A stretch of 63,988 bases of DNA, filler included, from Thelocarpon superellum (taxonomy: Eukaryota): NCBI GenBank assembly GCA_026025795.1. It is 3 parts of 3 records of this genome, joined end to end, with 100 filler letters (N's around TTAATTAATTAA, not from the genome) between each part and the next. Parts side by side here need not be neighbours in the genome. Positions count along the whole stretch, not along the records: positions 23,147 to 46,176 come from JAPEUG010000288.1; 2 more parts are not named here. One strand, given 5' to 3'. Below, piece after piece: positions 1-63,988 of this stretch. Both the position numbers and the translations under genes were made by a program. Positions within the stretch are counted from its first letter, which is position 1; the number at the start of each line of letters is the position of its first letter. The notes beneath the pieces were generated by a model. It did no database searches. It was not told the DNA's origin and saw only the letters and a program-made list of their open reading frames with translations.

Positions 1-591
1 CCCCCACGTGGCCTGGGTATCGTATCCTGGTAAGCTTCGATCGATCCGCAGCACGTCTCCTATGAGGCTCACTGACGGGACATAGGGCTGGAACATCATC
101 CATCCCATGCGCTCGCGAAACGGTACCTGCCTCGAGGATTCGGCGGCGTGCTATCTTTTGGCGTCAAAGGCGGCGGTGCGGCGGGCAGTCAGGTGGTGGA
201 CCATTTCAAGCTCATCTCGAACCTGGCCAAGTACGTGCGGACAGGGCTAGCACGGAGATGAGTTGCTGACGACCATGACCAGTGTCGGTGATTCCAAGAC
301 GTTGGCGATCCATCCTTGGTCAACGACGCACGAGCAACTGAGCGACCAGGAGAAATTGAATAGCGGAGTGACCGAGGTAAGCCTCGTCCAAATGGTCTCC
401 TTGAATCAGACTGACAGCTTGGCAAGGATCTCATCCGTATCTCGGTGGGGACCGAGCATATCGACGACATCATCCAAGACTTTGAGCAGGCATTCGCGGC
501 CAGCTCGGCCGCGAAGCCCGAGGCTCCGGCGGCAGTGGAACATGCGACGGCGACAGGAGGTACGGAGACGCGGGGGAATTTAGTTGTTTGA
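1..591 (+). CDS. MET17: O-acetylhomoserine/O-acetylserine sulfhydrylase (homocysteine synthase), 3' part, 3 introns
   Basis: Spliced translation ...[13 protein letters not shown]...[35 protein letters not shown]...[27 protein letters not shown], the typical C-terminus of Cys/Met PLP enzymes of the Met17/CysD type; TGA at 589-591. Confidence 0.92.
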
Positions 592-1648
592 AGAAATAAG
601 GCAGTCTCCCGCGCACACGCCTATCCTTCCGTTTGAACCATAACGTCATCCGAATAGCCCTTTTCTCAAGCCCGGTGTTCACGCGACCTTGCTTAGTGAG
701 GGGGCGAACACGAACGACCAATTCGTGCAGGATGGCCTTCTCGCGCCGTTCGGAATGATCAAAGTGAACCGAGAGCACGTGTGTGAAGGTAAATGAGGCC
801 TTCGTAGTTTCGCGGCACGATATCAGTAGCAGGTAAAGCACCAATCATCGAAGAGCATCCGGCATTGCTGAAAAGTCCTCGAGCCTCTCTCTCCTTGCTC
901 GTATCGTCATATTTGGTCGTGACGACTTTGACATGACATTCCGGGCCCGCGTCGTCTACCTGTGGCTACGGAGCGCGACTCGGCAAACTGCGACGCATGT
1001 GACACTTCGGAAGTAGATCCGCGAGGATGAAGCAGGAGCGCTGGCAGCAGCTTTGCCGAACTACAGGAGGCATGGGCGCTCGCCGATGTGGGAGAAGCTC
1101 TGCCGCCATCTTTTGGATCCTCTCCAGAGATCAACTAGAGTCTGGGCTGTCACGACACATGTTGACGCGGCTCTTCCATGGTGCTGTCGGGATGCCATGG
1201 TCCATAGTTGCGGAAGCACCCCAGCACAGTGGAAGCGACCAGTCTTCGTGGCGGGGGGATCCGGAGCTCGCGTTGCCGATGCCGCCGTCGAGCTAGCAAG
1301 TTCTGGTAGCTTTCTCCACATGCCGAGGTCTACCTGAGGCACTCCTCACTACCCCGTTTCCGGTCCCGCCCCAGAACGCTGCCGACCCGCCGCGCCCCTC
1401 AAGACTCCGGGGCCCCTCCAACTTCACCAAACTCCTCCTTGCACTTGGTCTTCAGTAGCCGATCGTTACGGACTACAGGGCGCAGACGAGTTTTTATCGG
1501 TTTTCTTGGACCTTTGTGCTGTCACTTGACCTCGAAGGCGAATTTCAAGCACCGTAGTCGTACTGACTCCCGCCCGGTAGCACGAGACTCTCCTCCGGCC
1601 AAGAGTTGGTCTGACCACCTTGCCCCAGCCCGGCTCTTCGTTTTCATC

Positions 1649-3931
1649 ATGATGTTTAATCCCAACCCGGTCACGGACAAGGCGAAGGCGCTCGCGGTTC
1701 CCCCTCCGCCGGGATCGCCGTACAGCGTTCCTATTCCCGGCTCGGAACAGCCAGGCCGGAGCAAAATCTATCGACACTGGCGAAGCAAGGATGGCCTGCT
1801 CCAAACACTGGACCCGACGGTAAGATCAGTCTTCGGCTCTGGTCAGATGAGCCGTGGCTAACTCGGCCGTGGCTAGGTGACGACCGTGCACGAGCTTTTT
1901 GAGAGCTCTGCGACTCGAATCCCGAAGAACAAGTGTCTCGGTCACCGTCCCTATGATCCTGTGACCAAGACGTGGGGCGCGTATGTGTGGGAAGACTATC
2001 AGACCGTCCAAGAACGGAGAGCCGCGATTGGTGCCGGCATCGTCGAGCTGCACGAGCAGCTTGGGGTCCAGGGTCGTCAATACCCCGTGGGACTGTGGTC
2101 GCAGAATCGCCCCGAGTGGCAGCTGATCGGTATGGTCGTCAATTACCCAGCCGCGACCGGCGCTGACGCTCCTAGACTTGGCTTGTGGCTCTCAGTCCTT
2201 ATTCTCCGTGTCGCTCTACGACTCCTTGGGCCCGGAAACGTCGGAATACATCATCAATCATGCCGCCATGGTCTGTGTTGCCACGACGCTGGCGCACATC
2301 CCGACGCTTCTCAAGCTGAAGCCACGCTTGCCTACCTTGAAGATCATCATCTCGCTGGATCCACTGGGCGAGGAAGAGCTGCCAGGCCAGAGCAAAGAGT
2401 CGCTCCTGAACGAGTGGGCCAAGGAAGTGGGTGCCGCCGTCATCTCCCTCAAGGACGTGGAGGCCATCGGCCGTGCGCGCCCGCGGGCGTACAACCCGCC
2501 GCGGCCCTCGGACTTGGTCACGATCAATTACACCTCGGGCACGACGGGCGCGCCCAAGGGCGTCTGTCTAACGCATGGCAACGCGGTGGCGGCGACGTCG
2601 GCCAGTCTGGTGTCGGTGCCGCAGCAGCACACGGACGTGATGATCGCCTACCTCCCCTTGGCCCACATCTATGAGCGGGTGAGCGAGCACGCCAGCATGT
2701 GGGCCGGCGCCGCCATTGGCTACTTCCACGGCAACATTCTCGAGCTGGTAGACGACATGAAGCTGCTTCGACCGACGGGATTCATCTCCGTGCCGCGTCT
2801 GTACAACCGCTTCGGCAGCGCCATCCGGGCGGCAACGGTGGAGAAAGAGGGTGCGATGGGTGCCGTGTCGCGATATATTGTCAACACCAAGCTGGCCAAC
2901 CTCGAGGGACCACATCCGACGAACAAGCACAGCATCTATGACCGGGTGTGGGGAAAGAAGGTGACGTCAGCGTTGGGAATGGAGCGCGTGCGGACGATGG
3001 TTTCTGGCTCCGCTCCGCTCGACCCGCAGCTTCAGCAATTCCTCCGGGTGGTGTTTGGGAACAACTTCACCCAAGGCTACGGGCTCACCGAGGGATATGC
3101 CGTCTCCATGGCGCAGCTCGAAGGCGACTTCTCGGCCGGCAACTGCGGGACCATCTCGGTGGAGACGGAGGCCTGCCTCATGGACGTACCAGATATGGAC
3201 TACCTGACGACGGACACGCCGCAGCCTCGTGGCGAGCTCCTGTTGCGCGGGCCTGCCATCTTCCGGGAGTACTACCGCAACGAAAAGGACACGAAGAAAG
3301 CGCTGATTGGAGACGGCTGGTTCCGAACGGGCGACATCGCCACGTTTGACGCCCGTGGCCGGTGCAAGATCATTGACCGGGTCAAGAACGTGCTCAAGCT
3401 GGCGCAGGGCGAGTACATCTCGCCCGAGCGGATCGAGAACGTGTATCTCAGCAACTGCTCGTACCTGGCGCAAGCCTACGTGCACGGCGACTCGGTCCAG
3501 ACCTTCCTCGTCGCTCTCTTCGGTGTCAACCCCGATGTGTTTGCGCCCTTTGCCTCCAAGATCCTGGGCACACCCATCTTGGCCTCGGACCGCGCCGCCA
3601 TTGACGCCGCCGCCAGCGACCCGCGCGTGCGCAAAGCCGTGATCAAAGATCTCGATCGGATCGGCAAGCGCGACAAGTTCAACAGCTACGAGCGCGTCCG
3701 CAACTGCTATCTCTACGTCGAGCCCTTTACGATTGAGAACGAGTTACTGACGCCGACGTGAGTGACTTGCGCCTCCCACTTTACCTTGTCATGAGGAGAA
3801 CAATTTACTCACGGAGGATGACGGACAGGTTGAAGCTGAAACGCCCACAAACAGCCAAGAAGTTCCGCGGCGATCTCGACCGCTTGTACGCCGACGTGCT
3901 GAAGGCGGAGCAGACCAAGGCCAAGCTGTAG
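1649..3931 (+). CDS. Long-chain fatty acyl-CoA synthetase, peroxisomal (C-terminal AKL), 3 introns
   Basis: AMP-binding motif INYTSGTTGAPKG, GYGLTE, GWFRTGDI, IIDRVKNVLKLAQGEYISPE; last exon LKLKRPQTAKKFR...EQTKAKL*. Confidence 0.93.
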
Positions 3932-4032
3932 AATTGGTTCTATTCCTTTCCTTCAGTGTCTCTTCCGTGTCTCTTCCTTGAAATCTTCTGCGTGAGTCTG
4001 AGGCGGAGGAGGACATCGTAGGATGTCGTGTG

Positions 4033-4063
4033 AGCGAGAGCGAGAGCGAGAGCGAGAGCGAGA
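4033..4063. repeat. (GAGAGC)n microsatellite between convergent genes
   Basis: gagcgagagcgagagcgagagcgagagcgag. Confidence 0.8.
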
Positions 4064-4408
4064 CGCGGCACAGTGTACTCGTATAGAAGCGCAGGCAACG
4101 AATGCTCAGGACGAAAGCGACAAGAAATGGGGGGAGGGGGGAGGGAAGAGCGGAGGGTGGGAAAGAATGGAGAGCAAGGAAGGAAGCGGTTAGTCAGTGA
4201 TGGGCAAGCCAGCAGAGTAAGAGTAACTACGAGGACGAAACTCATCCAACTCCTCATCGTCCATCTCTTTTATAAATTCTAGTCCGTCTCGTTTCCGTTC
4301 CCTTTCTACGTCTCTGTCCGGCTCTATCTGCGGACGTATGTATGGACATTATGCATGTTCGTATGGCCACGATCAGGTGCAAGATCGTTGGTCCGATCCG
4401 TTAGCGTT

Positions 4409-7400
4409 CTAGCTCGTCGTCGTAGTCGTCGTAGTCGCACTCGCCGCACTCGTGTTCGCGTTCGTGTTCGTCTTCGTATTCGTCGTGGTATTCTCCAGCT
4501 TCGGAACGAGCCACCAGCGATGATACGCTCTCGATGGCTCGACGCGCACTTGTCTCGTCTTCTCCTTTTTCCTCTCCTTTTCCTTCCTCGTCCTCCTTTC
4601 TTGGCTCGTGCTCGCTCCTTCCTTCCCGCCTTTCCCTCCCTTTTCGTCCTCGGCGTTCTCGCTCGCGTCCCGCTCACCATGCAGGATCCGACTAATTTCC
4701 AGACCCGCAATGGACGCGCCGATGCAAGCTCTCAGCGTGTCGCGCACGCCGCCGCGCCATTCCTCGTGACAGAGCACGCTGCGCGTCGTCCGGGAGTCCA
4801 TCTTCGTCATCACTTCTAGGTCTCTGCGTGCGTTCTGAATCATCTGTAGCCCTTCTTGCATCAGGCGCGGCGTCTGCATGTCCTTTAGCGCAAGGTCTAT
4901 CTTTGCTCCCCTGGGGAAGGTCCAAGGGGGTAAGGAGGGGCAGTCGGAGGAGAGTATACCGGTATATGGAGCTGGGACACTTCGCGCTGGAACTGCTCGT
5001 AGGGAAGAAGCTCGGGTAGACTGAGGTGCAGAAAGGGCTTCATCCGTAGCTCGTATCGGAGCGTGTCGTTGCTGTATGGTCGTGGCGGACTTTGCACCAT
5101 TTGATGCCGGTTGAGCGTCGTGTAGAGCTGCTTCCATGTCAGCATTACCTCGACTGCAAGAGGCTATGCCAGAAAAGTGAAGAACTGACGCAGCTTAGCC
5201 CATTCGCAAAGTGCTGCTTTGCAGACGCGTCCAACATCAGGATGCCAATGTATGATAATGCCTTAGTGTAGGCGTCTTTATTAGCATGTGCGACTGAGGC
5301 GCTACTCCGGGTCAGCTTGCGCGTCACAAAGCCTCGGATTCGTTCGAGATGGTTGGTGCGGATTCGGGCGACGTATTGTAGCTGCCTGCACGCATCCAGA
5401 TATGAGAATCAGTTGCAGTATCAATGAAAAGGGGGCGTAATAGTCATCATACCAATACATTCCTGCCAATTCATCCGCTTGATAGATGTCCAGTTCGAAG
5501 CCAAGCTGGATAATCCATTCGTAGAGACGTAATTTGTGATGATATGCCCATGACGACAAAGGAAAGGAGAAGATAGGCTCGGCCGATATCTCTGGGTCTA
5601 CGATTGGTTGTTCCTGCGTTAGGGTCTGTAAGGATTTATCAAGTGGCTCGAGCTACGTGTCCGCTGATTAGCTTCAGAGTTTCCCAGAGATGAGCTATCC
5701 TCACCTCCAGCTGTAAGTCATCCCAGATTTGGACCGCATGGCAGAGAGTTCGTCGGATCCGGGCCCGGTTTTGACAGATGCAGCGCACAATGTCAAGATA
5801 CGGCTGGTCTTCTCTCAGCGCAATCCACACCACTCGTCGATTACCTCACCTGCTGTGCTTTCGCGACGAATTGGCCCATTCTCTCGGAGATTTCAAATCG
5901 TGGGTCGCCAGGCATCTCAACGTCGCAATAATTCCGATCGAGTAAGATGTCACCAGGGAGCACTGTCTCGGCAAGGTCGTCGTAAAGGAGCTCCTGGGTC
6001 GACTTCGCCTCCGACACTTTACTCTGCGTGAGTAATGATGACTGCAGGAGTGACCGGATGTACACCGATGGTTGAGGGCTGCGAGACTGAAAGGTCCACA
6101 GGAAGGTCTGGCGATGATCAGCCCCATCCATCCCACCCTCTGCCAAGATCGCCGCTTACCATGAGATTGTTGCTGCCCTGAAAATCAAAGACCCGGACCA
6201 TGTCACTCCCGTCTTGGCACAATCTCCGCACGTGCGCAAGTGCCCGATCGAAGGTAATCTTCACAATCGGCCTGGGCGGTACGGTACTCGCGAGCTTTCG
6301 CTGAATTTTGACGCTGAAGGCCGCTGGGACGGCCTGTCCAGCATCGGTCGTGGCCTGTATGGCATTGAGGAACGACGCACACTCTGTCCAACGGGTCGCG
6401 GCACCGGTGGCGATGGCATTGCCATCGCTTTCCAGGGCCGATAAGAAGGCCATGCGAAACGAGAGTCTGGCGATGAGGGCCTCGTGCGTCATCTTCGATC
6501 CCTCGAAGTGCTCCTCAACCCAGGTCAACGCCGTTTGCAATAGACCCTGAAGGTCCGCGGTAGCGATTCGCGGGAGCAGCTCGCAACTGTAGAGTTGCGT
6601 GACAAAGTCCTCCTCCTGACGATGAATCAACGAGGCTTTCCCCCGTGCCAGATGAGTGGACGCACCTCGTAGCAGGTCTGCTCAAAGGCGATGCGTTCGT
6701 GGACAAAGTGGCAGCACTTGATTAGAGCCAAGCAATATGCTCGAAGAATGAGGTGCAGGTAGGGGTTGCCGCCGTCTGCCGCAGCGAGCCGGGAGAAGTG
6801 GGCGTCGTCCAAGGACTTGGGCTCGGGCCAGAGCAATCGGTCGAGGTAGAGACTGGTGAAGAGGGTCTGTGACATTGGACTTCCCATTTGCCAGGCCATC
6901 TGACCAAGGACGGCACTTGTGAGTAAGAGCTTCGCCGACCACGCAGGGGCGAGCAAGCTACCTCATAACACAGCAACTGGTCCATGATGCCGATGACCTC
7001 CTTGGAGGAGAGGGGCGTCGTCACGTCGTATTCGTCGAGGAGTGACTCTCCTGGAGCGAGGTAGCCGCTGTCCATCTTTGGATCCATGATCTATCATCAT
7101 GCGACGGATTGCTCAGCGACTGCCTCCGTTTCTGCCACGGACGCGGACCGACCTCGAGCGCCGAGACGGCCTCGAATAGCGTGAACCACTCTTCTTTGAC
7201 CAACTGTCCCACGTCCAATGCTGACGGCGAGGAAGATCGCGTCAGCATCATGGATGGGAGCAGTGGTGCTTGGACGGAGCAATACCCGTCGTGGCCTGGG
7301 AGAATGGCTCAGTAATATCTCGGGCATGCGAGCCACGACTTGAGACCTTCGGGGCGACGGTCGTGTGGGATGATCCATCGGTCGACGGGATGGCCTCATG

Positions 7401-7469
7401 TTGGTGGCGATGGTTGTGGTGGAACTCGGCATTGCCCGCATCTGCGACAGGGTCAATGACATGATGCAT
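4409..7469 (-). CDS. MAK10: NatC N-acetyltransferase auxiliary subunit (Mak10/Naa35), multi-exon; start codon tentative
   Basis: GQLVKEEWFTLFEAVSALE|IMDPKMDSGYL, WQMGSPMSQTLFTSLY, KIQRKLASTVPPRPIV, WIIQLGFELDIYQADELAGMYW, C-terminal YHRWWLVPKL. Confidence 0.9.
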
Positions 7470-7826
7470 CCCATCGGGCCATGCAAGCCATCAGGCGTTC
7501 TTACGGCTGTCCCTTCCCTCTTCCTCCGCCCCAATTACCGTCATCTTCGCTCGCCACTCACCGCTCGCTATCTACAAGAAACCCGGAAAGAGAATAGAAG
7601 AGATGCATCGAGTCCGTTGACATGTGGTGGCACGTCAAGCTCTACAACGATGCTGGGAGCGTGTAGGCGAGCGGTGACTGTTCTCCACGTCGCCGTCATA
7701 GTCACGGCACCAGTGAATTTGACTGCGTGGATGATACAGAGTACCGCGCATGTCTACCGCACCCTATCCTTTACAATGCTTGTTCTCGGTCTTTTCCAGC
7801 GCTGCCCATCCCCTCCAATCCGTCCT

Positions 7827-8173
7827 CTATTGCCCTGAGCCACTGGCATGCTCGGCCATGGCACTCTCATTGACGCTGGCCAAGCCCTTGTTCTCGCCTT
7901 GCTTGCCATTCTGTGGTGCGTGTCAGACCTGTCCCAAAGCCATCATACGCCAAAGCGGAGGGGCTCGAGCACGTACTTGCCACTTGGCCACTTTCAAATC
8001 CATCTCTCCCCGTCGCTCGGCTTGTAATCGGGGCTGCTCCTTTAGGCTTCGCCGAACCACTCGTGCGGCGACGGCCAAGTAACGATTGTAGCTGCCGGGA
8101 TGTCAGTGAGGGTCACGGAGCCAACCGAGGTGCATTCATACGTCAAGCCCGCAGCTTTCCACGCGAATGCCAT
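7827..8173 (-). CDS. ATP15: Mitochondrial F1 ATP synthase epsilon subunit, 2 introns
   Basis: MAFAWKAAGLT|YNRYLAVAARVVRRSLKEQPRLQAERRGEMDLKVAKW...NGKQGENK...GSGQ*. Confidence 0.93.
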
Positions 8174-8302
8174 GGTGCGGATGGACGGGAAAGGGGGCGG
8201 ATGGGATTGCGCGTGGATGGTTGGGTTGGATGCCCTGTGGATCTCGGGCGCTGGGGGTACGTCGTCGGTTGACACCAAATCGTGACGATCTCTACGAATG
8301 TA

Positions 8303-8312
8303 GTCACGTGAC
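8303..8312. promoter_or_regulatory. GTCACGTGAC palindromic E-box upstream of ATP15
   Basis: Perfect 10-bp palindrome ~130 bp upstream of the ATG; bHLH (Cbf1-type) consensus; function inferred. Confidence 0.4.
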
Positions 8313-8487
8313 ATGTCGACTGGTGGCCGCGAAATTCACCCTACCCAACAGGTCAATGCGAGATGCGACAGGCGACATGCGGCATGCGATTGATGAAGAC
8401 ACAAAGGTCGGGATGAGGCTAAGTCTATGATGCGTGTGTCAAAGCACTCGCTGTTGATACAAACGGCTCTCCTATCCTAGCCAAAGT

Positions 8488-10000
8488 CTACACGGTCAAG
8501 CCAATCTCTTCGGCAAAGGGAAGGACGTAGAGATCTCCCACGGCGGACACGGCGGCGCGGCCGTCGAGCAGCGATTTGGCGGCCTGTGGCGAGATTAGCC
8601 AGGAACCATCGAGAGCCTTGCACTCGCGTCTTACCTTCTTCACCTGTTCCACTCCGACGCGATCGAAGCTTTTGGCCACTTCGTCGGTCTGGAAGGGTTT
8701 GCCGCCTTGCAGGAGACCTGAGCCCGTCAGTTCCACCCCCGTATCGATGCTCTGTCCCGCATCTAATGCCCGGAATCTCGCCAGCGCCGTGGCCTTGACG
8801 ACGTCGTCCTTGCTGATCTCTCCAGCAGCCACCTTCTTCAAGGCCTTGACCGCTGCGGCGCTGGCACCCCGGACGTCCTGGGCCGCGCCCGTGAAGCTCA
8901 TGTAAAGCAGGCCGGCGTCGGAGTAGGCGGCATGCTCGGTCGCGATGTGCACCTTGGGATGACCCCCGGCACCCTGAGCCAGTAGCGAGAAGCCCGCGGA
9001 CCATTTGATGGAGGATTGTCCGCCGAGCAGCGCCGCGAGCACCGCCACCTCGGGCTTGTACGACGCACCGGCCGTGAAGGAGCTGGACCCCGGGAAGGCG
9101 ATGATCATCGTGTTGCCCGCGTCATGGGCGATGCGCGTTTCACCTCCATGGTACTTGCTGGGAGCGCTCTCCAGCGTCAGGCCGTCGGCCGACGCCTGCG
9201 CCGGTGCATCGGCGAAGAACTCACCCACCCATTTCGCGAGGTCGGCCTGGCTGGCGCCGTTGGCGATGACGGCAAAGTTGGGCTTGGCGTAGGCCACGTC
9301 GGCGTATGCGGCGATGGAGTCCTCGTAGAGGTACTTGGTCAGCGGCGTCGACGGGTCCGGGTGCAGGGGCGTGCCCAGGCCACGGTGGAAGGCCACCGTG
9401 TGGGCCGAGTCCAGGGCCAGGTCTTTGGGACTGCCGTGCAGGGCTTTTTGCGCATGCCGAATCGTCGGCAGTACTTCTTCCCGGAACTCATGACTGGTGT
9501 ATCGCGTCTGCGTCGCTACCTCGCCCAGCAACTCGACGAAGTAGGGCAGATCTTCCCGGAGGAGCTTGGCCTCTAGCACCAGGCTCTCGCGCGTGTGATA
9601 AGCGGACAATTGACCGCCCAAGAGCTCCGCTTCGCGATTAATGCGCAAGGCCGAGCGTTTCGCGGTGCTCTGAAGGGGCAGGGTCAGCGTCAGCTCGATG
9701 TGCTGGATGTCGCCGTGGCCGACGTGGTCGACGACGAACCTTGAAGGCGAACTTTTCCAACCCATCGGCAAAGCCCGGTAAGGACTGGTATCGCGATCCT
9801 GCTTTGGACACCAATGCCACGGTCGTCGTGGGCCCTGGCAAGTCCCGCGCCGCGATCTTCACCCCCGCGGATTCACCCGTCTCATACTGGAAGGGGTTCG
9901 ATGCCGCCGTGGCCAGACTTCGAGGGCCGGCGGGACCCGCATGTGCACAGCGAGCGAGAGCCAGCTGCCCTTGGCGGCACAAGGACGACCGCGCGAGCAT
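8488..10000 (-). CDS. QCR2: Cytochrome bc1 complex core protein 2 (M16 peptidase-like), 2 introns
   Basis: Mitochondrial presequence MLARSSLCRQ..., KAGSRYQSLPGFADGLEKFAFK|STAKRSALRINREAELLGG, ALLGGQSSIKWSAGFSLL, C-terminal AVGDLYVLPFAEEIGLTV. Confidence 0.93.
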
Positions 10001-10126
10001 GCTGAGGACCACGGATGAGAGGAGGGAGATGAACCGTAATTGCACCCCAATTGGAAAGATGGATGGTGGACCCCAAGGTTCGATGGGGAATCCGCGTCGC
10101 TGCAATGGCTGCAGTGTAGGAGCGCA

Positions 10127-10145
10127 CACGTGATCTGGTCACGTG
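10127..10145. promoter_or_regulatory. Two CACGTG E-boxes in the QCR2/RPC82 divergent promoter
   Basis: cacgtga-tctg-gtcacgtg, ~130-145 bp upstream of the QCR2 ATG. Confidence 0.35.
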
Positions 10146-10509
10146 CCCATACCTATTACCATCCCGACTACGCGTAGATTAGCAATTCAGCTCTGATTCC
10201 TACAGCAGTATGTTTAGTCCACCCAGTAACCCGTAGGAGCAACTTCGACTCAACTGGATGGCCGGGTGAAGTTGCCTAAATCTCGTCGCTGATTGGCTGC
10301 TCAGCGACCCATTGATTTTCGGTCTCGACTCACTCGTCCGCTCGCAATAATAATTGTCAAATTGATGGTTTCACCCCGACACGCCATTCGTTGTCTGCAC
10401 CTCGCCGCAGGTCCCATGTTGACCGCCACCTTGATCCTGCTGATGTATCGGCGTCGGTAGCATCTGTGGGCCCTGGAGAGACCACAAGACTCTCTAGGTT
10501 GACACCACC

Positions 10510-12728
10510 ATGTCTCAGGTATGGTGCCCCACTATAGCCCGCCACGACTCCCGCTGACGACATTGGTTGCCAGCATGCTGCGGAATTGTGCACCCTCGTC
10601 GTAAACGACGTGTATGGAGGACTGTCGTCGGTAGGCTCAGAGATTTCATCCACTCTTCTCCCCTTTCACTCCCGCTCGCCCGCATCTCGTTCACCTCATG
10701 CCTTCCAAGCTCCAGGGTCTGATCTGCCCAGCGCGTCTTCGGCCTCCTTCTCCGTCTCGGGCGGCTATCCCTCTCAGCCATCGCTCAGCATGTTCACCTG
10801 CCGCTCCGTCAGCTCAAGAACGGCCTGGCCGTGCTCATCCAACAACACTTGGTGCTGCACGCCACCTCCCCAGCCGACTTGACGACCTTCTATGAGGCCG
10901 ACTGGGACGCCGCCCTTGCTCTCATGCGTGCTGGAAAGGTGGTCAAGACTGTCGAGGACCGTTTTGGCCCAGCTGCGGCCGATGTGACGTCCAATCTGCT
11001 GCTCCAGGGACATGCCACCGTCGGCGATTTGACCGCGGCCTATTCCAAGGTATTCCGCGCCAGCAAACGCCGCGCCACAGCAAGCACCGAGGACCGCACG
11101 AAGATCCGCGATCTCGCTACCCGCCCGGCCGTTGCTCCCACCGAACTGCAGCAGATCATCTCTCGCTTACTCGATGTGGGATACGTTAAGCGTGTCCGCG
11201 AGGAGCAATTTCGTCCGCTTGCCGACAATTACAACGAAGCCGAACGACGCGTCAAGCGTGCGCTAGGAGGCAACCTCCCCATAGGGCCCAAGGGCAAAGC
11301 TGAACTTGAGACGAAGATCTGGAGCCTGTTGAGAACATGGCACGATGGCGGCGCAGGCGACGGCGGGGTCAACGGTCACAGCCATGGCAGCAAACGACCG
11401 CGAGAGCCGACTGACGATGGGCCCAGCGCCAAGCGATCCAAGATCGGGTTCGAGGGGCAGAACGGTGTGAATGGTAACATGCGAGATAATCACGGAGCAT
11501 CCTCCCTCCGGGCGTTGGATGTAATGTCTCCACCCTACTCGCATGCTCATCCCCATGACCGACTAACCTATGAGAGCAGCGTGACATGACCGTTCGCGTC
11601 GATCCTGAGATGTTTGTCGTGGCGTTTCGCAATCAAGATCTGGTCGACATGGCCAAGCGGAGAGTGGGAACGACGACGTCCCTCGTCTATGCCGAAGCGC
11701 TCCGGCGGATCGAAGGCCGGATTTCTCGGTCTCGCGACCACCTGCGAAGCAGAGCTGATCACAACGCGTTTGACCTCGCCAGTGGTCCCTCCATCACCAC
11801 CGTTCAACTGCTCGATGATTTTCCCGACGAGATCAACCTCAGTTCCGGCATCGGCCCGACGCCGACTGGACATGCCAATCGGCCCAAGGGCAGGCAGAAA
11901 GTACCGCGAGTGGGTGGAAAGGAGGTAGCGAACATTGGATCAGCAAGCGAAGACGAAGATCTTGACGGACTCCGACCAAATGGGGACGATGGGATGGAGC
12001 ATGGCCTTACGGCCGAGACAACTTGCGACTCGGACGACGACGGGGCCGGTCAGACGCAACTGATTGGCTCTACTGCGATCAACGGTGAAGCGAAGCACCG
12101 ACTGATGCAGCTGCGCCAACATCTGATCCTCCTGTCCGAAGAACCCCACCGACTCATCGTACAAGTCGGCCCGAGAGGCCGCGGCGAATGGGCCGTGGAC
12201 TTTCGATCACTGGTGACACGACTGCGGCAGAGCGAGCTGGAAAACATCATCGCCGAGCGATTCAGCAAGATTGCGGTACGACTGGTGCGGATCCTGCACG
12301 ACAAGGGCAAACTCGACGAAAAACAGCTTTCCAACTTGGCGCTGGTCAAGCAAAAGGAGATTCGCGTGACGCTGTCGGCCCTGCACAGCAAGGGTTTTCT
12401 CGAGCTCCAGGAAGTGCCGCGCGACAACTCTCGCGCCCCCAGCCGCACCATCTTCCTATGGTTCTTCCACCCGGAGCGATGCCAGCAGCTGGTACTGGAG
12501 GACCTGTACCAAACCATGGCGCGACTGTTGCAGCGGTCCGCGGTCGAAAAGGCGCACCTCGGCGACTTGATCGCCAAGGCCGAGCGCTCGGACGTCAAGG
12601 GCCACGAAACCCTGTACCTCACCGAGCCCGAACGCACGGCCCTGCAGCAATGGCGCGAGAAGGAGGAGAGGCTCCTGGTTCAGGTGGCTCGGCTCGATCG
12701 GCTCGTCGCCATCTTTCGGGACTATTGA
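10510..12728 (+). CDS. RPC82: RNA polymerase III subunit C82/RPC3, 3 introns
   Basis: MSQ|HAAELCTLVVNDVYGGLSS|RVFGLLLRLGRL..., LAVLIQQHLV, RLVRILHDKGKLDEKQL, LELQEVPRDNSRAPSRTIFLWF. Confidence 0.9.
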
Positions 12729-13571
12729 TCCCTCCTTCCTGTAGATATGGCCGACACATGCCTCTTCTTGCGTAGACATGAACGAATGGATGACTCCACG
12801 TAGCCACGATGACGGCATTGTTGTCCCTCCCTCTTCTGCCTCGCTATCCCAGTCAAGACGAGGTGCGGCTCCCGTGAGGGACGAGCCAGGGAGACCGCAA
12901 CAGAGGATCGTGTCGAAAGTCTCTAGCGGTATGCTCCAAACATTCTCTCTTAATCGTAACTACTTCCATCTTACCTTGTCGACATTCTTTTCTTATCACT
13001 GGTGGCGTCGTAGAAGAGAGCAGATCAACCTAGCTTTCTCTTATCCCAGAGCGCTTCTCAAGGGTCCCCCGAGTCCGGGGGCAGGCCTTAGCATGATCAC
13101 TTGCGGGGGCGCCCCTCGGTACCACAGGACACGGGACGCCCTTCGTTACCATGAGTACAGGGCGAGCGCCTCCGCGATAGAAGCAAGCTCCCACTGTTTC
13201 ATCCAATCCCACTCCATTCCATTCCATTCCTTCCGATCCTGATACTGATAATTGATGTACGGAGTAGTGCGCCCGAGACTTCCCCTAGTTCCCTTTCACC
13301 AACAGGCGATCGATGCCGCGCGTAGATGAGAAGCGGAAGAAGAAGAAGGAGAAGGAGAAGAAGAGAGTTGTGAAGTTTAGGAGGTTTAGAAAAGCCGATG
13401 GAAAAGTCGGATCAGGAATAAAAAAGGTAGGGTGAATCGGATCGTGCCTCATCATCGTCCAAGCTTCGAGGGATCGTGGCTCGTCTCGCTCGCTCTTGTC
13501 CCGCGGGGGCCGTGGCAAAGCACAACGTCGCTCCAGACGCGCCGCTCGCTCGCTCATGCGTTCGCTCATCC

Positions 13572-16088
13572 TCACAGAACAGCCTCCAGGACGCTTCTGC
13601 GAATCCGCGCAATCTCGCCATCGTGCTCTTTCCGCAGCGTCAGGTATTTCTTCTTCCATCCCACCTCGCCTGTCCGTCCATCCGGTCCACCGTCGTCTGT
13701 TGCCACGAGCGGTCGCGGCTCGGGCAGGACGATGACGCGGAGCGTGAAGACGCCAGTCAACGGCCCCGAGCGGAGCGTCCACTTCAACGTGTACTCCTCC
13801 GGTCGCGAGGGGGGATCTTCGCTGCTACCGTTAGGAGGGGCAGGCGGATCGATCCTCGGCGGACCGTCGGGTTCCCGTGGTTGGTCCTTCGCCAAGTGGT
13901 GTAGATCGCCAGAACCGCTGTTGGAGGGCGGCTCAATCGCAGTGACGTGTACGCTAAAGGCCTCAATCTCACTGCGAATTCCGAGATCATGGTCCAGCTC
14001 GCCCGCCAGCCCGAAGCACGTGGCGCAGCTGATCAAGAAGCCCTCCTCGTCGCTGGCTTCGTCTGGGTCGGTGCGCATGTGCTCGATCACGATCGTGGCC
14101 AGGCGCTTGGCCGGCGCCAACCCCAGGCTTGGGCTGCTCCCGCCGACCAAGGAGGAGGTGGTCAGTTTGGCCGTCAAGGCGCGAAGGAGATCCTCCTTTC
14201 CAAACCCCAGCGGCTGGCCAGGACGCCGCACCGACCGGGCGGCGTCTTGAGTGTTACTCGCGCCCAGGCCATCGCCAAATGCAAGGTTCGACGAAGGAAA
14301 CGCTGCAGAGGATGACGAGGACGATGACGTCGTTTGGCTCATGATGCCGTTCACCATCACCGTGGGCGTGGCTAGACGAACCACCGGCCCGCCACGGTGC
14401 TGTGGCACGCGAAGCTGTAATCCACTCGGCTTGCCAGGCATCTGCGGCGCCTGGCCGGGCGGCCGAGGTGGCAAGGGCACGCTGCCCTCTTTCGCCGAAA
14501 CGGGGGTGGAGACAGGCGTCGAACCTTGCAAGTCAATGAGCGGTCCCTCGCGAGTCTTGGGGTTGGCGGGAAAGGTGGAAAAGGGCCCGTCCCGGACCGA
14601 TCGATTGCTGGGAGGACGCCCGCGGAGCTTGCCCGTCACCGGGTTGCCACTGCTTGGCCAGGCAGAGGAGACGGCGGGACCATGTCTGCGCCGAGCCCGT
14701 CCTTTGCCCCCTGCTGAGATGGGAGTGACAGCGGAGGGGGGTTCATAAAATCCGGAATCGGGAGGGTGGGGGGTGGCCGGTGTGACTGCGGACGGAGGAT
14801 AGGGCGTCAATGGAGTGCCGCTGTCGCGAGGGTTGAGTCGCCAGCGAAATTGTTGGCCCCCAATTGACGCCGACGCTGGGTGAGCCGAGAACTGCGGGGT
14901 GCTTGCGCCGATGGCACTGGAGGTGATGGTCGAGGCCGCGACCCATGGATCCGACTCGACGTACCGGTCCATGTCGTCGGTCCGTCCGGTTGAGGGGCCT
15001 GACGTGGTGGAAATTAGAGCCGATCCCGGCGGATTGAGGTCGTGGAGCGAGGCCGTGACCACGGACGTATCCAGGTTGGGCCGTTTGGCAGGCGAGATGG
15101 ACGTGTCCAGGTCGACGTCTTTCTCCTCAGTACGTCGGCGGCCACGTTTGGGACGCGACTCCGGATGCAAGGCCCGTAGCGCCAAATCTTCTTCCACCGG
15201 CACATTGTCGCGGCCATGCTCGGGGTAGGGAGCATGTAGCGGTGGGACCTGGGTGTAGTAGCTGTGGGGTTTGCCCAGGCAGTATTCGAAGAAGGCATCA
15301 ACATGCATCGCATGCATCCAGCGCTTAAGCCGCACGGCGTATTGCTGCACCTTCTGCGCGCTCTGATTCTTCTCCAGCACTGGCGGTTCAACGCCGAGCT
15401 GGATGGCCAATTGGTTCCACGTTTTGATCTCCTTGTTCTCAAACTGCCGGATGAGCTCGAGCAAGGTGTAGGTGCTGAAGGTCTTGCCGTCGCTCTTCGG
15501 GGGAGAGCGGAAGCCGCGACGCAGCTCCGCAGTGTCGGTAGACAAGGTCACCACCGGATTACAGTAGAGGATGAAGGCGACGTAGGCATCGTCCAGGCTC
15601 TCGTCCGTGACCTCACGCGACGGCAGGGAGCGGTCTGGCGGGGTGAAGGCAGGGAGCAGTGGCTTCTCCTGTCGCTGGGGCGTGCCTCCGAAACCAGGCG
15701 AGACGGGCGCGGCCGAGGCCTCCGAGGGAGTCGGGGTGAAGAGGGTGGCCGACTCGGCGTCCGGGGAGGCCTGCGGCGGCGGGGGGCCGCGGCCTTGGAT
15801 ACCGTTGCTCCCGGTTTGCAGATCTTTCTGGGTGTTGACAGACGGGCTCCGGTGGACGCGCAGGTGATCGGGGCAGGCATCGGATGCCGGGACACGGTGC
15901 GGGGCCAAGGATGCATCCATGCCGGACTCGGATGGCGGCGCATCCTCGGCTTGGGACAGGGACGGGGAGGCCGAGGGCACGGGCATGGGCACGGCAAAAT
16001 CGTGGTGATGGCGGTTGTGGGAGGTCAAGCGTCGCACAAGCTGCTCCTCATCATCGTCGTCCGGCGACGGATGATGATGCTCGTCCAT
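13572..16088 (-). CDS. ARS-binding protein 2 (Abp2)-family DNA-binding protein; start at MDEHHH (ORF open to 16241)
   Basis: LDDAYVAFILYCNP...FRSPPKSDGKTFSTYTLLELI...LGVEPP...SAQKVQQYAVRLKRWMHAMHVDAFFEY; AT-hook-like KLRGRPP. Confidence 0.82.
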   Translation of the reverse strand: MDEHHHPSPDDDDEEQLVRRLTSHNRHHHDFAVPMPVPSASPSLSQAEDAPPSESGMDASLAPHRVPASDACPDHLRVHRSPSVNTQKDLQTGSNGIQGRGPPPPQASPDAESATLFTPTPSEASAAPVSPGFGGTPQRQEKPLLPAFTPPDRSLPSREVTDESLDDAYVAFILYCNPVVTLSTDTAELRRGFRSPPKSDGKTFSTYTLLELIRQFENKEIKTWNQLAIQLGVEPPVLEKNQSAQKVQQYAVRLKRWMHAMHVDAFFEYCLGKPHSYYTQVPPLHAPYPEHGRDNVPVEEDLALRALHPESRPKRGRRRTEEKDVDLDTSISPAKRPNLDTSVVTASLHDLNPPGSALISTTSGPSTGRTDDMDRYVESDPWVAASTITSSAIGASTPQFSAHPASASIGGQQFRWRLNPRDSGTPLTPYPPSAVTPATPHPPDSGFYEPPSAVTPISAGGKGRARRRHGPAVSSAWPSSGNPVTGKLRGRPPSNRSVRDGPFSTFPANPKTREGPLIDLQGSTPVSTPVSAKEGSVPLPPRPPGQAPQMPGKPSGLQLRVPQHRGGPVVRLATPTVMVNGIMSQTTSSSSSSSAAFPSSNLAFGDGLGASNTQDAARSVRRPGQPLGFGKEDLLRALTAKLTTSSLVGGSSPSLGLAPAKRLATIVIEHMRTDPDEASDEEGFLISCATCFGLAGELDHDLGIRSEIEAFSVHVTAIEPPSNSGSGDLHHLAKDQPREPDGPPRIDPPAPPNGSSEDPPSRPEEYTLKWTLRSGPLTGVFTLRVIVLPEPRPLVATDDGGPDGRTGEVGWKKKYLTLRKEHDGEIARIRRSVLEAVL

Positions 16089-17469
16089 GGCGGGGACATC
16101 AGCGGCGGCGGCAGGGCCTGGCGTGGCGGGGGCAGGGGCCGAGAGCAGACGGTGCCGGTGCGACAACGCCGGCAACAGGGCGGGCGCTGCACTGACGTTC
16201 CGTAACGCGATCGCGGTCGCGGTCGCGGCTGTGATGATCAATGTTCGCAGCGGCTCCGTCCGTGGACCCGGCCAAGGTGAGGGTTGGACGACGGATCTAT
16301 TATTACGGCGGCTGGCGGCTGGCTGGGCGGACCGGTCGATGACTTATGTAAGTCATTCCTCGGGCGGGTGCCGGGACATCATCCCCACTAACCTGGTCGT
16401 GAAGGGGCCGTCTAGTAGTACGAAGGTACTGCGATAGGATTGGTTCAGCGACCCAGCGCCCTCGAAGCCCGCAGCGGAGCTTGGCCCCGCTTAGCGACGC
16501 TTGATTTAGCGGCGCCCCGGGCTCGACGAATGGCGGACGTGCATTGCCACTGTGGCAGGGGCCACTTGTCTGTGCCCCTTCGGCGCCCTCTAGCCAGTTG
16601 ACGGTGATCAGGCTGATGGTGCCGCCGCAGAGATGCTTTCGATGGGTCGTTGCACACCCTATCAGTTCCGGGTGCGAACCTCCATCCGCCGAGATCATGC
16701 ACAGTCCGCCATATTTAGATTTTCACGTTGTGGTGCGGTCCTCGAAGACTGGCCGGCAGTACGGCGTGGTCGCATACGTGCATTCGTTGATCAAATGCTC
16801 CATCCGTAGTCGAGACCCCTGATTTCCGAGAGCAGAGCAGGAAGGTATTCGCCATGATATATGGAAGCCATGTGAGCACTGAGAGCACCGAGAGCTCCAA
16901 GCGAACCCTCCGTCGTACTGAAGTCAGTAGCACGAGCCAAGGAGCATGGTGGTAAGGTCCCACGGAAGACTGGGGGCTCTCCCAGCGCAGAATGTTGTAC
17001 CTTTTCTTCTTGACCCGAGAGAGGCCAGCTTATCAGTGTGTGCCTGACAGATGCGTTGCGTTGACGACATCATGCCGAGAAGTGCTCCGTATCACACTGA
17101 AGCGTCATCGAGCGTCACCGATATTTATGACAGCTCAAATGAGGCAAACACGATGACAGCCAAGATTAGTCACGTGATGTGTACTCGGCGCCGGGCTCAT
17201 GACAGCCGAGGCCCCCGCCAAATGAACGCGGACAATATCGGATTCATGCGGATCGAGGTCGCGCGCGACCACTCCCAATCCCGAGTCATGACCGCACGGG
17301 AAGGTCAAGCTTGTGATCGTCTCCCTCGCCGACATCTTGCTCCATCCGACGTCTCTTGCAACCGCTCTCTCCCCATAAGATTCCTCAACCTCCCGCGTTG
17401 AACGGTGACACTGGCAGCGTCTATCGACCTCATTACGTCAATCGCCCAACAATTGTCTCTACCGCAATC

Positions 17470-18677
17470 ATGTCGACCAACACGACTGCCACCCAGCAGA
17501 GTGACAACATCGCCCATGCCCTGGCCGGGGCTGGTATGACCGCTCCTGCAGGACGCTTCATGTCCTCTCGCTTACCTGTTACTCCCAGGCGGAGGACTTC
17601 TCTCCATGACCCTCACGTCTGTGCCCACTCCTGAACTCCTGCGGTCGTGTCGTCGACTGACCTGATGGAATTCCCAGCTATCCTCTGATTACATTATCGA
17701 CCCGGGCCCAGGTCGAGTCCAAGCGTGCGCAATCTTCCGTGCTCGACGCCGCTCGACGTATCGTGCAGCGTGAAGGCATCGAGGGCCTTTATGCGGGGCT
17801 AGAGTCGGCGCTCTTTGGCATCAGTGTGACCAACTTTGTATATTATTACTGTTCGTCCCGTCTTCTCGTCGGCTCGGCGGCTCGTCATTTCTCGATCGGT
17901 ACGTTGGAGCTAACGACCAGGTGCGCAGGGTACGAATGGACTCGAGCAGGGTTCGAGAAGGCCGCCGTGCGGGCAGGGCGAGCCTCGAAGAAACTGACGA
18001 CCATCGAATCCATCATTGCCGGTGCGCTCGCGGGCAGTGCCACCGTGCTCATCACCAATCCTATCTGGGTGGTCAACACGCGCATGACGGCGCGGAAGCA
18101 GGAGTCAGATGAGCCGGCTCTCCCAGGGGCGAAGGCGCCGCGACCCGCCTCGACCATTACTACCTTCCTCGCCCTCCTCCGCAACGAGGGCCCCGCCGCA
18201 CTCTTCGCTGGCGTTCTCCCCGCCTTGGTACTCGTGATCAACCCAATCTTGCAATATACCATCTTTGAACAGCTGAAAAACGCCCTGGAGAAGCGACGAC
18301 GGGTGACACCGACCGATGCCTTCTATCTGGGCGCGATTGGTAAGCTCCTGGCCACGAGCATCACCTACCCCTACATCACGGTCAAGAGCCAGATGCATGT
18401 GGCGGGCAAGGACAGCGCCAAGGAGACCATGTACCAGAGCGTGAGTCGCATCGTACACGAAGAAGGCTACGCCGGTCTGTACAAAGGTAAGCCTAAGCTT
18501 CCATTGAACAGGTTCGAGCGTGGAGAAACTGATCCTGGTCATCCCCTCACAGGCATTGGTCCAAAGGTCACGCAGAGTGTCATCACGGCGGCCTTTCTGT
18601 TCGCCTTTAAGGACGCACTTTACGATCTGACGGTCAAGGCCCGCCGGTCGGTGCCGGCTAAGTTGGCAACCAAGTAG
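17470..18677 (+). CDS. Peroxisomal carrier (PMP47/PMP34-like, mitochondrial carrier family), 4 introns
   Basis: SDNIAHALAGAG|GGLLSMTLT|YPLITLSTRAQVES, TNPIWVVNTRM, PALVLVINPILQY, TYPYITVKS, GIGPKVTQSVITAAFLF. Confidence 0.9.
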
Positions 18678-19795
18678 TCGCTTCTCGCTCTAGTAGAAGC
18701 CCTATATTTATGTAAACATTGTGTTGGAGACCCCCTGGAGCATAAGCAAGGAGCCACACAGGCTGCTTTTCGTCTCAGAGCCCTCCTCAAGCGTCTAATG
18801 ACGAAACCAGCTGCATGCATTTTTCGCCTTCGAGGCCTCCTCAACCAACGATCGTCAAGACTAGCTGTGCGGGCTTGCCACCTTGAAGTCTCCATTGACC
18901 ATACGTAAGCAATCCAGCCACATAGTGTTGCTGTCAAAGAGAATTCGCAAAGATGAGCGTTTGTGCAGAGTACAAGCGTCCAAATCTCCCCCAGGAGCGA
19001 GTCGCGGCGAGATTCGTTACCTAACTGGAAGGCAGCTGGGCTTCGTTTGAGTGCTTCTTCATCCCTGGCTGTTGTCCTCTGTCATACCTGCACCTCTGAC
19101 ATAGGTCCATGCCTTCACAGCCGACTCCAGCCACTGCCAGGCTTGCGGCGGGGTGGCGGCGGTGGAACGAAGGCGAAGAGGAGAGAGTGGAGGCTGGGTC
19201 AAAGCACGGGAACGTTTGGCGGGGACCGACTGCTCCAGGCAGTGCTCGTTCCCACGAAAGCGATAGTTCCTTACCTAAGAAACCCTCTGTATGACCCGAA
19301 GGTACAGGTCGCAGGTCGCACTGGCGGGTTTTCTTCGCTAGATCAACCCGACGAAAGGTGTGTCCGGTGGGCCAACCTCCGCCATACCAGCGCCATGACG
19401 ACCTCTGCCACACCACCCACCCCCCGGCCCGACAGGCTCCAGCATCAGCCGAAGGCATTCTCCCAGATGGCGTCTTCGATGACTCGATCAGAATATACAA
19501 GCAAGGGCCCTCCTTCAGAGAGCGACCTTCCACCACGAGGACCCCGCCATGGCCGGTCATTCCCTGGCCCCTTGTTACCCTTGCTTCCCAGGAGCCATTT
19601 GGCCGGCGAGGACAACAGCCACTCCACCATGGGGTGTCATCACGACCATGGCTCTGGCCATGGTAGAAGGGACCGTGGCAGATATATATCGATCCCTTCC
19701 TGTGATGGAGAGACTTCTTTCGTTGGATCGTGCACAGCTTCCTGTCACGAAAAGGCCAGGACATTGGTCCGTGTTGTGGATTCACCGCGGCCAAG

Positions 19796-22700
19796 ATGCG
19801 TTATTCCTCTGCCTTTCTTCTCGGCAGCCTCGTGAGCCCACTCGCGCACGCCCGGCCCCAGGAGGTCTACGCCAACCAATTCGCGGAAATCTCCGGCCCC
19901 GGTGGCTTCATCCTACAGCCAATCGTCCAGGAGAATGTCATCGTGCAGCTTTATGAGATCAACCAGCAGTTTGACAACAATGCCGTCGTTAATTTCGGGA
20001 ATCAAAACTTCTATACCATCAACAATGCGCCGACCTTCGTGTCGACCATCACCGTGGTTTCCACCTCCACCGTCACCTCGACGTCGCTACTCCCTGTACC
20101 CCCCACCAGCGCGCCAGCCAGCAACGTGGCAGCCCCGACGGGCACCGCACTTCCGACCTCCACCTCGCCCTTTGGCATCATTCCCACCGCCGGGACCTTC
20201 AACCTCTACGCCTCTACAGCCAATGGCGATATCGTGAATTCCCCAATTGGGGAGATCGACGGCGAGATCATCGTGGGCGATGGCGTGACACAACCCGGAA
20301 TCTTCCCCATTGACAGCAACGGGGACTTGTTCGACTCCGCTGGGAACGCCGTCTACGCCAACACCCAGAATGGCGTCAGCCGTCGAAGCCGATTATTCCA
20401 ACGACAACTGCCCGTCATTGGCCTTTTCTACGCCGCCGTCATTGCGGCCACGGCCATCCCGGTCAAGTTTTCGGTATCTGGTATCACCTTGGTGATATCC
20501 AGTGGATCTACCATCTTCAACCAATATATTTGCAACGCAAATCCTTCGCAAGGCGGGCACCTTCTCATTACCGAGGGGCCTGTCCCGCCAGGATGTACGC
20601 CTCTCTTCATCATCGCCGTGAGCGTACCGCCGACAAACACCCGAACCTCGACCACTGTCATCAATACCTCGCAGATGCCACTGTCGACGACCTTGCTGAG
20701 CAGCTTACCATCCACTTTGCCCACTCTCCCACCGACCACCCTCCAGACGAGCATTTCCCTTCCCTCGACCTTTCCCAGTCCCTCTATCACGCTTCCAACG
20801 CAGCTCCCAACCCTGCCGTCGCTGAGCTCGCCGTCATTGCCGTCGTTGAGCTTCCCAACCTTGCCGTCGCTCAGTCTCCCCACGCAGCTTCCGACGCTCC
20901 CATCCTTCAGCCTTCCCACTGCGCTGCCGACCTTGCCGTCGCTCAGTTTACCTTCCCTGAGCATCCCGTCCCTAACGTTGCCATCGCTGAGCTTACCTTC
21001 CTTAAGCATCCCGACGGAATTGCCCTCCTTGCCATCCCTGAGCGTGCCCACGGAGCTCCCAACATTGCCGTCGCTCAGCTTACCATCCCTAAGCATTCCC
21101 ACCGAGTTGCCGACCTTACCGTCCCTCAGTGTCCCCACTGAGCTTCCAACGCTCCCTTCGCTCAGCGTCCCCACCGAGCTCCCGACGTTGCCATCGCTCA
21201 GCCTCCCGTCTGTGAGCATCCCCACCGAGCTCCCGACGTTGCCATCGCTCAGCCTCCCGTCTGTGAGCATCCCCACCGAGCTCCCGACACTCCCGTCGCT
21301 CAGCCTCCCGTCTGTGAGCATCCCCACCGAGCTCCCGACACTCCCGTCGCTCAGCATCCCGTCTGTGAGCATCCCCACCGAGCTCCCGACACTCCCGTCG
21401 CTCAGCATCCCCACCGAGCTACCGACGTTACCCTCCCTTAGCCTCCCGTCCCTCAGCATTCCAACTGAGCTGCCGACATTACCGTCCCTGAGCATCCCGA
21501 CAGAATTTCCAACGTTGCCATCGCTCAGCCTCCCTTCCCTCAGTATTCCAACCGAGGTCCCGACGCTCCCGTCCCTGACGTTGCCATCCCTGAGCATCCC
21601 GACGGAGTTGCCGACGCTCCCGTCGCTAAGCTTACCGTCCCTCAGCATCCCCACCGAGCTCCCGACACTCCCGTCCCTCAGCATCCCCACCGAGCTACCA
21701 ACGTTGCCGTCCCTGAGTATCCCGACGGAGTTGCCCACCTTGCCGTCCTTGAGCATCCCAACGGAGCTTCCGACCTTACCGTCCCTCAGCATTCCAACAG
21801 AACTGCCGACATTGCCGTCGCTCAGCATCCCCACGGAGCTTCCGACCTTACCGCCCCTCAGCATCCCCACAGCACTGCCGACATTGCCGTCGCTCAGCCT
21901 CCCATCCCTGAGCATCCCCACCGAGCTCCCGACGCTCCCGTCACTGAGCCTTCCATCTTTGAGCATCCCGACAGAACTCCCAACGCTTCCATCTCTCAGC
22001 GTTCCCACCGAGTTGCCGACCTTACCATCCCTTAGTGTCCCGACAGAACTTCCAACCTTACCTTCCCTGAGCCTGCCATCTCTTAGCATCCCCACTGAGC
22101 TCCCGACGCTGCCGTCCCTCAGCAATCCAACAGAGCTTCCTACCTTGCCGCCATTGAGCGTACCCACGGAATTGCCGACCTTACCATCCCTTAGCATACC
22201 TACCGAGCTGCCGACGTTGCCATCACTTAGTCTTCCCACCGAGCTGCCGACCCTGCCATCCCTGAGCCTCCCATCATTGAGCATTTCCACTGAGCTACCA
22301 ACACTGCCGTCGCTGAGCCTCCCGACTGAGCTGCCGACCCTACCGTCCCTCAGCCTCCCGACTGAACTGCCGACCTTACCGTCCCTCAGCCTTCCTACTG
22401 AGCTTCCTACGCTCCCGACGCTCCCGTCACTCAGCCTCCCGACCGAGCTGCCAACCTTGCCGTCGCTGAGCGTCCCCACTGAGTTACCGACCCTTCCTTC
22501 AATCATTCTCCCGACCAGCTTGCCCACCCTGCTCCCTTCGGTGCCATTGAGCTGCCAGTCGCTGCTATCATTGGCTTGCGGTCCTACAGAGCTCCCATCG
22601 TTTCCTCTCAGTATTCCCACAGACCTGCCATCCCTACCCCCTGTCAGCATTCCGACGGACTTGCCATCTCTGCCGCCAATCAGTCTTCCGACTGATCTTC

Positions 22701-23046
22701 CAACCCTACCACCAATCAGTATCCCCACAGACCTCCCGTCGCTGCCGCCGATTAGCATTCCCACAGATCTTCCAACGCTACCACCGATCAGTATTCCGAC
22801 AGAGCTTCCGTCGCTACCTCTAAGCATTCCGACAGACCTCCCGTCACTGCCGCCGATCGGCCTTCCCACCGACTTGCCGACGCTGCCACCGGTTAGCATC
22901 CCCACGGACTTCCCGTCGCTGCCGCCGGTTAGCGTTCCAACGGATTTTCCATCACCGCCTCCAATCAGCATCCCTACAGATCTGCCAACGCTTCCCCCCA
23001 TCAGTCTTCCCACCGACCTCCCCACCCTCCCGCCGATCAGTATCCC
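19796..23046 (+). CDS. Secreted or cell-wall protein: signal peptide, ~290-aa globular region, then a long P/S/T/L-rich tandem repeat; 3' end runs into the gap
   Basis: MRYSSAFLLGSLVSPLAHARPQ; INNAPT motif and Cys pair (YIC...PPGC); dozens of PTELPTLPSLSI / PTDLPTLPPISI units. Confidence 0.8.
20790..23046 (+). repeat. Coding minisatellite, 36-bp (12-aa) and 51-bp (17-aa) units
   Basis: PTELPTLPSLS(LPSLS)I array, CQSLLSLAC spacer at ~22553-22579, then PTDLP(S/T)LPP(I/V)S(I/L) array. Confidence 0.95.
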
Positions 23047-23146
23047 NNNNNNNNNNNNNNNNNNNNNNNNNNNNNNNNNNNNNNNNNNNNTTAATTAATT
23101 AANNNNNNNNNNNNNNNNNNNNNNNNNNNNNNNNNNNNNNNNNNNN
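23047..23146. other. Assembly gap with artificial spacer (44N-TTAATTAATTAA-44N)
   Basis: Exactly 100 bp; the spacer has stop codons in all six frames; identical to the second gap. Confidence 0.97.
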
Positions 23147-23246
23147 CGCGCCCCTACGCGGCTGGTCCAAACGTCTATCGGCTGCGACATCTGCATCACC
23201 GCCCTAGCTTATCTGGAGTCGAATCGAGAAAATCGTAGATGAGAGT

Positions 23247-23300
23247 TTGGGATCTAGGCCATGGCATACCTAGTTGGGATCTAGGCCATGGCATACCTAG
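23247..23300. repeat. Perfect 27-bp direct tandem duplication
   Basis: TTGGGATCTAGGCCATGGCATACCTAG x2. Confidence 0.95.
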
Positions 23301-24175
23301 AGATCCGCCGTTTCATGCACCGGCATCCGGCAGTCGGCACCAGCCACCAGATCGAATGGGCATGATCCCGCAGCGCCGTACGGCATTTAGTACAGCGCGC
23401 AGGCATGGATAGCATGACCTCCGCGTAGGACGAAGTTCCGACCGACCCGGAACGGCTACCAGCATGACCAACAGATTCGCTCGTCGTTGATCTCCACCAC
23501 CTATCGCTTGAGATGCCGGCGGGTTGGATAAAGTTAAAGCAGCAGGGAGGGGGAGGATGGAAACCTTGACCTTTCGCCTCGCCCTAACTCTGGAAGAACG
23601 TCCCTTCACGAAAGTACGAGTACCGTCACATGCGGCGTTACGGTCAAGGCGCGTCTGACAAACTTGCCCTCGCCAGATCATCCTCGCAAGCCAATCCTCG
23701 CATCCGTCAAGGCGCCATCGGCACCTAGGCCGGCTTGACCGGCACGGGCGCTCGAGGGAAAGTGTTCCAGCCAAGTTCGGATCCTTCTGCGCGGGCCGCA
23801 ATACCTCTGCACCTTGATCGCATGAGACCCTGACGATACCAGCCCGGGCACAGGCCTTCCTTATGCAGCGAACGCGTTGCCCGCAGCTATGTTCGCCCCA
23901 CAGATGCCCGTGAGGTGCGCTCGCCATTTCTCGGCGGCCGTCAGCCTTCTGATTCCAAGTCACGTCCCCCAGAGCTGTGTATCTTCATCCTCCTTGTCAT
24001 CCCTATCCTCGTCCGTGTCTTTATCCCCCAGCAGCCGATAATGTCCGCTGGCGGTATCTCTCTCATGACCGTGAGGAGAATCACTCCCACGGCTTGGTGA
24101 GGATCCACCGTGCATTGGATATGCTGTTGGTTCGTGGCTGCCTGTTTCCCCTCAGTGCCTCTCATCACCGCCGGC

Positions 24176-27100
24176 ATGCGTCCGACCATCCTTTCCGCCG
24201 CTCTCCTCGGGCTCCTGACCCTTGTGCTCGCCAAGCCCGGCCCTACGGATGAGCACCTCTCCCCGTCACTTTCGGTGCTCGCGCCTCCGAGCGACCTCCA
24301 CGTTCGCGAGAACGGGTGGCAGCATCGATATCAGAGGGTGCACGACACCTCCGTGCGCCTGGCCTTTACCTTTGCCGCAGCGTCCGCGGTCCACATGTCG
24401 AGCGACGATCTGCGTCTCTTGTTGGCGAGGGGAGGGCAGCGGGTCAGAATCCGTCGACGGGCGGGTCTTGTGCCCCTGGGTCACACTGTCAGATTAGGCA
24501 TCTATAGTGGCTACGCCATCCTCCTGAAAGCGGGAAACGCGCTGCAGCTGACTTGGGGCGACGTCAGCCAATGCATGGCACAGCTGCTGGTGTCCGCGGT
24601 TCAGGAAGACGAGAAACCCTCGGTGTCTTTCGAGGCCCGGATCGTGGATCCGAGTAATGACAAAGTGGTCGCCTCGGTCCTGGTCAAGCCCCTCCACCAT
24701 CGTCCCGCCCAGTCGCTTGGCACCCGAGACACGAGTCTGGAAATGGATCTGGAGCAGGATATGGACATGGTCGTGGTGCATGACGTCGGGAAAGACCCGG
24801 ACAACGGCGATGACATGATCATCTCCCGTGATGCTATGGTATCGGATATCTTCCAGGTGGTCCCGCAGAGTCACGTCCGCCTGGCCTTTTCCTGGCACGC
24901 AAACATCGGTGCCGCCCTCACACGCGATGTGCTCTTTAGGCTCCTGCTCAAGGCACAACACCGACTCTGGATGTTACGCCAGACGGCCCCGCTCATCGGC
25001 CGAGCGGGGTGGGAGCAACGGATCGTGGCCAGCCAGGGGCTGGAGCTGGTGCTACGAATGAGCTCGGAGCCCTTCATGACGTGGGCCGATGTGCTGCGCT
25101 GTGTCGCCATCTTGCTTCGGCACCTCCCGCGTCAGCAGGACGCCCGAGGCCTGCATTTACTCGCCAGCATTGCCCCCCAGGATCCTGCCCTGTCCAGCCA
25201 GGCCGAATTGTCAATCCGGAGCCTGTCGGAGCAAGATGCGGGCAGCCTTCGACGGCGGCACGCAGAGGAAGCCAACTCTGAAGCGGTGCCCGCCGCGCTC
25301 GAGGCCAGAAACGCTGTGTGGCGTTACAACTTTCTTCCCGTGCCGGACACGGCGCTACGGGTGGCCTTTTCATTACATTCCCGCCTTGGCAGGGTCATTA
25401 CTCGAGGCATATTGTTCCGTCTGCTTGCTGGGGCACGGAGGTACCTTGAGGATACGAGCGCCACGGTGCACCCGGAGCAGGAGTTTCCTGAGACAGGAGA
25501 ATACCCCATCTTCGTCGACCAGTCTCTGGCAGTGGTCATGCAGATCACCGGAAGCGCAAGCCTGACGTGGTCCGACGTGGAGAGCTGTCTGCAGCACTTG
25601 ATCAAACATCTTCGTCGTCATCACACCAGGGACGCACATACGACCTTTACCGCCATCTTCGGCCTAAAAAGCAACACGGGGAGCAGAATGCTCAGTGAGG
25701 CCATCCTTTCCATCCGAAGCGCAGCCGAGGTCGCCGGTGGCGGCCATCGACGTTGGCTTTCCGACGTACCCAAGGCCGAGACGCACGCTCCTAGAGATGC
25801 CACCCTCGTCGACCGAGATCGTATGGACCGGCCTGAGTACGGCAGTTCGGCCCCGGATGAAGCCCTGCCGCTTCTCTGCGTTCCGGGGAGTAAGGTCCGC
25901 ATGTCCTGTTCGCTGGATGCCGACATGACATTCGTCATCCGACGAAATGTCCTACGCCGGCTCTTGAGCACTGCCTACAATACATGGCAACGTCTGGCCG
26001 TCTCCGGTGCGCTCATGCCCAACCAACCGGAGCAGCTTCTGGGCACGCATGGGCTCTATCAGCTGGTGCTGGAGACGAATGGACCGTCCTTTATGACATA
26101 TGCCGACGTCTTCCACTGCATCGCGCATTGGATCAGCCGCATCCCTCTTCGTGGCCTGGATTACCCGATGAGGCCGGAGGCCGTTGTTGGTCCAGGGGGG
26201 ACGGGCGACTTCGAGGAGCGAGCGCGATTCATCTTGCGCCAGGCACCGCGCCGACGCATCGGTTCCTCCGAGCAGGGCTCGGATAGACGTCGACGCCGGT
26301 CGGTCGAGGGAAGCCAGGAAGCCGTGGCTACGACAGGAGAGGCGGAACCGGAGAAACTCGCCGCGCGTCACAGCACCTCTCAACCCGACCTTCAGGCCGT
26401 CAGTGGGACGGATGTCCTCATGTCTTTCTCACTCAATCAAGGACACGGTGTGGAGATCCCGATCCAACAATTACGGGCGCTCCTTCGGATCGCGGTGATG
26501 AACCTGGCGAGACGGGCCAGAAGGAACAGCGTGGTGCGCGGCCCGGATACCTATCAGCTGAGTGTCGACGGCGGATTCGCGCTGGTCTTGCACGTGACGG
26601 AGAGTTTTACCAACTGGAAAGACGTCATCCCATGTGTCGGCGGGCTTGTTGCCCAGGTGAACTTTGTCCTCTTGCAAATGTCCCTGACGCGGTTTGCGGC
26701 ATACCTGGGCACGGCAGCCGCAGCATCCACATCACACATCACGGCCGCGTTGGAGGTTCGACGTGCGTCTCAACATGACCCGAACGGACTACGCCGGAGA
26801 GACCTGGTGCGATCTAGCGAGTTGGCGGTCCGCGATGAGGGCTGGCAATATGACCTCCGCCGCGTCGCTGGCACGAATGTGCTCATGTCTTTCTCGTTGA
26901 CGGTTGCACAAGGCCTTCGGGTCCAGAAGCGACAGCTGTTAAGCCTCTTCACGGCCGCGAGGCGTTCGGTGGCGAACAGGCCAAATAACGGAGGCCTCGT
27001 CCCGTCGCGCACGTACCAGCTGAGCAGCAATGGCGCATACGCGCTAGTTCTCCAGGTGACGGAGTCGTTTGGCACCTGGAAGGAGTTGGCAACGTGTCTT

Positions 27101-28282
27101 GGATGGCTAGTCGAGGTGTCAGAAGAGCAAGACGCGACCAACCCCATGCCTTTTGTTGCATACTTGGGCACGGACAACCCGGGCCCTGCGCGCCGAACGG
27201 CGACGTTGGCGATCCGACGTAGCGTTCAGCACGACCCAGGCCTTCGACCAAGAGCGGACGGAGAGAGCAACGAATTGGCGGTCCGTGACGTCCTCTGGAG
27301 ATACAACCTCCAGGCTGTCCGAGGGACAAGCGTGCTTCTATCCTTCTCGACGGCGGTTGCGCCCGGCCTACAGGTGGAGACCCAATTACTGAAGGATCTG
27401 TTGATCAACGCGAGAGACGCGATTGCGTACAGGTTCTCCGCGCAGCTCGCCGAGTCGCACACGTACGAGCTAAGCGTCAGGGGTGGATTCGCCATCATCT
27501 TACGCACCATGGAGGCCTTTACGACGTTCGACCAGCTGGTACCATGCTTTACGGTGATGGTTCAGAGCTTACGCGATGACACTCCGCCATTCGCAAGTTT
27601 CGCCGCCTACCTGGGAAGCGGCGATGAGCCGGAACCGCACATCGCCGCCTCGGTGGAACTCCGCAGCCACGTAACCGCGGCGGGGGATCTAAGAGCCAGA
27701 GTGGCGGACGACGAGGCGAGCAACATGTCGACGTCCCCCGCGGACCTCCTCGCCAAAAGAGGGACCACCGAGCCGGCACAAGCCACGACACGCGACCTGC
27801 AGATACACGTGCGCGAGACCATCCCCGACAGCCTCGAAGGATACAGCAGCGACTCCCGCATTGAGCGGTTCGACGTTCCGGGGACGAAAGTGCGACTAGT
27901 TGTGAATTACCTCCTGACGGATCTGGCTCGGACGGCAGTCATCGACGGATTACAGCACGCGATCGCGTTCGTGACAGGTCGAGTTGGGCCCATTGAAGGA
28001 CTGCATCATTATCCACTTGGCGATGCCCACGACGGCACTACATGGGCAGGTTACAGTCCTAGTGACTCCGACCACCCCGTCACCGCCTTCATATCGCTCA
28101 ATCGATTCGGGGTCATGACATGGGCAGAACTCAAGCTATGTCTCGATCAGCTCCTGCTGCATCTCCAGCTCGTGAGCCCGTTCGATGAGCGCGTCTTGCC
28201 CCTTACTTACATCCAGCCTCTTGATGCTCCGCCTTCGCAGCCGGTTGCGAATCTGATCACTCTTGCTGCTCAAGATACTTGA
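24176..28282 (+). CDS. Secreted 1368-aa protein of eight tandem homologous domains separated by basic (Kex2-like) linkers; family not recognised
   Basis: Signal peptide MRPTILSAALLGLLTLVLA; uninterrupted ORF; each unit has V-x-x-T/S-x-V-x-L/M-x-F near its start and [WYF]-x-[DEQ]-[VL]-x-x-C. Confidence 0.85.
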   Translation: MRPTILSAALLGLLTLVLAKPGPTDEHLSPSLSVLAPPSDLHVRENGWQHRYQRVHDTSVRLAFTFAAASAVHMSSDDLRLLLARGGQRVRIRRRAGLVPLGHTVRLGIYSGYAILLKAGNALQLTWGDVSQCMAQLLVSAVQEDEKPSVSFEARIVDPSNDKVVASVLVKPLHHRPAQSLGTRDTSLEMDLEQDMDMVVVHDVGKDPDNGDDMIISRDAMVSDIFQVVPQSHVRLAFSWHANIGAALTRDVLFRLLLKAQHRLWMLRQTAPLIGRAGWEQRIVASQGLELVLRMSSEPFMTWADVLRCVAILLRHLPRQQDARGLHLLASIAPQDPALSSQAELSIRSLSEQDAGSLRRRHAEEANSEAVPAALEARNAVWRYNFLPVPDTALRVAFSLHSRLGRVITRGILFRLLAGARRYLEDTSATVHPEQEFPETGEYPIFVDQSLAVVMQITGSASLTWSDVESCLQHLIKHLRRHHTRDAHTTFTAIFGLKSNTGSRMLSEAILSIRSAAEVAGGGHRRWLSDVPKAETHAPRDATLVDRDRMDRPEYGSSAPDEALPLLCVPGSKVRMSCSLDADMTFVIRRNVLRRLLSTAYNTWQRLAVSGALMPNQPEQLLGTHGLYQLVLETNGPSFMTYADVFHCIAHWISRIPLRGLDYPMRPEAVVGPGGTGDFEERARFILRQAPRRRIGSSEQGSDRRRRRSVEGSQEAVATTGEAEPEKLAARHSTSQPDLQAVSGTDVLMSFSLNQGHGVEIPIQQLRALLRIAVMNLARRARRNSVVRGPDTYQLSVDGGFALVLHVTESFTNWKDVIPCVGGLVAQVNFVLLQMSLTRFAAYLGTAAAASTSHITAALEVRRASQHDPNGLRRRDLVRSSELAVRDEGWQYDLRRVAGTNVLMSFSLTVAQGLRVQKRQLLSLFTAARRSVANRPNNGGLVPSRTYQLSSNGAYALVLQVTESFGTWKELATCLGWLVEVSEEQDATNPMPFVAYLGTDNPGPARRTATLAIRRSVQHDPGLRPRADGESNELAVRDVLWRYNLQAVRGTSVLLSFSTAVAPGLQVETQLLKDLLINARDAIAYRFSAQLAESHTYELSVRGGFAIILRTMEAFTTFDQLVPCFTVMVQSLRDDTPPFASFAAYLGSGDEPEPHIAASVELRSHVTAAGDLRARVADDEASNMSTSPADLLAKRGTTEPAQATTRDLQIHVRETIPDSLEGYSSDSRIERFDVPGTKVRLVVNYLLTDLARTAVIDGLQHAIAFVTGRVGPIEGLHHYPLGDAHDGTTWAGYSPSDSDHPVTAFISLNRFGVMTWAELKLCLDQLLLHLQLVSPFDERVLPLTYIQPLDAPPSQPVANLITLAAQDT

Positions 28283-28872
28283 TTGGTCTCACGAATGCAT
28301 TTGGTCCATGGACGGTGGAGTTGCGAGTCAGGAAGAAGGTGGATAGTGTATCTGGATAGGTTGTCGCGTCGTCCTCCATCTCTCCAGCATATGTAACTTT
28401 CGTGAACAAATCAATATTCAAATATGTAAATGTATCTACCCCATCCACCAACCCGACAACCCTTGATTCTTTCATTCTTGATTGATGCTCGATCTGACGA
28501 CGAAGAAAACAAGTCAAGAAGAAGACGGGATGGGTTGGGGGTTGACATGAGGAATGGGAGAAGACGAAAGGAAGAATCAATGTCAGCACATTTATGGCAC
28601 AATTCATTCCATGGTCCCCCCGCTGATGACGTGGAGGAGGAAGCGAACTGTAATTTGACTTTGGTGCGTCTTTTCCATGCCCTTCTTTCTTCTCTCCTTT
28701 CCCTCCCTCCCTCCCTCCCTCTTCGCTTCCTCGCTTGCTTGCCGACTCCTGGATCGAATCGGATGGAAATGATGAAAAGACGTATGATAAGAAGAGTACT
28801 AAGGCGTAGGTCAAACGTAGGGTAGTAGGTAGGTAATACACTCCATCACTTGACTCGGTAGGTAGTAATGGA

Positions 28873-28971
28873 CACTCACTCACTCACTCACTCACTCACT
28901 CACTCACTCACTCACTTACTCACTCACTCACTCACTCCTCACTCACTCACTCATTCACTGACTCACTGACT
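28873..28971. repeat. (CACT)n tetranucleotide microsatellite
   Basis: ~24 near-perfect CACT units downstream of ERG9. Confidence 0.95.
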
Positions 28972-29030
28972 GAGCTTCTCCCCCGTCTCCACATCTCGTT
29001 GTGTCCCTCTTCCCCTTCCGCTCCCTTCTC

Positions 29031-30653
29031 TCACAACTCGTTATGACCGTCTCGAGCTTTGATCAATCGATCGATCTCGTCCGGCCCTGGTCGTCCCAGC
29101 TTTCCTTCCATGAGCTGAGAAATGGCAATGTCGAATCGTGCTCCGGCCCAGTAGGCAATCCCAAACTACCACCTCCCGCCCATGTCAGTCATCATGTCAT
29201 CAAACATTCCTGCTCCGCCGTCTCTCCGCCTTTCCACGTACCATGATCAAGGTCGCGATCCCCACTACCACCAGAATTGCCCCCATGACGTACAACACGT
29301 CCCACTTCGCCTCCGCAGCCGCCTCGTCCTTTTCCGGCGTGGTCGATTGGCCCGTCTGCTTCAACATGGCCATCTTGGGATTTTGCGTCGGGAAGATGGA
29401 TTCGATGAATTGTTCAATCTGTCGTTGTTAGTCTGTGTCCAACAGTCTCATGAGTTGCCTTGTCCTACCTTCCCACACGCGATGCTGATCTTGAGGAAAT
29501 TCGGATCACTCGGCACGTTCTTGTGGTGGATCTGTCGCGTCAGACGACGGAACGTCCCACACAGCACCCGCAGATTCTGCGTCGACTCCATCATCAATTG
29601 ACACGCCTGACCCTTGGAGATCTTGACGTTGCGCTGGAAGAGCTTGGGGTTGCGAAAGACCAGACATAACGTGGCAATAGCCATGGTTTGCGGGATCGCG
29701 GTGAAGTTGAAGACACTCTGCTCCTTGACGCCCGCCAGGTAGAACAAGCACTCGTCGACGTGCGACAGCGCATTCAGCACCATCTCCGAGCTGCAGTGGA
29801 GCGCCGCTTCTTGCTTCGTCGGGTCGAAGAGGTCGTCGAACTTGTCCACGTACTTGGACCAGATCGCCTTGGGCCAGAATCGACGCTTGTCCACCCAGTC
29901 CTCGTGCACGTCGCGGATGATGTTGATCTTCTGCAAGAATTGCCCCATGGACTCATGCAGATGCGGCCGTTGGAGGAGCGCTGGGTTGGCCAGCTCGCTC
30001 TCGACAAAGAGTCGCGTCAGACCCTCGCCGACCAGGCCGGCCACGTGGTGGCAATACAGGGTATAGTCCTCGATCGTGTTGACGCCGTTGATGTTGTGCT
30101 CCGCGTTGTTGGCGTAATCGGCCATGCCATCGCCCATGCGTGAGGTGATGTCGGTGATGATGGTGCGGTAGGCGGGCTTGATCTTGCCATACTCCTCGAT
30201 CACGTACTTGAAGTTCACCAGCAGGAACCGATCCTTCTCGTCGGGTCCATTGCCATCGTACGTCCAGCCTTGCTGGTCCAGGATATTGTGGAAGTTGCGC
30301 AGCAGGCCTTCTTTTTCGTCCAACGCGATGGTCATGTCATCCTCGATCGTGTCGAGGCCGCGCAGGATCAGGTAGAAGATGGTCACGGGCAGTAACAGCT
30401 CGGGGTGCAGCTCTTGAATCACCACGCTGAAGCTTCGGCTTGTCCGGTCCAGGTAATCGAAACAGATCTGCACGGGCATGGATTCCTTCTCGGGGTCGCG
30501 GCTGTGCACCGGCTCGTGCCATATCTTCCTATACCGGACTCGTCAGATTCCATCGTCCCCCCAGTGCGCCTGCCTACTCATCTACCATTGAAGGATAGAG
30601 CGGAGCTCCTTGACGTGGACGACATAGTACAAGAAGTCACTGGCGGAGACCAT
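29031..30653 (-). CDS. ERG9: Squalene synthase, 3 introns
   Basis: [72 protein letters not shown]-terminal TM helix and tail ...GHNEL*. Confidence 0.96.
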
Positions 30654-31791
30654 GATGGGCGGAGAGAGGATGCTGGTGGAGGTGCAGGTGAAGATAGGGA
30701 TGGTCGTGTGACACCGGGTCGGGCGACCGTAGGAGACTGTCGGACGATGACTCGGTCGAGACCCAATCACGATCTCATGACTTCGGTGGAGGTGGATTGG
30801 GGCAATTCAACATGGTTCATGCAAAGAAGCGCGGGTCAGCGTTCATCCGACGAGGTATCGGATCCGACTAACCACCGGATCCGATCCACGGGCGAGGGAT
30901 GACAGCTTCAGGTGCTCGACCTAACCTTCTCTCAAACACGCGGGGATTGGTCGTTTACCCGTAGTTCTGCGGGTTAGCTCCAATTTCTCACGTGTGGAAT
31001 CAGTGACACTCGTGCCCCGATGAACAATTTTACGGCGAGTACCACGCATCCCAAGCGGACGAGTAATGGCGAGAATTGCAAGACCAACAATACTTCGATT
31101 CTGACCAATGCTCAGGTCCCGTTTGTCTCTACCTCATGAGACCGCTTGGCTGCCAGGTTCTGCGGATCCAGCACCGCCTGTTCTCAGCTCCGTCACATCC
31201 ATCAGTATGCCCTGCCTTTTGACCAAAACACATGTCTTCCATGCTTGGTCTGTAGGTCGAAACAAAAGGCAGCCCAACACTACTTCGTACAATGCCATTC
31301 ATTCACAAGGAAACCACTCCACCCAGCTCCAGTACTCATTTCATAGGACCCGCTCGTGACACGTCCAACAGATCACGTGTGTCGATCACCCGGCTGGTGC
31401 CTGCGCAAGTAATGGTAGGCCTGATCTTGGCATTCATGGCGTGCGAGCAGGTGGCCGGTGGCCCCCACGATACCTCGAATCTTCGAATGCCGTAGGCCAG
31501 CCAAGCCCAGGTACGAGGACTCGTGCGGGTACTCGTACTTCGTACCAAAGTAGCTCGTACCGCAGCATACCTGTCCGAAATCAGATCTTCATTTACGGGC
31601 GATGTTGGTCAGCGCCTTTTACCTTCTCCACCTCCCTTTCTTCAACTCTGGATTCTAGCTCTGCAGGCATCGTGGCGGTCATCCTGCCTATCCGCAGACT
31701 GCCGCCGTCGCAGGGGTCGTGAGACTCGCCACCACCCGGCCCGTGAGCCAGACTGTCCTGCGGGTCAGTGGGTCCTAACCACGACAACACC

Positions 31792-33709
31792 ATGGCGAGC
31801 AAGGTGGTCGATACCACCTATTACGACCTGTTAAACGTGCCCACCACCGCCACTGAGCTTGACATCAAGAAGGCTTATCGGAAGCTGGCCATTATCCATC
31901 ACCCGGGTAAAGCCAAGTGGACCCTGGCCGAGCGTGGCTCTTACTTGGCCCATGCACTGACCACATCGCGAACAGATAAGAACCCCGGCGATGAGACGGC
32001 ACACGAGAAGTTCCAGGCGGTTCGTTCCTATGAAGATCTCCTGGCCGAGCACAGTACTGAAGCATACCCTCTGCAGATCGGCGAGGCCTACCAGGTCCTG
32101 AGCAATGCCGACCTCCGCAAGCAATATGATAAATTTGGCAAGGACCGGGCGGTGCCTGACAGCGGATTTGGTCAGGCGGCCCACTCGACGAGCACTACGC
32201 GTGGCAACTGACACCGCTTGCAGCCGATCCCGCCGAGTTCTTCACCATGATCTTCGGTGGCGATGCCTTTGTCGACCTGTAAGTGCTCCCGGCCGTGGTC
32301 CGGCGCCGCCACCGTCTAATCTGGCTACCCCGCACAGCATCGGAGAGATCTCGCTCATGAAAGACTTGACCAAGACCATGGACATCACAATGAAGCAGAT
32401 GGAGGAGGAAGATGAGGCCGCCGCGGAGACAGCGCAGCAGGAGGCAGCCGCAGAGGCCACGAAACCATCTGACGCGGCGGATTTGCCTGCTCACCCGCTG
32501 ACGCCAACCGTCACGACCGACAGCACCAATGAGGCACCATCGTCTCCGTCGCAACCCAGGCCGATCCGCAAAAAGTCCTCGTCTCCCAGCCCGTCCGGCT
32601 CGGGAACTTCGACGCCACGTCGGAACTTTCCCATTCGGCCAGCGCTGATGGACCGATCGGAAGAAGATGCGGCGCTCGACGCGGCTGGTCTCACGGAGGA
32701 AGAGAAGGAGCTGCGGAGGAAGGAGAAGAAGCGCGGGTTGAGTCGGGAACAACGGGAAGAATTGGCGGCCTATGAGCGCGAGAGACGACGGATCCGCGAC
32801 GAGCGCGTGGACACGCTGGCCAAGAAGCTGATTGATCGGATCAGCATCTGGACGGAAACGGACAAAGGACCCGACGTCACCAAGGCCTTCCAGGGCAAGA
32901 CGAAATTGGAGGTGGAGAACCTGAAGATGGAGTCCTTTGGCCTCGAGATCCTCCACGCCATCGGCACCACATACATCCAAAAGGCCACGTCCTTTATCAA
33001 GTCACAGAAGTTCCTTGGCATCTCGGGCTTCTTCTCTCGGCTCAAGGACAAGGGTACCTTGGCCAAAGAGACCTGGACCACCATCTCGACGGCAATCGAC
33101 GCACAAATGACGATGGAAGAAATGGCAAAGATGGAGGAGAAGGGGGGGGAGGATTGGACGGACGAGAAGCGGGCCGAGTACGAGAAGCGGGTGACCGGGA
33201 AAGTGCTGGCGGCCGCATGGCGAGGCAGTAAGTTTGAGATCCAGAGCGTGCTGCGAGACGTCTGCGACAAGGTGCTCAACGACCGCACCATCTCCATGCA
33301 AAAACGGGTGGAGCGTGCGCACGCATTGGCGATTGCAGGAGAAATCTATCACCAGGTGCGTTTCCTTGTTTGCACCCTCCCCGGCTCGACTTTCCTTCGC
33401 TCCTCTGCGCACAACTAACCTCCTTTCACGCGACAGGCCGTTCGCAGTCCGGAAGAAGAAGGCGACTACATGGCCTTTGAGCAGCTGATGGCCGAAGCTG
33501 CAGCCAAGAAAGGCAAAGATGAAAAGAAGACGAAGAAGACGAAGAAAGAAGAGCCGGCCGCCCCGCCTGCGGCAGGGACAGCAGCGTCCTCATCGCCGCC
33601 GGGAGCAGGAACAGCTGCCGCAGGAGGGGAGACCTTCGGCACGGGCTCACAGCTTCCGCGCCAGACTGCTCCAAGTGGGACGTTTATGGGCTCGGATAAG
33701 AGCACCTGA
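31792..33709 (+). CDS. J-domain protein with DnaJ-X domain (Caj1/Djp1-like), multi-exon
   Basis: DTTYYDLLNV...IKKAYRKLAIIHHP|DKNP, IGEAYQVLS, FTMIFGGDAF, LKMESFGLEILHAIG, AWRGSKFEIQSVLRDVCDKVL. Confidence 0.9.
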
Positions 33710-34530
33710 TGTTGGTTGTTGTCTTTTTTTGCCGTGACGTAGTGGAGCGTGGAGTGTGGACACACGGCGTGTGGGTGTGGTACATGCTATGTAGGGGTGA
33801 CCACATTTGATTCTCTAATCCAGTCGAGCGAGGAAGCCAGGCCATGAAGTATCTAGATGCTCTCCTCTTCATCCTCACTCTGACGAGCAGCTGTGCAAGG
33901 CTCCATCTCCATACCCTCAATATTTCATTCTCTTTCTATTCCATTCTAAGTCCGGTTCTCACCCTCATCCTTGGCCGAAGACACCGCCCTTCCCCCCCTC
34001 CCCCCCTCCATCCATCAGTCCCTCCCACGTCATTGGACCTTGTCAATACATGTACTCGTACCCAAACCTACAGGTACAGTCCAATGGCGAGATATTCGAG
34101 CGTGAGATGAGGCGAGACGCGTAGGATGAAACACGATTCTTCGTCGGCTTCGTTGACCACGTCGCTTGCGGAACTAGGATTCACCGAGCTACTTAGGTTA
34201 CGTACTTACCTATGGTATTACCTTGTCATAACATCGTTTGAGCCTCATTTTCAATGGAAGAGTCGGGCCAGCAGTAGGTGGGAGAAGATAGGAGAGTGTA
34301 GAGGAGCGTGAATGGAGTGGATTTGGATTTGGCTTGGCTGTCATCAAGACCACCTTACTTAAATCTCAGGCGATCGAATCGTGGGTCGGACGGGTATAGC
34401 GGGAGGACGGAAAAGAGGGTATATGGACAAAAGAAAAAGGACGTCGCTTCGCTGTGTCTCTCATACGTTCTCTTCCTCTTTCATCTGGGAAAGGATGCAT
34501 GGACAGAGACGCGCACATGCATCCGTCTCA

Positions 34531-36570
34531 TCACCGGCCCCTTGCCGTGTCGAGGAGATCAACGCCCGAATCGCGCTCGTCACGTTCATCTCCCTCGGGG
34601 AACTTATGAAGCGCGTCATAGTCTTGCTCATGACCGTCGTCGGGGGCGGGATGATCGTCGATGTGATCGTCGACGTCCTCAACCTCATCCCGCACCAGCA
34701 CGCGCCCGCCCAATTCTACCTCGCTGACGCGTACGTGGTATTCGAGCGCCTTCTTGCCCTCAGCAATCAGCTCCTCGGTCCAGCCCAGACAGCGCTTGAG
34801 GCTCTGATTCATCTTTTGGCTGTCGACCAGCAGCTGTTGATGCTGCTGCAGGTCGAGCTGCAGTCGTTTCTCGTCCTTGGCGCGGTGTCGGGCGTCACTT
34901 TCTGCCACTGCGCCGGGGCTCAGCGAGCTGTCGTCCATGGAATCGTCTTCAGATGAGGGCGAGAGGGAGTCGTCCGAGTCGTCTTCCGAGTCGTCCTCCG
35001 CCACGTCAGAGAGGGTCATGCCCTCGTCGTCCGTGTCGAATGACGAGACTCGCCCGCTGGATCGGCGAGAGGTCGAGGCGAGTGACAGCCGACCCGACCG
35101 ACTTAACCGGCGAAATCGTCGCAGCTCGGCCGTCTGCTTTCGCATCTCGCGCTCCAGTGTTCGGTTGATGGCTAGTAGCGACGAGTTGCTAATTTCCAGG
35201 TCGAGCACCTTTCTCTCTCGTCGCGCATTGACCGCGAGATCGTTCACAGGTGCAGGCTCAGCGACGGCCGGAGTCTCGACACTACTGCCAGAAAATAGGG
35301 GCGATTTCTCATCGGGTGAGGTGAGGCTCGGAGGGTTATGTTCATCCGGAGGCCCATCCGGAAATGCCTGGTGTTCCTCCGAGATGAACGCCGGCGATTG
35401 CAACAGCGGGTTCTGGTCGCCCTTTGAAGACGTCGAGCCCCATGAGTTCAGACTTGTTGACCTTCCGTGACTCGCTCGCTCCGGGGATCCCTCGTTGCCC
35501 GATCGTTGCGTGACCGTCGTCCGGTTGGATTGTGCGCGCAGCGATAGACCAGCGCTAGAAGCTGTCATCGTGGGAGATGGCGCGGGCCGGGTGAAACGTG
35601 GTGAGGTCTGTGGGACAACGGCCTTCCATGGTGGCGGGGTCGGGCTTGAGATGCCTATCGGGGAAGAGAAATGCCCTCGAGACTGCCAGGCAGGGTTACC
35701 CGGCATCACTCCAGTAGATCGCTGCGATAGGACCGGCGTCTGCTGGACACCAGCCAGAGGTGCCGCAGTTGGCGCGAGTGGATCATGGACGTGAAAGAAT
35801 TTGGGCTGCGCGCTGTGCTGGGGCGTAGCGGGCGCAGGGTTGGACGGGCTTGCCGCAGGAGGGGCATGCACGTCGCTCGCGTAAAAGAAACTCGATGACT
35901 TGGGCGGCGATGCAGGCTTGGAAGGAGGGGCTCGTGACAGCGACGAGGCCGTTCTGGCATTGCTGGCGAGGAAAAACATCGGCGACGCATCTTCACGCGC
36001 TCTCGGTCCTAGAGGACCGGGTGACTCAGGCCTCCCCAGTCCCGTGGGCGAAACTCCGTCTGGCACCAGCCCTCTTGGCCGGAAGACGCCATCATCGAGA
36101 CCTCCAATGCCCAGGCCACTATGGGCATCGGATGCGTGAGGGCCGGGCGCAATGACCGAGGCGGGTCTCGAACCCGTCGGGGTTCCATCAGGCGTGCCGA
36201 CCGGGGTGTTGCTGGAGCTATCGCCTCGCGCCTTGCGTGACGAGGATCGAGGAGTGATGTTGGAGCTGAGAAAAGCCTTGACCGGGGTGGGATGGTCGTC
36301 TTTCAGGGCGGCTTTGGGTGAGTAGGGGTCGGGATTGTGGGTGCGACGATGCAACGGCGGAGTCGTCGTGGAGGCGGTCGTCACCACGGCACTGTTGGTC
36401 GATGCAGCGATTCGAGGCGTGATGTGCGGACGGCCCGCTCGATTGGTGGCGCTCAGCGTCGGCATCAGCGGCCGCGCAGCGTGAGGGTTGTTGTGATGCT
36501 TATCGACCGGCATCTTGACGTAGTTCTGCGTCACGGAGAGCGAGTGGTGTATTTGCGGTCGGAGCAGCAT
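34531..36570 (-). CDS. Conserved fungal hypothetical protein (S/P-rich N-terminus, C-terminal coiled coils)
   Basis: 679-aa ORF with NARRERKVLDLEISNSSLLAINRTLEREMRKQ and SQKMNQSLKRCLGWTEELIAEGKKALEY. Confidence 0.75.
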   Translation of the reverse strand: MLLRPQIHHSLSVTQNYVKMPVDKHHNNPHAARPLMPTLSATNRAGRPHITPRIAASTNSAVVTTASTTTPPLHRRTHNPDPYSPKAALKDDHPTPVKAFLSSNITPRSSSRKARGDSSSNTPVGTPDGTPTGSRPASVIAPGPHASDAHSGLGIGGLDDGVFRPRGLVPDGVSPTGLGRPESPGPLGPRAREDASPMFFLASNARTASSLSRAPPSKPASPPKSSSFFYASDVHAPPAASPSNPAPATPQHSAQPKFFHVHDPLAPTAAPLAGVQQTPVLSQRSTGVMPGNPAWQSRGHFSSPIGISSPTPPPWKAVVPQTSPRFTRPAPSPTMTASSAGLSLRAQSNRTTVTQRSGNEGSPERASHGRSTSLNSWGSTSSKGDQNPLLQSPAFISEEHQAFPDGPPDEHNPPSLTSPDEKSPLFSGSSVETPAVAEPAPVNDLAVNARRERKVLDLEISNSSLLAINRTLEREMRKQTAELRRFRRLSRSGRLSLASTSRRSSGRVSSFDTDDEGMTLSDVAEDDSEDDSDDSLSPSSEDDSMDDSSLSPGAVAESDARHRAKDEKRLQLDLQQHQQLLVDSQKMNQSLKRCLGWTEELIAEGKKALEYHVRVSEVELGGRVLVRDEVEDVDDHIDDHPAPDDGHEQDYDALHKFPEGDERDERDSGVDLLDTARGR

Positions 36571-36883
36571 GGTCGAGACTTGGTCTTTCGACCCATGGGC
36601 GACAGTGCCAGTGTGGTCTTCTCTGTAAACAACATGATGGCGGTGATGGCGGTGTTATTGATATGGATCTAATGTTTGGTGTTTGGCCGTCGGGACCACC
36701 GGGCGGCGTGCGCTCTCGTGCACCTTAGGCCGCAATCGTCGCTAGAACTGACCTGGGAAAAGTCTCCTAACAGATGAGCGGGTCCGGTAACGTAACGTAC
36801 GAAGTACTCGTACGCGTGGATTCCCCACCAGACCGCAACCGACACACGTGCCTGCGGAATCGTCGCCTGCGGCTTGCGGACCA

Positions 36884-36918
36884 GGTGGAAGGTGCATGGT
36901 GCAAGGTGCAAGGTGCAT
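36884..36918. repeat. Degenerate (GGTGCAA)x5 heptamer repeat
   Basis: ggtggaa ggtgcat ggtgcaa ggtgcaa ggtgcat in the divergent promoter upstream of pol kappa. Confidence 0.8.
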
Positions 36919-37198
36919 CCAGTGCCTGTGACTTGATTACGCCTCTTCCTGCGGCCGGCAGATCCTATCAACCCGATTAGACATTCTATCGAGCCTAGTA
37001 TTGTACTCCGTAGGGAAAGTAGTGATCAACTTAGATCACTCCCCGTGCTCATGTCCATCTCCAGTATCAGTGGCTTTGGATGGTAGACATCTACCGCCAC
37101 TCGTGGCCGGGACCACGGACGCGTCGAGACTCGCGTCTGACGGCGGTCAGGCCTCGCGCCACAGAACACGCCGAACCAAAAACACCCACAACAGAGAA

Positions 37199-39279
37199 AT
37201 GTCCCCCACACCACCAACCGCGAGGGGCTCCCCGTCGCCGAAACCGCACCTGGCCACACTGGACGATAGAGCGACCGAAGCCCTTCCCGAAGCCCCGGTG
37301 GATCATGAGACGTTGAAGCATTACTTGCTCGGCCCATCCTTGACCAAGGCCGGGCAGGACTCGGTCGACCAGCAAAAGGTATGCCGGTGGGATCTTCATC
37401 CGCACCGAGGAGACTCATCCCATCACCAGGTTGCGGAAATCATCTACAAGGCGTCCGCAGGTTCCAAGTTCTGGAACAATGCATCGGCCAGAGATCAGAT
37501 GCTAACGGAGAAGATCGAGCGCATCTTGGCCCGAAAACGACAGCTGGCGCGACTGGACCTGAGTCATGACCTTCGGAAAGCAGATGAATACATCACCCAA
37601 CTCGAGTTACATCGAGACCTCAGCCAGACGGTGGTGCACATCGACTGCGATGCCTTCTACGCCGCCGTAGAAGAGCTGGACCGGCCCGAGCTGAAAGAGG
37701 TGCCCATGGCCGTCGGGAAAGGCGTGCTGACCACCTGCAATTATCATGCCCGGAAGTTTGGCTGTCGGAGTGGCATGGCCGGCTTCGTGGCCATGAAACT
37801 ATGTCCCCAGCTGATCTGTCTGCCGTTGAACTTTGATAAGTACATCGCCAAGGCCCAAGAAGTACGGGCCATCCTCGCCGATTACGACGCCCGCTTTGAG
37901 AGTGCCAGTATTGACGAAGCCTATCTCAACATCACACACGTAAGTGTTGCCCCCGGCTAGGCCTCCGGGCCACTGGGGCGCCGAGAGCCCTCCGTCAGAA
38001 ATCCGATGTTGATTCTCGCCCCTCGCCCCAGTATTGCGAAGAGAGAGGCCTGAGACCAGACGAAGCCATCACCCAGCTGCGGGACGAGGTGTCGGAGAAG
38101 ACCAAGATCACCATCTCCGCCGGCATTGCCCCCAACGCCAAGCTGGCCAAGATCGCCTCCAATCGAAACAAGCCCAATGGTCAGTACCAGGTAGGCAATG
38201 ATCGAGCGACGGTCATGGCCTTCATGCGTGATCTCCCCGTCCGCAAGGTCAACGGCGTCGGGCGCGTCTTTGAACGGGAGCTCGAAGCCATCGAAATCAA
38301 GACGTGTGGGGACATCTACGAACAGCGCGCCTACCTCGCGGGGCTCTTTGGCGAGAAAGCCTTCCAGTTTCTCATCAACTGCTATCTGGGCGTGGGCCGC
38401 ACGAGCATCCAACCGGCAGAAGAGTACGAGCGAAAGAGCGTCGGCACCGAAAGCACCTTTCGTGACAAGAGCAGCTCGACGGAACTGCGGGATCAGCTCC
38501 GCTGGACCGCCGGAGAGCTCGAGAAAGATCTGGAGCGAACGCGGGTCAAGGGTCGGACGCTGGTGTTGAAGATCAAGCTTCACACGTATGAAGTCTACAC
38601 CCGTCAAGTGCGTCCCCCCCGGGCATTGTATCGGGCGGATGAGCTCTATGACTACGCCCTGCCCATGCTCTCGAAGCTGGAGAAGGAAATGCCCGCGATG
38701 CGACTCCGCCTCATGGGGCTCCGGGTGACACATCTCGTCAGCCGGAAGCAGGATGGGCCCTTGGACCACTTCAGTGTCCTCCGCCCGACCTCGTCGGCTG
38801 ACTCGGACAGCAGCAAGCGGAAGGCCACCAGCCTCGAGGAAGACGGCTCAGAGTGGGAGGTCTGGCCCGACGAGGATTTTGAGCATGCAGCGGAAGCCGA
38901 GCGTCAATCCGAACAAGATGAGCTGGCGTCGCTTAGCCAAGAATTACTGGAAGAGGCCAACCAGCGGCGCAGGCACGGGAAGGAGATCCTCCCCAACCCC
39001 CACCCCGCCAATGAACCCGCGATCGCCCCAACGTTCTGGGATTGCCCCATTTGCCAACGACCCCAGGCGGCGAATGATCGAGACTTCAACACCCATATTG
39101 ACTTTTGCCTTTCGCGGCAGACCATCAAGGAAGCGGTCACAGACGTCCCGCCGGTACCCGGTAGGGGTGAAGATACTAAGAAGCAGTCGCCGCCGATATC
39201 AGGCCATTCGGGCACCAGCGTCCACATTCCTTCACGCCCAATGCCCGTCGATATGAAGCGACGACGATTTTTCCAGTGA
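37199..39279 (+). CDS. POLK: DNA polymerase kappa (Y-family, DinB), 2 introns
   Basis: LLGPSLTKAGQD, VHIDCDAFYAAVE, TTCNYHARKFG, ASIDEAYL, SAGIAPNAKLAKIAS, ERKSVGTESTF, C-terminal UBZ CPIC...HIDFCL. Confidence 0.95.
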
Positions 39280-39499
39280 TGTGAAGAGCGATTGGTTTCG
39301 GATTTTTCGGGCCTTTTCCATGGCGTGGAAAGGAGCGGTTGCGCATTTAGCGAGCATGAGCATATGCATCTGGGGAGCGTTTCACGCATTCATGACGAGC
39401 AGAGCGACCCCTTTGCATATCTCGATTACGAAGCTACCAAACCGCGCAAATGGGAAACGTCATTGATATATAGAAGCGATGACGTTGAAGGCAGCTACC

Positions 39500-40025
39500 C
39501 TATTCCTTGGTAGGATCCTCGTTGGCTAGGAGCCCAAAGTCAATACGATCTGCCAATCACGCGGTTCGTGACTTTGGGACAATGCGTACCTTCGAGAATG
39601 CCCTCCTTGATCAGCTCATCAGGCTTCGGCCGGTTGGCGATCTTCTCGTTGAGACTATCGGCACGCATGTGCTTCTCCAGGTCCTTCTGCTGACCCTGCA
39701 GTGCCGGCGCCGCAGTCGAATCGGGCAGGATGTTGCGCTCCACGAGCTCCTCTCGGTCCGGCCGCTTCTCCAGGCCTTTCTTGAGGCTGTCCGTCGCCTT
39801 TTGACGTTCGAGCTCGAGCGCGGCGGATTGAAGGGCGCTTCAGTACTCGTCAGTTTAGTCACAGAGTTACTCAAGCTCCACTCACGGCGCCGCATTGGTG
39901 TCTAAGAGGATGTGTCGGTCCTTCAGGTCCTGCGGGTCCGGCCGTTGCTGTAGATGCTTCTCGAGCGAGTCCCGACGTTGCACGGGAGAGATGGGGCTCT
40001 CGTCGACGTTTTGTTGGTCGGCCAT
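39500..40025 (-). CDS. RPEL-repeat protein, 2 introns
   Basis: Three RPEL units: LEKHLQQRPDPQDLKDRHIL, LKKGLEKRPDREELVERNIL, LNEKIANRPKPDELIKEGIL. Confidence 0.88.
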
Positions 40026-40634
40026 GTTCACGGGATGAGGCCTGGTTGGTCAGGGGAGAGGTCGGAGCTGCGGGCGAAGTTGGGCCTTGAATTGCGGGGT
40101 GACGTTCGCTTGCAGCTGTCGCACGACCACAATACGAGGGGAACGGTGCGAGGTTGCTAAGGCCAGTCAACACCATAGCGGGCGGCGCAAGGAGCTTGTT
40201 GGCCTACCGGAGGTCAAGACAACGCTGCTAGGAGGGAGGAAGATAGCACTCGGAGGTTTCAAAGGAACTGTGGTCCAAATCCTTGCCCACCTGTCCGCAT
40301 ACACATGTGGGCTCTTGTGGGAGGGATTCCTACTTGTATTCCTACTTGTAGATCCTGCTGTAACTACCGAGTACTCGTCCCGCCCTCGTTCTCGCAGCAA
40401 CCAGACCCTGAAAGCGGCGGCGCGGGCCAAAGAGCACGAGTACGAGTAACATATGTTAGTTAACTTACTATGACGTGGAGCCGGTCACGAGGTCAGGCGA
40501 GTTAGCGCGTCAGCTAGCGCTCCTCCTCACGTCTCCCCACGTCCCTTATGTTCCTCACGTTCCTCGGGTCGGACTGGTAAAAGCCTGCCGCCGGCCCTCG
40601 TGGAGGCCATGTGCATTGAGGCCGGGTCGTCAGA

Positions 40635-43081
40635 ATGTGGATCCTGGAATGCGAGGGGGATGTGCTACAGAGTGGGACCATCAAGCGAACCATGATCTCT
40701 TTGGCCAAGTGCTAACCATGTGCTAGACAAGCGGTTATGGCTTCGCCCCGGCAAGAAATATCTCTTCGGTCGGACCAAGACGATGCCCGGTACGCGACAA
40801 GCCATCCGTGCGTGCGAGGCTGGCGTTGCTGATCTTTTCAGGGGATTTTGCCATCGATAATAAATCCATCTCAAGGAAGCACCTGACCATCGAAGTGTCC
40901 CCAGTCGTGGCGGACGAGCGGCCGCCTCTACATGCCAAATCCCGGCTCACGGTAGAGGATCAAAAGTCCAAGGTCGGCACCCGTGTCAACGGCGAGCAGA
41001 TTCTTGGACGCTCCAAGCTCTTGGAGGGTCACCGGCATGAGATCCAACTCGGAAATTTTGGGCCTTTATTCCTGGTCAGATGGCAACCAGTCGTCTTTTC
41101 CTTTTCCTTTTCGTCCAAGGAACAAAAGCAGCTGGACCCGCTCGTCGCCTTTCGTGCCCGACTGGAGCCGCTGGGGATCCAGGCTATCTCTCCCTACGTC
41201 GTGGGCGCAACCACCCATGTGGTGGCGTCAAAGCGCAACACGGCCAAAGGACTGCAGGCCTTGATCCACGCCGGCTACATCGTGGATAGCTCTTTCGTCG
41301 ATGCCATCGTGGACGCCGCGACAGCGCAAGACCCTAATGACCCGGAAAGCCCATGCCGCCTCGAAGAAGACTACGACTCGGCGTGGCCCGATGCGCTTCA
41401 ACACCTTCCTGCGCAAAGTAAGGAGCCAAGCGAACGACCGGCCGCCTTTTTCGCTCCCGACAAGAAGCGCGCGAGAGTGTTTGACGGATATACATTTGTC
41501 TTTTGTGATCAAAGTCAGTTTGACAATCTTCAAGCACCCATCACCAATGGAGGGGGCAAAGCGTTACTATTCCAGGTCGACGAAGGCAAGACGTCACCAG
41601 AGGAGATTGTGCGGTTCGTCAAAGCGGCCGCGGGCGAGAAAGGGCTCGCAGAGTTTGAGGACGGGAGCGAGGGCAAAGGTGTCGTGGTGGTTCGCTTTCG
41701 CGGGAAGAAGAAATTTGAAGAGTGGAGCATCGAAGTGGGCAACGAGGTTGCCCGCAGTCTCGATCAACGCTTGATCGAACAGAGCGAGTTTCTGGACGCC
41801 ATCTTGGTGAACGATGCTCGTGGTCTCCGCAAGCCTTTACCAGAGGAAGACGACCAGCACGTAGTGCCAGCTCCTCGAACAGCCCAAGCGGGTCCGTCTT
41901 CCCTCCTAACGCCTACGGGCACGAGGCTGACAGATCTGATAGCCTCATTAGAAGCACAGCAGCCGCCGGTGGTTGGCATGCCAGATAATGGCGATGCGCC
42001 GGTCGAGAGCCAGGAGGAGCCTCTGGCGAAACGGATCAAATCACGGCGGATCGTGCAGAGCATGTTCAAGGGATTTGATGATGGCTTTGACCCCGCGTCC
42101 ATCCCGCGGTCAGGGCCGACCCGCAACCCAGCACCCGTCGACGCGGTCATGGAGGATGAAGCGGCCTCGACACCATCCCGCGGCACCAAAAGACATCCGT
42201 CCGTGTCGGATGACGAGGAGCCTAATGACGAGGAGCTCATGGACGAGATGTTTCCGGCCGCGGCCGCAATGAAGCGGCGCCGGATCGATCAAGCGAATGA
42301 TGGCTCCAGCCAGGCCGCCCCCAAGGTCTCGACGAACGGATCAGGCACTCTGCAGAAGGGCCAACTTCGGAGAGTACAGGAGGTGGACGTGCTCGGCGTG
42401 GCTCGAGAGCGTCGTGAAGCCGTGGACGAAGCCGCTTTGCGAGACGAAGAAGCATATCGGGCTTCTCTCGGCGAGGTGAACGTCGAGCAGATGCGGAACC
42501 TCGCCGTGATCGAGGAGATGCCGGTGAAGATTCGAAGCCGCACAGACCCAACGACGCCAAACGATATTCAGCGGTGGGACGATCGATGGAATGGGCGCAA
42601 GAACTTCAAGAAATTCCGACGTCAGGGAACCAGCGGCCAGCAACCCCACCGGGGTCGAACGGTGATGGTGGGATTGGAGGAGGTTCGGCGGAAAGAATTC
42701 GGCATCGGCGACGAGTACTGGCTGGAAAGAGACCGGCCGGCACGGGTGTGGGAGACGGCAAGGGTAGCGATGAGCGCCTCGCCATCACAAACCTTTGCCA
42801 CCGCCCAAAGTGAACTGGACATGGGGGAGACAGAGGACCCGGTGATGCCACTCGAGGTGGATGCGCCGCGACGGGGTCGAGTCAACGATCGCACTGGTCG
42901 ATCGGGCACGGAGAACAAGGATGCCGCGGCCCCTTCTCCACGCGGCAAAGGGAAGAGAAGCGCATCGGGGACCATCAGCCGAGCTGCGCCGGCAAAGAAA
43001 CAAAAGACCTTCTTGGCGCGGGATGAGGAGAGTGACGAAAGTGATGATGGGCTCAAATTTCGGTTCAAGAAGAAGAGGTGA
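40635..43081 (+). CDS. NBS1: Nibrin/Nbs1 (MRN complex), FHA-BRCT
   Basis: MWILEC...|KRLWLRPGKKYLFGRT...ISRKHL...SKVGTRVNG (FHA), Mre11-binding KNFKKFRR, acidic + FRF C-terminus (DDGLKFRFKKKR). Confidence 0.9.
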
Positions 43082-43404
43082 TGAGAGAACATCAAAGGCT
43101 ATATATGTTCCTAGCTATCTAGATCTAGATCTGGGCGGTGGAGAGATAGTCTGGCCATCTCCTGACCAGATGAGGCGAGTTGACGACTGTCCCGAGTCCG
43201 TCAACACCAAAGACTGTCACCGATCGCTTAGGGATTCTTCAGCTCCACCGCAATGTGATCTCACGTCGCCTCACGTCACGCGATCGCGCGCCACCTGGAA
43301 AGGTACTGGACCAGCGCCAGCAATAACATGACGTGGCGATCGACCGGGCCAGGCCTTGCATTTCTCGCAGTTTGCATCAGTCCTTGACACCGTAGCACCA
43401 AGCC

Positions 43405-44499
43405 ATGGTCTTACTGGGCCTCTCTCTCATCGTGGTCTCGCTCTCGTTCCTCATCTACCGCCATCCGCCACAGTCATGGCCCCCGTCTCTCGTGGCCTTT
43501 CGCAAGAAATGGTCGGATCGAAGTCTATCGGCAAAGGAGGGACCAGTTGTCGTTGTTGAAGACGAGTCGGATGAGGAGTCTGAGGGCAAGGATGGCAGGG
43601 GGAGAGATGGCCAGGACTACTCCATGCCGCCACCACCCGTACCATCACGGTCGCAAGAGGACATAAAGAAGCAGCTTCTCGACCGACAGGCCGGGCCACC
43701 GCCCTCATTACAAGCACAACCACGAAGCGAAAACCTCAGGCAGCTCCTCGACCGGCAGGCCATGCCGCCGCCTCCTCCGCCATCATTGGCTTCCTCAGCA
43801 CCTCCATCCACAGCACAAGGACCAGCCCACAGCGGCGAAACGACGCCCAAGGCACGACCGAGCGCATCAACCACACCCATGCCACCTCTCACTCTCCTCG
43901 ACGAGGACGAAGGTCCGGCGCCGTCTTTCCCGGCGCCCAACTCGGCCCAGCGCACCCGCGGCCCTCCTCGCCTGGCGCCCCTCCCTACACCGCGCCCCGT
44001 GTCCACCGCGCCCTTGCCCTCTCGCACTCCACAGTCCTCATCCAACAGTCTTCGCATCCCCGCCACCGCCAAGCCTGCCCCACTCCCCTCCGCCAATACC
44101 TCCTCCTCTTCCTCCTCCCCCAAGAAGAGCAGAAAAGTCCTGCTGGCACCAAACCACTCCCCGCTAGACTGGGCAGCACTACAAGCCACGCTGCCGGGTC
44201 CCACGACTCTACAGCGCATCCCGCCCTCGCAGCTGCGCAAGCACGCCTCGCGCGCCTCGGCGTGGACCGCGCTCGGCGGCACCGTGTACGACGTGACGCC
44301 GTACGTGCCCTTTCATCCCGGCGGCGAGCGCGAGCTACTGCGTGCGGCGGGTCGAGATGGGTCGAGGCTCTTCAACGAGGTTCATCCCTGGGTCAATTGG
44401 GAGGGTATGCTGGCTGCGTGCGTTGTCGGCCTCTTGGTCCCTGAGGACTTGGACGTTCAGGCTAAAAAGGACCAAGAGCGGTGGGATCAGATGGATTGA
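43405..44499 (+). CDS. Cytochrome b5-like heme/steroid-binding protein (Irc21-like) with N-terminal TM and Pro-rich linker
   Basis: KVLLAPNHSPLDWA, VYDVTPYVPFHPGG, FNEVHPWVNWEGML. Confidence 0.85.
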   Translation: MVLLGLSLIVVSLSFLIYRHPPQSWPPSLVAFRKKWSDRSLSAKEGPVVVVEDESDEESEGKDGRGRDGQDYSMPPPPVPSRSQEDIKKQLLDRQAGPPPSLQAQPRSENLRQLLDRQAMPPPPPPSLASSAPPSTAQGPAHSGETTPKARPSASTTPMPPLTLLDEDEGPAPSFPAPNSAQRTRGPPRLAPLPTPRPVSTAPLPSRTPQSSSNSLRIPATAKPAPLPSANTSSSSSSPKKSRKVLLAPNHSPLDWAALQATLPGPTTLQRIPPSQLRKHASRASAWTALGGTVYDVTPYVPFHPGGERELLRAAGRDGSRLFNEVHPWVNWEGMLAACVVGLLVPEDLDVQAKKDQERWDQMD

Positions 44500-44779
44500 T
44501 GGATGGGCGGTTGCTTTCTTGCTTTGGGTTTGGTGTCCTTGGTCTTGGGAAGGGTCCAGGGACCTGGCATACGGACGCGTATGGGTAGATCTCATGTCGA
44601 TGTGACTTTTTGGTGCAGCTAGCTATCATTGAACCTGTCTTACCCCTCCATTGGCTTCATCCACGAGGCTTATATCTTTCCACTTCACCATCTGTCATCC
44701 GTATTCCTCGCTGTGCGCTATCCATCACCCATCATCCGCCTGTCGGACCTTCTGCCGCCACGACCTTTCCGCCTGCCGC

Positions 44780-45408
44780 CTACAACTCATCGTTCTTCAC
44801 GCCCACGATCTCGACGAGTTCGGTCTCAAAGACTAGCGACGCAGGATCAGCATTGGCATTCACCGATGGACAGATGGACGGGCGGAGAGCGGGCAAAGGA
44901 GGAGAGGACAAGGACGGAACATACTCAACGTGCTCCCCGCCGGAATGGGGCCCATGGCACGATCACCATAGGCAAACTCCGGCGGGATGGTCAACTTGCG
45001 CTTCTCACCCACGCCCATGTCGAGCAAGTTGTCGTCCCAGCCCTTGATGACCTGTCCTTTGCCCACCGTGAAGGAGAGGGGCTGGCCGCGATTGTAGCTG
45101 GCGTCGAACTCGCTGCCGTCCGACGCCAGCGTGCCGCGATAGTGCACTTTGATCGTGTCGCCGCGCTGCGTCTTGCGCTTGGTGCCGGCAGGCGCGGCCT
45201 TGAGCTCTTCCACCTGAACTTGGCCCATGGCGGGTGTGGGATTGAGGCTGAGGAGGAGAGCGGCGCTGAGCGGGATGCTGAAGCTGAGACTGAAGGGGGG
45301 GACAAGGCGGGTGGATGGGTTGATGGTGCTGCTGGTCACGCCGACGGCGAAAAAGAAACTGCTCAGTGTTGTCAGGAGGAGGAAGGCGAGAGCTTGAATA
45401 CGCATCAT
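44780..45408 (-). CDS. FPR2: ER-type FKBP peptidyl-prolyl isomerase (Fpr2/FKBP13-like), 1 intron
   Basis: Signal peptide; VHYRGTL...FDASYNRGQPLSFTVGKGQVIKGWD...IPPEFAYGDR...IPAGSTL|(I)FETELVEIVGVKNDEL*. Confidence 0.9.
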
Positions 45409-46134
45409 ACGACGACGACTGCGTGGTGGATGGAGGAGATGAGATAGGCGTAAGTGGAGGGAGAGAGGATTGCGTGTATTTATATGCGCTTGCTTGTGGC
45501 TACCGCGTTGGCACGGTACGGAGTCACTTGTACCAGTCGAGAGGGGGAAAGGATGCGGAGGGATTCCTGACTTTGGGGTGGGGAGGGGTGTCTTGGTTCT
45601 GCTATTCTCCGGTGCTACCAAGTCCTACGGCCACTTCCGGGTACTCGTACGCCAATAATTTGTGAGGGAAAGGGCAGGAAAGGCGGGTGTGGGGAAAGCA
45701 CGGTAAGCCTCGGGGTACTCGACAAGTACCATACTCATCCTCCTATCGTACTCGTACTCGTCCGCTGCTCTGCGTCGTAGCGGGGCATGGGGAGCGGCTC
45801 GGGTCGCTGGGGTGACGGATGACGGATGACGGATGAAAGTCAATCCTCGGCTCTGTTCGCGTGCGGCCTCTCCCACTGTAAATGGCAGTGTGTGTGCATT
45901 CGACGGATCAGTGCACACGCCTCTGACGGTCAACTCCTGAGTCGACAGATGTACGAGTAGTCGGCCATCAAGCTCATGCTGACCGTGCACTCTCTCTTGC
46001 CGGACCGCCGATCCGCGTCGGCCTTCTTGACGCACATGCATTGTCGGTGGGGGAATACGAGGTACAAGTAGACGCAGAGAGCAACAACTTGAAACACTCG
46101 GATGCGAGCATGACGTATGGTTCTTCACGTCATT

Positions 46135-49100
46135 TCATTGGCCCGTGGCCAGCACGTAGCCGTTCGAGTAGGTCTGNNNNNNNNNNNNNNNNNNNNNNNN
46201 NNNNNNNNNNNNNNNNNNNNTTAATTAATTAANNNNNNNNNNNNNNNNNNNNNNNNNNNNNNNNNNNNNNNNNNNNGCTGCTGCTGCTGCTGCTGCTGCT
46301 GGAATTGCTGGAGCGGGAGATGCTGCTCGTATGGAACCGGCACGTACGCCGGTGGTGCGTGTGGAGGGTGGTGCTGAAGCGGCTGCGGCTGCGGCGCTTG
46401 CGCCTCGTGTTGATGCCGAAGCTCCTGATGCCGCCGCCATTCTAGTAGCTGATGGTGTTGCTGCGCAAAGGGCAGCGCTTGCCCGTCTGGGACCGCCTGC
46501 GCTTGCTGCTGCGGCGGCGGCGGCGGCGGCTGCTGCTGCTGCTCCTGGAGACGCTCGAGCTGGACTTCCTGATATCGCAGGCGTACTTCTTGCGTCTGCC
46601 GCTGCAGTGCCGCTTGCTCTCGGTGTCGTTGGATCGCGCGCATCTGTCCCTGCACCAGGCGCGTCTTCTCCTCCAGCCGTTGACGCTCCTCATCGTCCGC
46701 GAGCCGTGTCTGCCGCTCGTCCTCCTTCTGTCGACGCTGCGCTTCCTCCAACTCGTGCCGCTGCGTTTCCAGCTCGCGCTGCCGCCGATCCAGCTGCCGC
46801 TGCTGCTCGTCCAGCTGACGCTGCTTTTCGCCCAGCGCCCGCTCTCGCCGCTCCTCGACCTGCCCGGCGCGCGGCCGCTCCGCTTCCTCCCGGCCCGGGC
46901 CCATCTCCTCTTCGATCGCAATGTCGCCCGGCTCGAGCGGTGCCTCTCGCGGCGCTTCGTGCTCCATCCCCAGTTGCAATTCCTGCTGCGCCAGCACATG
47001 CGCTCCCTCGCGGCAGAGGTGCGCGGCCAGGCCATCGCCATGCGGGAAGCCGCGGCCACAGCGCGAACAGAGCCATTGCGCCTTGGCCGTATGCTTCTTG
47101 CCGTGATTCGTCGCCGACGACTGCCGGCTAAACCTCTGCTCGCACCCAAAGTCCTCCGCGAGCGGGCACGGAAACTTCAGGTCCGGCTCCGCCCTCGCCC
47201 GTGGTTTCGTCGTCGCTTTTTTCCCTCGCCGCCTCTTGCGAATCCCGCATTCCGCTGACCGTCTCTTGTCGCCGTCCGCGATGCCGGCGCTGACGCTGCC
47301 GCGATGGATGGAGCATTCGCCAACCGAGCGGGCGTCAACGCAGGCCTGGCACGGGACCTCGCGGTTGCACTGATGGCCGCCGTCAGCGCCGAGTCCGGCC
47401 ACCTGGGTGACACCGCGGGAGAAGTCAACCGGTCCACAAACCTTGATCTTCCGTCGACGGCATCGGAGGCACGGCGGCAGGCGGGCCGGCGTGGACTTGG
47501 ACGCCTTCTGCGCGGCCGCGGATCCACCTTGACGCGCGTCTTCGTCTTCGTCTTCCCCGTCCATGTCTTCGTCCATGTCCTCGTCCATGTCTTCCTCCAT
47601 CACCTCTTCTCCTTCCTCTTCCGCGTCCGCGCACTCATCGGCCGACTTGCCAGACGTGCTGCTGCGAGCATCGTCATCGTCATCGTTGCCGTCATCGTCA
47701 TCGTTGCCGTCATCGTCATCGTCCGCCTCCTCTAGCGTCTCCTCGTCCGTCTGGTCCACGTTGATCGGATTTTGCGGCGCGCCTTCCGGGACGACGAGAA
47801 GGCCATGGACCTCCACATGCCCGAAAGGGCCCATAGATCCGTCCGTGACGTTGGGAAGATTCATGGCGTCGTGAAGTCCCCCACTCTCCGTCGCTTCCAT
47901 CGCGGGGTGGTCAAAGCCGAGGGTCTCCGGCGCATTTGCGGCATTCGGCCGAGATGCCAGCTCGCCGGGGTCCATGAGCGGCGTCTCGTTGGTGATGAGC
48001 GCCATGGCGGCGGCAAAGGATGCCGCCTCGCGCAGGCTTCTCTCGGCGCCAGGGATCAGATCTGCGCCCAGGACCTGGTCGAAGCCGATGTCTTCCCCAG
48101 GGGACAAGAACATCTCATCCAGGCCGACCGTGGGGGTGGTGCCAGCCGGACGAAGCAACAACGGACCAGAGTCGTCCAGTGCCGCCGGATAAGAGAAGTT
48201 GTCGTCGCCTATGAAGGAGCGACCCAGCCCATCGAGGCCTTCGAGCCCTTCAAACGCATCCACGCCAGGCCCGCCATATTCTCCGTATCCATCTCCCTCA
48301 TTTATCTCATATCCTTCAATTCGCTCAGTTCCCTCGACCCCTTCAAATCCTTCATCCCCTTCATCCCCCTCATCCCCTCCATCCCCTTCATCCCCTTCCT
48401 CCCCTCCATCCCCTTCATCCCCGTCGTTTGCATCATCCACCTCGTCCATCTCGTCGAACCCATCCACCTCCACCTCCATGTCGACCGGAATGCCTTGGAT
48501 GACGGGGACCGCGGGCACGTTTGGCATGTCGTGGGTGAAAGCCACATTCGCAATGATGCCCATGTCTTGGCGAATCGCATCCAGGTCCATGGGAATCCAC
48601 TTGGGCGCCTGGCCAACATCCGCCAGATCTGCAGCCTTCTGCGAATCCTTCGCGTCCACGGGCCGGGTGGGGCGCGGGTCGCTCACCTTCGGAGACGAGG
48701 TGGCGGGCATGGGCGACGTGCGAGGGCGCCACATCTCCTCTGCGACTGGTGCCGCGGAAGCGTCGCCGTCCCGTGGGGGAGAGATTGCGTCGCCCATCAC
48801 CACGTCGACCTCGGTCGCGACGAGCAGGGGCGCTTCGCGAAAGAAGGGGGTACTGGGTAGGAACAACATGCGATCCGCCGGCGACCAGTTGGTCGGCGGG
48901 CATCCGCGCACACCGTCGCCGACGTTTCCGTTGGGCGCGGGCGCGGGCGCGAGCGCGGGCGCGGGCGCGGGCGGAATAATGGCCTTCTCTTCGTGATACG
49001 TTGCCAGCGCGCACTCGAATCGCGCGTCATTCTCCTTGGTGTCCCGGAGAGCGCGGTCGAGGATATGCTTCACCGCCCGGTCGAGCCCGCGAATGCGGCA

Positions 49101-50502
49101 GGAGCTACAGCCCTCTGGCCTGGGGCCGTAGCCCGGCGGCAGAAAATCCAGCACGTGCCTCTCGCAGTCACAGTCGGGACAGCGGCGGCGTTCGGCCAAA
49201 CGATTCTCGTCCCGGCATGGTTGGCACACATTGGAGGCGCCGGCCGGGTCATCGGGGGCGAAGGAGATGCGAAAACGCTGCACGTGCCTACATTCGAGAC
49301 ACTGGCGGGTCTACCAGGGCATCAGCGTTGCCGCGGCGCTCATCCGGCCGGATCGCGACTTACCCGACACGCGCGGCAATTTCGCTCCGACCACCGCGGG
49401 TCAAACTGGTGGCCAAAGACCTGATGGGGCACGGTAGCCTGGCACTGAAAGCAGCGCCACATCAGATGCGCCGGCCAGCCCCAGCTATTCAGCGGCCCGC
49501 GCACATGAATGGCCGGCAGATGCGGCGACGCCGGCCCTGCTGCGCCGTCCGCCGTGCCTGCTCCGGCGACCCGGCCGGCAGGTCGTCCCCACGCCTCCTG
49601 CTCCAGGCGCCGCGCCGTAGGTGGGCGGCGGCCCTGACGCGGGGGCACCTCGAGGTGATCTCCATATCGTCTCTTTCGCGCCACCCGCCGGGCGCCGGCT
49701 GGCGCGTTCGGGGCCGGCCTCCTCTTCTCCGCCGTCCTCCGCGTGGTCCGGGTGGATTCGGCGGACGCCGTCGGTTTCGGGGCCGAAGGCAAGCGCAGGA
49801 TGCCATAAGGGGAGGTAGTGAAGGTGTTGGGGGTGGCCTCCGGGGGGCCTCGCCGCCGGCGCGATCGGCGGCCATAGAGAGGGGCCCTCGGGACCCGAAG
49901 CTGGTAGGTGGAGATGTGGTGTGACGGGATCGGCGTGGGCGTGGGCGTGGGTGGGGCGTCCGGCAGGGGTCCATCAACATCCGTAACCTCGATTTGGGGA
50001 ATGGCAATGGGAATGTGCGCCGGCGGCGGCGGGGCCGGTGCGGGTGCGAGTGTGGCCTGGATCGTGGGAAAGGGAGCGACGGGACCGCAGAAGGGCAAGG
50101 CGCCTGGCGCGGACGGGGGCAGCTCACACAAGACAGGGGGTGGAGGGAAGCCGAGGAAGTGGCCCTGATGAGAGCGCAGATCGAGCAGCAGTTGATACCG
50201 AAAGGGCGTGTCCGGCCGTTTCACCGTGGTGCGCGCCAGACAACGGGCCATGCGTGTGCGGTGAGCTGGCGGGGCGTCAACAATGAGACCTGCGGCCCAA
50301 TGGAGCCCGACTTCTACTCACCATGGAGGGCAAGATCTACCCTCAGGGTCGCGGGGAAGTCCTCGGCGCGGATGGCGTACAGACATACTTGCTTGAACCG
50401 GCCAATGTCGAGCGCCACGAGGTAGCCTTCGTAGAATACATGGAGCTGCTCCACCCACCACTCGATCTGCTGCAACGCCTCCCACCCCGCCGCTTCCATC
50501 AT
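46135..50502 (-). CDS. Multi-zinc-finger protein (3 CxxC..CxxC modules, acidic region, Zn2Cys6, C2H2 fingers, coiled coil, polyQ); 4 exons, spans the gap
   Basis: Introns 50266-50321 (GTGAGT..CAG), 49311-49363 (GTAAGT..TAG) and 47370-47441 (GTTTGT..CAG) join three ORFs in frame; spliced CLRCRRRKIKCNREVPCQACVDARSVGEC; across the gap CAG...TGA gives QTYSNGYVLATGQ* (tentative end). Confidence 0.75.
46177..46276. other. Assembly gap with artificial spacer (44N-TTAATTAATTAA-44N)
   Basis: Identical to the first gap; lies in a CAG/CTG polyQ tract. Confidence 0.97.
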
Positions 50503-50704
50503 GCAACACGCGTGGGAAGCATGGACGGCACCGGCGACGAGGGGAGGGGAGAGAGCAGAGCGGCAGGAGAGAAGCTAGGTGGGGCGGGATCTACAACGAC
50601 AGAGCAGCTGGCTGAGCGGCGAGCATGGTGGGCGGGGGGGCATCTATATAGCGAGCACAAAGGACCCCCAGGGCCCGTACCATGACCCGTACCGCTACCC
50701 GTCC

Positions 50705-50783
50705 GCTATCCTTACGCTATCCTTACGCTACCCGGACCACTACCCGGATCACTACCCGAACCACTACCCGAACCACTGCCCGG
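50705..50783. repeat. Short tandem repeats upstream of the zinc-finger gene
   Basis: (GCTATCCTTAC)x2 followed by ~4.5 copies of 12-bp CTACCCG(G/A)A(C/T)CA. Confidence 0.8.
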
Positions 50784-52470
50784 CAGTCGTGACAGCTCAA
50801 GCGCAGCGAAGCCCGAGTGCCAGCCAAGCGATGGCCTGAGCCATCCCACTCTTCCCTCCCGACACCGTATCGGCAACGCCCAGAGCCCCGAGGCCAGGCA
50901 TCCGACTAGCCCTTCCCACCCTGGTACAGCCGCGTCAACACATGGGTGTGGTCGGGGCCGGTCCGTTGGCGTCTCCCGAGCGTTGCGAGGGTCGAGGGTT
51001 CAGATGTGAGCATCTCGACCGATCGGCTGGCGTGGGCGGGCCTCTCGCCGGCGCGGCTCTGTGTGCTCTACTCGCGTGCCCCAACGACGAGGTACTCGCA
51101 ACATCCTCGTCCCGTACGCACGCGTCCGGAGGCGAGTCCGTCACTGCGTCCCGTGTCCGCGCTCGCAACTGTCCTCGCGCTGGAGTCGCCGTGGGTCGCG
51201 TTCCGGGTGGGCCCTACGACTCGCCGCACCCCTCCCCCCCTCCCCCTCCCTCCATGTGCGCGCTATTTGAAGGTCGGTACGAGCCGGACTCGGTACCTCT
51301 AAGCCTAGGGTGCAAAGTACCTCGTACGGGAGTGCCCGACTCGACCCGGCTCGCCTGCAGCGTGACCAGGACCAGGCAATGGCACGCTAGGCGCTTGCTC
51401 GCCCTCGGGCATCGAGGCTCGACTTACAGTTACATATTGACGGCGCAGTGGCGTACGGGTCTTCCCACGCCTCGTCATGGACACTGGACCCGGGCTCGAC
51501 CGTCGCCCGTGGCCCGTGGCCCGTGGCCCGTATCGGGGAAGACGGTCGCGCAGCGGCGAAGACGCGCTATCGATCCGCTCATGGGAAGCAGGGAGGGGGA
51601 TGGGCAAGGAGCGAGGAGGGAAGGGCGAGGAGCGAGGAGCGAGGAGCGAGAAGCCATCCGCCGCTAGTAGCCAGCAGTGGAGGGTTTCGGCCCAATCGCA
51701 CGCATACCTCGCACCTAGACGCATGTCGTGCATCACCCTGGCTTTCAACCCTCCAATCGCCCAGGTCGATGATGGAGGAGCCATCCGTGGACAAGCTGTC
51801 CACCGCCCTCTGATAGGGAGGGTGGCGGCGAGCATTTCCATCCCGTCCAGCCCACGCCGCCACCCTGCGGCCCTGCCGGGGCCGCGTCCGCGCCTGGGAA
51901 CCCCGTCTGACGACAAGCCACCGTAGGCCATGGGGGAGGGAGGCGTTTGGGGGCCCCATCACGTCGTAGCCATGGCCCTTGGTCCTGGCCTTGCCAGCCT
52001 CGAGATAGTATCTTTCCAGCGCCGGCAGCTGACGCACTAGCGACGACGGAACGCTTCGGATGCGGCGCTTGACGGCTTCCCGGCCGGCGAAGAGCCCGTG
52101 CGCGGGCGCCGATCGGGCGCCCTCCAACGCTGGAGCCGAGTGACGGATGCCGCCCACCCGTCAATTTGTGATGGCCACCATTCTGTCTTGGTCCACCATT
52201 GTGACGCGTCGAGGAGCGGTGGAGGAAAGGCGATGCGACCGGCTGCTGCGAGGGCGCCGCCACGACGCTCAGGCAGAGGGGCCTGCCTCTCCGCGGCGGC
52301 GGCGAGTATGGACCCGCACGACTAGGGCGTCGGCTGCATCACTTGCATCATTTGTATCTCCTGCATATCTGCACCGTCTGCCCCATCTGCACCACCTACG
52401 GGCTCTCCGCCAATTGCCGGTCGCTCGGTCGTTCCTGTGACTCCGGTGCAAGCACCAGTTCGAACCCTTG

Positions 52471-52505
52471 CTTGCACCTTGCACCTTGCACCTTGCACCT
52501 TGCAC
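52471..52505. repeat. (CTTGCAC)x5 perfect heptamer repeat
   Basis: cttgcac x5, preceded by an inverted copy ggtgcaagca at 52445-52454. Confidence 0.9.
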
Positions 52506-54460
52506 ACTGCAGCGCCAGTAGTGTGAGCGCGGCGATGCCCGGCCGCTCCTGTCGTCGGCGTTCAGTGGCGCCATCTGCCCTCGTCATCGTAGCCGAAGTT
52601 CGCGCCGCTCGTCACCTTACGTCTCCTCGCCCGAGGAGAGCGTCCGTGGTCCTCGGTTTCTTGTCCCATGTCCGCTTGACCTCCGACTTTGCAGCCGTCT
52701 CGACTGCAGGCCATCGGCACCCGCAGACGCGACCGTCGGGAGGTACGCACCCCATCTACGCCGGATGATTCGTCCCACCGGCGATGAGCGTACGTATCCC
52801 CAAGGTAGGCTCGACAGGATTAGAATCATGTTGCATCGAAATGTTTCACTTGGTCGTTTGGCGCACCTTGTCCCTCCGCCACCGATCCAACCTGACGCAC
52901 CGAAGTGACCGACCCACATGCCTGCATCGCTCCGTCGTCTGCAGCCCCCCTGGCCAAGGGCGTGGTCATGGACGTTCACTGGCTCGATGCGGTCAGCGCG
53001 GGAGATTTTGGCTCCCTCGCTCCATACGCATGGGAAGGGGAGGGAGGGCCGGTGGGCCTCGACGGCGTGATGAGGCGGTGGTGATTCCATGGCCAGCCGC
53101 GTGCCAATGATCCACCACGGTCACGGCGATCACTAATCCCTGCCCCTCAACGGTCGCGACCTACAGCGCCATTCCTGTCCCCGGTGGGCGGGTCATACGC
53201 ATGACGCGCTCAATCAGCCCTCTCCCTCCGATTCTAGCCTCGCGTGGGTGACAATGTGACATGTCCATCTCCACCACCTGTCGTAGGCTAGAGACGGGAC
53301 GTGACGAGGGAGACACAACGCAAGCGGGCGTGGTCCGGGCCACGGCATCGCCGCCGGCTTCACCGCCTGCACCCGGGCCAGCCAACGCATCCGTCGTCAG
53401 TGGTACCGGGGACGACGACGCGGATCCCGGGCAGGCGAGAGGCGAAGCGGGTGCCGGCGTTCGTTGACCCGGCGTGCGTTGCCCCGTCCCGATCGCCACT
53501 ACGGATCGACGGCGGCGTGTCTCGGCCACTGCTGCGACGACGGCATTCGCCGGCACGGTCGACCCAACGGCGGCGCTTGGGGAGCGTGGACCGATTGCCA
53601 CGGGGATGCCGGGTAGGCGTCCGACGATGGCATCGTGTCCTGAAGACACAACACCTCGTCCGAGCGGGTTGGCTCACGCTCGTCTGGGATGAAGTGAAGC
53701 CCTCGCTGGGCCCTCCATCATGAAGGGCTGCTGCACGGCCTGCTCCCCGCCGCCAGACCATCCTTTCTCGAGCCGTGCTCCCGTTCCCTCTCTTCCCTCT
53801 CTCCAACAGTAAAGGGCTATACACCACGTTCCCAGGTATTCACTCGTCCTGTGCTATTCGACTGAGCCTGAACATTGGCGATGAGCCCTTACGCTGCCTG
53901 TCGGCGAGAACAAGCGCGACAAAGTTGCTCCGTGATGAACATCTCAAGGCATGGAATTGTGTTCCACCAATTCACTTTGCCGGCTCGTCTTCTCTTGGTG
54001 TTATTGACTGGCTACATGGCGAGCGCTCACTTTCGAGCGATCTTTCTCACCTCCAGACAACCCGGTCTTCTGTCCTCCGACCCTTCCCTCTCTCTTGACT
54101 CTTCTCTTCTCACTCTTCATTCGTCTGCTCGTAACATTGGTGCCACCGGCGGACTTTCTGGTCTTGCTTTGCTCCCGTCGGCGCATCCTTCTCGCCCCAC
54201 GCAAGAAGAGCACCTCCCTTTCACCGACTCCTTGCCTCTCCTCCTTTCCACTCATCCTTCTCCCTTCGTCCTCCACCAAGCACCAGGACGAGGCGCCAGG
54301 CCGGCCTCACCCCCGCCTTCGACGAGGCTGTGGAGGTGACCGAACCGAGAGAGCACCGCACCAGCAGTGGAAGCGTGTGGGCAATCACCTCGGAATCACT
54401 CGACTCACTTGTCCACGAACGCAGGTCAAGCGAGGCCAGGCCTCATCTGGAGCCTGCAAC

Positions 54461-57400
54461 ATGCCGGCGGAAGACGAGCCTCACCGCGAGAGGGAGGTGG
54501 ATCTGCGCCAGTCCACGCTGGGAGCCCTCGTGGCGGTGCCGCCGCCGCCGTCGGCCGGGCTACCGCCGAAAACGCACCGCGTCAAGCCAAGCCCTGCAGC
54601 CGCAAACCTGCCGCGCCGTCCCCTGCAAGGCGTGCCACCCGCCGACCGGCGTCGCCACAACTTCGTCTTCGCCACGGCGCGCGTGAGTGCGAAGGCGATG
54701 GCGCCGCGACCGGCGCCCAAGGCGCAACGACCATCTGCTCCCCCTCCACGCTCTCGCCCTCGTCCATCCATAGCGACGCCGGCGCTCGCGCTCGCGCTCG
54801 CGCTCGATCGTACGCCGCCCGTCAACGCGCCGCGGGCTCCGGCCGCCATGCGTCGTCCGGTCGGTGGGAAAGCGGGTCCGGCTGCAGGTCTGGCGCCGCC
54901 CAGCCCCGCCGGAGCGAAGCAGCCCAAGCCGACCTTCTATCGCCCTGCGCCCACGCCGGCCGTCGTCGGTCCCGTACCCGCCAACCCTTCGCCCAAAACC
55001 CATACGCGGGCCAGCGCCGGCGACGAGAGCTGGCGAGCCAATCCCGAGATCGCGGTCAGAGTCCGCGGGCTGCCCAAGACCATCACGACGCAGGAGGTCT
55101 GGGACATGCTCCACGCCTACGGCGCCATCGACTTCATCGAGCTCTTCGAGGACCGATCCGGTCAGAAGGATGGGTGCGCACGCATTCGATTTCGGTACGT
55201 GTCCGGTTGGTTCCATGATGAAGACGGTCCCACTGATGACGTGCAGGCCTCCTCCCGCCGCGCCGTTCTGGACGCACGCTCACGCTGTGCCGGCCGCAGT
55301 CCCAGGGGGTCGAGCGACGCCGGTGGAGATGATGCTCGAGCGTGCCCGCGTGGGGATGGTCCCGCATCCGGCGAAGCCGCACATGCGGCTGGCGGAACGA
55401 ACGGTGGTGCCCATCGAGCGCATCGACTTTGGCTTCATGTCGGACGTCATGACCATGACGGCCATGCATCGCACCGTGCGCGACGGGGACATGAGCATGG
55501 TCCTGGACTTCAATCTGGACCGACGCGAGATGGACATTCAGTTTGACCTCGCCCTGGTCGATCCCCGCGATCCCGGCGCGAAAGCAGCCCGCCGCGTCGT
55601 GTCGATGGCGGACCTGGACCGCGGCGTGGGCGGTCTCAATCGGGTCGAGCGATACCGCTTCCGCATCCCGCTCGAGCAGTTACGCACGATGCACCAAGTC
55701 GGGCAGACGGCGCGAACGTCGACCGTGGTCATCAGCCTCGACTCCCCGCCCAATTTCTACCGCAAAGCCGTCGGCCAGCAGATGGAGAGCAGCCACGAGG
55801 GAGGCGCGAGCACGTGGAGCGAGTGGGACACGTGGTACCGCACGACGGATATCGTCTACGATCCCACCACGCTCCGCCACGCCCCCCTGGCGCTGCAGAA
55901 GGCGCGGCCGGTGATTGACATTGGCCGCTGGACCACCTATCGACTGGAGCTGACGCGCGGCACCAAGCCCTATCAGAGCGTGGAGAGCCTGTGCGCCGCG
56001 CTCGCCGCATACAACGTGCCCGTGCATCCCGCGCCCGAGCTCCGGGTGGTGGAGCAGGCGGGGCCGGCGGTGTGGGAGTGGCTCGATCCGCCCGTGCACG
56101 TGCCCCGCGCCGGCACGTCGTCCTTGGCCTCGCTGGCCGACCTCCAGGCGCCGCCCCGGCCCCGCTTGGACTTTGCGGTGCGGTATCAGCTCGAGGTGTG
56201 CCTCTCGCACGGCTACTTGAACGAGTACGCCCTCGGGGAGGAGTTCCTCGCACGCCTGGCGCGGCTGGAGAAGCGGCGCGCGGTCGGGCTCCTGGAGCAG
56301 GTGGCGTTGCGGAAGCAGCGCGTGTACCGGCCGCTGAGCGTGTTTGCGCCGCAATACCTCATCCACGCGCCCGTGGCCAAGCCCAAGATCCCGGCCTACT
56401 GCATCCACGCGCGCAAGGCCATCGTGACGCCGAGCACCATCTACTTCGCCTCGCCGCAGGTCGAGACGTCGAACCGCGTGGTGCGGCGCTACCTGGAGCA
56501 CGCGGACCGCTTCCTGCGGGTGCAGTTCACGGACGAGAAGTTCCAGGGCCGGATCCACAGCAGCAAGAGGACGAGCAACGAGGTGCTCACGCGCATCCAG
56601 CGCACCATGGTTAACGGCATCACGGTGGGCGCGCGGCACTTTGACTTCCTCGCCTTTGGCAACTCGCAGTTCCGCGAGAACGGGGCGTACTTCTTCGCGC
56701 CGACGCCCTACCTCTGCGCCGCCGACATCCGGGCGTGGATGGGCAACTTCAGCAAGATCCGGGTGCCGGCCAAGTACGCCGCGCGCCTGGGCCAATGCTT
56801 CTCCACCACGCGCGCCATCCACGGCACGCGCGTGCAGATCCAGGAGCTGGACGACGTCACCACGCCCTACACGACGACCGACGGCCGCGCGGCCCGGTAC
56901 ACCTTCACCGACGGCGTCGGCAAGATCTCGGACTTCTTGGCGCGGCTGGTGGCCAGCGAGCTGAGCCTGCCGTCGGTGCCGTCGGTGCTGCAGTTCCGCC
57001 TCGGCGGCTGCAAGGGCGTGCTGACGACGTGGCCCGACGCGCGCGACCGGGCCATCTACATCCGTCCCAGCCAGTACAAGTTCCCGGCCATCCACAATGG
57101 CCTGGAGATCAACCGCTGGTCGCAGTTCAGCGCCGCCGCGCTCAATCGCCAGCTCATCGTGGTCTTGTCGGCGCTGGGCGTGCCGGACGAGGTCTTCCTC
57201 CGCAAGCAGGCCAAGATGCTCGCGGACATTGAGGAGGCGGCGCGGGACCAAGCGCTGGCCGTCACGCTGCTCGGCAAGTTTGTCGACCCCAACCAGATGA
57301 CGCGCACGCTGGCGGGCATGATCCTCGACGGCTTCATGACGCGCGACGACCCCTTTGTCGTGTCGCTGCTGCAGCTGTGGCGCGCGTGGTCGATCAAGTA

Positions 57401-59267
57401 CCTGAAGGAGAAGGCCAAGATCCTGGTGGCGGACGGCGCCTTCCTGCTCGGTTGCACGGATGAGACGCAGACGCTCCAGGGCCATCGGACGGCGGCGCAG
57501 CCCGGACCGGACGCGACGGCGGCGCAGCGGCTGGCGTCGTTGCCGGAGATCTTCCTGCAGGTCCCGCGCCCGGGGACGGATGACGGGGGGTACGTGGTGG
57601 TGCAAGGCGTGTGCGTCTTGGCCCGCAATCCGTCGCTGCACCCGGGCGATGTCCGCGTGGTCCGCGCCGTCGACCAGCCCGGGCTGCGCCATCTGCGCGA
57701 CGTCGTGGTGCTTCCGCAGACGGGCGACCGCGATCTGGCCAGCATGTGCTCGGGCGGCGACCTGGACGGCGACGACTACATCGTCATGTGGGACGAGGAC
57801 CTGATCCCGCGCGAGTGGAACCACGCGGCCATGGATTACACGCCGGCCCAGCCGGATCCCCTGGACCGGGGGGTGACGACGCGGGACATCATCAACTTCT
57901 TCGTCAACTACATGAAGAACGACCAGCTGGGCAAGATTGCGACGTCGCATCTCGCGCACGCCGACCGGTTCGGGGTCAAGCATCCCAAGTGCCGACGCCT
58001 GGCCGAGCTGCACTCGGACGCGGTCGACTACGCCAAGTCGGGCAAGCCGGCGGCGATGGAGAAGGAGCTCGAGGCGCGACAGCGGCCGCATTTCATGGAG
58101 AGCCGGTATCGGTCCAAGGATCGGACGTACGTGTCGGACCAGGTGCTGGGCAAGCTGTACGATCAGGTGCAACGGGTCAAGTTCACGCCGCACTTTGGCG
58201 GCGCCTTTGACGCGCGCATCCTCCAGGCGCATGCGCCGTCCGCAGCCACGCTCAACGCGGCGCGCGACATCAAGGTCCTGTACGACGCGGACATGCGCCG
58301 GATCATGGCGCAATACGACGTGGCCACGGAGTTTGAGATCTGGACGACCTTTGTGCTGGAGTACTCGGCCACGATTCGCGACTTCAAGTTCCACGAGGAG
58401 ATGGGCCAGATCTCCACGGCGCTCAAGGACCGCTACCGCGCCAAGTGCACCGAGCAAGCCGGTGGCCACGACCGCGACGCCCTCGCCCAGTTCGTCGTCG
58501 CCATGTACACCGTCACGCAGCAAGAGGTCGCCGCCGCCGTGGCCGACCACGCCCAAGGATACGAGGGCGGCCCGCCGGGCGTCCCCGTCCCGCCGTGGGA
58601 TCCCAAGTCGATGCCCTTGATGAGCTTCCCGTGGATCTTCCATCAGCTCCTTGGGAAGATTGCCAACCACGATTACCAGGCCGAGCTGCCGCTGTGCCCC
58701 CCCGCGCCCACGGCGCGCCCGGGAACGACGGCCGGGCGGACGGTGCGGAGCGAGGGCCGGGACGACGCGACGGCCGTGGTGGAGGAGGAAGACGTCCTGG
58801 AGACGGCCGACGGATTGACCCATCGTGGCGATTTGCTCCAGCTCTTCCAGCACGACGCCCCGTCGGTCGAGGCCCTGGGCGTGGCGGCGCGCGCCCCGTC
58901 CTTGGCCGCATCGGACACGGGCTCGGTCGGGCGGGTGGATCTCCTGACGGGCGATCGAGAGCCCATGCCCGCCTTGACCCAGGACGTGATTGAGCTGACG
59001 TCGACCCATGATGCGTCGGGCTTGGAGCCGGAGGAGGAGGATCATGGCGACCTGATCGACTTTGGTCCGATGCCGGAGTCAACGGGCCACCGGGTAGACA
59101 TGGCGTCGGATGACCGCGCTTCATCCCCTCGGACGCCGGAGCCCGTGGATGATCTGTCGGGGCCCAGGGAGAAAGACGACGAGGACGTGGGGGTGGAGGT
59201 GGTTGACTTGGATCTCGGCGGAGAGTTTGCGCTCGACGTGCTGCAACGCCTGCTCGACGAGGCGTAG
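54461..59267 (+). CDS. RNA-dependent RNA polymerase (eukaryotic RNAi RdRP, probably SAD-1/Rdp1-like) with N-terminal RRM; intron 55195-55246; start codon tentative
   Basis: RRM VRVRGLP...IDFIELFED...ARIRF; FLAFGNSQFRE, ARLGQCFSTT, FTDGVGKIS, QFRLGGCKG, RNPSLHPGD, catalytic CSGGDLDGDDY, LHSDAVDYAKSG. Confidence 0.95.
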
Positions 59268-59291
59268 GGCGTCACAGACGGCGAGACGGGC

Positions 59292-59378
59292 AGACGGACA
59301 GGCAGGCACAGACACAGACACAGACACATACACAGACACATACACAGATGCACACATACAGACAGACAGACAGACATA
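59292..59378. repeat. Degenerate (ACAG/ACAC)n microsatellite in the RdRP 3' region
   Basis: cagacacagacacagacacatacacagac...cagacagacagac. Confidence 0.8.
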
Positions 59379-59729
59379 GAGAGCAGAGGGAGTAATGGAA
59401 GCATCCGTTGACCTATATCATGGAACGGGAGACTGGGGCGGGTGTGCTCACTCCGCAAAGGTCGTGGTGAGATGAGGCGATTCGTCGTCCTCTTCCTCTC
59501 GTCCTGCCAACTTCACCAGCTCCCGACTCACAACGCCCACACTCATCCATCAAGAATAAGGGCGCTGCATGATACAAGATCGTATCGGATGCACCATCCA
59601 ACCCAGGAAGAGAAGCTCTAATCAAGGATCAAGAAACCTCGCCGATCGCACCATTACTGGGCTTGAGATGAAAAGATGAAAACACATCCCCTCGCCGCCA
59701 ATCATCCCACCACATAGCGCCAGACCGAA

Positions 59730-61097
59730 ATGTCACCACCATTACCGCCCCTCTTGGCGCCGGTGCTCCATCTTCCGCACACGCCATCGTCTGTGATTCT
59801 CCTATCATATGTGCTCGGGGCATCGGCCAATTGGCTGGTGGTCTTGTTCATTGCGGGCTATCTGTCATCGTCTTCAGCGCCCCCGAGACCGCGGGAAGGA
59901 CGGGAGAATGGACAGGACCAGCGACCGAGAGGAGAAGGGGTGCAGGAGCAAGAGAAGACGCAGGAAAAGGTCGTCGTCGTCTTGATGAGCTTTCTACGTG
60001 ACTGGACGTTCTGGAGTAAAGAATTGAGCCGGACGGTCAGTTTCTCGATTACATTCACCAAGCTTGCGTTCCGTCTCCGTGTTGCATCCAATGTTCTGTT
60101 CCTTTCGTCCACCATCTCTTCTGCTGCACGGACAACGTCAGTGTGGAGATGGATTGGACCGACCACATGTCCGTGACAGAAGCTGACCAGGCGCTTGTGA
60201 CACCCTAGGGCGTGGACACAAAGAGATGCATCGGCAACGACCATTCGATCCGATTCATCGATGGCCTGGCGAGCGGGCACGACCTGACGATTGAGCGACT
60301 GGGGGAGAGACTTGCACTGGAGATCGCGGCTGCGAGGACGATGCATGGGAGAGAAGGGGACGACGGCGACGACGATGGTCCAGCGATCGTGCTTGTTCTC
60401 GACGGCCTCGACTTCCTCCTTGCCGTCACCCCGCCGTCTTCTCTGACAGCACAGGGACACGACGGAACGAGCACGTCGGCCACCCCTGGAACGCTCCGTC
60501 CTGACCTGCTCCCCCCCGAAGTGAGGATGTGGAACATGTTGATGGGGTTGAGAGGGGTATGGATTGCCCAGCGTCCAACATGCTCTTCCGTTCTCTCCCT
60601 TCCTCCCTCACCAACCCTGCGTCTCCCCTGACCACCGAGACCCAGCTAGTCCGTCACGTTACTGAATCAAGCAATAGCAAGTCCACACGACCATAGTGAC
60701 CCTCTCCGGCGACGCGCCGCTGTTACACCCCTCCCTCACCTCCTCCAGCTCATTTGCGACGGCGCCCGCTCAACCCCTGGCAACCACGCACGCCGCATTC
60801 CTCACGACAACGGCACACAGCGCCGCTCTCACGCTGTCTCTACGCCGGCTGGACTCGGGCGCCGCGCGGGATGTGAGCGGGGTCTTGCGCGTCTCGACCA
60901 CGCTCAACCACTGGGATGGTCACGGTGGTGCGGCAGCAGGAGCCCAGGGGCAGAGGGCAGAGGATATGGCGGGGGTCGAAGAGGGCGAGTTTTTGTATCA
61001 CGTCCACACCGCCGCTAGTCCCGCTGCCGCTGGGGGAGGCGGGGCACGTGGAGAAGGGGCAGGAGGCGTGAGGGTCTTTCGGCGGGGAGAGCTGTAG
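59730..61097 (+). CDS. ELP6: Elongator complex subunit 6-like (RecA-like fold), 2 introns
   Basis: ILLSYVLGASANWLV, VVLMSFLRDWTFW, FIDGL, LVLDGLDFLLA, HAAFLTTTAHSA..LSLRRLDSGAARDVSGVLRV, EFLYHV, VRVFRRGE. Confidence 0.78.
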
Positions 61098-61561
61098 ATG
61101 GAGACGTGATAATCTATCACGTTCATGTCAGGTTCGTGATATGCACAGGCATGACTCGCGGCGTAACTCGACTCGCACAGTCTCCATCTACTTATCAGCC
61201 AGTGCACACACGCACTGCCAAAAAGGGGGCAAGAGCAAAAGGAACTGGATGGAGTGTTTCCCGCTGTGTGCGTTCATTAATATCTCGAGGCTGATGTCTT
61301 ATTGCGCCTGTCTGCTTGCCACACAGCGTGTCCTGCATCGGACAGGAACGGGAAGCGGAGAAGAGAGGAGAGGCGGACTTCATCTTTGACCGCCCCTTCG
61401 CAGAGTAGATGTGTGTCCTTCAATGACAGCCAAGGCTGCGTTTCGCATTGGCCGTCTTGTTCGCCCCTTCACCTGTTTGGTCAGTGGCATGAGACCGTGC
61501 ACGTGAAGACAACAGCGTCGAGATCTACATTGACTTTCATAAAGACGTGACTGTGACTGTG

Positions 61562-61597
61562 GTGATGATGAAGATGAAGATGAAGATGATGATGACT
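61562..61597. repeat. (GAT/GAAGAT)n simple repeat
   Basis: gtgatgatgaagatgaagatgaagatgatgatga between convergent ELP6 and RPL37. Confidence 0.75.
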
Positions 61598-61748
61598 GAT
61601 GGTGATGACCTGGATTCATGCTCTACTACATGTAGCAAGCTTGCGAGTGCAGCGCAGCGCAAACCCGACCCGGCTTGATTCCTGTCCTTCTTCACTTCAC
61701 AGTCATCATCGCCCCATCTTCCTCCCTCGGACCCTGCTCCATACCATC

Positions 61749-62405
61749 CTACTCTTCCTTCCCAGGTCCTCTCGCACCCTTGGGAGCCCCGATCTGAAAG
61801 CCGTTCTTGAATCGTCGTGGAATCTCCTTCATGTATCGCATCCGTCCCGTGCCCGTCGTCTTTCTCCGCTTGGCCTTCTCGCCCCAGTTGTCTGTCAGGT
61901 ATTGCGTCAGTACGGCGTCACAGTGCGCACAGGGAAGATAAGAAGGTGCTGAGGTGAGAGCATTTGAAATCTTGACGTGGGATGGACTGCCACGTACATT
62001 GTCGAATCTTAGCGGCGGGATATCCACATGACGAGCACGTGTGCTTTTGAATGTGGAGAGAGCGGCGGCCTATGGTCAGCCGGTCAGTGTCTGGTCCGTA
62101 CGATGCTTCATCGGCCCACTCGGTTCCTTCTCCTGCCACGCCCAGCCTCCACGCCTCTTTCTCGTGGATCTCGCCGAAAACATGGCCTGAAAGGGATTGC
62201 ACTCACCACAACGTCTGCAGAGTGTGTGGCTTTTATTCTATTCGGCACACCCGTCAGTGCATGTTGCCGGAGAGGCAGGCCTGTTCCATCACTTACATGG
62301 CGTTTGCCAAAGCTGGACGTTCCCTTTGCTGTGGAATGGTCAGTTCCATCGTCGTCGCGGCCGACCGGGCCAATCCACAACGTGTACATCAAGGAACGTA
62401 CTCAT
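61749..62405 (-). CDS. RPL37: 60S ribosomal protein L37, 4 introns
   Basis: [68 protein letters not shown]...FKNGFQ. Confidence 0.96.
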
Positions 62406-62689
62406 CTTGGCTCAAGGGAACCGTGGTCCAGGGAAGGTCGGCGTTGATAGTTGACGGTCGGTGGTCGTGAAGGTGGAAGGTCGTCCAGGGTCGGATTGTA
62501 TGTCGCGCGCTAGTGTCGGTCGCGAAGTGTGTGGTGCGAGGTCGCTTAGGGCAAGCCCACCAGCATACCCCATCTCAAGGTACCAAGTACCAGCGCTAGA
62601 TGATGCGATCGTACTACGATCTAATGAAAGCACCCCGCATATCTACTCATCCCAGTGCCAATTCCAAGTCCAATTCCATGTAAATGCAA

Positions 62690-63918
62690 TTAGGCCCTCC
62701 GTGGATTCCAATCAACTTCCAACTCCACCTGTCCATCCCTCACGACCTTGCCCCGATCCCATTCCCGTCCCTCCCCGTGTTTCGCCCATCGTACATCATC
62801 TGCCTTCTTGCCTCCGCCCTTCTCCCACTTCTGCACGTCTTCTTCTGTAAAGCCGGCGGACCGTAGCCGCTCCGCACCCTGCTCTTTCCACCGCTGTCGA
62901 TCGCGCAGCGCTTCCAACGCCTGATCCCAATCGTCTTCCGATTCAGAGTTCGGTCGCACGTCCGCGGTGGGGTCGTAGGTGGACGAGAAGTGAGAATCCA
63001 TCGCCGAAGCAGACGCAAAGGTGCCACGTCCGCGCGATCGCACCTTAGACGGCGGTGGCGGTGGCGGTGGCGCCGGCCCGATGAGGTCGTCCAACGGGTC
63101 GGAGTCGGATCCAGCGGCTCCCTCTTCCCTCCGTGCTGCTCGTCCATTCTCTCGAGTTGAAGATCCTCCAAGGTGAGCACCATCCGTAGGTGATCGTGCA
63201 GGAGAAAAGGATCGTTGCCGCCGTTTCCGCCGGTCGCGATGACGGTCGCTACGCCTCTTCTCTTCCAATGAGGATGGGGACCCCGATCGCGGTGATCGGT
63301 GCCGACGCCGTCGATCCTCTCGAGGTCGAGACCTGCTCCGATGTCGCCGTCGAGAGCTCCCTCGCTCGTGCCCGCCCTTGGGATGAGGACGATCATCTTT
63401 GCCGCCCGTCCTTCCACGGGGTCTTGCTCGTTCCTGGCTCCGTCGACGAGGGCGGGATCCATCACGATCCCGACGTTCATGTCGATGTCGGTAATCCTCC
63501 ATAGTCTCATCATCGCGGCTTATCCGCCGTCTCTTCCGCCGCTGACTGTCGTCATCGCCTTCCGGTGCTTGATGAGCACTGCGCCTTTCCCGATCCCTGC
63601 GCCGCTCCTCGTCTTCCTGGAGTGTCCGAAGGCGGGCCCGTGACTCCTCTGCCTCCTTGGCCAGCAGAGCGGCATTGTGGCTATCGGTCTCTTTGATGAT
63701 GTTCCTGAGGAAGCGTGTGTTGGGCTTCGGCGCATTGGTCGTGGGTCTATGTATCGCCACACGTCATCAGTGTAAACATGATCCGAACCTCATCGGACCT
63801 ACCGTTTAGGAAAAAATGCCTGAAGTCCTAGAGCAGAGTATTTGATCGTGCTCGCTCGCGCGTCTTTTTTGAGCAGATCCGCAACCAGATCATCCGACAA
63901 TGAATCGTCGGCCGGCAT
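62690..63918 (-). CDS. Conserved fungal Arg/Ser-rich nuclear protein (possibly splicing-associated), 1 intron
   Basis: MPADDSLSDDLVADLLKKDA...|PNTRFLRNIIKETDSHNAALL, RS-rich middle, DDWDQALEALRDR...GAERLRSAGF...WAKHGEGREWDRGK. Confidence 0.75.
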
Positions 63919-63988
63919 GTCAAGGAAGGTCGGCCACCCTCAGCACGGGCACAAAAGCACAGGTAGCTGGGCTTCCCCGTCCACCGAT

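What the first reader, a model, noticed from the sequence alone, without database searches (positions are those of the whole stretch)
24176..28282. Eight-domain secreted polyprotein with Kex2-like linkers: candidate one-gene cassette of effector or toxin proteins
Seen: after a signal peptide, eight diverged ~140-150-aa units start near 24300, 24825, 25305, 25865, 26365, 26825, 27280 and 27810. Every unit has a Cys at the same position: LTWGDVSQC, MTWADVLRC, LTWSDVESC, MTYADVFHC, TNWKDVIPC, GTWKELATC, TTFDQLVPC, MTWAELKLC. Each also has an early strand of the V-x-x-T/S-x-V-x-L/M-x-F type (e.g. VPDTALRVAF, VAGTNVLMSF, VPGTKVRLVV). Most linkers carry basic clusters (SLRRRH, GHRRW, DRRRRRS, GLRRRD, LAKR), and most units are preceded by L/H/E-x-x-R-type sites (DLHVR, LEAR, ELAVR twice, IHVR). 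Known: fungal Kex2 cleaves after KR/RR, and LxxR pro-domain sites occur in fungal effectors. Kex2-processed repeat proteins (KEPs) usually release short peptides, not whole folded domains. Inference: one intron-less gene may release up to eight different paralogous ~15-kDa proteins. I recognise no family for the domain.
Basis: partly seen in the sequence, partly recalled or inferred. Interest (0 to 1): 0.8.

Follow-up and report, generated by a model that had tools for sequence, protein, structure and literature searches.

The report
Eight-domain secreted KP4-fold fungal polyprotein
One fungal gene encodes a secreted chain of eight diverged domains whose predicted shape resembles the antifungal killer toxin KP4, each bordered by conserved protease-site motifs, so the cell probably cuts it into up to eight different small proteins, a one-gene cocktail whose cutting and activity are still untested.

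The parts
24176..28282 (+). Single open reading frame, 1368 aa, about 151 kDa precursor
   Evidence: one copy in the genome, G000:C210:1030-5133
24176..24232 (+). Signal peptide, aa 1-19 (judged from the sequence; no SignalP available)
   Evidence: basic start, hydrophobic core with 9-residue hydropathy 2.9 against at most 1.5 in any linker
24233..24307 (+). Pro-peptide, aa 20-44, ending in LHVR
24308..24727 (+). Unit 1, predicted product aa 45-184, 15.4 kDa, pI 10.3; Cys133; ends in LGTR
24728..24829 (+). Acidic spacer aa 185-218 (net -9), ends in IISR; no dibasic site in this linker
24830..25258 (+). Unit 2, aa 219-361, 16.1 kDa, pI 11.2; Cys309; ends in LRRR
25259..25309 (+). Spacer aa 362-378, ends in LEAR
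25310..25753 (+). Unit 3, aa 379-526, 16.5 kDa, pI 9.8; Cys471; ends in RR
25754..25816 (+). Spacer aa 527-547, ends in LVDR (site off the usual register)
25817..26254 (+). Unit 4, aa 548-693, 16.4 kDa, pI 8.6; the only unit with three Cys (568, 578, 648); ends in RR
26255..26368 (+). Spacer aa 694-731 with a run of five Arg, ends in LAAR
26369..26800 (+). Unit 5, aa 732-875, 15.6 kDa, pI 10.7; Cys820; ends in LRRR
26801..26833 (+). Spacer aa 876-886, ends in LAVR
26834..27253 (+). Unit 6, aa 887-1026, 15.5 kDa, pI 10.0; Cys974; ends in LRPR. The unit that was modelled (KP4-like fold)
27254..27286 (+). Spacer aa 1027-1037, ends in LAVR; no dibasic site
27287..27700 (+). Unit 7, aa 1038-1175, 15.1 kDa, pI 5.2; Cys1124; ends in LRAR
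27701..27814 (+). Spacer aa 1176-1213 with LAKR, ends in IHVR; holds the only N-glycosylation sequon
27815..28279 (+). Unit 8, aa 1214-1368, 17.0 kDa, pI 4.7; Cys1322; most diverged unit, with an insertion before the second helix

Best explanation
The gene is a secreted polyprotein built by internal duplication of one domain that carries its own L/I-x-x-R processing site. The signal peptide takes the 151-kDa chain into the ER, the eight domains fold independently, and in the late Golgi the fungal kexin cuts after the L/I-x-x-R or RR sites on both sides of each spacer, removing mostly acidic spacers and releasing up to eight different 15-17 kDa proteins in equal amounts from one transcript. The products have a KP4-like alpha/beta sandwich that has lost the disulfides of KP4 and Ecp2 and keeps one Cys in the second helix. 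Six of the eight are basic, two acidic. By analogy with KP4-fold proteins they most likely act outside the cell against competing fungi or on a host or partner. Shown: frame, homology of units, motif enrichment and register, kexin gene, predicted fold of unit 6. Inferred: secretion, cleavage, the fold of the other seven units, and all activity. My odds: KP4-clan fold 0.8; cut into separate domains at most linkers 0.65; antimicrobial or effector role, given those, about 0.6-0.7.
Confidence: 0.55

Rival explanations
1. The protein is secreted largely intact (only the N-terminal pro-peptide is removed) and works as a multivalent string of eight glycan- or surface-binding domains, like tandem DUF26 ectodomains or the LDL/Y3/Gnk2 lectins; the internal L/I-x-x-R sites are relics copied with the duplicated unit.
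Against: The sites are kept in register in units only about 20-28% identical while the rest of the linker has no common sequence, which a neutral relic would not survive; a second site sits after the domain in 6 of 7 units; five linkers have canonical RR or KR in exposed polar stretches.
Confidence: 0.17
2. The chain is cut, but the units stay together as a hetero-oligomer, through sheet-to-sheet contacts or disulfides between the single conserved Cys residues, so the product is one assembled toxin or binding complex and not a cocktail of free proteins.
For: Seven units have one unpaired Cys at an invariant position. Zt-KP4-1 is in a monomer-dimer equilibrium (PMC12382754, passages); CCTX2, whose effector domain has a KP4-like core, stays assembled after Kex2 cleavage (PMC13324453, passages). 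Six basic and two acidic units.
Against: The Cys lies in an amphipathic helix next to conserved hydrophobic residues and may simply be buried; linker lengths vary from 27 to 64 aa, which argues against a fixed assembly geometry.
Confidence: 0.15
3. The units are released as proposed but are not KP4-clan proteins: the match reflects a common two-helix, antiparallel-sheet arrangement and the domain is an orphan of other function.
Against: The top five VIA rows of 48,161 chains all belong to one clan (KP4, Zt-KP4, DUF26, Y3, Gnk2), the two best cover over 90% of the target, and unrelated rows near the top align only about 45-60 residues.
Confidence: 0.09
4. The frame is an assembly artefact, a set of fused separate genes, or a silent relic.
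For: No RNA evidence; no listed contig spans the whole ORF; single copy with no relatives elsewhere.
Against: Overlapping contigs of run X1 tile most of the ORF and three runs of a second study hold pieces of it with few differences and no indels; no internal signal-peptide-like stretch in any linker; first and second codon positions are better kept than third between units.
Confidence: 0.04

Closest known systems
KP4 structural family: UmV-KP4 (1kpt), Zt-KP4-1 (8acx), Ecp2/Hce2, and the Pfam-less groups 3 and 4 (PMC12382754, passages)
   Same: Small secreted alpha/beta sandwich with two helices on an antiparallel sheet; best structural matches to unit 6; groups 3 and 4 also lack Pfam matches.
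   Different: No KP4 or Hce2 Pfam match; one Cys per unit, where Zt-KP4-1 has two and UmV-KP4 five disulfides; eight copies in one chain.
Fusarium KP4L-4 (two non-identical KP4 domains; PMC9506348, passages) and Hce2 class II (up to 800 aa; PMC7441637, passages)
   Same: Internal duplication of a KP4-fold domain in one secreted protein.
   Different: Two domains, 283 aa at most, and no passage on cleavage in PMC9506348 (0 hits for 'cleav'); here eight diverged domains with sites on both sides of each spacer.
Kex2-processed pro-domain (K2PP) effectors such as SnTox3, ToxA, SIX1/4/6 (PMC8528282, main text)
   Same: L-x-x-R site between a polar pro-region and a folded domain.
   Different: K2PP effectors have one N-terminal pro-domain; here the pro-domain plus domain module is repeated eight times.
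KEX2-processed repeat proteins, KEPs (PMC6339444, PMC7329392, passages)
   Same: Signal peptide, internal repeats, processing sites between repeats.
   Different: KEPs are defined by KR/RR/KK sites and identical or nearly identical motifs, mostly 9-24 aa; motifs up to 352 aa occur but with few repeats. Here the repeats are folded domains 14-44% identical and the conserved site is L/I-x-x-R.
Ustilago KP6 preprotoxin
   Same: One precursor gives two subunits of similar fold (fold similarity from PMC12382754 passages; Kex2 processing of KP6 is recalled, not from a call).
   Different: Viral, two subunits, KP6 fold.
KP4-like secreted protein expansion in the lichen fungus Xanthoria parietina (10.1101/2024.08.16.608140, passages)
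   Same: 47 secreted proteins of KP4-like predicted fold, 18 up-regulated in thalli: the fold is used as a diversified repertoire outside plant pathogens.
   Different: Described as separate proteins; the passages read mention no polyprotein. Whether the present fungus is a lichen former was not determined.

Membership tests
KP4 (PF09044) / Hce2 (PF14856) sequence families | Match to the Pfam profile | tested here: not met
   0 families for the whole protein and for 8 of 8 units; the same library recognises 2 of 2 of the genome's own KP4 proteins tested
KP4 (PF09044) / Hce2 (PF14856) sequence families | Three or four conserved Cys forming intradomain disulfides (PMC12382754) | tested here: not met
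   one Cys in 7 of 8 units, three in unit 4
KP4 structural superfamily | Two helices packed on an antiparallel sheet, superposing over the whole domain on KP4 or Zt-KP4-1 | tested here: met
KP4 structural superfamily | [quoted passage not shown] | not testable with these tools
   model coordinates are not returned; implied only by the full-length superposition
KP4 structural superfamily | Antifungal or calcium-linked activity (shown for groups 1 and 2 only) | not testable with these tools
   needs protein
K2PP effectors | Signal peptide, polar pro-region, KR/RR or LxxR before a folded domain | tested here: met
   aa 20-44 end in LHVR; repeated before all eight units
K2PP effectors | Removal of the pro-domain by Kex2 shown | not testable with these tools
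   kexin gene present; cleavage untested
KEPs | Signal peptide and at least three internal repeats | tested here: met
KEPs | KR/RR/KK site between successive repeats | tested here: inconclusive
   5 of 7 inter-unit linkers have one, 2 do not; 12 of 26 KR/RR sites lie inside the repeats
KEPs | Identical or nearly identical repeated peptides | tested here: not met
   units 14-44% identical, 122-136-aa cores
Gnk2/DUF26, LDL, Y3 lectins | Fold match and glycan binding | tested here: inconclusive

The most novel reading that the evidence does not exclude
A fungus packs a whole diversified repertoire of KP4-fold antimicrobial or effector proteins into one polyprotein gene: each module is a K2PP unit (spacer, L/I-x-x-R, folded domain), kexin releases eight sequence-orphan, disulfide-free KP4-like proteins of differing charge in fixed ratio, and the acidic spacers keep the basic domains quiet until the Golgi. 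This would be a eukaryotic stand-in for an operon and, with the six-domain case noted elsewhere in this scan, a third class of Kex2 substrate beside peptide KEPs and single pro-domain effectors, one that small-secreted-protein filters miss.
Probability: 0.35. Interest if true: 0.8.

Novelty: new variant of a known kind. Interest (0 to 1): 0.6.

Why it matters
Effector and antimicrobial-protein surveys usually look for small, Cys-rich secreted proteins (own knowledge); a 1368-aa protein with 10 Cys and no Pfam domain would be passed over, yet it may yield eight such proteins. It offers a direct test of how well kexins use L/I-x-x-R sites (eight pro-side sites with different P2 residues in one substrate), shows that the KP4 fold may persist without disulfides, and supplies eight natural variants of one scaffold for asking what decides target range in KP4-like proteins.

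Tried and rejected
Sequence relatives: none in Pfam, PDB sequences, 1.84 billion representatives (the two other hits, P0002 and P0003, are unrelated tandem-repeat proteins whose short weak matches add up), or the 5.8-billion-cluster set at near, longer and shorter lengths (word-limited, so weak evidence). JGI metagenome contigs: 284 pattern matches, 0 confirmed. Own genome: 7 of 8 units used singly (unit 5 was not) and the whole protein found only this locus; two weak hits, L034 and L035, did not score with the unit profile. ESM Atlas: unit 6 gave nothing at 0.9 or above; units 2-3 gave three unnamed ascomycete clusters of 297-334 aa at 0.86-0.87, a lead only. Viral structure library: nothing useful. 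The unit 7-8 tandem model failed (pLDDT 45), so linker disorder and the fold of unit 8 were not tested by modelling; its helix and strand order was similar. Hce2 profile search of the genome found nothing and had no positive control. No RNA holder listed. Polymorphism is too sparse to show selection: 15 listed positions in the ORF, 6 synonymous and 9 non-synonymous taken singly (two share a codon), against 75% non-synonymous sites; 11 further rows were not shown. The unit tree has no well-supported fork; units 5-7 group at 82/88. No complex prediction was obtained, so dimerisation through the Cys is open. The dibasic clusters were considered as the main signal and rejected. Paper searches for a multi-domain Kex2-processed KP4 precursor found no description; the library lacks most subscription papers, and supplementary tables that could list such proteins (KEP tables of PMC6339444, listed but not read; the FHAT lists; Xanthoria Data S4) were not seen.
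Full report
Setting. The window is from a fungal genome of 19.2 Mb in 797 contigs. Neighbouring ORFs match squalene synthase, a DnaJ-X protein, Abp2, RPC82, an M16 peptidase, an IMS-family polymerase and an RNA-dependent RNA polymerase, ordinary housekeeping genes that point to an ascomycete (inference). The finding lies about 1 kb inside contig C210, after an N gap, and is followed by the squalene synthase gene on the opposite strand. I did not determine the species or its lifestyle.

24176-28282 (+) is one frame of 1368 codons with no N or stop, while the other five frames have 29-51 stops. It starts with a signal-peptide-like stretch (hydropathy 2.9 over nine residues; no linker exceeds 1.5, so there is no internal signal peptide). 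Eight units align with an invariant Val, Cys and Ala. Pairwise identity is 14-44%; units 5, 6 and 7 are closest (36-44%), then 2 and 3 (32%). Leave-one-out profiles score units 1-7 at 66-119 bits and unit 8 at 13, against shuffled maxima of 5-11. Between units, first and second codon positions are better kept than third in 7 of 7 pairs compared, as expected of coding sequence. The protein has 10 Cys: one per unit, three in unit 4.

The gene is real DNA in more than one sample. Five runs from two studies hold it or parts of it; one may be the source of the assembly, the other four are moss metagenomes of one study. Laying four of them showed overlapping X1 contigs along most of the ORF, and short low-depth pieces from X2-X4 with few differences; no indel was listed and none of the 15 listed substitutions in the ORF makes a stop or touches an L/I-x-x-R site (11 rows not shown, no contig spans the whole ORF). 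No RNA run was listed, so expression and the absence of introns are untested.

The domain has no sequence family. Pfam, PDB sequences, a full HMMER scan of 1.84 billion representatives, three word-based searches and a metagenome scan found no relative, nor did searches of the own genome with seven single units. The only lead is three unnamed ascomycete clusters of about 300 aa at feature scores of 0.86-0.87 for units 2-3.

The processing signal. With cores fixed from the alignment (1016 aa) and linkers between them (328 aa), KR/RR occurs 14 times in linkers and 12 in cores, and 5 of 8 linkers have one, which 18% of within-linker shuffles match. L/I-x-x-R is the stronger signal: 15 sites in linkers, in 8 of 8 linkers, against 2.9 sites and 2.6 linkers in shuffles, 0 of 20,000 reaching either; length-matched windows from 11 other ORFs give 3.2 sites. 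In six units the Arg stands exactly 11 residues before the invariant Val with Leu or Ile at P4 (LHVR, IISR, LEAR, LAAR, LAVR twice); units 4 and 8 have LVDR and IHVR further upstream. After the domain, six of seven units have an Arg site ending 17-18 residues past the last-strand Ala (LGTR, LRRR, HRR, LRRR, LRPR, LRAR), and unit 4 has PRRR nearer. Each spacer is thus bounded on both sides, and cutting there gives eight products of 138-155 aa, 15.1-17.0 kDa, six with pI 8.6-11.2 and two with pI 4.7-5.2, and spacers of net charge -9 to +1. Cautions: the sites share ancestry with the units, the motif was picked after looking, I chose the cut points, and 17 L/I-x-x-R and 12 dibasic sites lie in cores, mostly on helices or strands but in units 1 and 5 on the loop after helix 1.

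The enzyme is there. The genome has one kexin with subtilase and P domains and a hydrophobic stretch near its C-terminus. Kex2 prefers Leu or another aliphatic residue at P4, tolerates variation at P2, and removed LxxR-type pro-domains of fungal effectors in vitro (PMC8528282, parts 1 and 2 of 3 read). LEAR is the conserved site of the BP antifungal family (PMC13525654, passages), and one of the eight KP4 ORFs of this genome has LTAR at its pro-domain border.

Mechanism. Most likely the chain enters the ER, the domains fold one by one, kexin cuts on both sides of the spacers in the late Golgi, and up to eight different KP4-like proteins are secreted from one transcript. A role against competing fungi or on a host or partner is inferred from the clan: Zt-KP4-1 inhibits fungal growth, KP4 is linked to calcium uptake, and a lichen fungus has 47 KP4-like secreted proteins. 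Rivals are an intact multivalent lectin-like chain (0.17), a cut but assembled oligomer, perhaps through the single Cys (0.15), a released domain of unrelated nature (0.09) and artefact (0.04).

Comparison and novelty. The ingredients are known: KP4-fold families without Pfam marks, a two-domain KP4 (KP4L-4; PMC9506348, passages), Hce2 class II proteins to 800 aa (PMC7441637, passages), K2PP effectors, and KEPs, whose predicted motifs reach 352 aa though long ones have few repeats (PMC6339444, passages; PMC7329392, passages). The review of processed effectors names two classes, peptide precursors and single pro-domain effectors; this protein fits neither fully. Five searches found no description of a many-domain, Kex2-processed KP4-fold precursor, and term look-ups in PMC9816061, PMC13525658 and two lichen preprints showed none; supplements and subscription papers were not seen.

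Verdict. A real, well-formed gene; a new variant of known kinds. Interest 0.6: the architecture is unusual and directly testable, but cleavage, expression and activity rest on inference and the fold match is moderate.

Noticed in passing
window 19796-23046 (+): ORF with a signal-peptide-like start and about 780 aa of Pro/Thr/Ser/Leu/Glu repeats (36- and 51-bp periods) that runs into the N gap at the contig end; no Pfam match. Looks like a mucin-like wall or surface protein.
   Followed up: partly
G000 contigs C195, C250, C201, C44, C450, C245, C557, C224 (L014-L021): Eight matches to the KP4 family in a 19-Mb genome, each in a short Cys-rich ORF with a signal-peptide-like start: an expanded canonical KP4 repertoire beside the polyprotein.
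   Followed up: partly
window 25402-25495: Run X1 carries six differences from the window clustered in unit 3, one removing an in-domain RR: a second allele or strain in that run.
   Followed up: partly
L022:1174-3765 (G000:C31): Kexin gene in two frames separated by a probable short intron inside the P domain; a thioredoxin-reductase-like ORF follows (recognised by eye).
   Followed up: partly
window 55170-59267 (+): 1365-aa eukaryotic RNA-dependent RNA polymerase (PF05183), presumably of the RNA-silencing pathway.
   Followed up: no
window 24041-24175: An out-of-frame ATG at 24121 lies between donor-like GTGAGG sites (24071, 24097) and an acceptor-like site ending at 24155: possibly a 5' UTR intron (read by eye).
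   Followed up: no
window 23247-23300 and 28873-28971: An exact 27-bp tandem duplication near the contig start and a CACT microsatellite of 25 copies downstream of the gene.
   Followed up: no
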